In this document: piece after piece, positions 1 through 48,093 of the stretch
Numbering within the stretch: position 1 is the stretch's first letter
How the letters are laid out: the number at the start of each line of letters is the position of its first letter
Virus record (IMG/VR): IMGVR_UViG_3300035562_000124
Span: 1-48,093 of that record
Strand: one strand, 5' to 3'
DNA length: 48,093 bases
DNA from: a virus
Lineage: Duplodnaviria; Caudoviricetes
Position numbers and translations under genes: made by a program
Notes under the pieces: generated by a model
What the model was told of the DNA's origin: nothing
The model's database searches: none
Seen by the model: only the letters and a program-made list of their open reading frames with translations

Positions 1-732
1 AAAGTGATCAAATTCCTGCGCGACGAAATGGGCGTGAAGAAAATCCGCTTCCCAGAGCAATGCGGTATCGGTGTGAAACCATGCTCTGAAGAAGGGACCA
101 AACGTCTGGTTCGTGCAGCGATCGAATACGCTATCACCAACGACCGTGACTCTGTGACTCTGGTTCACAAAGGCAACATCATGAAGTTCACCGAAGGTGC
201 CTTCAAGGATTGGGGCTACGAACTGGCGCGTGAAGAGTTCGGCGGTGAGCTGATCGACGGCGGCCCATGGCTGAAAATCAAGAACCCGAACACCGGTAAA
301 GAGATCGTGGTTAAAGACGTGATCGCCGATGCCTTCCTGCAGCAAATCCTGCTGCGTCCGGCTGAATACGACGTGATCGCCTGTATGAACCTGAACGGTG
401 ACTACATCTCCGACGCCCTGGCTGCACAGGTTGGCGGTATCGGTATCGCACCTGGTGCCAACATCGGTTCCGATTGCGCACTGTTCGAAGCGACCCACGG
501 CACGGCACCTAAGTATGCCGGTCAGGATAAAGTGAACCCAGGTTCCATCATCCTGTCTGCAGAAATGATGCTGCGTCACATGGGCTGGTTCGAAGCGGCT
601 GACCTGATTGTTAAGGGCATGGAAGGCGCCATCGCTGCCAAGACCGTGACCTATGACTTTGAACGCCTGATGGAAGGCGCTAAGCTGCTGAAATGTTCAG
701 AGTTTGGCGACGCTATCGTTAAACATATGTAA
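1..732 (+). CDS. icd: NADP-dependent isocitrate dehydrogenase, 3' part (starts before window); host gene carrying the prophage attachment site
   Basis: [42 protein letters not shown] and [13 protein letters not shown] are signature IDH segments; codon usage looks like a highly expressed host gene. Confidence 0.98.
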
Positions 733-756
733 GTTACTCCATTGTAGCTAATGTTA

Positions 757-785
757 ACGGGGGCGAGATGCCCCCGTATTTTTTC
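757..785 (+). terminator. Intrinsic terminator after icd
   Basis: ACGGGGGC-GAGAT-GCCCCCGT hairpin followed by ATTTTTT. Confidence 0.75.
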
Positions 786-793
786 CCACCTAA

Positions 794-835
794 AAAATTC
801 TTCTGCAAAACCCCTGCAAAATTCTTCTGCAAAAC
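794..835. repeat. Three tandem CTGCAAAA repeats, probable integrase arm-type binding sites
   Basis: CTGCAAAA at 803, 814, 827; AAAATTCTTCTGCAAAAC duplicated at 794 and 818; lies between icd and the int stop codon. Confidence 0.6.
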
Positions 836-856
836 GGTATATAAAACGACCTACTT

Positions 857-1984
857 TCATGTCCCGACAACCCTCCATTCTTTTCCCCGGTCATCGTTAT
901 AGCGGTCAGTTTGCCGTTGGCTTTTATGCCCAAGTAAATCCCGAGTATTGATTTTTTGCTCCCGGTACAAGCGTTCTGCTAGGGATCGTATTTCGTGAAA
1001 AGTCGGGGGCGAACCTTTGCTCCAAGCCAATCCCGACAGTTCACGAATTTTTTTAAAGCTGGTACTGATCGTATTGGGCTTAACCATGCCTCCACGCCTG
1101 GCCATTGCCGTATTGTGGGTGTAGTGGACGAGGTAAGGGCTGACGATATGATCGCGACACTGAGCGATTACCTGCTCCAGAGTCATGCCAATGGCATCAC
1201 AGCGAAGGGAAAGCGGTATTGCGACCTTAGCCCCGGTCTTAATCTGCTCAACGTGTAGATGACCGTCCCAGACGTCTGAAAATTGCATTTTGCTGATGTC
1301 TCCCTGTCGTTGGGCTGTAACGAGGCCCAGCAACATTGCATTTTTCATATACCCTAACGGCGGTGGCGTTACGTTAAGCATGGTATTGAATTCATCTAAA
1401 ATCATACGTTCACGACCTATACGGTTATGTGGTTTTTTCGTCGCCTCGGCAGGGTTATAACCTGGAGGGACTTCACCGGCATGTTGCGCTTCTTTGAATA
1501 CATCGATCAGTGTTGTCCTGACCACCTGGGCCATTCTGGAGTGGCCCTGTTTTTTGTAATCATCCAGAATGTCCACAATATCGCGGGTATCTACATCGCG
1601 GATTGGTTTAGATGCCAATGCAATTCGCATGGCTTTAACTGGGGCGATTTTTTGTTTAACGGTATTCTCAGTAATTTCTTTTGCTGTTTTCCGCTCCTCC
1701 TGGATCAGTAGATAACGATCAAGCCACGTTGAAACGCTGATACTTCCGCCGACCGCTCGGCTCAGCTTGTCCCGAACGGCAAGAGTATTGCGCAGTTGCT
1801 GTTCTGATAATCTGTTATTAGCTTCGATTGCTATCGCTTTTGCTTCTTCGGCATTAGTCCCTAAACCATGGACTGCCCCGGTGAGAGGGTGTTTATATTT
1901 CCAATATATGCGCTGCGTTCGTTTGTCAGTACTGCAATAAAGACCTGGAATATTCAACGCAAATTTACGTGGCCTGCCCATCAT
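857..1984 (-). CDS. int: Lambda-type tyrosine recombinase (integrase)
   Basis: N-terminal arm-binding domain (YWKYKHPLTG), catalytic R (TAQRQGDI), FHEIRSL (HxxR), LLGH and Y (TDRYNDDR). Confidence 0.97.
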   Translation of the reverse strand: MMGRPRKFALNIPGLYCSTDKRTQRIYWKYKHPLTGAVHGLGTNAEEAKAIAIEANNRLSEQQLRNTLAVRDKLSRAVGGSISVSTWLDRYLLIQEERKTAKEITENTVKQKIAPVKAMRIALASKPIRDVDTRDIVDILDDYKKQGHSRMAQVVRTTLIDVFKEAQHAGEVPPGYNPAEATKKPHNRIGRERMILDEFNTMLNVTPPPLGYMKNAMLLGLVTAQRQGDISKMQFSDVWDGHLHVEQIKTGAKVAIPLSLRCDAIGMTLEQVIAQCRDHIVSPYLVHYTHNTAMARRGGMVKPNTISTSFKKIRELSGLAWSKGSPPTFHEIRSLAERLYREQKINTRDLLGHKSQRQTDRYNDDRGKEWRVVGT

Positions 1985-2210
1985 TTAAAATCCTCAGCAA
2001 GCGGGGATCATCGCTTTTCTTTATCACTGGTTTACATGAAAGCCCGATATATCTGGCTCCCTTATCCACCCGCCAATAACGGCCAGCTTTCTTTGCTGGC
2101 GGATCAATCATGTTGTTTTTTGCATAAGAAAGAATGGTTGTATAACTTGGGCAATCATTTTCACCGAACTCCTCTATCGCCCAGTCTCGTAATAATTGAG
2201 TTCGTGCCAT
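1965..2210 (-). CDS. xis: Excisionase
   Basis: Small basic protein overlapping the int start; IDPPAKKAGRYWRV resembles the lambda Xis winged helix. Confidence 0.85.
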   Translation of the reverse strand: MARTQLLRDWAIEEFGENDCPSYTTILSYAKNNMIDPPAKKAGRYWRVDKGARYIGLSCKPVIKKSDDPRLLRILNDGQAT

Positions 2211-2286
2211 TGGTCATACCTCAAACGATACGACCGACCAGCAGGTTAACGTGCCGGTCGGTATGGTTTTGATTTTTGAAAATCAG

Positions 2287-2790
2287 TTAGCGGACTTGCA
2301 GAGAGCGGGGGCCGGTTTCAAGATGTGCACCTGTGATTTCAGTGCCAGCCAGGATCGCTTTTTTCAGTTCGTCTTTTTTCACTTTGCTAACCACTTCGGT
2401 ATATGATTCAACGTACTCGTCCGGCAGCAGTTCTTCGTCATCGACAACCAATGATTGAGAACCTTTACGTGCGGTGAATGTGTTCATGTCTGTTTTAATG
2501 GTGTCAGAACCTGACGTGAGCAGGCATTCCAAGATGTATTTTTTAAGTAGGCCAGCCTGATTCTCCCAGCTCTTTTTACGGGCTGCGAGGCGTTTGGATT
2601 CGGCATCACAAACATTTGCCTGTCCCTCAAAACCGCGCACTACGGCTATTGTTGCGTCCAGTTTGTCACCGATCATTCCCTCAAGCCCTTCGAGGGTGTC
2701 TTTGATCATTTCTGGGGTAAGCTCGCCATCTTCAGCCAATGCCTGTAATTTTTTCATCTCAAAGGCTAAATCTATAGTTCTGGTGCTCAT
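2287..2790 (-). CDS. Siphovirus Gp157 family protein
   Basis: Coiled coil (DTLEGLEG...ESKRLAARKKS) and C-terminal KKDELKKAILAGTEITGAHL pattern; next to an annealase. Confidence 0.85.
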   Translation of the reverse strand: MSTRTIDLAFEMKKLQALAEDGELTPEMIKDTLEGLEGMIGDKLDATIAVVRGFEGQANVCDAESKRLAARKKSWENQAGLLKKYILECLLTSGSDTIKTDMNTFTARKGSQSLVVDDEELLPDEYVESYTEVVSKVKKDELKKAILAGTEITGAHLETGPRSLQVR

Positions 2791-4859
2791 GATTCTTTCT
2801 CCTCTTCAAATTTAGCCAGGCATTCAACTTTAATTTCTTCCAATCGCGTTAGACGACTTTCAAGATATTTAACATGCCCGGTATCGCCAACGGCTTTGGC
2901 ACTCTTAATATGAGATCCGATAACACGTGTCAGGGAAGAACTTATTTTGGTTACCTCATTTCTGGTGACAGCGCTGCGCATTGTTTCAGTATTAGCTTTG
3001 AATCTTTCATCCAACTCTTTACGGAGACGAACAGAGTCTTCCGCTTTATCACTGGCATTTTTAATACTGTGTTCATAGGCGTTCTCTTGTGAATATTCGG
3101 TATCATCGAACATCCCCAAATAAACGTCAGCGCTAAAGCCGAGTGATGAAAGTGCTTTGGTTGTGGCATCAGTGAGACTTTTTTTACTTGGCTCATCGTC
3201 AACACTCAGGCCGAACTTGCTGGCATAGCGATACTTGGTATGGCCATAAGCGATGATTTCACCACGAACCCCACCATGGATGTACCAAAGCATGATTTTC
3301 ATCGTGTGGTTGAGCGACGTCAGGATCGTGCCGTCGCCATCACGCATGACCCTCTTACCTGTTTCACGGCCAGCACTATCAACAATGGACTCCATGAGCG
3401 GAATACCGGGATCAAACCTTTCATCAAGCACATCAACACCCCAGCCAATACCGAACGGGCCAAAGATCTCTGTAGCTCGCATGTATTGGTAAGTAGGTCG
3501 AATACTGGTGATAGTACGAGTGATATTACCTTTGCCATCAAGCGTGTCTTTTCGCTTGGTTCGGGCTGGATCTGTCCGTTGGACTCGTTTCCAAATGTCG
3601 AGATTTTTAGCGGCCTCACCTTCTTTTTCAGCAAGTTCTTTTTCCAAGGCTGCGGCTCGGGTTTCAAAATCGTCCGCTGGTTCGGCTTTTGGTTGTTCTG
3701 TTGCAGTAACTGCTGGTTTTGTCTCGCTTTCGAGTATTTTTGTTGGTGCATTTGGTTCTTGAGTCGCGCCCATCAGTCCATCTATGCTGAACTTACCACC
3801 ACCCAGATTGTGCACTTCCGTTTTTTCACCATCATTTGAGGCGGTTGGTTGCGTTGTTTCTGCTGTTTGGCTTCCCTCGGTATTTACTGGTTGGTTTGCG
3901 TTGTCAAACGTCATCCCACAGTGTTTAGTTAGGCATTCTTGAATAAACTTTGTCCGCAACTCAGTCCTAGTTGCGAAATCTGGATGTGCTAAACCAGCGC
4001 TGAGAATGTCATAAATAAGTTCCCGATCAACATCCAGAATGCCTACGATGATCCGTAGCGACATACTCCATGCGCGCCAAACAGGATTACGCTGTTCTAT
4101 CAGCTCCTTTGCTGACTTAACATCAGCTGCTTTGGCATTTATTGGGTTAACGCCGATGATAGCCAGGGCAACTTCATTATCGAGCATGCTGTATGTTCGG
4201 GTGATGTTACTCTCTGTCGATTGTGGCCGGTCGTTATTTGCTGTGTGCACCCAGGAATCGGCAAATTTTTTCACTTCTGGCCACGAGGTCATGGCTGGCG
4301 ACTTCGCCTGGATTGCTTCGATCAGCTTTTCAACTGAGGTAACAAGCATTGATTTAATTTGAGGGACGCGGGGCAGAGCGTCGACAATAGCACGTAGGCG
4401 TGGTTCCGCTTCGTCATCATTGATCAGGTCATACGCGTTGGATAAATGCTCCTGATCGACTGTCTCCGGCTCTGCTCCGTACATAAGAATATAAGCGACA
4501 CGAACATCGACAGGCAGTTCGAATATCGTTTTTGAAGTAGTGAAAATTTCTTCTTCCTCTTCCTCATCATCAGGTAAAACGATGGGTTCGAACTCCTTAG
4601 TTTCATCATTCCATTGATTGAATGTCATCCAATCTGCATCAAATGTGTCAACTGGAGGGCGTGATAGCCCTTCGCGATCAGCACAAATTTTTGGTTTGAA
4701 AAAATTATTAGTTGAGTCTGGAAATGCTTCTTCCAATAACATTGTCGCTTTCATCTCTGCTAGTTTGGCGTTTTTTGCTTCGACAGAAATAGCTAAAGCA
4801 ACGGCCCCATTAGCAGCCGCTGATTTCTTTGGGGGGAACCCACAGGTAAATAAAGGCAT
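2787..4859 (-). CDS. RecE(ExoVIII)-like N-terminal region fused to a Rad52/Sak-like single-strand annealing domain
   Basis: N-terminus and EVHNLGGGKFSIDGLM resemble RecE non-catalytic region; C-terminal ATEIFGPFGIGWG...KKSLTDATTKALSSLGFSADVY is Rad52/Sak-like. Confidence 0.7.
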   Translation of the reverse strand: MPLFTCGFPPKKSAAANGAVALAISVEAKNAKLAEMKATMLLEEAFPDSTNNFFKPKICADREGLSRPPVDTFDADWMTFNQWNDETKEFEPIVLPDDEEEEEEIFTTSKTIFELPVDVRVAYILMYGAEPETVDQEHLSNAYDLINDDEAEPRLRAIVDALPRVPQIKSMLVTSVEKLIEAIQAKSPAMTSWPEVKKFADSWVHTANNDRPQSTESNITRTYSMLDNEVALAIIGVNPINAKAADVKSAKELIEQRNPVWRAWSMSLRIIVGILDVDRELIYDILSAGLAHPDFATRTELRTKFIQECLTKHCGMTFDNANQPVNTEGSQTAETTQPTASNDGEKTEVHNLGGGKFSIDGLMGATQEPNAPTKILESETKPAVTATEQPKAEPADDFETRAAALEKELAEKEGEAAKNLDIWKRVQRTDPARTKRKDTLDGKGNITRTITSIRPTYQYMRATEIFGPFGIGWGVDVLDERFDPGIPLMESIVDSAGRETGKRVMRDGDGTILTSLNHTMKIMLWYIHGGVRGEIIAYGHTKYRYASKFGLSVDDEPSKKSLTDATTKALSSLGFSADVYLGMFDDTEYSQENAYEHSIKNASDKAEDSVRLRKELDERFKANTETMRSAVTRNEVTKISSSLTRVIGSHIKSAKAVGDTGHVKYLESRLTRLEEIKVECLAKFEEEKES

Positions 4860-4873
4860 TGGTCATTCCTCGC

Positions 4874-5194
4874 TTACAATTCTTTTGAAATGGATTTATG
4901 AGTGGTTACTAATTCATTGAGTACTGCATTGGGTAGAACATGACGCAATGAAATCGCATCACAATTCCTTACTTGCTCAACAACCAATGAAAGCAAATCC
5001 TCGGTGGTGATAAACCCAACCTCCACCAAATCTTTTATGGTAGAAATAACCGCATTATTGGATGTTGTGATTATCGCCTGCATCGGATGGTTGCTTTCCG
5101 AACTAACAATGTTCACTGAGCAGGCTGAAACGCTAAAAGTTGTCTTTCTCATCTGAATCTCGCTATAATCGCGGCGTCCAGTGGTGGAAGCCAT
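4874..5194 (-). CDS. Hypothetical early protein
   Basis: ORF in the leftward operon with GAGG-TATGACCA-ATG start. Confidence 0.7.
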   Translation of the reverse strand: MASTTGRRDYSEIQMRKTTFSVSACSVNIVSSESNHPMQAIITTSNNAVISTIKDLVEVGFITTEDLLSLVVEQVRNCDAISLRHVLPNAVLNELVTTHKSISKEL

Positions 5195-5262
5195 TGGTCA
5201 TACCTCGCAGGAGTCGGTTTGGTCGCTGACTCCGCCGTCACCGGGACGTTAAGCCGGTAGAC

Positions 5263-5287
5263 TGGCCCGCCTTGTGCGGGCCTTTTT
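5263..5287. terminator. GC-rich hairpin, probable terminator
   Basis: GGCCCGC-CTTGT-GCGGGCC followed by TTTTT on + strand. Confidence 0.5.
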
Positions 5288-5292
5288 ACGTT

Positions 5293-5730
5293 CTAATCAC
5301 AGTAACTACGGTTACAGTGGGGGCAACCAGTAACCAGCTGAGAACCGGCTCGTCGAACTGAAATACCAGTGACCGAAAAACCATTATCCTGGCGTGCGTA
5401 AATATCCTTTTTGCAGCGAAAACAAATACCATCCAATGGGGCAAAATGGGGGGCGTGATTTTCATCGCAATATTTCTTTTGAGCTAACCGAGCTGACTCA
5501 GGATCAAATGCATTTTCAGTATTCAGAAATTCAATGCCTGCTGGCGTTGCGATGGCTCCGAAAAATGGAACTTGGTCGCTACCATCGCCTTCATATGCCA
5601 TTGGTTTGCAAATGTCGATATATTCTGGGTGAAGCTTCTGTATTTCACGTAATTGCATAGCGATGTGACGAGCATAAATATCAGCTCCTCCACGTACACC
5701 ATCTAATGCATCAATAAGTCGCTGTTCCAT
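5293..5730 (-). CDS. Hypothetical protein with Cys-rich putative Zn-binding C-terminus
   Basis: AGGAG RBS; CFRC and CPHCNRSYCD motifs. Confidence 0.75.
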   Translation of the reverse strand: MEQRLIDALDGVRGGADIYARHIAMQLREIQKLHPEYIDICKPMAYEGDGSDQVPFFGAIATPAGIEFLNTENAFDPESARLAQKKYCDENHAPHFAPLDGICFRCKKDIYARQDNGFSVTGISVRRAGSQLVTGCPHCNRSYCD

Positions 5731-5854
5731 ATTCTTCTCCTTTTGTTATTAAAATGCGCCCTGCGAGTTGACGCCCCGGATGGGAAACGCTGGACGCATT
5801 TCAATAATTTCAAAAAGCCCCGCCAGCGACGGCGGGGAAAATTACACACAGCAA

Positions 5855-6172
5855 TTAGTGGGTATTTTGAGTTTTTGACTGTTCGAATAATGACATCAGT
5901 AAAGCTGCTAACAACATTTTTCTTGGGTCTTTACCAGCGATCATGCGGCCATGTGTAATGTTATGGGCTTTGCTGTAAATAGCTTTTATTGCACAGTCTG
6001 GACAATCAAATTCACCAATATGCAAACCTGCAGGAGAAACTGCGCCAATAGGAAGGTCATCATTTTTAGATTTAGCCAGATAACCGATGATTTGGTCGTT
6101 TTCTGATACTGCGTGAACTTCGTCATGAAGTTCGTCAATAACTAAAGTGGCGTTGGTTACTTTCATGGTCAT
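5855..6172 (-). CDS. Hypothetical early protein (start 6166 or 6172)
   Basis: GAGGTATGACCATG start; CPDC motif. Confidence 0.7.
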   Translation of the reverse strand: MTMKVTNATLVIDELHDEVHAVSENDQIIGYLAKSKNDDLPIGAVSPAGLHIGEFDCPDCAIKAIYSKAHNITHGRMIAGKDPRKMLLAALLMSLFEQSKTQNTH

Positions 6173-6178
6173 ACCTCA

Positions 6179-6352
6179 TTATTTTTGGTGAATTATGGCT
6201 TCCACTTCATAGCAGTTGCCGTTAAAAATTCTATTTTCGAATATTACGTTTTCACACTCACGCTTGGACTCGTAAACGTCATAAACAACGTCCTTACATA
6301 TTTCATGCGCAGGGCATACCGTAACAACTAATGCGAATAATAGTTGCTGCAT
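6179..6352 (-). CDS. DUF1482 (YdfD/YebW-like) small protein, 57 aa, not in ORF track
   Basis: Own translation: MQQLLFALVVTVCPAHEICKDVVYDVYESKRECENVIFENRIFNGNCYEVEAIIHQK; FALVxTV...Y...EC...GNCY pattern; AAGGAAG RBS. Confidence 0.8.
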   Translation of the reverse strand: MQQLLFALVVTVCPAHEICKDVVYDVYESKRECENVIFENRIFNGNCYEVEAIIHQK

Positions 6353-6374
6353 ATACTTCCTTTGAATGCGTTAT

Positions 6375-6608
6375 TTAGTGGGTGCCTGCCGGTTCAAATC
6401 CGTTCGGAATACTGCGGGTATCAAAGGCAGATTTAATTGCCCGTAAATTTCCGGTTGGCTCAAAGCGATAAACTTGAAGGTGAATATCATAATGAGCTAC
6501 CCATGCTGACCCAGTGCGCTTATTTCGATATCTAACTTGTTTCCCACTATGTGGGATTGTGTTGCTGATCATTATGTTGTCCTCTGCCGTGTGGTCACCA
6601 TTGGTCAT
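6375..6608 (-). CDS. Hypothetical first protein of the pL operon (start more likely 6572, MISNTIP)
   Basis: GAGG RBS before ATG at 6572; position usually held by kil-like genes, but no family recognised. Confidence 0.65.
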   Translation of the reverse strand: MTNGDHTAEDNIMISNTIPHSGKQVRYRNKRTGSAWVAHYDIHLQVYRFEPTGNLRAIKSAFDTRSIPNGFEPAGTH

Positions 6609-6768
6609 ACCTCGCCGTCTTTCCGGCTGTCAGAACGTTCTACCCAAATCAGCCTGCTGTACCGTGTTACTTGCGATTCATCCCGGTTTTCATGCGCTCC
6701 GGGCAACTACTTCGTGGGCTTTCCTTGCCTTATCGCCGTGGTTGCGTGCTGTTGATGGGATTAAATTA

Positions 6769-6815
6769 CAAGAAACAATTGTTATATTCAAGTGGTGATT
6801 TTAAATATTTACTTG
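6769..6815. promoter_or_regulatory. Putative left operator region OL/pL
   Basis: Imperfect CAAG-N5-CTTG sites at 6769, 6789, 6803 matching those between cI and cro. Confidence 0.55.
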
Positions 6816-6834
6816 ATTTTATGGGCGCGGACAT

Positions 6835-6863
6835 AAAAAAACCGACAGTAAAGTCGGCTTTTC
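6835..6863 (-). terminator. Terminator downstream of cI
   Basis: CCGAC-AGTAAA-GTCGG hairpin with A-tract on the left (U-tract on - strand) and T-tract on the right. Confidence 0.65.
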
Positions 6864-6877
6864 AATGAGTTATGGTT

Positions 6878-7288
6878 TTATTGAGGATTCATATTTTTGA
6901 GGTTAACGAGTTCTTCTCTGAGTTTGTCGAAGTATTTAACCTTTTCTTCGAAGAGCTTAATCATATGATTTCTTTCATCTTCAGGTAACTGATCAAACAA
7001 CGTCAAAAGCCTTTCTTGTTGATAGTTAAGTGTTTTGTTGTTTTTTTCAATTAACGGGTTCTCACCGCCATCGCCTGGCGCCATAAAGAACCAGTGTTCG
7101 GGTAGGCCAGTTACCATAGATAGCTTCGTTAAGCTTTTACCTCTAGGCGCACTCGTTCCCTTCACCCATTGCTGTACTGCCTGCGGTGACACACCAACAC
7201 GTTTTGCAAGTTCGGTCTGGCTCCAGTCGTTAGCAGCTAACAACTGGTTAATTCGATGTGATGAATATTCTTTCGATGTGTCTTTCAT
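6878..7288 (-). CDS. CI-like repressor (XRE HTH), short form without S24 autocleavage domain; start uncertain (7288 preferred over 7324)
   Basis: WSQTELAKRVGVSPQAVQQWVKGTSAPRG HTH; divergent from cro. Confidence 0.9.
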   Translation of the reverse strand: MKDTSKEYSSHRINQLLAANDWSQTELAKRVGVSPQAVQQWVKGTSAPRGKSLTKLSMVTGLPEHWFFMAPGDGGENPLIEKNNKTLNYQQERLLTLFDQLPEDERNHMIKLFEEKVKYFDKLREELVNLKNMNPQ

Positions 7289-7301
7289 GCTGAGCATCTT
7301 A

Positions 7302-7359
7302 CAAAGTTTCCTTGAAATTCTCATTGCAAGATTTACTTGTTTTAATCATTATTTTCTTG
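7302..7359. promoter_or_regulatory. Putative right operator OR (three sites) with pR/pRM
   Basis: CAAA-GTTTC-CTTG (7302), CAAG-ATTTA-CTTG (7327), CATT-ATTTT-CTTG (7347). Confidence 0.6.
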
Positions 7360-7391
7360 TAATGTCCCAATTGTTGAATCAAGGAGTGGCT

Positions 7392-7637
7392 ATGGACACA
7401 ACTGTTAAGAAGAAAATTACTGGTATTGCTAACCAAACCGAAATTGCAAAGCGAATGGGGTATACACCGCAAACCGTAAGCCTTTGGTTTAAGAACGATG
7501 TCCCATTGAAAAATATTCGCCGACTTTGCGACGTGCTCAATTGGAGAGTCACCCCACACGAAATTAACCCTCTTATTTACCCGAATCCAACTGACGGATT
7601 GCCGGACAAATCAGAGCATAACTCCCAGGGAACCTAG
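7392..7637 (+). CDS. Cro-like / YdaS family regulator
   Basis: AAGGAG RBS; NQTEIAKRMGYTPQTVSLWF HTH and VTPHEINPLIYPNPTDGLP tail. Confidence 0.9.
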   Translation: MDTTVKKKITGIANQTEIAKRMGYTPQTVSLWFKNDVPLKNIRRLCDVLNWRVTPHEINPLIYPNPTDGLPDKSEHNSQGT

Positions 7638-7647
7638 GAACTGATTT

Positions 7648-8112
7648 ATGGAAATCAAACATGAGCAGGTGCGTAACACATTACGTGCCTGGGCTGCGGA
7701 AATCGGCCAACGCCGTGTAGCTGAACTGGTTACAGCTACATATCACCAACGAAAAATGGTTACCCCTCGGCTCGGCATTATCGAGCGAGCTGATGGAACC
7801 ATCGACTTTGATGCCTGGCATAACAACAAACAGCAACTTTTCCGATGGCTGGATGGTGATTCAGCCAAGGCACAACGAAACATAGCTGAGTTACTGCCAG
7901 CGATCCTTGACGCTATGCCTGCGACATTACGTGCGCAGACAGTGGCAGGGAACAGTATTGAATATCTTGCTACACGGGCGCTTAAGGAACACCAGGACGC
8001 GATTGCGGCTGCATTACTGCATGCACCTCTTGCTGTATTTGATCGTGAGTGTGATGAGGCAGAACGGGAGTTTGCACGATTCAGGCAAGTAGCCAGAACC
8101 CATCTGCATTAA
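7648..8112 (+). CDS. CII-equivalent / YdaT-family regulator
   Basis: MEIKHEQVRNTLRAWA and NKQQLFRWLDGDS...LLPAILDAMP; directly after cro. Confidence 0.8.
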   Translation: MEIKHEQVRNTLRAWAAEIGQRRVAELVTATYHQRKMVTPRLGIIERADGTIDFDAWHNNKQQLFRWLDGDSAKAQRNIAELLPAILDAMPATLRAQTVAGNSIEYLATRALKEHQDAIAAALLHAPLAVFDRECDEAEREFARFRQVARTHLH

Positions 8113-8126
8113 ACGAGGTATGACCA

Positions 8127-8336
8127 ATGGCTAATTATTGTGAAAACTGCGGTACGAAGAAATATAGCAGCGGATTTTGCCCCAATTGTCAGGAGGAATC
8201 CTGCATTTATCACGATCAATACATGAACCCTGATTATCTGGGTAACGGGGAGATGTTAACCCCACCGGATGACGATTCGGAATTTATGCAAAAGGTATAT
8301 GAGCAAAATCAGTCGCGAGGTGTGACCAATGGCTAA
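8127..8336 (+). CDS. Small putative zinc-finger protein
   Basis: CENC...CPNC; GAGGTATGACCAATG start. Confidence 0.7.
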   Translation: MANYCENCGTKKYSSGFCPNCQEESCIYHDQYMNPDYLGNGEMLTPPDDDSEFMQKVYEQNQSRGVTNG

Positions 8337-8559
8337 TTTTACGAAGGAACAAATTGAGGTGCAGATCTGCGATCAATTGGTGCGGGATGGTTTCACATTG
8401 GATGTAGCGCGTTCTGCTGCAATACGCGGTGCTGACCATTACACATCCCGCCCGAATGCAACAATTGCCAGTTGTTTGGCAATTGCAAAAACCTATGCAA
8501 AACCGTTGAAGCGAGTGAAAGGGAAGCCCAGTTGCAACGCAAATTCACGCAGAAAGTAA
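8329..8559 (+). CDS. Hypothetical basic protein
   Basis: GAGGTGTGACCAATG start; overlaps upstream ORF. Confidence 0.7.
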   Translation: MANFTKEQIEVQICDQLVRDGFTLDVARSAAIRGADHYTSRPNATIASCLAIAKTYAKPLKRVKGKPSCNANSRRK

Positions 8560-9018
8560 CGCATCATGCGTTACAGAATTAATACACCGAGGCATCTATG
8601 GCATCCAGTTGGATAAAGATTGAGGTAATTACCCCGGATAAACCCGAGGTGTTCCAGCTTGCCGAAATATTAGACATAGACCCCGATGCTGCGTTGGGCA
8701 AGCTTGTGCGCCTTTGGGCATGGGCTGATCAACAGACTATTGATGGTAACGCAAAGTGTAACGCTGCGAGCGTTACTAAAAACGCAGTGGATCGGATCAC
8801 TTTCATTCGTGGGTTTGCTGATGCGCTTATTCGGGTGGGGTGGTTGGCGGTGGAAGGGGAAACGCTAATATTTCCTAATTTCGAACGTCATAACGGAAAT
8901 TCGTCAAAAAAACGTGCACTTACAAACGATCGCGTTACAAAAATGCGCGAAATGAAACGCAGTAGTAACGCAGGAGGTAACGCTCATGGCGTTACGGGTT
9001 CAGATCAAAATGCGTTAC
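8556..9018. repeat. GTAACGC iterons, putative replication origin
   Basis: GTAACGC-N5-GCGTTAC palindromes at 8556, 8758, 8977; extra half-sites at 8746, 8932, 8965, 9012. Confidence 0.7.
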
Positions 9019-9539
9019 CAGAGGAAGAGGAAGAGGAAGAGAAAGATATAAAAGATCCCCCCTTACCCCCCAAGGGGAAAGCGAAGACAACAAAATTTAA
9101 TCCGTTGGAAGCGGTGTTGCCTGAATGGTTATCACCTGAACTGTGGGCTGAATGGGTTGAGTTCCGCAGCCAACTTAAAAAACCGATTAAAACGCAAAAG
9201 GGCATCACTGAAACATTGAATAACCTGGAGGTATTCAGAACGAACGGCCATTTGCCTGAGGTGGTAATTCGCCAAAGCATTGCAAACGAGTGGCAGGGCT
9301 TGTTTGAACCCAAACGAGGAAATGACCACGGCGGAGGGAATATCGATTGCGAAGGTGCTTTTTACCGTCTTGTCCTGCAAGGCCATGAGCCACAAAACGA
9401 GGCTGAGAAAAAGGCACAGAAGCAAGCACAAAGCGCAGGGCTTAAGCGCCGCAATGAAGTGCAGGCACATTCAGCCTGGCGCGGTTACCTGCATCAAGCA
9501 TACAGAGAAACCGGCGAACAGCCGTATACAGGAGATTAA
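8598..9539 (+). CDS. Phage replication initiator (O-equivalent)
   Basis: MASSWIKIEVITPDKPEV, FPNFERHNG, acidic linker PEEEEEEEKD, LPEWLSPELWAEWVEFR...SIANEWQGLF; internal iterons. Confidence 0.85.
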   Translation: MASSWIKIEVITPDKPEVFQLAEILDIDPDAALGKLVRLWAWADQQTIDGNAKCNAASVTKNAVDRITFIRGFADALIRVGWLAVEGETLIFPNFERHNGNSSKKRALTNDRVTKMREMKRSSNAGGNAHGVTGSDQNALPEEEEEEEKDIKDPPLPPKGKAKTTKFNPLEAVLPEWLSPELWAEWVEFRSQLKKPIKTQKGITETLNNLEVFRTNGHLPEVVIRQSIANEWQGLFEPKRGNDHGGGNIDCEGAFYRLVLQGHEPQNEAEKKAQKQAQSAGLKRRNEVQAHSAWRGYLHQAYRETGEQPYTGD

Positions 9540-9938
9540 ATGGAAACGATGAATATTAATCGCGTAGTCACGTGCGATTACTGCGGTAAACCCGCAAAAC
9601 TGGTTCGCGGGTTTGTTATTTACCCACAGCGCAAGGATCTGGCTGGTGGTTATTACTGGTCATGTGATCCATGCAGTGCGTATGTCGGCTGTCACCGTGA
9701 CAGCGACGCAATGCCATTGGGACGCCTGGCTAATGCTCAATTGCGAGCGGCAAAGCGACTGGCACATGCAGCATTTGACCCGTTGTGGAAAGAGTTCGGA
9801 ATGAGTCGTCCAGAAGCTTACGAGTGGCTGGCAGGTGAGCTTGGTATTCCTGGAGCAGAATGCCACATCGGAATGTTCGATATTAATATGTGCCGTCGAG
9901 TGCAAAGGGTGGCCACGAGTTATAAGAATTCGCTGTAA
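9540..9938 (+). CDS. DUF3268-type zinc-finger protein
   Basis: CDYCG...CDPCSAYVGCH...PLGRLA...AHAAFDPLW...CHIGMFD. Confidence 0.85.
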   Translation: METMNINRVVTCDYCGKPAKLVRGFVIYPQRKDLAGGYYWSCDPCSAYVGCHRDSDAMPLGRLANAQLRAAKRLAHAAFDPLWKEFGMSRPEAYEWLAGELGIPGAECHIGMFDINMCRRVQRVATSYKNSL

Positions 9939-9953
9939 AACGAGGTATGACCA

Positions 9954-10379
9954 ATGTCCTTAGAAATTAACAGATTAATCAATGAGCGCCGTATTGGGCT
10001 TGATGATGGTTGTGATTATTGCAAAACAATAATAGATAACTGGAATTCAGCCGCACGTGCCAGAACAAAATCCTGCTATCAGCCACCAGTGAAACCCACA
10101 GCGGTGACTACTCCCCAGGTCGGGGCTGGTGCGATCGTCAAGATTGGCAACCGAAACGTTTATGGCCGGAAGGTGCTGACCGGCATTTACCAGCTCCACC
10201 TTTCTGGCAGAACGCCGGGACAAATAGCAATGATGCTGAAGATGCCATTTTATCGTGTAGATCATTTGCTAAAACGAAACACGTCAGTACGCCGTGAAGT
10301 TTATATGAGCGTGGCAGCAGCACCACTGCCAACCGAGGCTGAAATATTACGCCATCTGGCTGCTGAGTCGAAAGCATAG
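9954..10379 (+). CDS. Hypothetical protein with probable HTH
   Basis: GRTPGQIAMMLKMPFYRVDHLL; GAGGTATGACCAATG start. Confidence 0.7.
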   Translation: MSLEINRLINERRIGLDDGCDYCKTIIDNWNSAARARTKSCYQPPVKPTAVTTPQVGAGAIVKIGNRNVYGRKVLTGIYQLHLSGRTPGQIAMMLKMPFYRVDHLLKRNTSVRREVYMSVAAAPLPTEAEILRHLAAESKA

Positions 10380-10389
10380 GAATTTGATC

Positions 10390-12003
10390 ATGAGTGAAAT
10401 AGTGTTAGGCAATGAGTTTTTTGCGCCAGCTCCATCAGATTTAGTCGATAACCTGATTGGTCGGTACAAAACCACCCGTGAAAAGATAGAATGTTTAGCT
10501 TGTGTTTTAAATGGCCCGGAAGGTAACGAGGCGATCCCATATTTCTTGCGGGGGAACCAAGATGGGGAACGTTATATTCGGCCTGTCTCAGATATTTTTA
10601 AACTTGAAGGTGCCATTGCCAACTTGAATGCAGCTTATTGGCAACAAGCCTTATCCCTTACTGATGTATACGAATACATGCCGCAAAAACGCCGTGATGA
10701 ATGGGATGATCAGATCCGTGAAATGAAAACCCCAGAATTCGAAGAAGAAACTGTTCGACCGACAATTATGTCGTTGCTTAACTCACGGCAAAAATTTTTC
10801 GGGGAAAGGGTGGATGGTATTTTCCGAACCTTGTCTGGTGAACACGTAACTAATCGCCCTGAAGGGTTCAGTAGGCGGATGATCGTTGCTCGCGTTCGTG
10901 ACAGCTACGACAATATTAATTGTTCAACATCTGGATATATTCACGATCTGAGACAGGTTGTTGCCAAATTTATGGGGCGTGATGAGCCTCAGCGCAGTTC
11001 TACCGATGCGATGCTAAAACAGGCATACCGACAGACTGGCAATTGGCTTTCAATCGATGGTGGGGCTTTACGGATACGTTGCTATCTCAAGGGGACAGCT
11101 CATTTTGAAGTGCATCCAGAAATGGCATGGCGTCTGAATTGTGTATTGGCAAGCATGTACCCGAAAGCGATCCCGCCAGAATTCAGGCAAAAGCCGAAAA
11201 AGAAACTCAAAAACTTTGAGATGATTTTAAGGCCATTGCCATTTGCAGTGATCAACGAACTGGTTGCATTACGTAAAGCACCTACAGGTTACTGGGGTGG
11301 TTGGGCTGGCCGTGACTGGAAAGCTGGCCTCACTGAAAATATTAACAGCCGCCAATTCGGTCATGGTGATTTCGATAAATTCGCCAGAGCTGAAGCAGAA
11401 AGGGTGTTGATCTCCATCGGGGCTTCCAAAATGCGCCAGGATGTCAGCGTGTGGTTTGAGTTCGACTATGACCCAACGGATGTGATCGGTGAGATCGTCG
11501 CGTCAGGGTGCATACCAGACCAGAAATCCCACCAATTTTATCCGACATCAGAACGCTTGGCATTACGCTGCGTTGAAGCCGCGCAAATCGGGCCTAATCA
11601 CTCATGCCTTGAACCAAGCGCAGGTCTTGGCGGAATCGCCGACCACTTACCGAAAGAAAAAACTACATGCGTAGAAATTTCCACGTTGAACAGCAAAGTA
11701 CTGGAAGAAAAGGGCCACCGCGTAGTTAATGCCGATTTTATCAAGTGGGCTGAGCATGGTGGATGCTTCGATCGGATAGTTATGAACCCTCCATTCAGTG
11801 ATGGCCGTGCTCTGGCACATGTGAACGCTGCCGCAACGCTTGCGAAAGCGGGTAGCCGACTGGTGGCAATTCTTCCTGTAGGAATGAAAGGGAAGGATAT
11901 ATTGCCTGGTTGGGATATTGAATGGTCGGAAGAGATCAGCAATGAGTTTGCTGGAACAAGTATTTCAGTAGTTATTTTGATGGCGGAGAAACGATTATTT
12001 TAA
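10390..12003 (+). CDS. DUF4942-containing SAM-dependent amino-(probably N6-adenine) DNA methyltransferase
   Basis: HQFYPT, LEPSAGLGGI (motif I), IVMNPPF (motif IV); N-terminal YLKGTAHFE. Confidence 0.85.
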   Translation: MSEIVLGNEFFAPAPSDLVDNLIGRYKTTREKIECLACVLNGPEGNEAIPYFLRGNQDGERYIRPVSDIFKLEGAIANLNAAYWQQALSLTDVYEYMPQKRRDEWDDQIREMKTPEFEEETVRPTIMSLLNSRQKFFGERVDGIFRTLSGEHVTNRPEGFSRRMIVARVRDSYDNINCSTSGYIHDLRQVVAKFMGRDEPQRSSTDAMLKQAYRQTGNWLSIDGGALRIRCYLKGTAHFEVHPEMAWRLNCVLASMYPKAIPPEFRQKPKKKLKNFEMILRPLPFAVINELVALRKAPTGYWGGWAGRDWKAGLTENINSRQFGHGDFDKFARAEAERVLISIGASKMRQDVSVWFEFDYDPTDVIGEIVASGCIPDQKSHQFYPTSERLALRCVEAAQIGPNHSCLEPSAGLGGIADHLPKEKTTCVEISTLNSKVLEEKGHRVVNADFIKWAEHGGCFDRIVMNPPFSDGRALAHVNAAATLAKAGSRLVAILPVGMKGKDILPGWDIEWSEEISNEFAGTSISVVILMAEKRLF

Positions 12004-12201
12004 ATGGCGACTTGAATATCTGAAAAATTAAAGATCTCTTGAAATACATATTCAAATGTCTGCCAGCCTACAAATGGTTGGCTTGTAATACTACCTTTTT
12101 TAATGTAATTATTTTGGGTGGACTTTATTCGGTTATCACCCCGACAATCCCACTATTGTTAAAATTTATCATATATAATATTTTATTAAAGGAGTATGGG
12201 A

Positions 12202-12432
12202 ATGAAAAATTCAATAGCAGACCTTATGAACCATCAGTTCATGATGCTTGAAACGTTAACTGATCCATCCTTGAAGGGTGAAGAACTGCAGGAAGCAGTC
12301 ATGCGTGCTAAAGCAGTATCAGATGTTGCGGGAACTATGATCGCAACTTACCGAGTAGCCCTTGATGCTCAGAGGGCTGTGTATGACGGTTATGCTGGCC
12401 GAGTGCCGAAAGTCTTGGGGATTGAGGAATGA
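12202..12432 (+). CDS. Hypothetical protein
   Basis: AAGGAG RBS; ATGA overlap with the next gene. Confidence 0.75.
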   Translation: MKNSIADLMNHQFMMLETLTDPSLKGEELQEAVMRAKAVSDVAGTMIATYRVALDAQRAVYDGYAGRVPKVLGIEE

Positions 12433-13049
12433 AAAAAATCACCGATATTCAAACATTATGGCTGAAAGAAAATTGCAACGGTCTTTCTTATCAGGAGTTA
12501 ACCGAGGCACTTAACTATAGATTTAAATGCAACCACACAAAATCATCGATTCGAAATAAAATCGTTTCTATGCGACTGGGTAAAACGATAAGGCTAGAGC
12601 GCCAATATACCGAAGCACAACTATCGTTTTTGTATAGTAATCGTCAGTTGCCCTACGTTGAATTGACCCAAGCATTCAATAGGATATTTGGTGAAAATAA
12701 AACAGAAGGTGCCATTCGAATAACTATGCGTACTAACGGTTGGGGCCGACTGAGCAACCGGTCAATCCGGCAAGATAGAAAGATAGAAATCAAAGGTCGG
12801 CGGCTGAACCTTGATAATTATGTATGGGAGTGCGTAAACGGCCCCATTCCTCTAGGTTTTACGGTTATACATTTGGACGATGACGTTGAAAATAACAAAA
12901 TTGACAACTTGAAGTTGGCACCAAATTTCACGAGGTCGGCTTTTTTAAGGGTCGGCGGTGGTACAGCACCTAAAGCACTAGCCCCAGCACTGTATGCGAC
13001 AGTTATGCTACGCTCGCAAATAGGAAAGATGAAGGGGGGTAAGAAGTAA
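12429..13049 (+). CDS. HNH-like endonuclease domain protein with two N-terminal helical repeats
   Basis: VWECVNGPIPLGFTVIHLDDDVENNKIDNL is an HNH_3-like motif. Confidence 0.7.
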   Translation: MKKITDIQTLWLKENCNGLSYQELTEALNYRFKCNHTKSSIRNKIVSMRLGKTIRLERQYTEAQLSFLYSNRQLPYVELTQAFNRIFGENKTEGAIRITMRTNGWGRLSNRSIRQDRKIEIKGRRLNLDNYVWECVNGPIPLGFTVIHLDDDVENNKIDNLKLAPNFTRSAFLRVGGGTAPKALAPALYATVMLRSQIGKMKGGKK

Positions 13050-13496
13050 CCAGATATAGCCCGGGGGATTCCCGGGCATGGTTTTGCTTTGCTCTGCTAC
13101 CGTCTGACTTTTTACTGGAAAATGACGGTCGAGTCCTAACTTCGATGGGCCTGAGTGACCAATTGATCATATCAGTGATTGCGCTATCCCTAATGCAGTT
13201 AAGCCAATCCATCAGTCTGTCTCTGCATGGCATGTTGTTAACAAATCCCTATGGCCGGAAATGTGAGTTATGAACAAAACTGACCGTTTACCTCAGCGGA
13301 GGGAATACTCTAACTCTCGTTGAACGTTGCATCACATAAGATAAGAGATGGGTAACGATTGATGCATGGACGTTTAGTCGCTGATTTCGACAGTTGGCTT
13401 AAAAGTTGCGCTGATTTATTGTTTTGTTGTGCAATGCATTGACTTTGGTGCGTCATGGTGTAAATTCGTTGCAGATCGAAGTCAAAGAGGTGCGCA

Positions 13497-14669
13497 ATGG
13501 ACAATTTTAGTACGGTACTATCAATTTGCAGGGTTGCCATGGAGAACCCTACATCAACACTTACAGGTCACATCAAGCGATTGGCGAGTAAGTTGCGTGC
13601 CAAAGGAGACGAGAAGAATGCAGGCTCCTTAGAGAAACTGTTGGATTCCCGAGGTGATGAGCTTTCTTTAATTCCTAGCCGCTTAACTTTAACTAAGCCA
13701 ACCATTAGCTGGGGAGAGAAACTAACTAAAGTAGTAAGGCCGCCGGTTGATCGTGAAACTGGAAATACTCTTGCAGAAATTATTTTTCCGGATGGAAGTA
13801 ACGAGAAACCAATTTTTGATAGTGTTTTTGATGGTGCACTTGATTCTATGCTTACGGAATGGACACACGCAGATCTATTACGTGAAAATGGAATTGGTAC
13901 TCCATTAAGTTGTTTATTATATGGCGCTCCAGGGACTGGAAAGACTAAAACTGCTTTTTACATATCAGAACGGCTCTCATTGCCAATTGTTGTCGCTAAA
14001 TTGGATGGGTTAATTTCTTCCTTCCTTGGGACAACTGCTAGGAATATAGCTGGATTGTTTGACTTTGCTAATAGATATCACTGCATTTTATTGCTGGATG
14101 AATTTGATGCTATTGCAAAGATTAGAGATGATCCTCATGAATTAGGAGAAATAAAGCGAGTTGTGAATACATTGCTTCAATGTATTGATAATAGGGTGAA
14201 AAAAGGCTTCACCATCGCAATAACTAACCATGAAAAACTGCTAGACAGTGCTATTTGGCGGCGGTTTGATACTAAAGTAAATATACCGAAGCCAACCACT
14301 GATGTCAGGAGAAAACTGATAGAGTTGCTAATGTCTAAAAGTTTAAGCGAAACCGAGATTTCTCTTTTAACATGGATTACGGTTGGTTATACAGGCTCCG
14401 ATATAGAGTCTCTTTGTAATTTCTTGAAGAGACAGCATGTTTTATCTAATGAAAAAGTAAATATTATCGATGGTTTGAAACGATATGTTTATTTGAATGA
14501 TGGTGTTTTGAAGGAAGAAATGAAAGAGCTATTAACTTCTGATAATGATGTTATGGCGTATAGACTTTTTTCAAATTCAGAAGGAGAATTCACTCAAGAA
14601 ATGCTTTCTGTGATTTTTTCAAGAGATAAATCAACCATAAGCCGTTGGCTAAGTAAAAATAGGGGGTGA
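13497..14669 (+). CDS. ietA: AAA+ ATPase of an IetAS-type module
   Basis: Walker A GAPGTGKT, Walker B LLLDEFD, TNHEKLLDSAIWRRFD; C-terminal HTH; paired with an S8 protease. Confidence 0.85.
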   Translation: MDNFSTVLSICRVAMENPTSTLTGHIKRLASKLRAKGDEKNAGSLEKLLDSRGDELSLIPSRLTLTKPTISWGEKLTKVVRPPVDRETGNTLAEIIFPDGSNEKPIFDSVFDGALDSMLTEWTHADLLRENGIGTPLSCLLYGAPGTGKTKTAFYISERLSLPIVVAKLDGLISSFLGTTARNIAGLFDFANRYHCILLLDEFDAIAKIRDDPHELGEIKRVVNTLLQCIDNRVKKGFTIAITNHEKLLDSAIWRRFDTKVNIPKPTTDVRRKLIELLMSKSLSETEISLLTWITVGYTGSDIESLCNFLKRQHVLSNEKVNIIDGLKRYVYLNDGVLKEEMKELLTSDNDVMAYRLFSNSEGEFTQEMLSVIFSRDKSTISRWLSKNRG

Positions 14670-14673
14670 TAGT

Positions 14674-17085
14674 ATGAAAAACAATCCAATTCAAATAGTT
14701 CTAAATACATCGGATTATATTGATTCGCCGACCCCAGATGCCAACGGGAGTAATAAGGAATTTTATCCGAACAAAGACGATGCATTTAAAAAGCATAAAA
14801 ATGAAATTTTGAGCTCTATGTTTGAATTACAATCTTCTTTATTGAAAAAAGAACATCATACCCTTTTTGCTCATGTGACACTTAAACCTGCTGGATGGGC
14901 CAAATCACATAGACCAAATAAAAGCATTTTTAAAAGTAGCCTGGTTCCTTATGTCGGTGGTGGTGATATAGGTGAGATGATTGTTGAGGTCAATGTCGAG
15001 AATATTGAATCTATAATAACATCAATAGAAAAAGCAGAAGAGTTCACGAAGGAAAAATTCAACGAAAAAACGAGAAAGATTGAATTCAAACCTTCGAGGA
15101 GCAAAAGTGAAGTTGGGGCAATCAGTTCCATAAGAGAACATGATGAGAGTGATAAAAGAAATTTCTCTATTGAAATGGCATTTAAATGGCTACAGAACCC
15201 AGATTGTGGAGGGGTATACTTTGTAGAAGTATTCACGCTAGGTGATCATCAAGATGAGAAAACCTCAAGAATAAACACGCTTCATGATGATTTTGATTCT
15301 TTACTAGAAATGATATCTATTGAAAGTAAAAAATATGTTCGAACCGGAAAAAATAGTGGTAGTGTATATTATGTCATCTATGTTCCTGAGGGGAAAAATG
15401 GAGATATAGAATTTCATAGATCATTGCTGACAATAATAAACAACCACGATGCAGTTAAGAAAATACATTTGCCTCCAGTAATTACAGCATCTCAGCAAGA
15501 TATTTTATATTATAATGACAAAGGTAATTCTTTTGATTTTAACGTTGAGTCTGATGTCGATTATCCTATAGTTGGTATTGTAGACACAGGTGTTGCCTCT
15601 ATTGAACATTTAGATGATTGGCGAGTTGGTGGTGCTGACTTTATTATGTCAACTAAGCAGGACCGTTCACATGGCACATTTATTGCTGGATTGCTCTCTG
15701 CGGGCAATGTGGTCAATCCTAATTTGTCTGCCTTGAAAGAGGTTCCATGCAAATTTTATGACCTTGATTTATACCCAACAAATAAGAATGAATTCTCATC
15801 TAATTATCCGCGAGGATTTGTCGATTTTTTACGACAATTAGATGCTGAAGTTCAAGATGCGAAGGGACATGGAGTCAGGATATTCAATATGAGTTTATCA
15901 TTGATGATTCCGGTTGATGATGATTCTTATAGCTTTTATGCTTCCATGATTGATGACATCAGTGATGATAATGATGTGATATTTGTACTTCCGGCAGGTA
16001 ATCTTACGGAACAACTGCTTCGTGATGACTGGCCTGAGTCACACGCAGATATTTTAAGCATGCTAGCAAAATATCGCTACCAAGGTAAAGATAAGATATT
16101 ACAACCATGTGAAAGCGTCAGATCTATTTCTGTCGGTGCATTAGATCCAGCACATCATGAAAAAAATTTAAAACCTTCCCGCTATACGAGGCGTGGCCCT
16201 GGTCCATCATTAGGAGTTAAGCCAGATTTATGCCATATCGGAGGGGCGTTAGAAGAAGACTCTGGATTGTATTCACTTTCTGTATCGGGAGGAGTGGTAT
16301 CAAGTTGTGGTACCAGTTACGCGGCTCCTTTAGTTGCTAAGACATTGGCTGTTTTAGATAAACAAATAACAGGTTATGTTTCACGGGAAGTACTCTATGG
16401 CCTACTAATTCATCATGCACAAATTCCAAAAGGATTACGCAAGAAAGAACTTAAGGAAATATCACGCGATTTTGTGGGTTTTGGATTACCTCCAGTAGCC
16501 GAAGATATGGTGCTATACGATGATAGCTCCATAACCCTCGTGTTTAATGGTAATTTCCGGCATCAACATGATTTGCTATCTTTCGATCTTACTTGGCCAC
16601 AATGTCTTACTGATGAGGAAGGAAAATGTAGAGGAGATGTGACAATGACTCTTGTATATTCTCCTTATTGCGATAATAGATTTGGCAATGAATTTATAAG
16701 GTTGAATCTTGACGCTTGCCTGCGCCAAGCTGTTTTAAATGAAGATACTGGCGAGGTGGTTTTTAAAGGGGCAATCAAGGACTCTATAAAATCATCTCAT
16801 GAAAGTGAATTGATTAAGAACGGTATGAAATGGTGGCCAAGTAAAAAATTTGAATGGAAGTTTAGAGGTAAAGGTAGTTCTTCTTCCTGGAGAGTTGTGA
16901 TTGAGTCGTTATTGCGTAGCGACGTGATATTTCCTTCAGAGGGGATTCCATTCTCTGTGTTGCTAACTATTAGCGACCCAAAGAAAGGAGGCAAGGTATT
17001 TAATGAGGTGCGCACCTCACTTGTTTCAGCCGGTGTGAATATTGCTGACATCAGAACTTCAAACGTTATCAGAACAAGACGGTAA
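14674..17085 (+). CDS. ietS: Subtilisin-like S8 serine protease of an IetAS-type module
   Basis: Catalytic D (IVDTG), H (SHGTFIAG), S (GTSYAAP) and oxyanion N (PAGN); no signal peptide. Confidence 0.85.
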   Translation: MKNNPIQIVLNTSDYIDSPTPDANGSNKEFYPNKDDAFKKHKNEILSSMFELQSSLLKKEHHTLFAHVTLKPAGWAKSHRPNKSIFKSSLVPYVGGGDIGEMIVEVNVENIESIITSIEKAEEFTKEKFNEKTRKIEFKPSRSKSEVGAISSIREHDESDKRNFSIEMAFKWLQNPDCGGVYFVEVFTLGDHQDEKTSRINTLHDDFDSLLEMISIESKKYVRTGKNSGSVYYVIYVPEGKNGDIEFHRSLLTIINNHDAVKKIHLPPVITASQQDILYYNDKGNSFDFNVESDVDYPIVGIVDTGVASIEHLDDWRVGGADFIMSTKQDRSHGTFIAGLLSAGNVVNPNLSALKEVPCKFYDLDLYPTNKNEFSSNYPRGFVDFLRQLDAEVQDAKGHGVRIFNMSLSLMIPVDDDSYSFYASMIDDISDDNDVIFVLPAGNLTEQLLRDDWPESHADILSMLAKYRYQGKDKILQPCESVRSISVGALDPAHHEKNLKPSRYTRRGPGPSLGVKPDLCHIGGALEEDSGLYSLSVSGGVVSSCGTSYAAPLVAKTLAVLDKQITGYVSREVLYGLLIHHAQIPKGLRKKELKEISRDFVGFGLPPVAEDMVLYDDSSITLVFNGNFRHQHDLLSFDLTWPQCLTDEEGKCRGDVTMTLVYSPYCDNRFGNEFIRLNLDACLRQAVLNEDTGEVVFKGAIKDSIKSSHESELIKNGMKWWPSKKFEWKFRGKGSSSSWRVVIESLLRSDVIFPSEGIPFSVLLTISDPKKGGKVFNEVRTSLVSAGVNIADIRTSNVIRTRR

Positions 17086-17091
17086 TATTTT

Positions 17092-17123
17092 AACCCACTC
17101 AACTATTGTGAGTGGGTTTTTTT
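17092..17123 (+). terminator. Intrinsic terminator after ietS
   Basis: AACCCACTCA-ACTATTG-TGAGTGGGTT followed by T-tract. Confidence 0.85.
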
Positions 17124-17302
17124 ATGTTATTTAATTGCCTATTATTTATATTACTCATTATTTTTCATTTTAAATGCTACTCACATGATTTTTAATCTAT
17201 AGCAGCCGTTTAATTCGAGTAATTAACCAACTATTGTGTAACTTGTGGCATGGAGGTCAGAAATGGACTGGGCCCAAAAAGGGTGATTTTAAAGAGGCTT
17301 TT

Positions 17303-17518
17303 ATGAAAAAAGAATTCACATATGCTCTACCAGTCGAACTTCCAGTGGAGGGATGCTCTATCGTGTATACGAAAAACCATGTGGTGATAGCTGTAGAGGT
17401 CATGCGACCGGGGCAGTTTATCTGCACCATTCCCGGCTTTATTGAGTTGGCGGAATCCGTCGGATACACGATTTCGCGACCTAAAATCAGTAAGAACCCG
17501 CGTGCTAAAGTGTTATAA
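17303..17518 (+). CDS. Small hypothetical protein
   Basis: GAGG RBS before ATG 17303. Confidence 0.6.
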   Translation: MKKEFTYALPVELPVEGCSIVYTKNHVVIAVEVMRPGQFICTIPGFIELAESVGYTISRPKISKNPRAKVL

Positions 17519-17586
17519 TCACTTTGTCAGCTTGAACAACTGACAACCTGAATCAGCAGTGCTGTGCCATCAATCTGAGGTGAGAG

Positions 17587-18183
17587 ATGACACAGTTATC
17601 ATTTATTAAAACCAGTCATGACACACTGACTCCGGCCACTGCCGAAGTTAGGGATTTTTTACATAACAAGGTTAAGGTCGGTGCAGTGTTATCAGCCGAT
17701 TTTAAACGTGTCCGTAATCCCAGATTCCACCGTAAATACTTCTCCCTTCTGAATCTTGGTTTCGAATATTGGACACCTACCGGCGGCACAATATCTCCCG
17801 AAGAAAAAAGCCTTATCCGTGGCTATGTCCGTCATCTTGCTGAGTTTGCCGGTCATGGTGAAACGCTGAATAGTTTGGCGAAAGGTTACCTGCGAAAAGT
17901 AGCTGCCCAACGGGCGGATCGTGTGACGTTGCTCAAGTCGTTCGATGCATTTCGGCGGTGGGCAACAATAGAGGCAGGCTACTACACCGAACAAGTTATG
18001 CCGAACGGGGTGATCGTCAGAGAACCCACCTCAATATCTTTTGCCAGCATGGACGATACCGAGTTCGCTGAGCTGTATAAACAGACGCTCAATGTTTTGT
18101 GGCAATTCATCCTCAATAAAACGTTCACGTCTCCGGAATCTGCAGAGAATGCTGCCTCTCAGTTAATGGAGTATGCGGCATGA
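17587..18183 (+). CDS. DUF1367 family protein
   Basis: RNPRFHRKYFSLLNLGFEYWTPTGG, KSFDAFRRW, SISFASMDDTEF. Confidence 0.9.
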   Translation: MTQLSFIKTSHDTLTPATAEVRDFLHNKVKVGAVLSADFKRVRNPRFHRKYFSLLNLGFEYWTPTGGTISPEEKSLIRGYVRHLAEFAGHGETLNSLAKGYLRKVAAQRADRVTLLKSFDAFRRWATIEAGYYTEQVMPNGVIVREPTSISFASMDDTEFAELYKQTLNVLWQFILNKTFTSPESAENAASQLMEYAA

Positions 18184-18464
18184 GTAAGCTAACGAAAGAG
18201 GCCCGTGGGCGTGATTGCCAAGTTCGCTTACCTGGTGTTTGTAATTTCAATCCAGAAACCACCGTATTAGCTCATTTCAAAATTGCAGGCACTTGTGGCA
18301 CTGCCATTAAACCGCCTGATTCTCAGGGGGCCTGGGCTTGCAGCGCGTGCCATGATGAAATTGATCGCCGCACACGGCATATCGATAAAGACACTGTTCG
18401 TCTGTGCCACGCTGAAGGTGTTATGCGGACCCAATATGTTTTGATCTCTGAGGGGAAATTATGA
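18180..18464 (+). CDS. DUF1364 (YbcO-like) putative nuclease
   Basis: ARGRDCQVRLPGVCNFNPETTVLAH...AWACSACHDEID. Confidence 0.9.
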   Translation: MSKLTKEARGRDCQVRLPGVCNFNPETTVLAHFKIAGTCGTAIKPPDSQGAWACSACHDEIDRRTRHIDKDTVRLCHAEGVMRTQYVLISEGKL

Positions 18465-19111
18465 GGCTCAAATATGCTCTGACCATCGCAGATCCGAAAT
18501 CAGCCCAAATTGTTGCATATCAGGCCCGGTCAACGGGGGATAGTCATCTAACTAAAATCGACGTATTGACTGCATTAGGAATGACTCAGGCGCGGCACCG
18601 GGGAGGGTTATGTTTGCTTTATGCCAAATACACTAAAGATGTTGATGCGGGCAGGACTGCGCTAAAGGAACTGACAAAATACGCACAATCGCAGGCTCGA
18701 AAATTTGTGGGTAAAATTCCCGGTAGGCGCGGTGGTATTGCCGTTAGAACATTAGCCATGTTGGCACTGGAAGAGTATTGCCGGACTGCCGATACTCCCG
18801 GCGCTAAATGCCGGTGTGGTGGCAGTGGGGAAGTCTGTGATCGGAAAGAAACCGAACGCACGGGCAAGTTGGTGATCATCCCCTGCAAAAAGTGCCATGG
18901 CACTGGACTGAAACCTATATCTCAAACTCGCGCACATCATTCCATCGTCGCTTTGGTTCCTGGTGTATCCAGGGCAACTTGGTATCGAGTCTGGTCACGC
19001 TATTACGAAGCATTGTTGGCGTGGTGTTATTCACAAGAGTCGATTGCAGAAGCGGAATACCAGCGTATCACTGGCATGTCTGAATTAAATAAAGAAACCA
19101 TTGCAAAATGA
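18461..19111 (+). CDS. Late antiterminator Q (lambda-type zinc finger)
   Basis: DVLTALGMTQ, CRCGGSG, CKKCHGTG; followed by pR' and tR'. Confidence 0.85.
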   Translation: MRLKYALTIADPKSAQIVAYQARSTGDSHLTKIDVLTALGMTQARHRGGLCLLYAKYTKDVDAGRTALKELTKYAQSQARKFVGKIPGRRGGIAVRTLAMLALEEYCRTADTPGAKCRCGGSGEVCDRKETERTGKLVIIPCKKCHGTGLKPISQTRAHHSIVALVPGVSRATWYRVWSRYYEALLAWCYSQESIAEAEYQRITGMSELNKETIAK

Positions 19112-19129
19112 GAAAATTTGCCCTAAATT
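19101..19129 (+). promoter_or_regulatory. Late promoter pR'
   Basis: TTGCAA-17 nt-TAAATT followed by GACTC, resembling lambda pR'. Confidence 0.7.
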
Positions 19130-19175
19130 GACTCCCATAGTGGGAGATTAATACTCTCGACACTGAAACGTACAT

Positions 19176-19202
19176 TAAACCCGCATATTGGCGGGTTTTT
19201 TT
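19176..19202 (+). terminator. tR'-like terminator
   Basis: AAACCCGC-ATATTG-GCGGGTTT followed by T-tract. Confidence 0.8.
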
Positions 19203-19272
19203 ATGGGCGTTTGTAAAGATAAGCATTAGTTATTGTGTGGTTTAATGTTGCTGTTTTAGAATCCACCACCTT

Positions 19273-19349
19273 GGCCCTTTAGCTCAGTCGGTTAGAGCAA
19301 TCGACTCATAATCGACAGGTCACTGGTTCAAGTCCAGTAAGGGCCACCA
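19273..19349 (+). tRNA. tRNA with CAT anticodon, ileX/ileZ-like (tRNA-Ile2)
   Basis: GGCCCTT/AAGGGCC acceptor stem, CTCATAA loop, GGTTCAAGTCC T-arm, CCA end. Confidence 0.9.
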
Positions 19350-19351
19350 AA

Positions 19352-19426
19352 CCGCCATTAGCTCAGCAGGAAGAGCAACGACCATTAAGTTGTAGGTACG
19401 GGGTTCGAGGCCTCGATGGCGGACCA
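19352..19426 (+). tRNA. tRNA-like gene with a non-canonical 6-nt anticodon loop (identity undetermined)
   Basis: CCGCCAT/ATGGCGG acceptor stem, D-arm GCTC/GAGC, T-loop TTCGAGG, CCA; anticodon arm ACGAC-CATTAA-GTTGT. Confidence 0.75.
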
Positions 19427-19428
19427 AT

Positions 19429-19503
19429 GCGGTCATCGTATAATGGATATTACCTCAGCCTTCCAAACTGATGATGCGGGTTCGATTCCCGCTGACCGCT
19501 CCA
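19429..19503 (+). tRNA. tRNA-Gly(TCC)
   Basis: Closely resembles glyT; CTTCCAA loop, CCA end; one C-A mismatch in the anticodon stem. Confidence 0.9.
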
Positions 19504-19505
19504 AA

Positions 19506-19647
19506 CACAACAGAAGGGCGCATTTAGTTTAGATACGCACTATCGGACCCTTTGATGGGGAGTTTCTAAGTGCGTCCCTCGGTGTGAAGTGACAGTCGGG
19601 AAAGACTGGCAACTATGATAAGCCTCGTAATGAGATAGTGGTTTTTT
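19506..19647 (+). ncRNA. Putative structured RNA, unit 1 (long stem, GAAAGA-loop hairpin, U-tract)
   Basis: GGGCGCATTTAG/CTAAGTGCGTCC stem, then TGACAGTCGGGAAAGACTGGCAAC at 19590. Confidence 0.45.
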
Positions 19648-19738
19648 AACGGGTCCATACAACACCAACGAAAAATAAAGCAAATAAAATGGCCAAGCTA
19701 CAAACCAACAGCAACAAAATAATCCAATCACGCATCAT
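19646..19738 (-). CDS. 30-aa single-TM peptide, paralog 1 (not in ORF track)
   Basis: MMRDWIILLLLVCSLAILFALFFVGVVWTR; GAAGG RBS; frame-conserved paralog at 20483-20572. Confidence 0.7.
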   Translation of the reverse strand: MMRDWIILLLLVCSLAILFALFFVGVVWTR

Positions 19739-19914
19739 TACCTTCACTGTTAAAAAAATGCCCTGGGACAGCATTACACCTCAGGGCTAAAAGGTTTCTT
19801 ATTTTTATTGGCACTGGCGCGGTACCAGTGTAAATAGTCTAGTAATTTAAATATAACTTTCTATCTTTCATGATAAAAAGATATTTTATATCGCAAGATT
19901 GAATTTCCTTGCAT

Positions 19915-20103
19915 TCAATTGTCGCAATGTTGATGGTGTTTAGCCCGCAATCCTGTCCTTGGCGTATCTCAATAAATGGGTTGTGCAGATTTCAACCTCC
20001 TGTCGGTGTCACCGTCAGCGTGGTCAATTGTTCAGGTAATCATAGACAGCCGGGAAAGACCGTTACCCATTTTTGAACCTTGGTCTAAACGCCGGGATTT
20101 TTT
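19915..20103 (+). ncRNA. Putative structured RNA, unit 2
   Basis: TGTTGATGGTG/CACCGTCAGCG stem flanked by CAATTG; GACAGCCGGGAAAGACCG at 20045; weak hairpin and U-tract after it. Confidence 0.4.
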
Positions 20104-20179
20104 ACCTGTGATCTACGAGCATTCTGAAAGTTAGGTTTGCTTATATTATTTTAATAAAATCTTGGTTAAGATGTTCTTT

Positions 20180-20292
20180 CTACAGTGAATCCCCCTAGCG
20201 GTGGGGCGAATCAGCAATGTGAGTCAATGCTTAAAAGGACGCGAGTCATGGATGTTGGCCAAAGGCTCACCGGGAGGCACCCGGCACTGTAG
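20180..20292 (+). ncRNA. Putative multi-stem structured RNA
   Basis: 8-bp closing helix CTACAGTG/CACTGTAG enclosing CCCC-TAGCGGT-GGGG and CCGGG-AGGCA-CCCGG hairpins. Confidence 0.5.
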
Positions 20293-20484
20293 TTCCAAAG
20301 CATCAGAGGGGCACAATCTCTGCTCATACTCTTGTGTTCTTCGATGTGGAGTGGCTGTTGGGGAAGACCAATAAACTTTGGAACGCTGCAATAAAAATTG
20401 TTGCGAATAAGAACCAAGGGTTAATTGCTGACAGCCGGGAAAGACCGGCAACCATTCGAACCCTGGCATTAGCCGGGGTTTTTT
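20292..20484 (+). ncRNA. Putative structured RNA, unit 3 (two GAAAGA/GGAAGA-loop hairpins and a terminator)
   Basis: GTTCCAAAG/CTTTGGAAC stem; TGTTGG-GGAAGA-CCAATA; TGACAGCCGGGAAAGACCGGCAAC at 20429; CCCTGGC-ATTA-GCCGGGG followed by T-tract. Confidence 0.45.
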
Positions 20485-20572
20485 AATGGTGCCAAATAGC
20501 GCTGACGAAAAACAGCGAAAACAAAATAGCTGAACTAACAACCAGCAACAACAATACTATCCAATCACGCAT
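20483..20572 (-). CDS. 29-aa single-TM peptide, paralog 2 (not in ORF track)
   Basis: MRDWIVLLLLVVSSAILFSLFFVSAIWHH; paralog of 19646-19738. Confidence 0.7.
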   Translation of the reverse strand: MRDWIVLLLLVVSSAILFSLFFVSAIWHH

Positions 20573-20784
20573 ATTTACACTCGTTGCTGAAAAAAGATCC
20601 CTGAGACGGCAAAGTGCTCAGGGCAGGGGTTTAAAGTTCTCATTATTGCTGATATGGGTGTTATACCAACATAAATATCTTAGCAGCGTAACATAACCAT
20701 TCAATTCAATATCATTTCAATCTGTAACTGAGGGGCTGCACTTCGGTGTGGCCCTTTTCCTTTTCTGAAACCCGGAGCCGGGCA

Positions 20785-21141
20785 ATGAATAATCAACACC
20801 TGCCACCGGGATTCCTGGAGGTAACTTTGCTGTGGATGAAAACTAATGCACCTGTGCTTTATGGATCGTTCGCTGCGTTCGGCATGGCCACCTTGCTGAC
20901 CTTGCGTGATGGCAAATCGTGGCTGGATGCGCTCTATGCCGGGGCCATTTGTTTGCTGATCTCCTTGGGCGTTATCAATTCCCTTGAACTGTTTGGCGTG
21001 AGCCAGGATAACGCGTTGCTGATTGGCGTTGTGATAGGTGGGATAGGTGTAGAGCGCTGCCTGGCAATAATCCGCACCTTTTCCAGCATGAAGACCAATA
21101 TCCCCATGGATGACAAGGAGAAACCGAAAAATGACCGTTAA
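20785..21141 (+). CDS. Holin (lambda-like, three TM segments)
   Basis: GGAG RBS; three hydrophobic segments, GGIGVER, charged C-terminus; directly before the endolysin. Confidence 0.85.
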   Translation: MNNQHLPPGFLEVTLLWMKTNAPVLYGSFAAFGMATLLTLRDGKSWLDALYAGAICLLISLGVINSLELFGVSQDNALLIGVVIGGIGVERCLAIIRTFSSMKTNIPMDDKEKPKNDR

Positions 21142-21523
21142 TTTTCGTTTTAGCCAACGTAGTGAGAAAAATCTTGTGGGTGTCAATTCTGACTTGGTGA
21201 AAGTAGCCCAGCTGGCACTTGAACTATCGCCGGTTGATTTTGGCATTACCGAAGGGCTGCGCAATATGGCACGGCAACGGGAACTGGTGCGTGAAGGGAA
21301 AAGCCAGACGCTGAAAAGTCGTCATCTTACCGGCCATGCCGTTGATGTGGTGGCATACGTTGGCGGCAACGTCAGTTGGGAATGGGGTTTGTACGAGCAG
21401 ATCGCCAAAGCGTTTAAACTGGCAGGCTCTCAGCTCGGCATCAATATCGAATGGGGAGGTGACTGGAAAACGCTTAAAGATGGGCCTCATTTCCAGTTGT
21501 CACACCGAGATTATCCGGCATGA
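21131..21523 (+). CDS. Endolysin, M15 family peptidase
   Basis: FSQRSEKNL, ITEGLR, SRHLTGHAVD, WGGDW, DGPHFQL; AAGGAG RBS. Confidence 0.93.
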   Translation: MTVNFRFSQRSEKNLVGVNSDLVKVAQLALELSPVDFGITEGLRNMARQRELVREGKSQTLKSRHLTGHAVDVVAYVGGNVSWEWGLYEQIAKAFKLAGSQLGINIEWGGDWKTLKDGPHFQLSHRDYPA

Positions 21524-21906
21524 GCGGATGGCTGAAAAAACTGACCAGTGGGGGATTACTGCTCTTGCTGGTGGTATCGATCTGCCTGGGGGGTTATAGC
21601 TCGTTGCTTTCGCACCGATTGGAATTGGCGCGGCAGCAGGTGGCCGATCAGAAAAAAACCTTAGCACAGCAGGCCGGCTTAATCGCCACGCTGCAAACAC
21701 AAGATGCACGGAACCGTACACTGATGGCAGCCCAGCAACAGCAGGAGCAGCAGTTACGCCAGCAGGCTGATATTTATCAAAGGAAATACCGGAATGCTAT
21801 CAAAAACGATGAGTGTGCCCGCCGAACTGCTCCTGGTGCTGTTCTTGGCCTCCTGCGCGGAACGGACACCACCGCCGCCGGTGCCGCTCGTGCTGCTGCC
21901 CCCTGA
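21520..21906 (+). CDS. i-spanin (Rz-like)
   Basis: N-terminal TM segment, Gln-rich coiled coil, C-terminal Cys (DECA). Confidence 0.85.
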   Translation: MSGWLKKLTSGGLLLLLVVSICLGGYSSLLSHRLELARQQVADQKKTLAQQAGLIATLQTQDARNRTLMAAQQQQEQQLRQQADIYQRKYRNAIKNDECARRTAPGAVLGLLRGTDTTAAGAARAAAP

Positions 21907-22057
21907 GTCGGTATTCAAACCCTGTGAGATGCCAACGTTGCACGGCGACACATGGGGCGATATCGGCATCTATACGCTGGCACTGAAAACAGCTTTATCA
22001 ATCTGCGCCGGTCAAGTTGCCACACTTAACCAATGGCGGGCAACTGCTGGGAAATAA
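21809..22057 (+). CDS. o-spanin (Rz1-like lipoprotein); start 21794 or 21809
   Basis: Lipobox LASC, Pro-rich segment, overlaps the i-spanin in another frame. Confidence 0.85.
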   Translation: MSVPAELLLVLFLASCAERTPPPPVPLVLLPPESVFKPCEMPTLHGDTWGDIGIYTLALKTALSICAGQVATLNQWRATAGK

Positions 22058-22061
22058 CAAA

Positions 22062-22175
22062 ATGTACAATCTACCAGGCACGGGAACTTTTCTTCTCTTG
22101 ATGGCAATATCCGCAGTAATTGGATGGGCTGCGATTGAAGGGGGAATCAGTCTTTTGGGTTTTATCTTCGGCTAA
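22062..22175 (+). CDS. 37-aa hydrophobic peptide after the spanins (not in ORF track)
   Basis: MYNLPGTGTFLLLMAISAVIGWAAIEGGISLLGFIFG; starts 4 nt after the o-spanin stop. Confidence 0.5.
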   Translation: MYNLPGTGTFLLLMAISAVIGWAAIEGGISLLGFIFG

Positions 22176-22228
22176 GTATTACAGGTGGCCTTTGCGAGGG
22201 CCATCGATAATGTCAGCTCGTCATAAAC

Positions 22229-22759
22229 CTATGCTATACGTTTGCCAATAGTGGCAGGCAACGGGACTATAACTTCATTAAATTCTGGGTGTGTTGGGAT
22301 AAATCCCTTCATACTTTTTCCTGACCAGTACATATCCATATGTTGTGAGAAAACCAATGTTGTGGCCGTAGGGTTAATGATATTCATGTCTGCTACATGA
22401 ATGTTTTTTTCATCGCACGTGACCTCATAGATAGGAAAGTTTGCTGGGCCACCCCTATCTCGAAATTGAATAGCTTCTTCTATTGATTGGCAGCAAAAAA
22501 TGCTTACAAACCTTGACGGTTTATGTGGGTGGAAGGCTCTGCGGTGCATTTCAAGGTGAAGTTCTAATGCTGACTCCATATGTTTAGGTGTTGAGTGCCC
22601 ACTCCAGAAATACAATCGTCCATGGTGTGAGAGGCCGTTAGGGAAAAGTCTGTCTAAATATTCATCTAGTTCAGGGCGATTGACGCTCTTCTTGATTAAA
22701 GAAATGTGCTTATTGTTTTGGTAAAAACCTAATCTATCTACTGTGTATAAGGTGATCAT
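22229..22759 (-). CDS. Moron, DUF2441-like putative ADP-ribosyltransferase-fold protein
   Basis: ELHLEMHRRAFHPHKPSRFVSIF, YW and EFNEVIV motifs; antisense to the late operon; AT-rich. Confidence 0.65.
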   Translation of the reverse strand: MITLYTVDRLGFYQNNKHISLIKKSVNRPELDEYLDRLFPNGLSHHGRLYFWSGHSTPKHMESALELHLEMHRRAFHPHKPSRFVSIFCCQSIEEAIQFRDRGGPANFPIYEVTCDEKNIHVADMNIINPTATTLVFSQHMDMYWSGKSMKGFIPTHPEFNEVIVPLPATIGKRIA

Positions 22760-23180
22760 TGTATGCCTGTGAAAATGATAATGATTTTTTAATAAGATAC
22801 CAAAGAAGTGAAGATTTCGCGTTTTTTATTGCCCATTACAGAGCATCTATCCAGGTGCTGCGTAATGCGCAAGCAAAATCACCGGCGGATCCAGCCTGGT
22901 CACCCTGACCATTATCTTGCTGGTGGTTTTTTTATTTTGTTCTGGTTTTTGGTGTGACTTTTGCGAGAAACCAGAATAAACGATCTGTTTTATCGTTTGC
23001 TGGTATCGGGGTTTCCCGAGCCGGTATTCAAAAAGACAGCAGAAAATTCTAAAAGGAAGGTGGGCGACCGTCAGCAGCGGTAACTGTCGACGGTCATTCA
23101 TACCCACGGTACAGGTCATGAGTACGAACCAAGGCCCACTTGCTTGTACAAGCCGGGTCATTCTAGTTGGAACATGCGAA

Positions 23181-23690
23181 ATGACCATAGTAAAAAATCA
23201 GGAAAAACTTGCAATCGTTTATAAATCACTCAACTCGTTGATGGTTTATGCGAAAAACGCGAGAATACACTCGCCGGAGCAGGTAGAAAAAATTGTTGGG
23301 AGCATAAAAAAATACGGATGGACCAATCCAATTTTGCTCGATGAAGCCGATGAGGTAATTGCTGGCCATGGCAGAATTCTGGCAGCGGAAAAAATCGGAT
23401 ACGATCCAGTTCCAACGATCACGCTGTTGGGGCTTTCGGATTCAGAGAAAAAAGCGTATCGGCTGGCAGACAATAAATTGCCGTTAGACGCAGGATGGGA
23501 CATAGACCTACTGACAATGGAGCTTGGTGATCTACTGTCGGATGGTTTTGACCTTTCGCTGACGGGATTCGGTGCTGAAGAAATCGATCAGATGCTGAAT
23601 GTGGATTTCGCTCCCGGAACAGAAGATGACCAAGGAAAGCTCGATCACCTTGAGGCTAAATTGTGCCCACACTGCGGGGGTGCATTATGA
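23181..23690 (+). CDS. ParB/Srx-like domain protein with C-terminal CPHC
   Basis: YAKNARIHS, SIKKYGWTNPILLD, IAGHGR, YRLADNKL. Confidence 0.9.
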   Translation: MTIVKNQEKLAIVYKSLNSLMVYAKNARIHSPEQVEKIVGSIKKYGWTNPILLDEADEVIAGHGRILAAEKIGYDPVPTITLLGLSDSEKKAYRLADNKLPLDAGWDIDLLTMELGDLLSDGFDLSLTGFGAEEIDQMLNVDFAPGTEDDQGKLDHLEAKLCPHCGGAL

Positions 23691-24301
23691 CAGTACTCAA
23701 AGTGGATTGGGCAACGCACCAGGCAGCAGCACATGCATGCATCAATTGGCATTACGCTAAAGCCGTGCCGGTTGGGAAATTGGTCAAGGTCGGAGCATGG
23801 GAGGACGGCCGGTTTATCGGCGTGGTGATATTTAGCCGCGGTGCCAATAATCACATTGGTCAGCCATATAGCCTGCAACAGGATCAGGTTTGTGAGTTAA
23901 CCCGGGTGGCATTGCGCGATCACGTTGCTCCGGTAAGTCAGATATTGGCGAAGGCGATAAAATTCCTGACTGCCGCATGCCCAGGGTTGCGTCTGATCGT
24001 TTCCTATGCGGACAAAGACCAGAATCACCACGGCGGGATTTACCAAGCGACAAACTGGATATACGAAGGATTATTCGGGGTAGGTACGCTGGGCGCCTTC
24101 ATCATAAAAGGGAAGAAAACCCATCCTCGCAGCGTTGCAGCAAAAGGTGTGAAGCAAAGCATCGAAGCCGTTCGCCAATTCATGGATCCCAACGCACAAG
24201 AATTTAAGACATCAGGGAAACACAAATACCTGATGCCCCTCGACAAGAAAATGAAAAAAATCCTGCTACTTCGTCACAAGCCCTACCCAAAAAGGACTTA
24301 A
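23687..24301 (+). CDS. Mom-like (GNAT-fold) adenine modification enzyme
   Basis: WHYAK, CELTRVAL, IVSYADKDQNHHGGIYQATNWIYEG, KHKY match the Mom-family pattern; ATGA-coupled to ParB. Confidence 0.75.
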   Translation: MTVLKVDWATHQAAAHACINWHYAKAVPVGKLVKVGAWEDGRFIGVVIFSRGANNHIGQPYSLQQDQVCELTRVALRDHVAPVSQILAKAIKFLTAACPGLRLIVSYADKDQNHHGGIYQATNWIYEGLFGVGTLGAFIIKGKKTHPRSVAAKGVKQSIEAVRQFMDPNAQEFKTSGKHKYLMPLDKKMKKILLLRHKPYPKRT

Positions 24302-24303
24302 CC

Positions 24304-24561
24304 ATGGATAAGCCGACGCTCGACAAAATCGAGGCATTGGCAGGGCGTGGATTGACGGAGCAGCAGATCGCCGATGCATTGGAGATCGACATTGAAAAAA
24401 TGCGCAGGGATAAAACAGAGATCTCGTTCTACCGGTCAGCAATTCGTCGCGGTAAGGCAAAAGGGATTGCTGATTTATCGAATGCGCTTTTCATCAAAGC
24501 CAAGAAAGGCGACACGCGAGCCATGATTTTCTTGCTGGAGCATCTAAAACCGAAAGCGTGA
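24304..24561 (+). CDS. Small HTH protein upstream of terminase
   Basis: IEALAGRGLTEQQIADALEI...GDTRAMIFLL. Confidence 0.75.
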   Translation: MDKPTLDKIEALAGRGLTEQQIADALEIDIEKMRRDKTEISFYRSAIRRGKAKGIADLSNALFIKAKKGDTRAMIFLLEHLKPKA

Positions 24562-24568
24562 AAAAAAT

Positions 24569-25564
24569 ATGAGTAAACCGGATTGGGCGGCAATTGCGCG
24601 AGAATACCGTGCCGGCCAGTTGTCGATCCGGGCGCTGGCTGAAAAGTATGGAATAAGTGATACAGCCATTCGCAAAAAGGCAAAAGCTGATAATTGGCCT
24701 AAGCCTGACAAGGTTCGCAAAGAAGGTTCGCAAAAAGGGAGTGCGAACCTGCGAACCAATACGCAAAAAAAGGCGCAGCAAAAAATTGAAAGCCAATTGC
24801 CTGTGCAATCTGAACCGGATAACGAATTTCAGTTCAATCCATCAGACTACGGGCTTTCAGAGCAGCAAGCGTTATTCGTTCACTGGTTTCTGATTAAAAA
24901 AAACCGCGTCGATGCATACCGGCAGGCTGGATACAAATGCCAGGGTAGTAGTGTCTACCCCGCCGCCAGTCAGGTATATCGAAATATTAACGTCCAACGG
25001 GCAATTCGGGACGGCTTGGAACGCCAACAAAAACGATATGGGGCCGAACTGGATGAAATCGTTCACCAGTTAGTTTCTATCACCAGGGCGGATCCGAATG
25101 ACCTTGTTCAATTCCGGCGAGTGAATTGCCGCCATTGCTGGGGAGAGAATAATCTTTATCAGTGGCGTGATATTGCCGAATTCGATAAGGCAGCGGAAAA
25201 GGCTTCCGTGGACGGTAAACCGGAACCTGAATATGGCGGTCTGGGATTTGTTGAAAATATCGATCCTAATCCCGAATGCCCTATTTGTTGCGGTGAAGGG
25301 GAAGGCCACACATTCATTTCTGATACGAGAAATCATATCGGCAGTGATGCTCGTTGGCTCTACGCCGGTATCAAACAAACCCAACACGGCATTCAGGTAA
25401 TAACTGCAGATCAGGATGCTGCCCGGAGAAATCTGATTCAACTGCTAACGGCTCAGCGTTCTGGTGGCCCAACCGGTGACAGGCAACCTGCCAATAGCTA
25501 CACCCAAGATGATTATCGTGCTGCTGCTGCATCGCTCGACGATGAGTTTAAGGATCTGGATTAA
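24569..25564 (+). CDS. Terminase small subunit
   Basis: N-terminal HTH, LSEQQALFV...AYRQAGY, CRHCWG...CPICCGEG. Confidence 0.85.
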   Translation: MSKPDWAAIAREYRAGQLSIRALAEKYGISDTAIRKKAKADNWPKPDKVRKEGSQKGSANLRTNTQKKAQQKIESQLPVQSEPDNEFQFNPSDYGLSEQQALFVHWFLIKKNRVDAYRQAGYKCQGSSVYPAASQVYRNINVQRAIRDGLERQQKRYGAELDEIVHQLVSITRADPNDLVQFRRVNCRHCWGENNLYQWRDIAEFDKAAEKASVDGKPEPEYGGLGFVENIDPNPECPICCGEGEGHTFISDTRNHIGSDARWLYAGIKQTQHGIQVITADQDAARRNLIQLLTAQRSGGPTGDRQPANSYTQDDYRAAAASLDDEFKDLD

Positions 25565-27204
25565 TGAGAATACTCGAATGGGAGGATCTCGATTTTCCTG
25601 CGCGGGTAGCATTGAAAGCCAAGTCTGAAAAAAGCTTCCTGAATTTTACCCGGTTGCAGTTCGAGTTGCAGAGTGGGCAGCGCATGATGGTCAACTGGCA
25701 TCACCGCCTGATGGCCTCGAAAATCGACGAACTGATTAAAGGTGAATTACGGCCGCGCAACCTGATCGTTAACATTCCGCCTGGCGGCACAAAAACGGAG
25801 TTTTTTTCGATACACCTGCCCGCCTACGTCAACATGTTGGTGCAGACTGAGAAATTACGCCGATTCCGCAACTTGAATGTTTCGTTCGCCGATACGCTGG
25901 TAAAGCGAAATTCCCGCCGTACTCGCGATCTGATCTTGAGCCGGGAGTATCAGGAATTCTGGCCGTGCAGCTTTGGTGTCAACCAGGCGGAAGAATGGGA
26001 AATTGTCGATCCGCGTGGCCGTTCTATCGGACAAACCGTATCACGCTCCAGCGGTGGGCAGATCACCGGTGGTCGTGGTGGTTACGCGGGGCCTGACTTC
26101 TCGGGTTTCGTCTGTCTGGACGATTACAACAAACCCGACGATATGTTTTCGGCGTCTCGCCGGGATGCCGCTAATCGCCTGCTGGTAAACACCATCCGTT
26201 CACGTCGTGGTGATAAGTCAAAGGATCACCCGACACCGTTCGTCAGCATCCAGCAACGTCTGCACATGAAAGACGCTACCGGTTTTATGCTGGCTGGCGG
26301 CATGGGCATAGATTTCCACCACGTCGCTATCCCGGCACTGGTCAGTGAAGAATTTATCGATTCACTGGCTGAACCGTGGCGCTCGATGTGCTGGAAACAG
26401 GTAAAAAACACCGAAAGCGTGGTGGTGAACGGTGTCCGGTATTGGTCCTACTGGCCTGAAAACGAGTATATCGGTGACCTGCTGAAATTGTGGGAAAGCG
26501 ATGAATACACGTTTTGGAGCCAGTACATGCAGCGGCCGCGTGCACTGACCGGTGGACTGATTGATACAGCTTGGTTCCCGCGTTACGAAACGTTGCCGCT
26601 TCTGACGCACCGTGCAGTTTACGTTGATACCAATAGCGGGAAGGTTGAGGACTATAACGATTACACGGCATTCACGCTGGTGGGAGTCGACCGGGCTAAA
26701 AATATCTACATCATCGACAGTGTACGCGGTCGCTGGGACCCGGAAGACTTGCTAAAAAAGGCTGTTGAGCTGTGGGAAAAATGGAAGCCGCATAACCCTC
26801 GCCAACCGGCTCCGCTTCGTCATATGGCGATAGAGGATAAGCAGGCGGGACAGGGACTGATCACCACGCTGAAAAAGCGCAAAAGCATCCCGATTCTTGA
26901 AATACCTCGCGGTGCTGGACAGAACAAGCTGATCCGCTGCCTGAACGTCATCCCTCAAATCAAAACCGGCACAGTCTATGTACCAGCCATCTTGGCCGAT
27001 GATGGCCGAAAAATCGCTTATGTGAAGTATCACGACGGCAGGATCGCAGCGACAACCGATTGGGTGCTGCCCGGCCTGGCTGAGTGTGCTGATTTTTCTG
27101 CCGACGATAGCCACGCGAACGATGACATGCTGGATACCTGGATGGATGCGATCGATATCGAACTGATTTCCTCCCTGGGGATCTCTGAAAAAGACTGGGT
27201 ATAA
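25564..27204 (+). CDS. Terminase large subunit
   Basis: NIPPGGTKT Walker A variant, CLDD Walker B, QQRLH, nuclease VDT/IED/DDMLD. Confidence 0.95.
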   Translation: MRILEWEDLDFPARVALKAKSEKSFLNFTRLQFELQSGQRMMVNWHHRLMASKIDELIKGELRPRNLIVNIPPGGTKTEFFSIHLPAYVNMLVQTEKLRRFRNLNVSFADTLVKRNSRRTRDLILSREYQEFWPCSFGVNQAEEWEIVDPRGRSIGQTVSRSSGGQITGGRGGYAGPDFSGFVCLDDYNKPDDMFSASRRDAANRLLVNTIRSRRGDKSKDHPTPFVSIQQRLHMKDATGFMLAGGMGIDFHHVAIPALVSEEFIDSLAEPWRSMCWKQVKNTESVVVNGVRYWSYWPENEYIGDLLKLWESDEYTFWSQYMQRPRALTGGLIDTAWFPRYETLPLLTHRAVYVDTNSGKVEDYNDYTAFTLVGVDRAKNIYIIDSVRGRWDPEDLLKKAVELWEKWKPHNPRQPAPLRHMAIEDKQAGQGLITTLKKRKSIPILEIPRGAGQNKLIRCLNVIPQIKTGTVYVPAILADDGRKIAYVKYHDGRIAATTDWVLPGLAECADFSADDSHANDDMLDTWMDAIDIELISSLGISEKDWV

Positions 27205-27206
27205 AA

Positions 27207-28607
27207 ATGAAAAAACGGTCATCACCTGATGTGGGCGGAAAGCCGCGTATACGCCTGACGGCCGACGGGCTTGAAAACGTAATGACCGGGATGGGGACCG
27301 AACGGGACCGCCGGACCTATAACCGATTCATGATCGGCACCATGCAGGATTTCGCCGAAATGGAATCCGCCTACATTGAAAATTGGATTGCGCGTGCCAT
27401 TGTCGATTTTCCTGTTGAAGATGCAACGCGTGAATGGCGCACGTTTTCAACTGACGACGCAAAGGCGCTACAGGATGCAGAAAAGCAATTCGGTATCCAG
27501 GCCATGACTCAAGATGCATTCCGCTGGGCTGGCGTTTACGGTGGTGCTGGGGTCTTGATGATTACAGATCAAGACCTCGCGAAACCGTTAAACCTGAAAA
27601 AAATTAAAAAGGGTTCGCTGAAACAGCTAAAGGTGCTAGACCGCATGCTGATCAACGGTTTCGATTACAACGTCACCAATATTTTGGCAGATAACTACAT
27701 GCGTCCGGAGGTATTCCGGGTAAACGGCGGGCTGCAAAATATTCACCACAGCCATTTTGTTGTTGCTCCGGGGGCTGCGCTCCCTATGAGGTTACGGCTG
27801 ATTAATGGTGGATGGGATGACAGTCAGTTGCGGCGTTGCCTGGATGACATCAAGGATTCAGTGGCGGCAAAGGGCGGCATTGCGTCTCTGATTCTGGAAG
27901 CCAACGTTGACACCATAACCCGTGCAAATCTGAGCAACGATCTTGCATCCGGTGATATGGATGAGGCGATCACCAAGCGTTATCGGTTATTTGGCATGAT
28001 GAAATCCCTTTTTCGCTTGGCACTGCTCGACAGTAATGAGTCATTTGATCGCAAGCCTGTTTCCTTCGGCGGCCTGGGTGAAATTCTTGCTGTGTTGATG
28101 GAATGGACATCGGGTGCTTCCGGGATACCCATGACGCGTCTGTTTGGCGTACAGGCGAAAGGTCTGGGCGACTCTGGACAGGGGGACATGAACAATTACA
28201 ACAACAATATTCGTGGGCAGCAAACCACAAAATACAGGCCGTTCCTCAACAAACTCGATGCTGTTTGGATCCGTTCAACGCTGGGCGTGATACCGGATGG
28301 CTACGATTTTGAATTTTCACCGTTGGCGCAGCCAAGCGATAGCGAACTTCATGATCAACGCCTGGCTGATGCGCAGGCTGATGATATTCGTTTGCAGCAG
28401 AAGGTGGTCAAACCGTCGCAGGTCGCCCGTAAATTAATGGATCAGGGACTCTATGGCATCGACGAATCTGATATTACCCGCATCGAAGACGATGAAAGCG
28501 CCGACCGCGACGGTGATTATCAATTCAGGCTGGGACAAACTGAAAGCCCGAATGACAACGGTGTCCCAGACACAACGGAAACCGATCCGGCCGGTAACGC
28601 TGAATGA
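27207..28607 (+). CDS. Portal protein (DUF1073 type)
   Basis: ARAIVDFPVEDATREW, GIPMTRLFG...G, FEFSPL; follows TerL. Confidence 0.9.
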   Translation: MKKRSSPDVGGKPRIRLTADGLENVMTGMGTERDRRTYNRFMIGTMQDFAEMESAYIENWIARAIVDFPVEDATREWRTFSTDDAKALQDAEKQFGIQAMTQDAFRWAGVYGGAGVLMITDQDLAKPLNLKKIKKGSLKQLKVLDRMLINGFDYNVTNILADNYMRPEVFRVNGGLQNIHHSHFVVAPGAALPMRLRLINGGWDDSQLRRCLDDIKDSVAAKGGIASLILEANVDTITRANLSNDLASGDMDEAITKRYRLFGMMKSLFRLALLDSNESFDRKPVSFGGLGEILAVLMEWTSGASGIPMTRLFGVQAKGLGDSGQGDMNNYNNNIRGQQTTKYRPFLNKLDAVWIRSTLGVIPDGYDFEFSPLAQPSDSELHDQRLADAQADDIRLQQKVVKPSQVARKLMDQGLYGIDESDITRIEDDESADRDGDYQFRLGQTESPNDNGVPDTTETDPAGNAE

Positions 28608-29409
28608 CGATACAGAGAAATTCTACAATGGCCAGTTACGGGCGGTAATCCGATTAATGGCAGGTACGGTCGAATCTGTGCTTATTCCGGTACTGCGCCG
28701 CAACTATACCGCTGATAGTTTTCTTACTGATCTGATTAAAGAGGCCATTCGGCAAGCGTCTGAGCAATTTTACTCGTCGACGTTGCAATCGCAGTTTCAC
28801 CGGCTGGCTCAAACGGTGGTCAGTCGGGCAGAGTCCGATTCATCCGACGCGTTTATTGAGCAGATTAACCGGTCAATAGGCATTGATATGTCTGCGTTGG
28901 TGACGCGGGAAAGCCTGGGTGATTTTTTTGATGCGTCGGTAGAAAGTAACGTCGCGCTGATCAAATCATTATCGTCTGATTACTTTGATGACATTCAGCG
29001 TGAGGTGATGGATAGCATCATGCGGGGTGACAGCGTTACTACGTTGACACGTAACTTGCAGCAGGTCACCGGGGCAGCTTACAAACATGCTCACCTTATT
29101 GCCCGTGACCAGACGGCGAAGATACGCAGTGATACGACCAGCAGACGGCAACAATCAGCCGGCATTGCGCGATTCCGCTGGTCTACATCACAGGACCGCC
29201 GCGTAAGCGGTAATCCTGCAGGCAAATACCCCAACGCCAAAATTAAATGCTTTGTGCTTTCCCGTAACGACGTGGGCTATGGGCCGGGGGTTTATCTCTG
29301 GTCACGTGGTGCGCAATTCAACGGTGAAACAGGTTTATTCCCCGGGCGGGCCCATATCGGTTGCCGCTGTCATGCCATTCCCCAGATTCAGGGACTTGAT
29401 TACCAATAG
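28552..29409 (+). CDS. Minor head protein (SPP1 gp7/Mu F-like); start uncertain
   Basis: LIARDQTAK, FRWSTSQDRRV, PGRAHIGCRCHAIP. Confidence 0.9.
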   Translation: MTTVSQTQRKPIRPVTLNDDTEKFYNGQLRAVIRLMAGTVESVLIPVLRRNYTADSFLTDLIKEAIRQASEQFYSSTLQSQFHRLAQTVVSRAESDSSDAFIEQINRSIGIDMSALVTRESLGDFFDASVESNVALIKSLSSDYFDDIQREVMDSIMRGDSVTTLTRNLQQVTGAAYKHAHLIARDQTAKIRSDTTSRRQQSAGIARFRWSTSQDRRVSGNPAGKYPNAKIKCFVLSRNDVGYGPGVYLWSRGAQFNGETGLFPGRAHIGCRCHAIPQIQGLDYQ

Positions 29410-29417
29410 GACAATAA

Positions 29418-30602
29418 ATGCGGATCACTCTCCACGATCGGCAGTCCTTTCCTATTAACACCCAACGCATCATTGCCGAGAACGGTTATTTGCGCGTTCC
29501 GGGGCGGGTTGCTCGCACCGGCGTGCAGCAATACCTCGCGTCTGAGCTGGGGTTAACGGACAGGCCGCCAAATAGCATCGTTAACGTGTACCGGCCGCCG
29601 GAAGAGGTATTTTCACCGGCCAGCCTCGCCAGTTATGACAACACCGATGTCACGGTAGAACACCCCGACGATCTTGTTGATTCCATCACCTTTAAGCAGG
29701 TGTCGGTAGGGCATGCCGTATCGCCCGGACGCCCTGATGAAGACGATAAGAATTATGTTGTCGTCGATTACCTGATTAAAGCGCAGGAGGCCATCGACAG
29801 CGTAAACCGAGGCAAGGCAGAGCTTTCTGCCGGTTATACCTCTGAATACGTTGAGCGCCCCGGTGTTGCACCGGATGGTACCCCTTATGAGTTCGTGCAA
29901 ACGAATATCACCATCAACCACACCGCGCTCTGTGACCAGGCTCGCGCCGGTCGCCGCGCACGATTGTTTGACAAAAAAACCACGGAGAAACAACCCATGC
30001 CAAAAGTAACTTTGGACAGTGGCGTCAAAGTTGACGTTGCCGATGAGGCAACGCAAACGCTGATCCAGACCACTATCGACAGCCTGAGAAAGCGCGTGAA
30101 GGATGCCGAAGAGGAAGCCCAAAAAGCGGAAGAGGAAAAGGAAGCGGCCGAGGCCAAGGCCGATGCCAAAGACGACGAAATCGAAGAACTGAAGGAAAAA
30201 GCCTCAGAAGATGCGATCTCCAGCCGTCTGGCCGATGTTATTTCCGCTATGGACTCCGCCGTAAAAATTGCCGGTAAGGAATTTACCAGTGATTCCGTCA
30301 ATCCACTGACCATTAAGCGTCAGGCACTCGATGCCGCCGGTATCAAATGCAAAAAACATGCGTCCTGGGATAAAGCGCCAGATGCCTATGTCACCGCGTA
30401 TTTTGACGCTGAAGAAGAGCGCAAAGAAATCGAAGACGAGGAAGAGGATGACGAACGGCAGGAGGCGAAAGACTCCGTGCGCCGCCTGGGTGGGGAACTG
30501 GGTAAAAAAGTGAAATTCGGCGATGCCGAAGCACAACGTCTAGCCACTCGTCAGGCGTTCCTGGATAAGCGTTATGGCCGTAACCAAGAGGGCAAAAAAT
30601 AA
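29418..30602 (+). CDS. Prohead protease/scaffold (DUF2213 type)
   Basis: VARTGVQQY, ELSAGY, NHTALCDQARAG; acidic coiled-coil C-terminus. Confidence 0.9.
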   Translation: MRITLHDRQSFPINTQRIIAENGYLRVPGRVARTGVQQYLASELGLTDRPPNSIVNVYRPPEEVFSPASLASYDNTDVTVEHPDDLVDSITFKQVSVGHAVSPGRPDEDDKNYVVVDYLIKAQEAIDSVNRGKAELSAGYTSEYVERPGVAPDGTPYEFVQTNITINHTALCDQARAGRRARLFDKKTTEKQPMPKVTLDSGVKVDVADEATQTLIQTTIDSLRKRVKDAEEEAQKAEEEKEAAEAKADAKDDEIEELKEKASEDAISSRLADVISAMDSAVKIAGKEFTSDSVNPLTIKRQALDAAGIKCKKHASWDKAPDAYVTAYFDAEEERKEIEDEEEDDERQEAKDSVRRLGGELGKKVKFGDAEAQRLATRQAFLDKRYGRNQEGKK

Positions 30603-31210
30603 TGGCAATTGCACAGAATGATTTCACGGTATTCCGTGGGCGTGGCTATGAAGGCCAGATTTCCACCATTGATGTTGCAGACGTTATCAGCCGCATGGTG
30701 GAAGACGCCTTTATCGCGTACGGGCGTGCTGCCGTGCGTGGTGTGGGCAAGCGCACCTGTGCACCGGTAACGGCTGCCAGCAAAGCCGCCGATATTATCG
30801 GTTTCACGGTTCGCTCGATGGCCGAAGCCAGCCCAACACCCCCGACCGAAAATGGCGAGTATGCGATCGGCTATCCCGTCGACCATGTTGCCTCGCTGAT
30901 GCGCAGAGGGGCGATGTACATCTTGTGCGTTGATGGCGCCATGGCCGGTGACCCAGTGAGTGTTATCACCGAAGAAGGGGAAAATCTCGGGCGTCTCACC
31001 ACCGGTGGTGATGGCCTTGTACTCGATTTTGTTAAGTGGGTGGATACCGTGGCCGCAGGTGAAATCGGCGAAATTCAGGTTGACGGCATTATGGCCGGTG
31101 CTGGCGGTGGGGGGGGAACTCAGGGACCAAAAGGTGATAAGGGCGACACAGGACCCGCGGGACCAGAAGGTCCGCAAGGGCCAAAAGGTGACAAAGGCGA
31201 TCCGGCGTAA
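30602..31210 (+). CDS. Capsid cement/decoration protein with C-terminal collagen-like extension
   Basis: Between scaffold and capsid genes; IAYGRAAVRG; ten Gly-X-Y triplets at the C-terminus. Confidence 0.8.
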   Translation: MAIAQNDFTVFRGRGYEGQISTIDVADVISRMVEDAFIAYGRAAVRGVGKRTCAPVTAASKAADIIGFTVRSMAEASPTPPTENGEYAIGYPVDHVASLMRRGAMYILCVDGAMAGDPVSVITEEGENLGRLTTGGDGLVLDFVKWVDTVAAGEIGEIQVDGIMAGAGGGGGTQGPKGDKGDTGPAGPEGPQGPKGDKGDPA

Positions 31211-31275
31211 TGCCGGATTTTTCATTTCAGCGCCCGTCAAATATTGAATTATTGAAAGATTGAGGAAGAAAACAG

Positions 31276-32214
31276 ATGGCTAGAAACGTTTTTGACATGT
31301 CGCCGACCGCTGCGCTGTCCTTTTTGGTGCAACAGGCCGCTTACATCGAGAGCGAGATTTATCGCCTTGAATACCCGCAATACAAATACAGCTCGTTGGT
31401 TCCGCTGGATGACTCCGCACCTGATTGGACGAAACAGGTTGTCTTCCGTTCGGTTGATGCCCGCGGTGAGTTGAAACTCTTTGGCCCGAATTCTACCGAT
31501 GTGCCGACCGTGGACATCGCGATGAATCAGGGCTTCCACGAAATCAAAACCGCAGCGCTGGGGTATACCTACACGCTGGAAGAAATTGGTTTTGCCCAGC
31601 TCAACAACGTCAATCTGGACGTTGAGAAAGGCCAGGCTGTTCGTGATGTGACAGAGCAGGGGATGAATAAAATCTATCTGCTGGGCCACGATGAAATCGG
31701 CGAAGGCCTGTTCACCAGTGGAAATGTGTCCAAAGAAACCGCACCCGCCACGCTGAAACAACTGGTGGCCGATATTCCGACCAAAGGCACGCAGCCTATC
31801 GTCGATTTATTTGCCGCTGGCTATAACCAGGTCTACTTAACCAACACCAAAACGGTACGCCGCCCCACTGATTTTATTCTGCCACCAGAGCAGATGCAGT
31901 TGTTGATGCGCACCATGCTTAACTCCTCCAACGCCTCGAACTACACACTGTTGCAGTTCTTGCGTGAAAACTTCAAGGATATGGATTTCACCGACGATCT
32001 GCTGCTGACGAAAGCAGATGGCGGCCACGCGGCGGATCGCATGATGGTGTATCAGAAAGACATGCGTGTGGTGAAAGGGCACGACGTGATGCCGCTGCAA
32101 TTCCTGGCACCGGCTACCGCCGACAATATCAACTTTAAGGTGCCGGCCATTTGCCGCACCGGCGGCACGGAATGGCGTATTCCGAAAGCGGCTCACTACG
32201 TGGACGGGGTGTAA
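31276..32214 (+). CDS. Major capsid protein (DUF2184 type, HK97 fold)
   Basis: LGYTYTLEEI, LLQFLREN, RTGGTEWRIPKA; GAGG RBS. Confidence 0.9.
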   Translation: MARNVFDMSPTAALSFLVQQAAYIESEIYRLEYPQYKYSSLVPLDDSAPDWTKQVVFRSVDARGELKLFGPNSTDVPTVDIAMNQGFHEIKTAALGYTYTLEEIGFAQLNNVNLDVEKGQAVRDVTEQGMNKIYLLGHDEIGEGLFTSGNVSKETAPATLKQLVADIPTKGTQPIVDLFAAGYNQVYLTNTKTVRRPTDFILPPEQMQLLMRTMLNSSNASNYTLLQFLRENFKDMDFTDDLLLTKADGGHAADRMMVYQKDMRVVKGHDVMPLQFLAPATADNINFKVPAICRTGGTEWRIPKAAHYVDGV

Positions 32215-32216
32215 AC

Positions 32217-32528
32217 ATGGCTGAGTTGATGAACTGGAGTAATGCTCCGATCGTGATCACCGACGAAAATGGTGATCGCCACACTATTCCTGCGCAGGGG
32301 ACTGCTAACGTGGAGGGGGATTTTTCCTCCCACCCCTACGTAGCCAGCGGCGAATTGTCCGTGGACGGCGAGCTGGTTGGCAAAAAGCAAAATGACGGGC
32401 AGACGGATATGCAGAAATTGCGCACCCGATATAAAGCCATCTTTGGAAAAGTCCCGCCACCTGCAGCAAAAGCAGTGACGCTGATCAAAAAAATTGAGGA
32501 ATGGCAAGAGCAGCAGGACGAAGATTAA
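32217..32528 (+). CDS. Hypothetical head-associated protein
   Basis: ORF starting 2 nt after the capsid stop. Confidence 0.75.
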   Translation: MAELMNWSNAPIVITDENGDRHTIPAQGTANVEGDFSSHPYVASGELSVDGELVGKKQNDGQTDMQKLRTRYKAIFGKVPPPAAKAVTLIKKIEEWQEQQDED

Positions 32529-32544
32529 CCCGCCGTATTGTTTG

Positions 32545-32578
32545 GCATCGAACCCGCCGAGTATGGCGGGTTTTTTTA
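32545..32578 (+). terminator. Terminator after head genes
   Basis: AACCCGCC-GAGTAT-GGCGGGTT followed by T-tract. Confidence 0.8.
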
Positions 32579-32589
32579 TGGGGTTTCGG

Positions 32590-33012
32590 ATGGATATTAC
32601 AGCCAAAATTGTGACGGATTTCCGGACGTATTACCCGGAATTTAAGGACACCGCCCGGTGGCCCGATGATGAAGTGATCCTCGCGCTGGAGGAAGGTGAT
32701 TCAGAAACCGGCAAGCGCTGGTTGGGGTATTACGATCGCCCCGCGTCTATTAAAAAACGCGGGATGTTCGCTTTTGCTGCGCACCGCCTGATTATGCGTC
32801 GCCGTGCAATGGGTGAAGATGGCGAAGGAGGGGATGCGGGTGCGGCCTACGCGATTTCAGGTAAATCGGTTGGGGATGAGTCCACGTCGTTTGCTGTGCC
32901 GTCGACATCGATGGAGGAGCAGACGATTAACGGCGATCTGCCGCTGACATCCTACGGTGTTGAATTCCTGCGCTTGCGTCGTCGTGCCGGTACCGGAGCG
33001 CTGATGGTATGA
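32590..33012 (+). CDS. Head-tail adaptor (DUF4054 type)
   Basis: FRTYYPEF, AAHRL, TSYGVEFLRL. Confidence 0.85.
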   Translation: MDITAKIVTDFRTYYPEFKDTARWPDDEVILALEEGDSETGKRWLGYYDRPASIKKRGMFAFAAHRLIMRRRAMGEDGEGGDAGAAYAISGKSVGDESTSFAVPSTSMEEQTINGDLPLTSYGVEFLRLRRRAGTGALMV

Positions 33013-33476
33013 AAATGCGAGTTGAAGTGCGAGGAGGTAACAAAATCGCGCAAAAGCTGAAGCAGATACAGGATCGTGTGATGGCTAAGCGCCGGGTGCT
33101 GGTAGGCATTCCCTTGGGGGCCGGTGCCTATGAAGATGGAGCACCCATTGCAGTGATCGGTGCTGTGCAGGAATTTGGCTCTGCTGATGGTCGAGTGCCA
33201 GAACGTTCATTTCTTCGTGTCCCCCTTCGCCAGAATCAGGACAACATCAAAAAGGCATTCCGCTCGCTCACCGGCCAAGTCACGCGTGGGGAAATTACCG
33301 CGTTTCAGATGTTGGATCAGATTGGTGCCCGAGCAGCCGGCTATTGCCAGGAAGCCATTGAAACGGGTATCGCACCAGAGAACGCCCCGTCGACCATTGC
33401 CGGTAAAGGGTCATCTACCCCACTGATTAACCATGGCGCCCTCAAAGGGGTCATAACCCACGTTGTGGAGGACTAA
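33009..33476 (+). CDS. Neck/tail-completion protein
   Basis: QEFG...PERSFLR, NAPSTIAGKGSSTPLI. Confidence 0.85.
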   Translation: MKMRVEVRGGNKIAQKLKQIQDRVMAKRRVLVGIPLGAGAYEDGAPIAVIGAVQEFGSADGRVPERSFLRVPLRQNQDNIKKAFRSLTGQVTRGEITAFQMLDQIGARAAGYCQEAIETGIAPENAPSTIAGKGSSTPLINHGALKGVITHVVED

Positions 33477-33478
33477 CC

Positions 33479-33898
33479 ATGTTTGGTAATGGGCTGGACA
33501 TGCGTGGTCATGTCGATTCGACGTTTAATTCAAAAATTACCGGTGGGGTGCGGATTATTCGGCCAGCTGCAGGCGGATTTACCGGCCCCGGTGGGGTTTG
33601 GGAGCAGGGCGACGCGAGTATTATTGAACTTTCTCTCGTCAATGTGCAGCCAGCCCGTTGGAAAGACATGCAGTTTTTGATTGGTCAGGGCGGCACGGCG
33701 AATCCCCAAGACGCCCGGGCAGTCCACATCAACGATGGCGTGAATTACCTCTACCCAGATGATGCCGGTAAGTTTTCCGACATGCTGGAGTTTTCCGACG
33801 GGTTAGCTGTGCGCCGTTGGCGCGTCATGAGCTGTGACAATCGACCATGGCGCAATTTCTGCCGCGCCGTAGTCGAACGCTATCGGGGGGCTGGCTGA
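33479..33898 (+). CDS. Head-closure/neck protein
   Basis: Position in the neck module; GGAG RBS. Confidence 0.7.
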   Translation: MFGNGLDMRGHVDSTFNSKITGGVRIIRPAAGGFTGPGGVWEQGDASIIELSLVNVQPARWKDMQFLIGQGGTANPQDARAVHINDGVNYLYPDDAGKFSDMLEFSDGLAVRRWRVMSCDNRPWRNFCRAVVERYRGAG

Positions 33899-34443
33899 TG
33901 CGTGAAATTGACGAGCTGAGAGAGCCACTACAGGCGTTAGTCGCGCTGGCAGCAGGCATGACCACCCAAACGGTGGTTCTTGCAGACCAGGGACGTTCTA
34001 CGGATGAATTTGGGCTGTCTCTTTATGCTACCTACAATCCGATCCCGGTACGGGCTTATGGCCAGGTTAGGTTCACGCGCGATGTGGTGGCACCTGTAGA
34101 AGATGTGGATCCGTCATTGGGTGATGACTGGACAGACTTCAATGAAACCGCCTGTACGTCGATTGAGTTGATGCTGTCAGTGAATTTCTTCAATGCAGGC
34201 GCAGCACAGGCGGCGATGATGCTGCAAAACGCCAATTTCCGTTTGCCTGTCAGCGAATATCTCTTCAATAACAAACTGGCATGGCGTTATGCCAGCACCC
34301 CGCGAAACCTCAGCGCGTTGTACCAGGCAGGCATTCAGCAGCGCTACCAATCCGATATCCAGCTTTTCGTTGAACATCGCGTCTCTTACAGCGTATTACG
34401 CGCCGCAGGAGTCGACATCATTACTCATGATTACAGGAGATAG
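33898..34443 (+). CDS. Tail terminator protein
   Basis: TGATG coupling; lies immediately before the sheath gene. Confidence 0.7.
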   Translation: MREIDELREPLQALVALAAGMTTQTVVLADQGRSTDEFGLSLYATYNPIPVRAYGQVRFTRDVVAPVEDVDPSLGDDWTDFNETACTSIELMLSVNFFNAGAAQAAMMLQNANFRLPVSEYLFNNKLAWRYASTPRNLSALYQAGIQQRYQSDIQLFVEHRVSYSVLRAAGVDIITHDYRR

Positions 34444-34449
34444 TGCACG

Positions 34450-35709
34450 ATGGCCTATCCAGTTGATGAAATTATCCCGATCAATGTCATTTTGACCGCA
34501 TCGGGACTGGGATACGCGAACTTTTCCAGCGCGTATATTTTTGCTGACAGCGACGATGTGATCCCCCCAGAAGCTAAACGCGCTTTACTGACAGAAAATG
34601 GCCCTGCGTTGACAACCGAGGACGGCCATCCGTTGTTACTGGAAGAAGCACCAGTGACGCGGAGCGTCAATGCGGATGAGTTCGAACCGGATACATACCG
34701 CGATTACGCGCAGTTGTCTGAAGTCGGTGAAGACTTCCCCACCAATAACGATGTTTACCTGATCGCCAAGCGCTATTTTGCACAAATCCCTCGCCCAGCC
34801 CAAATAACCGTGTGGATGAAAAATCCAGCTGATGCCTCGCTGGAGGCGACAGCCAACAAAGCACACGACGCTGCATGGCGTTATCACTTCTTTTTCAAAA
34901 ATGCCGATTTTACCCCCGTCAACACCCTTGCACTGAGTGACTGGAGTGATGCCACCGGCCACCCGGTTTGGTTCACCAGCAGTGATGAAAAGGCATTGGA
35001 TCCGCAGGAAAGTGATCTGCTGGCCCAATTGGCGGCGAAAGGGAACCGACACATGTTTGCCGGGTATAAGGCTAAGGCATCAATTACAGCCGATGCGTCC
35101 CAGGCTTACGCGATGGTTCAGTTGGCGGCTGCGTTTAATAAATTCAAACCGACCGGTACCAACACGGCGATTACCGGTGAATATCAGGTGCTGCCAGGCA
35201 TTACCGGCGATGAGTTGAAAACAACCGGCTACAACGCGTTGAAGGCGAAGAAATCGGTGTTCTTTACCGAAATAGAATTGGCCGGCCAGGTGGACACCAG
35301 CCGTGTCATCAACAGCCGTTCAATGTCCGCTTACGATGAGTTTATCGATGACGTGATCAACCTCGACGTGCTGAAAAACTACCTGCAGGTGGATGGCTAC
35401 AACTACATCGCCAACGTGGGCACCAAACGTGCACTGACCAAACGGGAATACGGCGGCTTGTTGGGGGTTTTGTCCGACACCTGCAAACGTTTCTATAACA
35501 ATGGTGTGCTTGGGATGGGAACCTATACGGACAGGGAGGACGGGCAAGATAAAACGGCAACGTTTGGCTTTGTCATCCGTTCCCGGCCTGAGGATGTGTT
35601 GAAGCTGACATCCGCACAGCGCAAAAAACGCGTATTCCCGCCCACCGATATTCTGGTGATCTTGGCGCGAGCGGGTCACGTCGCTGAAATCAACGTTACT
35701 GTGGAGTAA
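34450..35709 (+). CDS. Tail sheath protein (DUF3383 type)
   Basis: FIDDVINLDVLKN, SAQRKKRVFP...ARAGH. Confidence 0.85.
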   Translation: MAYPVDEIIPINVILTASGLGYANFSSAYIFADSDDVIPPEAKRALLTENGPALTTEDGHPLLLEEAPVTRSVNADEFEPDTYRDYAQLSEVGEDFPTNNDVYLIAKRYFAQIPRPAQITVWMKNPADASLEATANKAHDAAWRYHFFFKNADFTPVNTLALSDWSDATGHPVWFTSSDEKALDPQESDLLAQLAAKGNRHMFAGYKAKASITADASQAYAMVQLAAAFNKFKPTGTNTAITGEYQVLPGITGDELKTTGYNALKAKKSVFFTEIELAGQVDTSRVINSRSMSAYDEFIDDVINLDVLKNYLQVDGYNYIANVGTKRALTKREYGGLLGVLSDTCKRFYNNGVLGMGTYTDREDGQDKTATFGFVIRSRPEDVLKLTSAQRKKRVFPPTDILVILARAGHVAEINVTVE

Positions 35710-35714
35710 TTTTT

Positions 35715-36119
35715 ATGACGATGCACAGGTACGGTGCCGATGGTGCCAACTTAACTATTTTCGGTATTCCGATCGACGATTTTGGCGATACTGACCCGCC
35801 GATCACGATTGAAGATCTCGAGCCTCGCGCAGCACTGAAACGCGGTATTGGCGCTACGTCTGTGCGACTGGACAACAAGACCCGCGCCAAACGGCTGACA
35901 GTTAACCTGATGCCGGGTTCTGTGCAAGTTCGCCAGCTCATTGCTGCTGAGAAGTCTGGCATCGATGCGACGTTCACGTTCTCTCAAAGTGGAACTGATG
36001 AACATTGGGCCGGGTTTGATGGCGTAGTGATCAACCGTGGCCCGGCTACCCGAGCGGGTAAAGCCAGCGTGTCTGACGAGCAGTTTACATTTGAATTTGC
36101 TGACAGCGAGGAAACCTGA
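35715..36119 (+). CDS. Tail tube protein
   Basis: 134-aa ORF after the sheath; LTVNLMPGS. Confidence 0.8.
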   Translation: MTMHRYGADGANLTIFGIPIDDFGDTDPPITIEDLEPRAALKRGIGATSVRLDNKTRAKRLTVNLMPGSVQVRQLIAAEKSGIDATFTFSQSGTDEHWAGFDGVVINRGPATRAGKASVSDEQFTFEFADSEET

Positions 36120-36397
36120 TGACAGCAGTGAAAACAGGGGTAAGCCTTAGTCTGGATCTTACCCCTTTGAAAGAAAAAATCAGTCAGATAGTGAGCGAGC
36201 TTGAATCAGCGTTTCCCGAGGGCATTCCTGATGATATCCGCAGCCGTCTTCTTGGCTTGAGCGATAACATCCTCTTTGGTGAACTCACGTTCACAGTCAC
36301 TACAGACCGCACCTTGCAGATCGTCCAAAGAATTGATCTTGGTTGTGGCTCTGATGACTTTACCGCCGCATTTGGGACAAATAATCGGAACTTGTGA
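36119..36397 (+). CDS. Possible hypothetical protein overlapping an antisense gene
   Basis: TGATG coupling to the tube gene and GAGG RBS, but largely overlapped by a better-supported - strand ORF. Confidence 0.4.
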   Translation: MTAVKTGVSLSLDLTPLKEKISQIVSELESAFPEGIPDDIRSRLLGLSDNILFGELTFTVTTDRTLQIVQRIDLGCGSDDFTAAFGTNNRNL

Positions 36398-36400
36398 CAT
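36206..36400 (-). CDS. Small putative zinc-binding protein (ECs_2282-like), antisense moron
   Basis: CPKCG...CSDC; strong RBS AAGGAGATAT-ATG. Confidence 0.75.
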   Translation of the reverse strand: MSQVPIICPKCGGKVIRATTKINSLDDLQGAVCSDCEREFTKEDVIAQAKKTAADIIRNALGKR

Positions 36401-36489
36401 ATATCTCCTTTGTTTTCAGTTGATCATCCCGGCCCTCACTGCCGGGTATTCAACAATGGAGCATAACCACATTAAATAAAAGGCTAAAT

Positions 36490-36882
36490 ATGGCTCGAAA
36501 TATCGACGTTGAAATTAACGATGTCACCTACAGCGGTGTTACAGCACCCGCGAAAGATCAGGTGGAAATGCTACAGATTGCTTCGCGTTGCGGCTTGCTG
36601 CCCGCTATATCCGATACCGTGACCAATATGGGGTTGGTAGCCAGCCTGGCGGCAGTGGATACGGGCAACCTTAATCGTTTGAAGGTGCTTTGCCTGACCA
36701 ACGGTAAGATTGTCCGCCAGGTTGACGATGTGCCGGTTGCTGAAAATTTGTTTCAGGATGAAGCCCATAACTTTCTGGTTCTGATAGGGAGGGTGTTAAA
36801 GGAAAATATCGGCCCTTTCTGGCAACTCAGCAACAACGAGGAGGTCGACGACAACAACGTAGCGGCGGAGACTCAAGAGTAA
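36490..36882 (+). CDS. Tail assembly chaperone (G-like)
   Basis: Between tube and tape measure; ends with ENIGPFW followed by an overlapping -1 frame ORF. Confidence 0.8.
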   Translation: MARNIDVEINDVTYSGVTAPAKDQVEMLQIASRCGLLPAISDTVTNMGLVASLAAVDTGNLNRLKVLCLTNGKIVRQVDDVPVAENLFQDEAHNFLVLIGRVLKENIGPFWQLSNNEEVDDNNVAAETQE

Positions 36883-37049
36883 ACTGGTTCCTGTGGCGTC
36901 CTTGTGCTGGTGTCGGGCAGTTATGCCCGCCGCTGGCTGCATGGTCTGATATGCTCGATGGAACGTACAGCCTCGAAGATGTACAGGCCATGCATGATGT
37001 GCTGGACGAAGTGATCGATGCTGCTGAGCGGGCACGGAACGCCAAATAG
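36813..37049 (+). CDS. -1 frameshift extension of the tail chaperone (T-like)
   Basis: Slippery heptamer C-CCT-TTC at 36813-36819; -1 frame open to TAG at 37049 (...VNWFLWRPC...DGTYSLEDVQAMHDVLD...). Confidence 0.75.
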   Translation, partial: PFLATQQQRGGRRQQRSGGDSRVNWFLWRPCAGVGQLCPPLAAWSDMLDGTYSLEDVQAMHDVLDEVIDAAERARNAK

Positions 37050-37067
37050 TGAGTGTGTTGGCTATGA

Positions 37068-37547
37068 GTGACGTTGAAGGCGAGGGGTGGTAGGATTTAT
37101 GCCAAGTTTCAACTATATGGACATTATAAATTGAATAACACACTTAAAATATTGGCTGTTCTAATTTTTCTCTATGGCGGGTACAAAATCATGGAAGCCA
37201 GGAGTGATAACGAAAACCTGATATCCAATGATAATACGTCTGGCTGTACGGTTAAAGATATTGAGATTGGCAAAGTTAATTTTAGATTTTCAGCGAATTA
37301 TGATGGTGGGCAAAAACAGCTAATTGGAAATTCATACTTAATCAACAACTGCAAGTTTCCAATTGGAGTTGAAATAAAACAACTGGGACTTGATAAAAAT
37401 GGGAATGTGATTTCTGTACAAACTTTTTGGCCTGCTAGTATAGAAAATATTCAACCAGGTAGATTTGATTTTTCTCTATACCATATCCCTGTTGATGAAA
37501 AAGTAGATAATTTTTCACTACTACCAGAAACCGTTAAAGTTTGGTGA
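37068..37547 (+). CDS. Moron, membrane-anchored/exported hypothetical protein (start possibly 37131)
   Basis: AT-rich; hydrophobic ILAVLIFLYGG; two Cys; own terminator. Confidence 0.7.
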   Translation: MTLKARGGRIYAKFQLYGHYKLNNTLKILAVLIFLYGGYKIMEARSDNENLISNDNTSGCTVKDIEIGKVNFRFSANYDGGQKQLIGNSYLINNCKFPIGVEIKQLGLDKNGNVISVQTFWPASIENIQPGRFDFSLYHIPVDEKVDNFSLLPETVKVW

Positions 37548-37551
37548 TTCA

Positions 37552-37575
37552 TAAAACCGCTTCGGCGGTTTTTTT
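37552..37575 (+). terminator. Intrinsic terminator
   Basis: AAAACCGC-TTCG-GCGGTTTT followed by T-tract. Confidence 0.85.
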
Positions 37576-37598
37576 ACGTCAAAAATCTGAGGTTACAA

Positions 37599-39239
37599 AT
37601 GGCAGAGACAATTGATTCCCTGTTGGTTTCACTCGGCCTTGAAACTGATGCAAAGAGTTTTCAGAAAGCTAACGATGCTATCAAGGGGGTAAAAGATGGT
37701 GTCCTCCAATTAGCAGCGGCCGCTGGTGTTGGGCTTGGTTTTAAGGCACTAACATCTGACCTTGCTAAATCGACTGTGGAAATGAGCCGTTTAAGTAAGA
37801 TTACTGATTTTACAATTAAACAAATCGGAGGGTTGCGTTTTGCCATGCTGGCATTGAGGCAAGATCCTAATGCAGCAAATGCTATCGTTCAGAAGATTCC
37901 GGACTTGCAGCAAAGGGCTAAGCAAGGTGAGTTAGGAACGAAAGCTTATTGGAATGGTTCATTTAACCCAACGGAGTTCGCCGAAAAATCAGGGATGGAT
38001 GCACTAAAATACCTTGTAGATGCTTATGGGAAGATGAATAACGATCAACGGCGAACTTTACGAAATGGTATTGGCGCTGGTGATAATGATCCACTCACAA
38101 GACTTATGGAACTTGGGTCGAAAGGTTTGGGCGATATACTTAAAGATTTCGAACAAGTTTATAAACCCCTTGACCCAAAACTTATTGAATCATCAATTAA
38201 ATTCAATAAAGAAATGGCTGCATTAACGACTAATTTTGACAACTTATCCCAGTCATTGGGTGGGAAATTGCTCCCGGTGGTAAATGGGGTGCTCGAAAGT
38301 ATTAATAAATTTATTCTACAGAATCCAGGGGTGTCCGAAGCTCTCTTGACTGCCGCAGGGGTAGGAGGAACTGGTGCTGCATTGGGTATGGCAAAAAAAA
38401 TTCTGCCGGGTTCAAAAACGCCCAAACCATCGGGTGGAGGAGGATATTTATCGAAGGCATGGAGTCTACTTGGTGGTTATGCAATAGCCGCCTCTGGCGT
38501 TGAGAGTTATGAACGAATCCAAGCCATGTTAGAAGGGCGTGAGTATGGTGGTATTCAGAGTGGTAAAGGAGAGTTTTCAGAGCTTGAACGATTAAAAGCA
38601 CTTAACACCATTGAAAATTCAAAAAGAGGCTCTACCCCCAGAGGCATACGCAACAATAATCCCGGAAATTTAAATTATGCTGGGCAAGCAGGAGCATCTT
38701 TGGAGGATGGTTCTAACGCTCGCTTTGCAAAGTTTGAATCCATGGAACAAGGGATTAGCGCCCTGCATCGTCAAATAGGACTTTATTTGGGACGCGGGAA
38801 AAACACTCTATCTGACATCGTTAATACTTACGCCCCAGCGTCTGACAATAATAATGTACAAGCATATGTATCAGCATTATCAAAGGCGACCGGGCTGGGA
38901 GCTTATGACAAAATCAGCGCAGACGATAATGAAACCCTCGTTAAGTTAGTGAAAGGGATTATCGATCATGAAAATGGTGCTGGCTATGTATCAATTGCTG
39001 ATGTTGCTGGCGGTGTAAATAGCGGGCCTGATTTATCAAGTTACCAATACTTGGCATCAACACCTCCAAACCAGCCTGGGCGTAGCGGCGCAGGTAGCGG
39101 AATGGCGATGACACAGAATAATAATGTCACCATTAACGCACCAGGGGCTGACGCTGGCGAGATCGATAATCGTCTGGCTAATGCATTTACCGATTATTCA
39201 CGCCAGGCACGTGACATGATGGACACGGAGCATTTCTGA
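37599..39239 (+). CDS. Tape measure protein with C-terminal putative peptidoglycan-hydrolase-like domain
   Basis: MAETIDSLLVSLG start, helical Ala/Gly-rich body, RGIRNNNPGNL...YAPASDNNN...HENG. Confidence 0.85.
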   Translation: MAETIDSLLVSLGLETDAKSFQKANDAIKGVKDGVLQLAAAAGVGLGFKALTSDLAKSTVEMSRLSKITDFTIKQIGGLRFAMLALRQDPNAANAIVQKIPDLQQRAKQGELGTKAYWNGSFNPTEFAEKSGMDALKYLVDAYGKMNNDQRRTLRNGIGAGDNDPLTRLMELGSKGLGDILKDFEQVYKPLDPKLIESSIKFNKEMAALTTNFDNLSQSLGGKLLPVVNGVLESINKFILQNPGVSEALLTAAGVGGTGAALGMAKKILPGSKTPKPSGGGGYLSKAWSLLGGYAIAASGVESYERIQAMLEGREYGGIQSGKGEFSELERLKALNTIENSKRGSTPRGIRNNNPGNLNYAGQAGASLEDGSNARFAKFESMEQGISALHRQIGLYLGRGKNTLSDIVNTYAPASDNNNVQAYVSALSKATGLGAYDKISADDNETLVKLVKGIIDHENGAGYVSIADVAGGVNSGPDLSSYQYLASTPPNQPGRSGAGSGMAMTQNNNVTINAPGADAGEIDNRLANAFTDYSRQARDMMDTEHF

Positions 39240-39901
39240 TGGCTATTACCGGACTTTTTACACGTAACCGCCCCAAAATTGGGAATCTCTATTTTGACGC
39301 TACTCTGCGCGAAACTACTGAGTTGCGTACTGATGTTAGTGAGTTCCCGCTGGAAACGGCAGAAACGGCTCACGACAATGCCGTGACTCGACCGCTGGCA
39401 CTGACAATGACCGTTGGCGTGTCTGATAACTGGTTTCGCGAACTGATGGCGCAGCAGCAGGATAGTTTGGCTGGTTTGCTGGGTGTTGGCGCGAACATCA
39501 CAACAGGCATGGCCGCATCAATGCTGGGGGGCCGTGGATCTGCGTTGGCAGGGATAGGTGCCAGCATTGCCACCAGTTTTTATTCCGGTGGTCAATCTAC
39601 CACTTCACGCTCTCAAAACCTCCTCGAACAGCTTCGTGAACTACAGCGCTCACATACTCCCTTTGAGCTGGTGGCGAGTCGTGGAGCCACCTATAAAAAT
39701 TGTCTGATCACTAACACCCGCACTGAAAACAGTAAAGAAACCGAAGGGGGCATGGAAATTGTCGTGGACCTGCTACAGCTAACGATCATTCACGACACGG
39801 TGGCTGAGACGAACGCCAACTTGCCGTATGGCGATACATCCGCGTCGCAAGGTCAACGAGAGTTCTCATTTGGTGAGGTATTAGTGCAGGAGGTGCCGTG
39901 A
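39239..39901 (+). CDS. Baseplate/tube initiator protein
   Basis: VSEFPLE...DNAVTRP; follows the tape measure. Confidence 0.75.
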   Translation: MAITGLFTRNRPKIGNLYFDATLRETTELRTDVSEFPLETAETAHDNAVTRPLALTMTVGVSDNWFRELMAQQQDSLAGLLGVGANITTGMAASMLGGRGSALAGIGASIATSFYSGGQSTTSRSQNLLEQLRELQRSHTPFELVASRGATYKNCLITNTRTENSKETEGGMEIVVDLLQLTIIHDTVAETNANLPYGDTSASQGQREFSFGEVLVQEVP

Positions 39902-40188
39902 AAGCAATCCCTCTAAATAACGGTTATGCGTTCCAACGTTTTCGCGTGCAGTTGGGGAACCGCCTGCTGATTTTCCGTTTACGTTGGCTCACCCGGTACG
40001 GCTATTTCTGCGTGGATATTTACGAAGGTGATATGCCCGTGACTCTTGGCCGCGCCCTCCATCCAGGTGTGAATTTATTGGCAGGCTTAAACACCACTAT
40101 CGGCCGGCTGGTGTTGGAGGGTGAAAGTCCAACTATTTCCACCCTAGGCGTGAATAACCGCCTGATCTGGTATTCAAACAATGAGTAA
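39898..40188 (+). CDS. Small baseplate plug protein
   Basis: MKAIPL...QRFRVQL...LRW; position. Confidence 0.7.
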   Translation: MKAIPLNNGYAFQRFRVQLGNRLLIFRLRWLTRYGYFCVDIYEGDMPVTLGRALHPGVNLLAGLNTTIGRLVLEGESPTISTLGVNNRLIWYSNNE

Positions 40189-41080
40189 ATATTTTGACCG
40201 GGATTACGAGCTGAGTGTTACAGCCATTAATGGTGAAGTGCTCACCTACCGCCCACCGATGGAAGTCCGCTTTGCTATCGATAATTCTCCACAGAATGCC
40301 AACGCGACCGCCCGGATCACTATTTACGGGGTTTCAGCCAAGGCACGTGACCTGATCCAACGTTACGACGCTCAACAAAAACGTTATGGGAATGTGGTGT
40401 TGAAAGCGGGCTATAAGGGGAATGTGGGGACAATATTCAGCGGCAGAATAAACAATATCGAAGTGATGAAAGATGGCGTGAATACCTGTTTACGCCTGTA
40501 TTGCTGGACTGTAGGGCTTGAGTGGAATAAATCGATTTTCAAAACATGGGGGGCTGACACACCTGCTGTTGAGGTGTTGCGCGATACTGCTGCGGCATTT
40601 GGTGCTGGAGTGGAGGTTATTGGTGATTTCTCGGATCTACCGCGAAATCCTCGGCCATACCCATCCGGGGGGCGTTTGTGCAGAGATATTTTAAACGAAA
40701 TGATGTCTCCTTGGCGATACCGCTGGCGGCTTACGCCATCACGTACGGTGATTGTCAGGGAGGGGGCTGCACGCGATTGGGCGACACATGACATTACGTA
40801 TAAAAACGGTATGGAGGGTGTGCCCCGCTGGTATCTCAGCACAATGGAATTGGACGTTAAATTGAACCATCAGATACAGCCGGATGATGTGATCAATGTG
40901 ACATCCAGTTTCTGGACCATCAATTTTAGCGGCATGTATCAGTCAGATTTGCAGGGACTATCTGAAATCCAAAAACAACAGCGTACGGGGCGTTTCAACG
41001 TGTTAAGCACCTATCATGAAGGGGCATTCTGGGGGGACACCTGGAAAACCACGTTAATCAACCTGTGGCGCACCTCCTGA
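40181..41080 (+). CDS. Baseplate hub protein
   Basis: NATARITIYG, LKAGY...IFSG, NGMEGVP. Confidence 0.8.
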   Translation: MSKYFDRDYELSVTAINGEVLTYRPPMEVRFAIDNSPQNANATARITIYGVSAKARDLIQRYDAQQKRYGNVVLKAGYKGNVGTIFSGRINNIEVMKDGVNTCLRLYCWTVGLEWNKSIFKTWGADTPAVEVLRDTAAAFGAGVEVIGDFSDLPRNPRPYPSGGRLCRDILNEMMSPWRYRWRLTPSRTVIVREGAARDWATHDITYKNGMEGVPRWYLSTMELDVKLNHQIQPDDVINVTSSFWTINFSGMYQSDLQGLSEIQKQQRTGRFNVLSTYHEGAFWGDTWKTTLINLWRTS

Positions 41081-41087
41081 GGCATTC

Positions 41088-41690
41088 ATGATCGAATCAA
41101 ATCCGCTCTATAGCGCCCTTATGGCTATGAAACCGTTTCTCATGCGCGATCTGATGATTGGTATGCCGGGGCAGGTGCTTAGCTATGACCCAGATACGCA
41201 ACGCGCTGTAATTGAATGTGGGATCCAACGACACACCGGCGAAGGAAATTATCGAACTATCGACCCGATTGAAGGTGTACCGGTTCAGTTCGCTGGCACT
41301 GCTGAATGGATCGTATTCCACGAATTGCCGGAAGGCACTGAAGGTTTTATTCATTTCAGTCAACGTGCAGTCGATCATTGGCTAAATACTGGCGGCCCGG
41401 CGGTCCCCTTCAATGCCCGGATGTTCAATGCCAGTGACGCCTTTTTTGCTCCCGGCTATCGTTCGATGAAAACGGTAATCCCTGGCTTGCCCACCGATGG
41501 CATTGGCATGAGCAATGCCAGTGGGGCGGTGCGGCTTCATCTCAATGATAGTGGTATAGAGCTGAAGGTCGGAGGGGAAAGGCTGTCTCTATCCGCTGAA
41601 GGGCTGCGACACAATGGTAAGAATATCGGCGCGACACACAAGCATGGTGGTGTCGAGAACGGTGGCGGGAAGACCGACACGCCTGAATAA
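41088..41690 (+). CDS. Baseplate central spike (Gp138/gpV-like)
   Basis: PGQVLSYDP, C-terminal THKHGGV metal-binding motif. Confidence 0.9.
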   Translation: MIESNPLYSALMAMKPFLMRDLMIGMPGQVLSYDPDTQRAVIECGIQRHTGEGNYRTIDPIEGVPVQFAGTAEWIVFHELPEGTEGFIHFSQRAVDHWLNTGGPAVPFNARMFNASDAFFAPGYRSMKTVIPGLPTDGIGMSNASGAVRLHLNDSGIELKVGGERLSLSAEGLRHNGKNIGATHKHGGVENGGGKTDTPE

Positions 41691-41704
41691 CAAAGGAGTA
41701 CACC

Positions 41705-42055
41705 GTGATCCGCAATTTTGTAAATGGCGACATCGTGACGAGCGGTGCGCATTTCGCTAAAGGGAAAGAAGCCACGCGGCAGGCCGTTATCTGCCATCTA
41801 CGGCTATTTCTGGGGGAGTATTTTCTGGATGCAACTCGCGGCACTCCGTGGTTTCAAAGCATCCTCGGTAAGACATCCCGCGACATCGCCGAGGCTAATG
41901 TGAAACAGCGGATTATTTCAACGCCAGGGGTGATCGGTATGACCAAGTTCGAAATGACGAATGATGCGAAGAAACGAAAAATAACAGTGTTTGCCTCGCT
42001 GATTGACATCAACAACGAGCAATTTGATTTCCTGTTCAATGAGGAATTGCCCTGA
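41705..42055 (+). CDS. Baseplate wedge/sheath initiator protein
   Basis: LFLGEYFLDATRGTPW; AAGGAG RBS with GTG start. Confidence 0.85.
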   Translation: MIRNFVNGDIVTSGAHFAKGKEATRQAVICHLRLFLGEYFLDATRGTPWFQSILGKTSRDIAEANVKQRIISTPGVIGMTKFEMTNDAKKRKITVFASLIDINNEQFDFLFNEELP

Positions 42056-43260
42056 TGGCTGAAATTACAAAAGACGGCGCCACAGGAACGACGCTAAGCG
42101 AATATCTTGACGTTATGCGCCAGAAGTATCTGGATATTGATGATGCTTGGGATATTGACCCGGAATCCCCTGACGGGCTTGCGATCGCTGCTTGGTGTGA
42201 GACGCTGGCTAACCTCGATGAAGGGGTTATTGGTGCATATCATGCTGCGGATCCCAATGCGGCCATTGGGCGTGCATTGGAAAATATAGCGGCATTCGCC
42301 GGTGTACGTCGCCGTGCTGCATCGTTTTCAACTAACGTTGTAGAACTGGGTGGGGATGGTCTGATCGAGGCACCTGCGGGAACGCTTATTCGTCACCGCG
42401 TAACCGATACATTGTGGGCGACGGACAATGCGGTAGTGACCAACTCGGCTGGTGTGGCCACTGTTGGCGTGACATGCACCAAGCCTGGTGCGCAGGGGGC
42501 GAATATTGGCACGTTGACCCGTATTGCCACCCCCGTTCCTGGCATTCGCACAGTGACTAACCACGATGTGGCATCGTTGGGACTCGATGAAGAGAAAGAC
42601 AATGCTTTTCGTGTTCGTCGTAATGAGTCAGTTGCACTACCTGGGAACAATCAGGTCGACAATATGTATGCTGCTCTGGTTAACGTCGACGGGGTAAAGC
42701 AGGCGAAGATATTTGAAAATGTCGAATCAGAGCCGGATGAACATGGAATTTATGGCCACTCTATGGCGATGTTTATCGATGGGGGTATTCCTGAAAATAT
42801 TGCCAGCACCATCGCAGCGCATAAAAATCCCGGCTGCGGCCTGAATCGATATAACACCATACCCAACAAGGTGACGTTGAACACCTTTACCCCGAAAGGC
42901 CAGCCGTTCACGGCGACTTTTTTCCGGCCTGACTACGTTTCTATTTTTGTTCGAGTGGAGATATCCACCAGCACGCTGACCGATGACGATAAGCCGAAAA
43001 TTAAGGAGGCGATCGTGGACTACACCCTGCTAGGTTTCGATGAAACGGCAGGATTCGCCAAGTTGGGGTTTCGAATTGGTGAGCGTTTGGCTGCTGGCCG
43101 GCTGTATACCCCGGTAAACTATTTCGTGGCGGGACATGATTATGTGTCGAATATTCTGATTGGCACCGAGGCTGGCAGCGTGGATAAAGGCGTCATTGCT
43201 GTGGCATTCAATCAGCTCGGGGTATTTGACGTCGGAAACATCGAGGTGATTTATGTATGA
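42055..43260 (+). CDS. Baseplate J-like protein
   Basis: SPDG, LENIAAFAGVRR, GLDEEKDNAFRVRR. Confidence 0.9.
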   Translation: MAEITKDGATGTTLSEYLDVMRQKYLDIDDAWDIDPESPDGLAIAAWCETLANLDEGVIGAYHAADPNAAIGRALENIAAFAGVRRRAASFSTNVVELGGDGLIEAPAGTLIRHRVTDTLWATDNAVVTNSAGVATVGVTCTKPGAQGANIGTLTRIATPVPGIRTVTNHDVASLGLDEEKDNAFRVRRNESVALPGNNQVDNMYAALVNVDGVKQAKIFENVESEPDEHGIYGHSMAMFIDGGIPENIASTIAAHKNPGCGLNRYNTIPNKVTLNTFTPKGQPFTATFFRPDYVSIFVRVEISTSTLTDDDKPKIKEAIVDYTLLGFDETAGFAKLGFRIGERLAAGRLYTPVNYFVAGHDYVSNILIGTEAGSVDKGVIAVAFNQLGVFDVGNIEVIYV

Positions 43261-44116
43261 CCATAAAACCAAGGTGCTGTCTCGGGTTTATTGGCAATAC
43301 AAGAATGCCCCAAAGCTGTTGCAGTGGCTGTTGATCCTGCCTGATATTGCCCAGGCACGGATTGAAGACCAGCTCGAAAAAATCCGGAACATGCTCAATA
43401 TCGATACTGCTGAAGGTGAACAGCTCGATATCTGTGGCCGCATCGCGGGATTTCGCACACGGCCAGTGGGGCGTTTTTACCCGTCCTGTGATGTAGCTGA
43501 AGTTGATGATGTGCTGTTTCGCAAAATGATCAAGGCGAAGATTTGTAAGAACAACGGCATTGCCACACTGGATGATGTGAAAGCCGCGGCGGATTATATT
43601 CTGGAAGTTGATACCTCCGTGCTGGACGGTCAGGACATGACAATGCGAATGGTATGGCAATCTGATGCCGTCAGCGTTGCTGTGCAGCAACTGGTGGCGG
43701 ATTACGATCTTATTCCAAGGCCACAGGGTGTTGGGATGCGTAAACACCGTGTCGTCAAATACAAGCCGTTTGGCTTCGGTATCTACAACGCCAACTTTAA
43801 CCGAGCACCATTCTGGTATGGCGACGGGATCCCACCTATTCACTATTACGGGCAGATAACGCTGCGTTGGGATGGTAAAACGCTCAGCGGCCAGGTGGTG
43901 GTGAATGACCTTCATGTCGATGATCTGGACGTTACGCTAGTGCTGACCGATGCAGAAGGCGGTATAACCAATCGCTACGCGGTAACAGACGACATGGGCA
44001 CATTCTCTGTTGAAAACATTAATGGGCCGGTCACCGTATTAGCTAAGACGGTACTCATTACCGTGCTGTGTGAAACCCTTGAGCTTGAATCAGCCCCTTT
44101 CAATATTCCTGCCTAA
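43253..44116 (+). CDS. DUF2612-type baseplate protein with C-terminal extension
   Basis: QYKNAPKL, IDTAEGEQLDICGRIAG, IPRPQGV. Confidence 0.85.
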   Translation: MYDHKTKVLSRVYWQYKNAPKLLQWLLILPDIAQARIEDQLEKIRNMLNIDTAEGEQLDICGRIAGFRTRPVGRFYPSCDVAEVDDVLFRKMIKAKICKNNGIATLDDVKAAADYILEVDTSVLDGQDMTMRMVWQSDAVSVAVQQLVADYDLIPRPQGVGMRKHRVVKYKPFGFGIYNANFNRAPFWYGDGIPPIHYYGQITLRWDGKTLSGQVVVNDLHVDDLDVTLVLTDAEGGITNRYAVTDDMGTFSVENINGPVTVLAKTVLITVLCETLELESAPFNIPA

Positions 44117-44137
44117 ATAACCGTCTCGGAGTTAATC

Positions 44138-45151
44138 ATGGTTAAGAAAATTTCACCGGAAAGCCGTGTGCTTTCTGGCAGCAATGTCACACCTATTTCA
44201 AAGGGGGCTGAGGTAAAAACAACCTCGGGTGAGGGATTACCTGTTAGTGGGCTTCCTGTCGCTGTTGATCTGACAGAAGCGGATTATTTCCCTGTCGTGC
44301 AGAAAATTGCAGCAGGGGTAGAAGAAACCCGTCGGGCGACGATGAAGCAAATGAAGGTACTGATCCCGGCAGGGCCCAAAGGCGAAAAAGGTGATGATGG
44401 GCCGCAAGGCGATAAAGGTGATATTGGTCCTCAGGGGCCGCAAGGCGAGAAGGGCGATATTGGCCCAGAAGGCCCGAAAGGTAATAAAGGAGATATGGGT
44501 GATGTTGGGGCTGTGGGGCCAAAGGGGGATGTTGGCCCTCAGGGTGAAAAAGGCGAAACCGGTGACGTTGGGCCTCGGGGGCCACAGGGTGAAAAAGGAG
44601 ATGCTGGACCACAAGGTGAGTCTGGGCCGAAGGGCGAGAAGGGCGATCCCGGACCGGAAGAACTTACGTTATCCCCAGGCTCTGGACAGCGCAATCTTCT
44701 TGAACGGCAGGCTGACGGATATAAAGTTGATGCCATGCGGGCTATCATTCCTAAATTCGGCCCAGAGTATAAGACTATTTTTCTGTCGGCCTTGGTAAAA
44801 ACATTTCCCAATGGGTCAGTTCTCTATCGTATGGAGAACAAAGTAATAAACCAACTTCGATATAAATCGCTTGCTGGTCTGCCCATCCCCGTTTCAGTGG
44901 ACACCCGGTTACAACAATATTTCCTGGACAAAGAGGGGGACGTGATTACGGTTCAAGCCATGTCGACCTATGATGTGCTGGATAAGGATTCTATCTCAGT
45001 AGTCACGTCGGTGTTTATGAGTGCGGTACCCGATAAGGCATTTAACTTAAAAGACGATACACCCTACCCAGACACCGGTGAGTTAGAGAAATTCAGCGTA
45101 TATCTTTATGTGCTCATCGGAAGCACGCTTAAGCAAAATGGTATTGAATAG
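44138..45151 (+). CDS. Collagen-like fibre protein
   Basis: 32 consecutive Gly-X-Y triplets between N- and C-terminal globular regions. Confidence 0.85.
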   Translation: MVKKISPESRVLSGSNVTPISKGAEVKTTSGEGLPVSGLPVAVDLTEADYFPVVQKIAAGVEETRRATMKQMKVLIPAGPKGEKGDDGPQGDKGDIGPQGPQGEKGDIGPEGPKGNKGDMGDVGAVGPKGDVGPQGEKGETGDVGPRGPQGEKGDAGPQGESGPKGEKGDPGPEELTLSPGSGQRNLLERQADGYKVDAMRAIIPKFGPEYKTIFLSALVKTFPNGSVLYRMENKVINQLRYKSLAGLPIPVSVDTRLQQYFLDKEGDVITVQAMSTYDVLDKDSISVVTSVFMSAVPDKAFNLKDDTPYPDTGELEKFSVYLYVLIGSTLKQNGIE

Positions 45152-45253
45152 TTCTACCTGTCGTTGGCACAACAGTGATGAATTTCCATTTTATTTTTGT
45201 GGTTATATTGTGGGTTTCGCCACTCATGGTGCAATTAAAATTTGGAGATTATT

Positions 45254-45790
45254 ATGTTTGCAAAAAAATTAATGGTGGTTTCACTTATCTCTCTGGGAAT
45301 GGTCAGTTATGTTTGTGCTGCTGCTGACCAGGGACATGGTAAGGCAACGATGACTGGGAGCATTGTTAGTACGCAGTCTACCTGTTCACTATCACCTGAA
45401 AGCGTTGACCAAACTATCGATTTTGGTCAGGTTGCAGATACAGCTTTGCAAGCCGGTAGCGGATCTGGCAAATCAACACCTCGCAACTTTTCAATTAATC
45501 TGGAGAATTGTGATGCCACTGGGAATAATATTGTGAATGTTACTTTTTTTGGTATGGCTGGTAAAGATGGGCGTCTTGGTATTACAGGTACGGCTAGCGG
45601 TGCCAGCATTGCATTTACAGATGGCGCGGGTGAGGTGATTAAGCTGGGTCAGCCAAGTAAAAGTTTTGCTCTTCAAAATGGCAATAACATCCTTCCTTTT
45701 GCTGCTTACCTTCAGGGGGATGGTGTGCCGGGAAACATTAAACCAGGTGATTACCTGGCTGTGGCCGATTTTACACTGAGCTATCAGTAA
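45254..45790 (+). CDS. Fimbrial major subunit (PapA/MrpA/SmfA-like), orphan moron
   Basis: Signal peptide, ADQGHGK, two Cys (TCSLSPES, LENCD), QTIDFGQ, penultimate Tyr (FTLSYQ); GGAG RBS. Confidence 0.92.
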   Translation: MFAKKLMVVSLISLGMVSYVCAAADQGHGKATMTGSIVSTQSTCSLSPESVDQTIDFGQVADTALQAGSGSGKSTPRNFSINLENCDATGNNIVNVTFFGMAGKDGRLGITGTASGASIAFTDGAGEVIKLGQPSKSFALQNGNNILPFAAYLQGDGVPGNIKPGDYLAVADFTLSYQ

Positions 45791-45815
45791 CACCTTAATT
45801 TAACCATTAAGTGCC

Positions 45816-45846
45816 AAGGCAACTGTATATGCAGTTGCCTTTTTTA
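45816..45846 (+). terminator. Terminator after the pilin gene
   Basis: AAGGCAACTG-TATATG-CAGTTGCCTT followed by T-tract. Confidence 0.8.
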
Positions 45847-45859
45847 TTTGGAGAACACA

Positions 45860-47818
45860 ATGGACCAAAAGTTTTTTCGCATACCCTTTGCCAGCGCCGG
45901 CGATAAACAACAAATCCCTGACGAAAAAAATGCTGAAGGTTTTGTCAGTTTTATCGAGGGTTGGGGTGAAGACTATCAAAAAGACCTGATGAGTGATGCC
46001 CACGCAAAAGCGGTAGAACGCGAAGCGATGAACGGCATTTTAAACGCGATCACCCTGGCACTGCGCCAGTATCAGACGGACAGCTTCCCCGAGTGGGTTA
46101 CACCTACGAACAACGGCGGCACGGCATATCAATATGGTGTTGGCGTGGTGGTCCGCCACCGTCAGGGTAATGGAGCGTTTGTCTCCTATGTCTCTCTGGT
46201 GGATAACAATACAACCGAACCCGGTACCGAGGGTGCGCAATGGCAAGGTTTTATCTACCGCCGGGCGACACAGGACGAGGCTGATGCGGGCACTGACGAT
46301 ACGTTAATTATTACCCCGCCAACGCTGCAGCAGGCCATTAAAAATGCCATTGGCGACATAACGACTGAGCTGGCGCCGTTCTTGTTACCAGTAGGGGTTA
46401 TTGCTTTATGGGGTAGCATGACACTGCCTGATGGATGGATTGAAGCCAATGGACAGGGATTCGATATAGCCAAAAACCCAAAATTACACGCGGTATACCC
46501 ATCGGGTAATGTTCCTGATTTGCGAGGGAAATTTGTACGCGGTTGGGCACATGGCTCAAATGCAGATCCTGAGCCTGGTCGTGGCATGCTGAGTGAACAG
46601 GCGGCTGCCGATATGAACCATTATCACCATACAGGGCGATTATGGGGGCCAGCAGGTAATAATGATGATATTTGGCTCATCAATCGTGGTGACGATAATA
46701 GCGGAGAGTCCTACGGGGCTTTCGTGGTGACTGGGGATAATGGATGGTCACGGTTGGGGGGGTATCCCTCCAGCGGAGTTGGGCAATTTAGTGCTACAGG
46801 CAATCCGAAACGACAGGATGGCTCTGCGGGGGTAGGCGAACCCTACCCAGCAAATATGGCATTAATGTATATCGTCAAAACAGATCAGGCTGACAATATC
46901 AAGCCAGAGCCAACGCCAACGAATATTATCGTAACGCCGTCATCATTGAATATTGGTGTTGGTGCGACACAGCAATTTTCCGCACAGGTATTGCCTGCTG
47001 ATCTTGCACCTAATTTCCCTGTGACGTGGATCAGCACAAATACTGCGGCAGGAACCATAGATAGCAATGGGTTGTTTCGTGCAGTAGGGCCGGGGAATAC
47101 TGACATCATAGCCAGTGTTAGCTCAGGCTTGAGTATACGTGTGACGGTCAGGGTCGACATTCTGTTAACGTCAATAACGCTGGCAGCTATTCCTGATCAG
47201 ATTGCGGGTAACACTTATGCGCTGAAAGTAACGAAAACACCGTCAAATGCGACTGAAAACGTTAGCTATGGTTCGACAGACAGTGCTGTGGGGAGTGTTA
47301 CGGCTGACGGACAACTGATAGCTGCCGGAGAGGGAACGGCGACGATCAGCGTTACTGGAGATGTTTCGGGTAAAAGTGCCAGTCGGGTTGTAAAAGTTTC
47401 CGCTGCACCAGTGGTGTCTGATTTTCTGGCAATAAAAAACAATCTGTCCGAGATCGCCGACGCAGGTGAAGCTGCGCAAATCAAATCGCAGAAAAATCTG
47501 GGGTTGGGGGAATTGGCAACCAAGGATTCACTAACGGCGGAGGATGTGGGGGCTGTGCCCGTTGCGGATAAAACGTTGCCAGACGGCACAGATTTAGATG
47601 CTATAACCGAACCTGGTGAATACTTCCAGAACGTGACCAGTAACGCAACGGTGGCCCTGAACTACCCAGAGGCGGTGGCTGGCGCAATGAAGGTGTATCG
47701 AACTGGGGTTGATGCAGGCGCTTGCCGTCAAGTGTATATGCCTTACAACTCGACGGTAGAGCATAGGCGTTATGCATTCGGCGATCCGCTGGTGTTCTCT
47801 GCATGGAAAGCATATTGA
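45860..47818 (+). CDS. Tail fibre protein (collar domain, two Ig-like domains, C-terminal knob-like repeat)
   Basis: FFRIPFASAGD, PDGWIEANGQ...VPDLRGKFVRGW collar, IIVTPSSLNI...VTWISTN Ig-like, DLDAITEPGEY...NYP. Confidence 0.9.
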   Translation: MDQKFFRIPFASAGDKQQIPDEKNAEGFVSFIEGWGEDYQKDLMSDAHAKAVEREAMNGILNAITLALRQYQTDSFPEWVTPTNNGGTAYQYGVGVVVRHRQGNGAFVSYVSLVDNNTTEPGTEGAQWQGFIYRRATQDEADAGTDDTLIITPPTLQQAIKNAIGDITTELAPFLLPVGVIALWGSMTLPDGWIEANGQGFDIAKNPKLHAVYPSGNVPDLRGKFVRGWAHGSNADPEPGRGMLSEQAAADMNHYHHTGRLWGPAGNNDDIWLINRGDDNSGESYGAFVVTGDNGWSRLGGYPSSGVGQFSATGNPKRQDGSAGVGEPYPANMALMYIVKTDQADNIKPEPTPTNIIVTPSSLNIGVGATQQFSAQVLPADLAPNFPVTWISTNTAAGTIDSNGLFRAVGPGNTDIIASVSSGLSIRVTVRVDILLTSITLAAIPDQIAGNTYALKVTKTPSNATENVSYGSTDSAVGSVTADGQLIAAGEGTATISVTGDVSGKSASRVVKVSAAPVVSDFLAIKNNLSEIADAGEAAQIKSQKNLGLGELATKDSLTAEDVGAVPVADKTLPDGTDLDAITEPGEYFQNVTSNATVALNYPEAVAGAMKVYRTGVDAGACRQVYMPYNSTVEHRRYAFGDPLVFSAWKAY

Positions 47819-47895
47819 TGGAGTGGCCGGTAAGTACCGGCCAAATTTTCGAGTATGTGTTATGTTGCTCAAAACCAAACTATGGAGTCCTGGGC

Positions 47896-48093
47896 ATGGA
47901 AATGGATGAAGAACGTGCGGTATTCATAGGCAACGAGATTGGTGCGGTAGTAATCGAGTTGATTACGCATGACATGGACGTCAATCGCGCAAATATTGCA
48001 GGAATTCTTGAGGGGAAGCGAAAGGTTGTCGGCAATACGCTTTACAAAGGTGTGCTGCGGGATGCTGCTGCTTTGGTTCGAGAGAAAAAATAA
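47896..48093 (+). CDS. Small hypothetical protein (start uncertain)
   Basis: GGAG before ATG GAA ATG GAT; ORF ends at the window end. Confidence 0.6.
   Translation: MEMDEERAVFIGNEIGAVVIELITHDMDVNRANIAGILEGKRKVVGNTLYKGVLRDAAALVREKK

Follow-up and report, generated by a model that had tools for sequence, protein, structure and literature searches.

Tandem minus-strand modules, predicted to join a short RNA to a membrane micropeptide, in the moron region of a Serratia-type prophage

The moron region between the Q and holin genes of a lambdoid prophage contains two copies of what is very probably a self-contained minus-strand cassette, each composed of a promoter, a short RNA and an open reading frame (ORF) for a small membrane peptide. 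The window, by which we mean the whole stretch of 48,093 nucleotides that was analysed, is a complete lambdoid provirus record, integrase included; the protein names among close relatives of its holin and Q are mostly Serratia, and the prophage is Serratia-type as judged by sequence. The whole functional reading, in which the cassette acts in the lysogen to yield an ∼80-nt RNA together with a scarce membrane peptide made by read-through, is put forward more tentatively, and we rate its chances at slightly less than even. The genes and RNAs that frame the two copies are these:

18461-19111: Q, upstream of the tRNA genes
19273..19503, plus strand: three tRNA genes (CAT; a tRNA with a shortened loop; Gly-TCC), context 3′ of Q
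20150..20339, plus strand: STnc100 sRNA (RF02076; 76.3 bits against a gathering threshold of 47)
20785..21141, plus strand: lambda-family holin, followed by M15 endolysin and spanins

An earlier note on this DNA listed the ORFs and hairpins of the locus but overlooked STnc100. An IetAS defence system (AAA ATPase and S8 peptidase; PADLOC E 1e-149 and 4e-284) occupies positions 13497-17085 on the plus strand, and a second antisense moron (22229-22759, minus strand), located 3′ of the lysis genes, encodes a 176-aa protein of PHROG 5663 with a weak DUF2441 score. The middle tRNA (19352-19426, plus strand) has a shortened anticodon loop and an unreadable anticodon, and because the shortened loop recurs in two other loci (L126 and L269) it may represent a defective tRNA or a decoy that has been conserved.

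Two small membrane-peptide genes and their relatives

19646..19735, minus strand: copy 1 peptide ORF, 29 aa, single predicted transmembrane (TM) helix; in-frame alternative ATG at 19738
20483..20572, minus strand: copy 2 peptide ORF, 29 aa, single predicted TM helix

Both ORFs had been proposed earlier and both are present, with the start of copy 1 now set at 19735. A 42-aa extension of copy 1 beginning at 19774 was rejected as the true start, as it runs through the upstream terminator and is not conserved. The copies lie 837 nt apart in the window, and there is one copy only in each of the other loci. They align without gaps, differ at 25 of 87 nucleotides and share 20 of 29 residues (69%), with pS of 0.73, pN of 0.16 and a dN/dS of 0.07. 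When substitutions were placed at random in 20,000 trials, a start codon, an open frame and an uncharged hydrophobic core were together retained in 2.5%, and the 20 identities in 0.12%. The earlier suggestion that these paralogs are selected at the protein level is therefore borne out, and they represent a tandem duplication of real small membrane-peptide genes. The copy 1 peptide has a best 19-residue hydropathy of 3.27, values among the peptides compared span 2.4-3.3, and residues 5-23 are uncharged.

Four further members bring the family to six peptides (29, 29, 29, 29, 29 and 28 aa). One is in an IMG/VR provirus (L128, one of 11 holin-relative loci and the only one with the peptide), one is on a metagenome contig (L164, the single true member among 87 loose-pattern matches), one is an S. 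grimesii ‘uncharacterised protein’ (P0042, CAI2793946.1) from a full HMMER search with three matches, one of them a repetitive false positive, and one is in another IMG/VR provirus (L269, one true among six pattern matches). Aside from the S. grimesii protein, the members come from Serratia-linked prophage late regions. All six begin M-R-[DE]-W, and M1, R2, W4 and F22 are invariant; since the MR[DE]W codons helped to retrieve the homologs, these residues are to some extent conserved by construction. The C-terminal ends are WTR, WHH, WNY, ITH, WSY and FWL. With the homologs included, dN/dS is 0.07-0.43 over six pairs (Fisher p from <0.0001 to 0.06), pS exceeds pN in all ten nucleotide pairs, four of them involving L269, and no frameshift occurs across the five nucleotide sequences, whose identity falls to as little as 57% while ORF length stays fixed. 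We take these sequence comparisons to confirm that both ORFs are real and under purifying selection. If they did not encode protein and were by-products of a U-rich antisense region that had been duplicated, then their weak ribosome-binding sites and their omission by most gene callers would be accounted for, but the dN/dS values, the fixed length and the lack of frameshifts would not, nor would the independent calling of the S. grimesii homolog, and this explanation is extremely improbable.

The earlier reader did not recognise the family, and we find no match to it above cut-off in Pfam, NCBIfam, PHROGs or PADLOC, libraries that hold only families curated by their date (best E 0.05; the best NCBIfam scores, at E 0.05-0.3, fall far under the cut-offs). 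Nor is there a profile match to Hok, Ldr/Fst, Ibs, TisB, DinQ, ZorO, YoaK and similar small proteins. The nearest Atlas clusters are YoaK, UPF0387/YohO and YncL at 0.78-0.80, and as all neighbours are at or below 0.82, under 0.9, they are leads only. The protein collection lacks all five exact 29-33-aa forms, which most gene callers overlook, and word-index protein searches return only the window's own called ORF and the S. grimesii protein. No true homolog was recovered by tblastn against phages or by blastn against E. coli genomes, phages and plasmids; none of the 13 matches from a pattern scan of GTDB genomes was a family member, and a strict metagenome pattern gave no matches. True members in the viral pattern scans numbered 0 of 5, 1 of 3, 1 of 3, 1 of 6 and 2 of 44 matches, and those besides L269 are the L128 record again. 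With six peptides found, the family looks rare in the collections searched.

A TM peptide encoded directly upstream of the holin could be imagined to modulate lysis timing in the manner of an antiholin. The ORFs are antisense to the late operon, though, and thus likely to be silenced when the holin is made, and most close relatives of the holin are without the peptide (it is present at the one L128 locus among the 11). Furthermore, the L269 peptide lies beside an unrelated holin/lysozyme pair, and the 4-kb L164 locus, a remnant of a prophage next to a host gene, contains no lysis gene among its ORFs. We consider an antiholin-like role very improbable.

The upstream short RNA candidate and the likely route to the peptide

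19836..19842, minus strand: copy 1 predicted promoter, with −13C and −10 hexamer TAGACT (19841-19836), 6-nt A/T-rich spacer, weak −35
20677..20683, minus strand: copy 2 predicted promoter, with −13C and −10 hexamer TAAGAT (20682-20677)
19752..19829, minus strand: copy 1 short RNA candidate, 78 nt, with 5′ hairpin (19829-19813), A-rich linker and intrinsic terminator (19787-19752)
20590..20670, minus strand: copy 2 short RNA candidate, 81 nt, with 5′ hairpin, linker and terminator (20624-20590)

The earlier note described a conserved hairpin and U-tract upstream of each ORF, and these are indeed found at 19787-19752 and 20624-20590, but the promoter and the 5′ hairpin had been overlooked; each hairpin forms the terminator of a minus-strand RNA candidate of 75-81 nt. 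The unit opens with C-TAnnnT, which an A/T-rich spacer of 6-7 nt separates from a 5-bp hairpin with RYTGG at its start; a linker of 25-30 nt then leads to a terminator of the form GCCCTGA...CAGGG followed by 6-8 T, and this whole anatomy of −10 box, spacer, covarying 5′ hairpin, linker and terminator is present in six of six copies. With +1 set at the base 7 nt past the hexamer, the RNAs would be 78, 81, 81, 81, 75 and 81 nt long.

Promoter spacing is identical in all six homologous units, and the −35 is poor in most of them. All six copies have, by sequence, the features of a sigmaS-type promoter (−13C, a TAnnnT −10, an A/T-rich discriminator and a weak −35), of which the −13C and the A/T-rich discriminator are given as sigmaS features in the part of PMC3141248 drawn on here, and a stationary-phase promoter is thus predicted. 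A stock promoter scan did not pick up the conserved −10 boxes. The promoter and 5′ motif had been defined on four loci and the plasmid described below before L269 was found, and L269, which was retrieved only through the terminator half and the start codons, has both at the expected spacing. Within the 48-kb window the promoter-plus-RYTGG pattern occurs four times, twice at these copies.

Across the six sequences 96% of cells in the structure are paired and 3 of 13 pairs are changed on both sides; the covariation score was reached by none of 500 shuffles, and slid controls pair at 31-55%, results which, coming from six related sequences, are supportive rather than a probability. The 5′ stem of L269 shows compensatory changes, and G-U pairs, which occur in two of the six stems, point to an RNA stem and not a DNA operator. 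Strong terminators (−13 to −16 kcal/mol) are predicted, with a pairing probability of 0.99 and no alternative or antiterminator fold. Taken alone the terminator is generic, as 42 of 44 viral loci with the terminator pattern have neither the promoter motif nor the peptide, the other two being peptide loci. The linker is poorly conserved across copies, so that no shared seed is visible.

The RNA unit also occurs without the peptide. In the S. marcescens plasmid pE17 (L261:2476-2564) the promoter and an ∼75-nt RNA unit, with no peptide ORF, lie on a conjugative plasmid between a carbonic anhydrase gene and IS fragments, the latter beginning ∼90 nt downstream of the unit. The promoter and 5′ stem of this copy are intact and its terminator stem is perfect, which shows, at the level of sequence, that the short RNA is independent of the peptide, with the caveat that the peptide may have been lost recently. 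This same caveat tempers its use against the idea that the upstream RNA is nothing but an attenuating leader, acting as a dose limiter or conditional terminator and having no role as an sRNA. The variable linker and the presence of the ORF after five of six leaders would suit such a leader, but neither a leader peptide nor an antiterminator fold was found in the upstream RNA, and with pE17 retaining the unit in the absence of an ORF we regard this explanation as improbable.

The ATG follows the U-tract by 12-17 nt in five of five loci. This agrees with the attenuated, read-through layout, with a terminator upstream of the ORF, that the earlier note had recognised, and as it leaves no space for a second promoter we infer that the ORF is reached by read-through only. 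In three of the four copies tested (1, 2 and L128) the Shine-Dalgarno sequence pairs weakly, at −3.4 to −4.0 kcal/mol. A strong terminator, no antiterminator and a weak Shine-Dalgarno sequence would together keep the dose of peptide low.

Plus-strand RNA elements and the antisense alternative

19512..19647, plus strand: late-operon RNA element 1, with a long stem-loop, an GGAAAGAC hairpin (19590-19611) and a weak terminator; its T-run abuts the copy 1 stop
20044..20104, plus strand: degenerate GGAAAGAC hairpin (20044-20065, loop at ∼20053) and terminator
20340..20485, plus strand: late-operon element with degenerate (loop at ∼20361) and canonical (20429-20450) GGAAAGAC hairpins; its strong terminator abuts the copy 2 stop

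Each peptide stop codon overlaps the final two T of a plus-strand T-run, as the earlier note had observed for both copies, although the copy 1 side has a weak plus-strand terminator, at −7.2 kcal/mol over 60 nt, compared with −29.5 kcal/mol over 55 nt on the copy 2 side. The sequence TGACAGYCGGGAAAGACYGGCAAC is found at 19590 and 20429; these two GGAAAGAC copies had been seen near the peptides, but two degenerate copies, with loops at ∼20053 and ∼20361, had been missed. In total the window has five TGAC-stem-GGAAAGAC hairpins, four on the plus strand in the late leader (including that at ∼20352-20372) and one at ∼6632-6612 on the minus strand in the early left operon, every copy being in the sense orientation of the operon that contains it. 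The element was not found in Rfam, where only a weak, sub-threshold IsrJ-like score was obtained (27 bits against a gathering threshold of 37, for the element at 20340..20485), and a narrow literature search for the motif string turned up no report. Homology to T4 rnaC or rnaD was considered and rejected, the motif being absent from both.

If the GGAAAGAC element were the cognate antitoxin of the peptide, as had been proposed, the two should travel together, and they do not. We estimate 1200 matches to GACAGYCGGGAAAGACYGGCA in IMG/VR, and among 120 such loci that were fetched, whose flanks are unrelated except among closely related phages, none has a family peptide; a same-strand tRNA lies within 300 nt in 23 of 110 distinct contexts, and a convergent short TM ORF of any kind in 1 of 104. 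Late-operon RNA element 1 itself occurs without the peptide in L007, L031 and L131. The distance from element to peptide stop is 39, 37 and 32 nt in three of five homologous loci and 209 nt in L164, and L269 has no GGAAAGAC element within 1925 nt of the peptide. Pairing between the element and the coding region does not go beyond that of shuffles (fractions 0.07-0.76). Being widespread without the peptide, at variable distance from it and without pairing, the element is best seen as a neighbour in the late transcript and was rejected as a dedicated antitoxin; these sequence data show the peptide to be independent of it. The ∼1200 matches across unrelated phages suggest that the GGAAAGAC hairpin is a generic transcription or processing signal.

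Several other features of these elements were recorded. Two related long stem-loops precede GGAAAGAC hairpins at 19512-19585 and 20300-20350 on the plus strand, and the first of these, which has no Rfam match, recurs with a variable apex in L007, L031, L128, L131, L164 and L269. Upstream of the hairpin, four phage loci (L036, L047, L035 and L094) have GGAAAGAC and TGACCAG words repeated in tandem, an arrangement reminiscent of a protein-binding RNA with multiple sites. In L164 (positions 1900-2900) the module, GGAAAGAC elements and tRNA-Gly fragments are found in a prophage remnant adjoining transposase fragments and an ORF that resembles an O-antigen ligase by sequence reading and not by profile match, which suggests that the module was retained after the prophage decayed.

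A convergent arrangement resembling a toxin-antitoxin system of type I could still operate if the peptide acted as a membrane toxin and plus-strand RNAs (the GGAAAGAC elements and the STnc100 region) neutralised its read-through mRNA by overlapping it at the 3′ end, serving prophage stabilisation or dormancy. In none of the five loci is the ORF followed within 400 nt by an intrinsic terminator on its own strand, so that a read-through RNA would overlap the plus-strand RNAs at its 3′ end and might decay by this route, which favours the antisense explanation; the stop abuts a plus-strand terminator in three of five loci, and a tandem duplicate of a TM ORF of <70 aa is a search criterion of Fozo et al. 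(PMC2887945, as far as the text drawn on here goes). However, the plus-strand RNA overlaps just two bases of the ORF, its pairing in trans is the shuffle-like pairing described above, the GGAAAGAC element is without the peptide at 120 of 120 loci, and in L269 and L164 the peptide has no adjacent element.

The start codon lies in a predicted local hairpin, which would also suit a toxin mRNA, and cognate combinations are best in four of four rows, or three of five with L269 added (permutation 3-4/120). The hairpin is no better than in synonymous recodings (fractions 0.065-0.76), and since L269 does not fit and the recodings are about equal we treat a conserved hairpin sequestering the ribosome-binding site as a weak prediction of the folding models. 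Energies of the short RNA with its own mRNA are likewise not consistently best for cognate leader/mRNA pairs, and are clear only for L128. The earlier type I-like or attenuated membrane-peptide interpretation therefore survives in its attenuated layout and tandem TM ORFs and fails in having neither a dedicated co-inherited antisense RNA nor a positively charged C-terminal cluster; we judge a type I system to be fairly unlikely.

A proposed lysogen cassette and its relation to known systems

We favour instead the lysogen cassette introduced at the outset. The predicted sigmaS-type promoter would produce an ∼80-nt structured small RNA in the lysogen in stationary phase, for which the A-rich linker, the 3′ U-tract and a position like that of AsxR and AgvB suggest an Hfq-type regulatory or sponge role. 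Partial read-through of the terminator would then yield small amounts of the 29-aa predicted single-pass membrane peptide, which probably binds a host inner-membrane protein in a regulatory and non-lethal capacity, and so probably tunes the cell envelope of the host during viral dormancy. We favour regulation of a host membrane protein because the helix is uncharged and has no basic tail of the kind found in most type I toxins, and because there is no co-inherited antitoxin. On induction, Q-antiterminated late transcription, which is antisense to the cassette, would overrun it and shut it off; the antisense orientation of the ORFs to the late operon, claimed in the earlier note, is evident from the coordinates.

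Small TM exclusion proteins exist in lambdoid phages, and the peptide might instead be a superinfection-exclusion or anti-phage factor, made constitutively at a low level in the lysogen, that obstructs the entry of DNA, or else a receptor, at the inner membrane, with duplication broadening its range. The antisense moron position with its own promoter, the single TM helix and the divergence of the paralogs (69% identical) are compatible with this, as is the IetAS system borne by the same prophage, but there is no PADLOC or PHROG match and no soluble periplasmic domain, and the strong upstream terminator and weak ribosome-binding site imply low levels. Exclusion is decidedly unlikely, and it is the tandem duplication that keeps it, along with toxicity, in contention at the levels we assign.

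The lysogen cassette can be stated in a stronger form, as a two-output gene in which one stationary-phase promoter would supply both an Hfq-type sponge or regulatory RNA and, through a leaky terminator, a membrane micropeptide for remodelling or guarding the envelope (as regulator, exclusion factor or conditional toxin), with the late transcript as the off switch. This form is speculative and unlikely to hold in every part, but if true it would extend the moron slot of anti-sRNAs in EHEC to Serratia and add a coupled peptide output. With this module, the moron slot of lambdoid prophages gains one micropeptide family that is unannotated and one candidate small RNA family that is uncatalogued; the short antisense RNAs AsxR and AgvB of that slot are known for reprogramming their host. 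Compact, and with predicted starts and ends, the module is directly testable.

Among known systems, type I toxins share with these peptides a length of <70 aa, one TM helix, tandem arrangement, an aromatic C-terminal residue, near-fixed length and a predicted structured 5′ region. Tandem short TM ORFs are a hallmark of such toxins (ZorO/ZorP, Ibs, Ldr/Fst) in the relevant part of Fozo et al. (2010, PMC2887945), and most of them have a positively charged C-terminal cluster, with IbsC, ShoB and DinQ given as exceptions in the part of PMC8309996 cited. The peptides here differ in having no profile match, no charged C-terminal cluster, no PXXXG motif and no dedicated co-inherited antisense RNA. 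They also resemble small single-pass regulators (YoaK, UPF0387/YohO, YncL) in their ∼30-aa length, uncharged TM helix and short polar N-terminus. MgrB, AcrZ and MgtS are enterobacterial small single-pass regulatory proteins.

The Pas sRNAs of EPEC prophages lie beside tRNAs, STnc100 and holin/lysozyme operons and have a 3′ terminator, as here, but they are reported to occur mainly in Escherichia/Shigella (bioRxiv 10.64898/2026.05.13.724894), and neither the copy 1 RNA nor the L269 module had a blastn match among 5,426 E. coli genomes.

The RNA most resembles in its setting the short convergent sRNAs AsxR (RF02703) and AgvB (RF02702) of the PR′ moron region of EHEC lambdoid prophages, as far as these are described in the part of Tree et al. 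(2014, PMC4104026) considered. Both are short minus-strand RNAs with their own promoter (here predicted) and a 3′ terminator, antisense to the late operon or PR′ transcript and convergent on a plus-strand sRNA, which in the equivalent moron region of the Stx2 phage Sp5 is STnc100, present also in this window. The RNA here is longer (75-81 nt against 51-60 nt), has an extra 5′ hairpin and is directly followed by a conserved TM ORF; the minus strand has no Rfam match at E<5 to the conserved ∼42-nt 3′ sequence of AsxR and AgvB, and a structure model of the short RNA (R2) gave E 0.12 at best in the Sakai chromosome. The route to the peptide recalls IsrK in the Gifsy-1 IsrK-orf45-anrP locus, where transcription passes the terminator of a prophage sRNA and enters a short ORF (Hershko-Shalev et al. 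2016, PMC4825925, in the part used here). The predicted likeness extends to a prophage sRNA near Q, a partly read-through terminator, a short ORF, a translation-inactive long form and no separate promoter, whereas IsrK has an antirepressor under its control and lies on the side of the late genes, and the IsrK model has no match at the module, scoring only elsewhere (E 3.3). A narrow literature search found no report of a moron-slot antisense RNA driving a downstream membrane peptide. The module would combine AsxR/AgvB-like and IsrK-like features while belonging by sequence to neither family.
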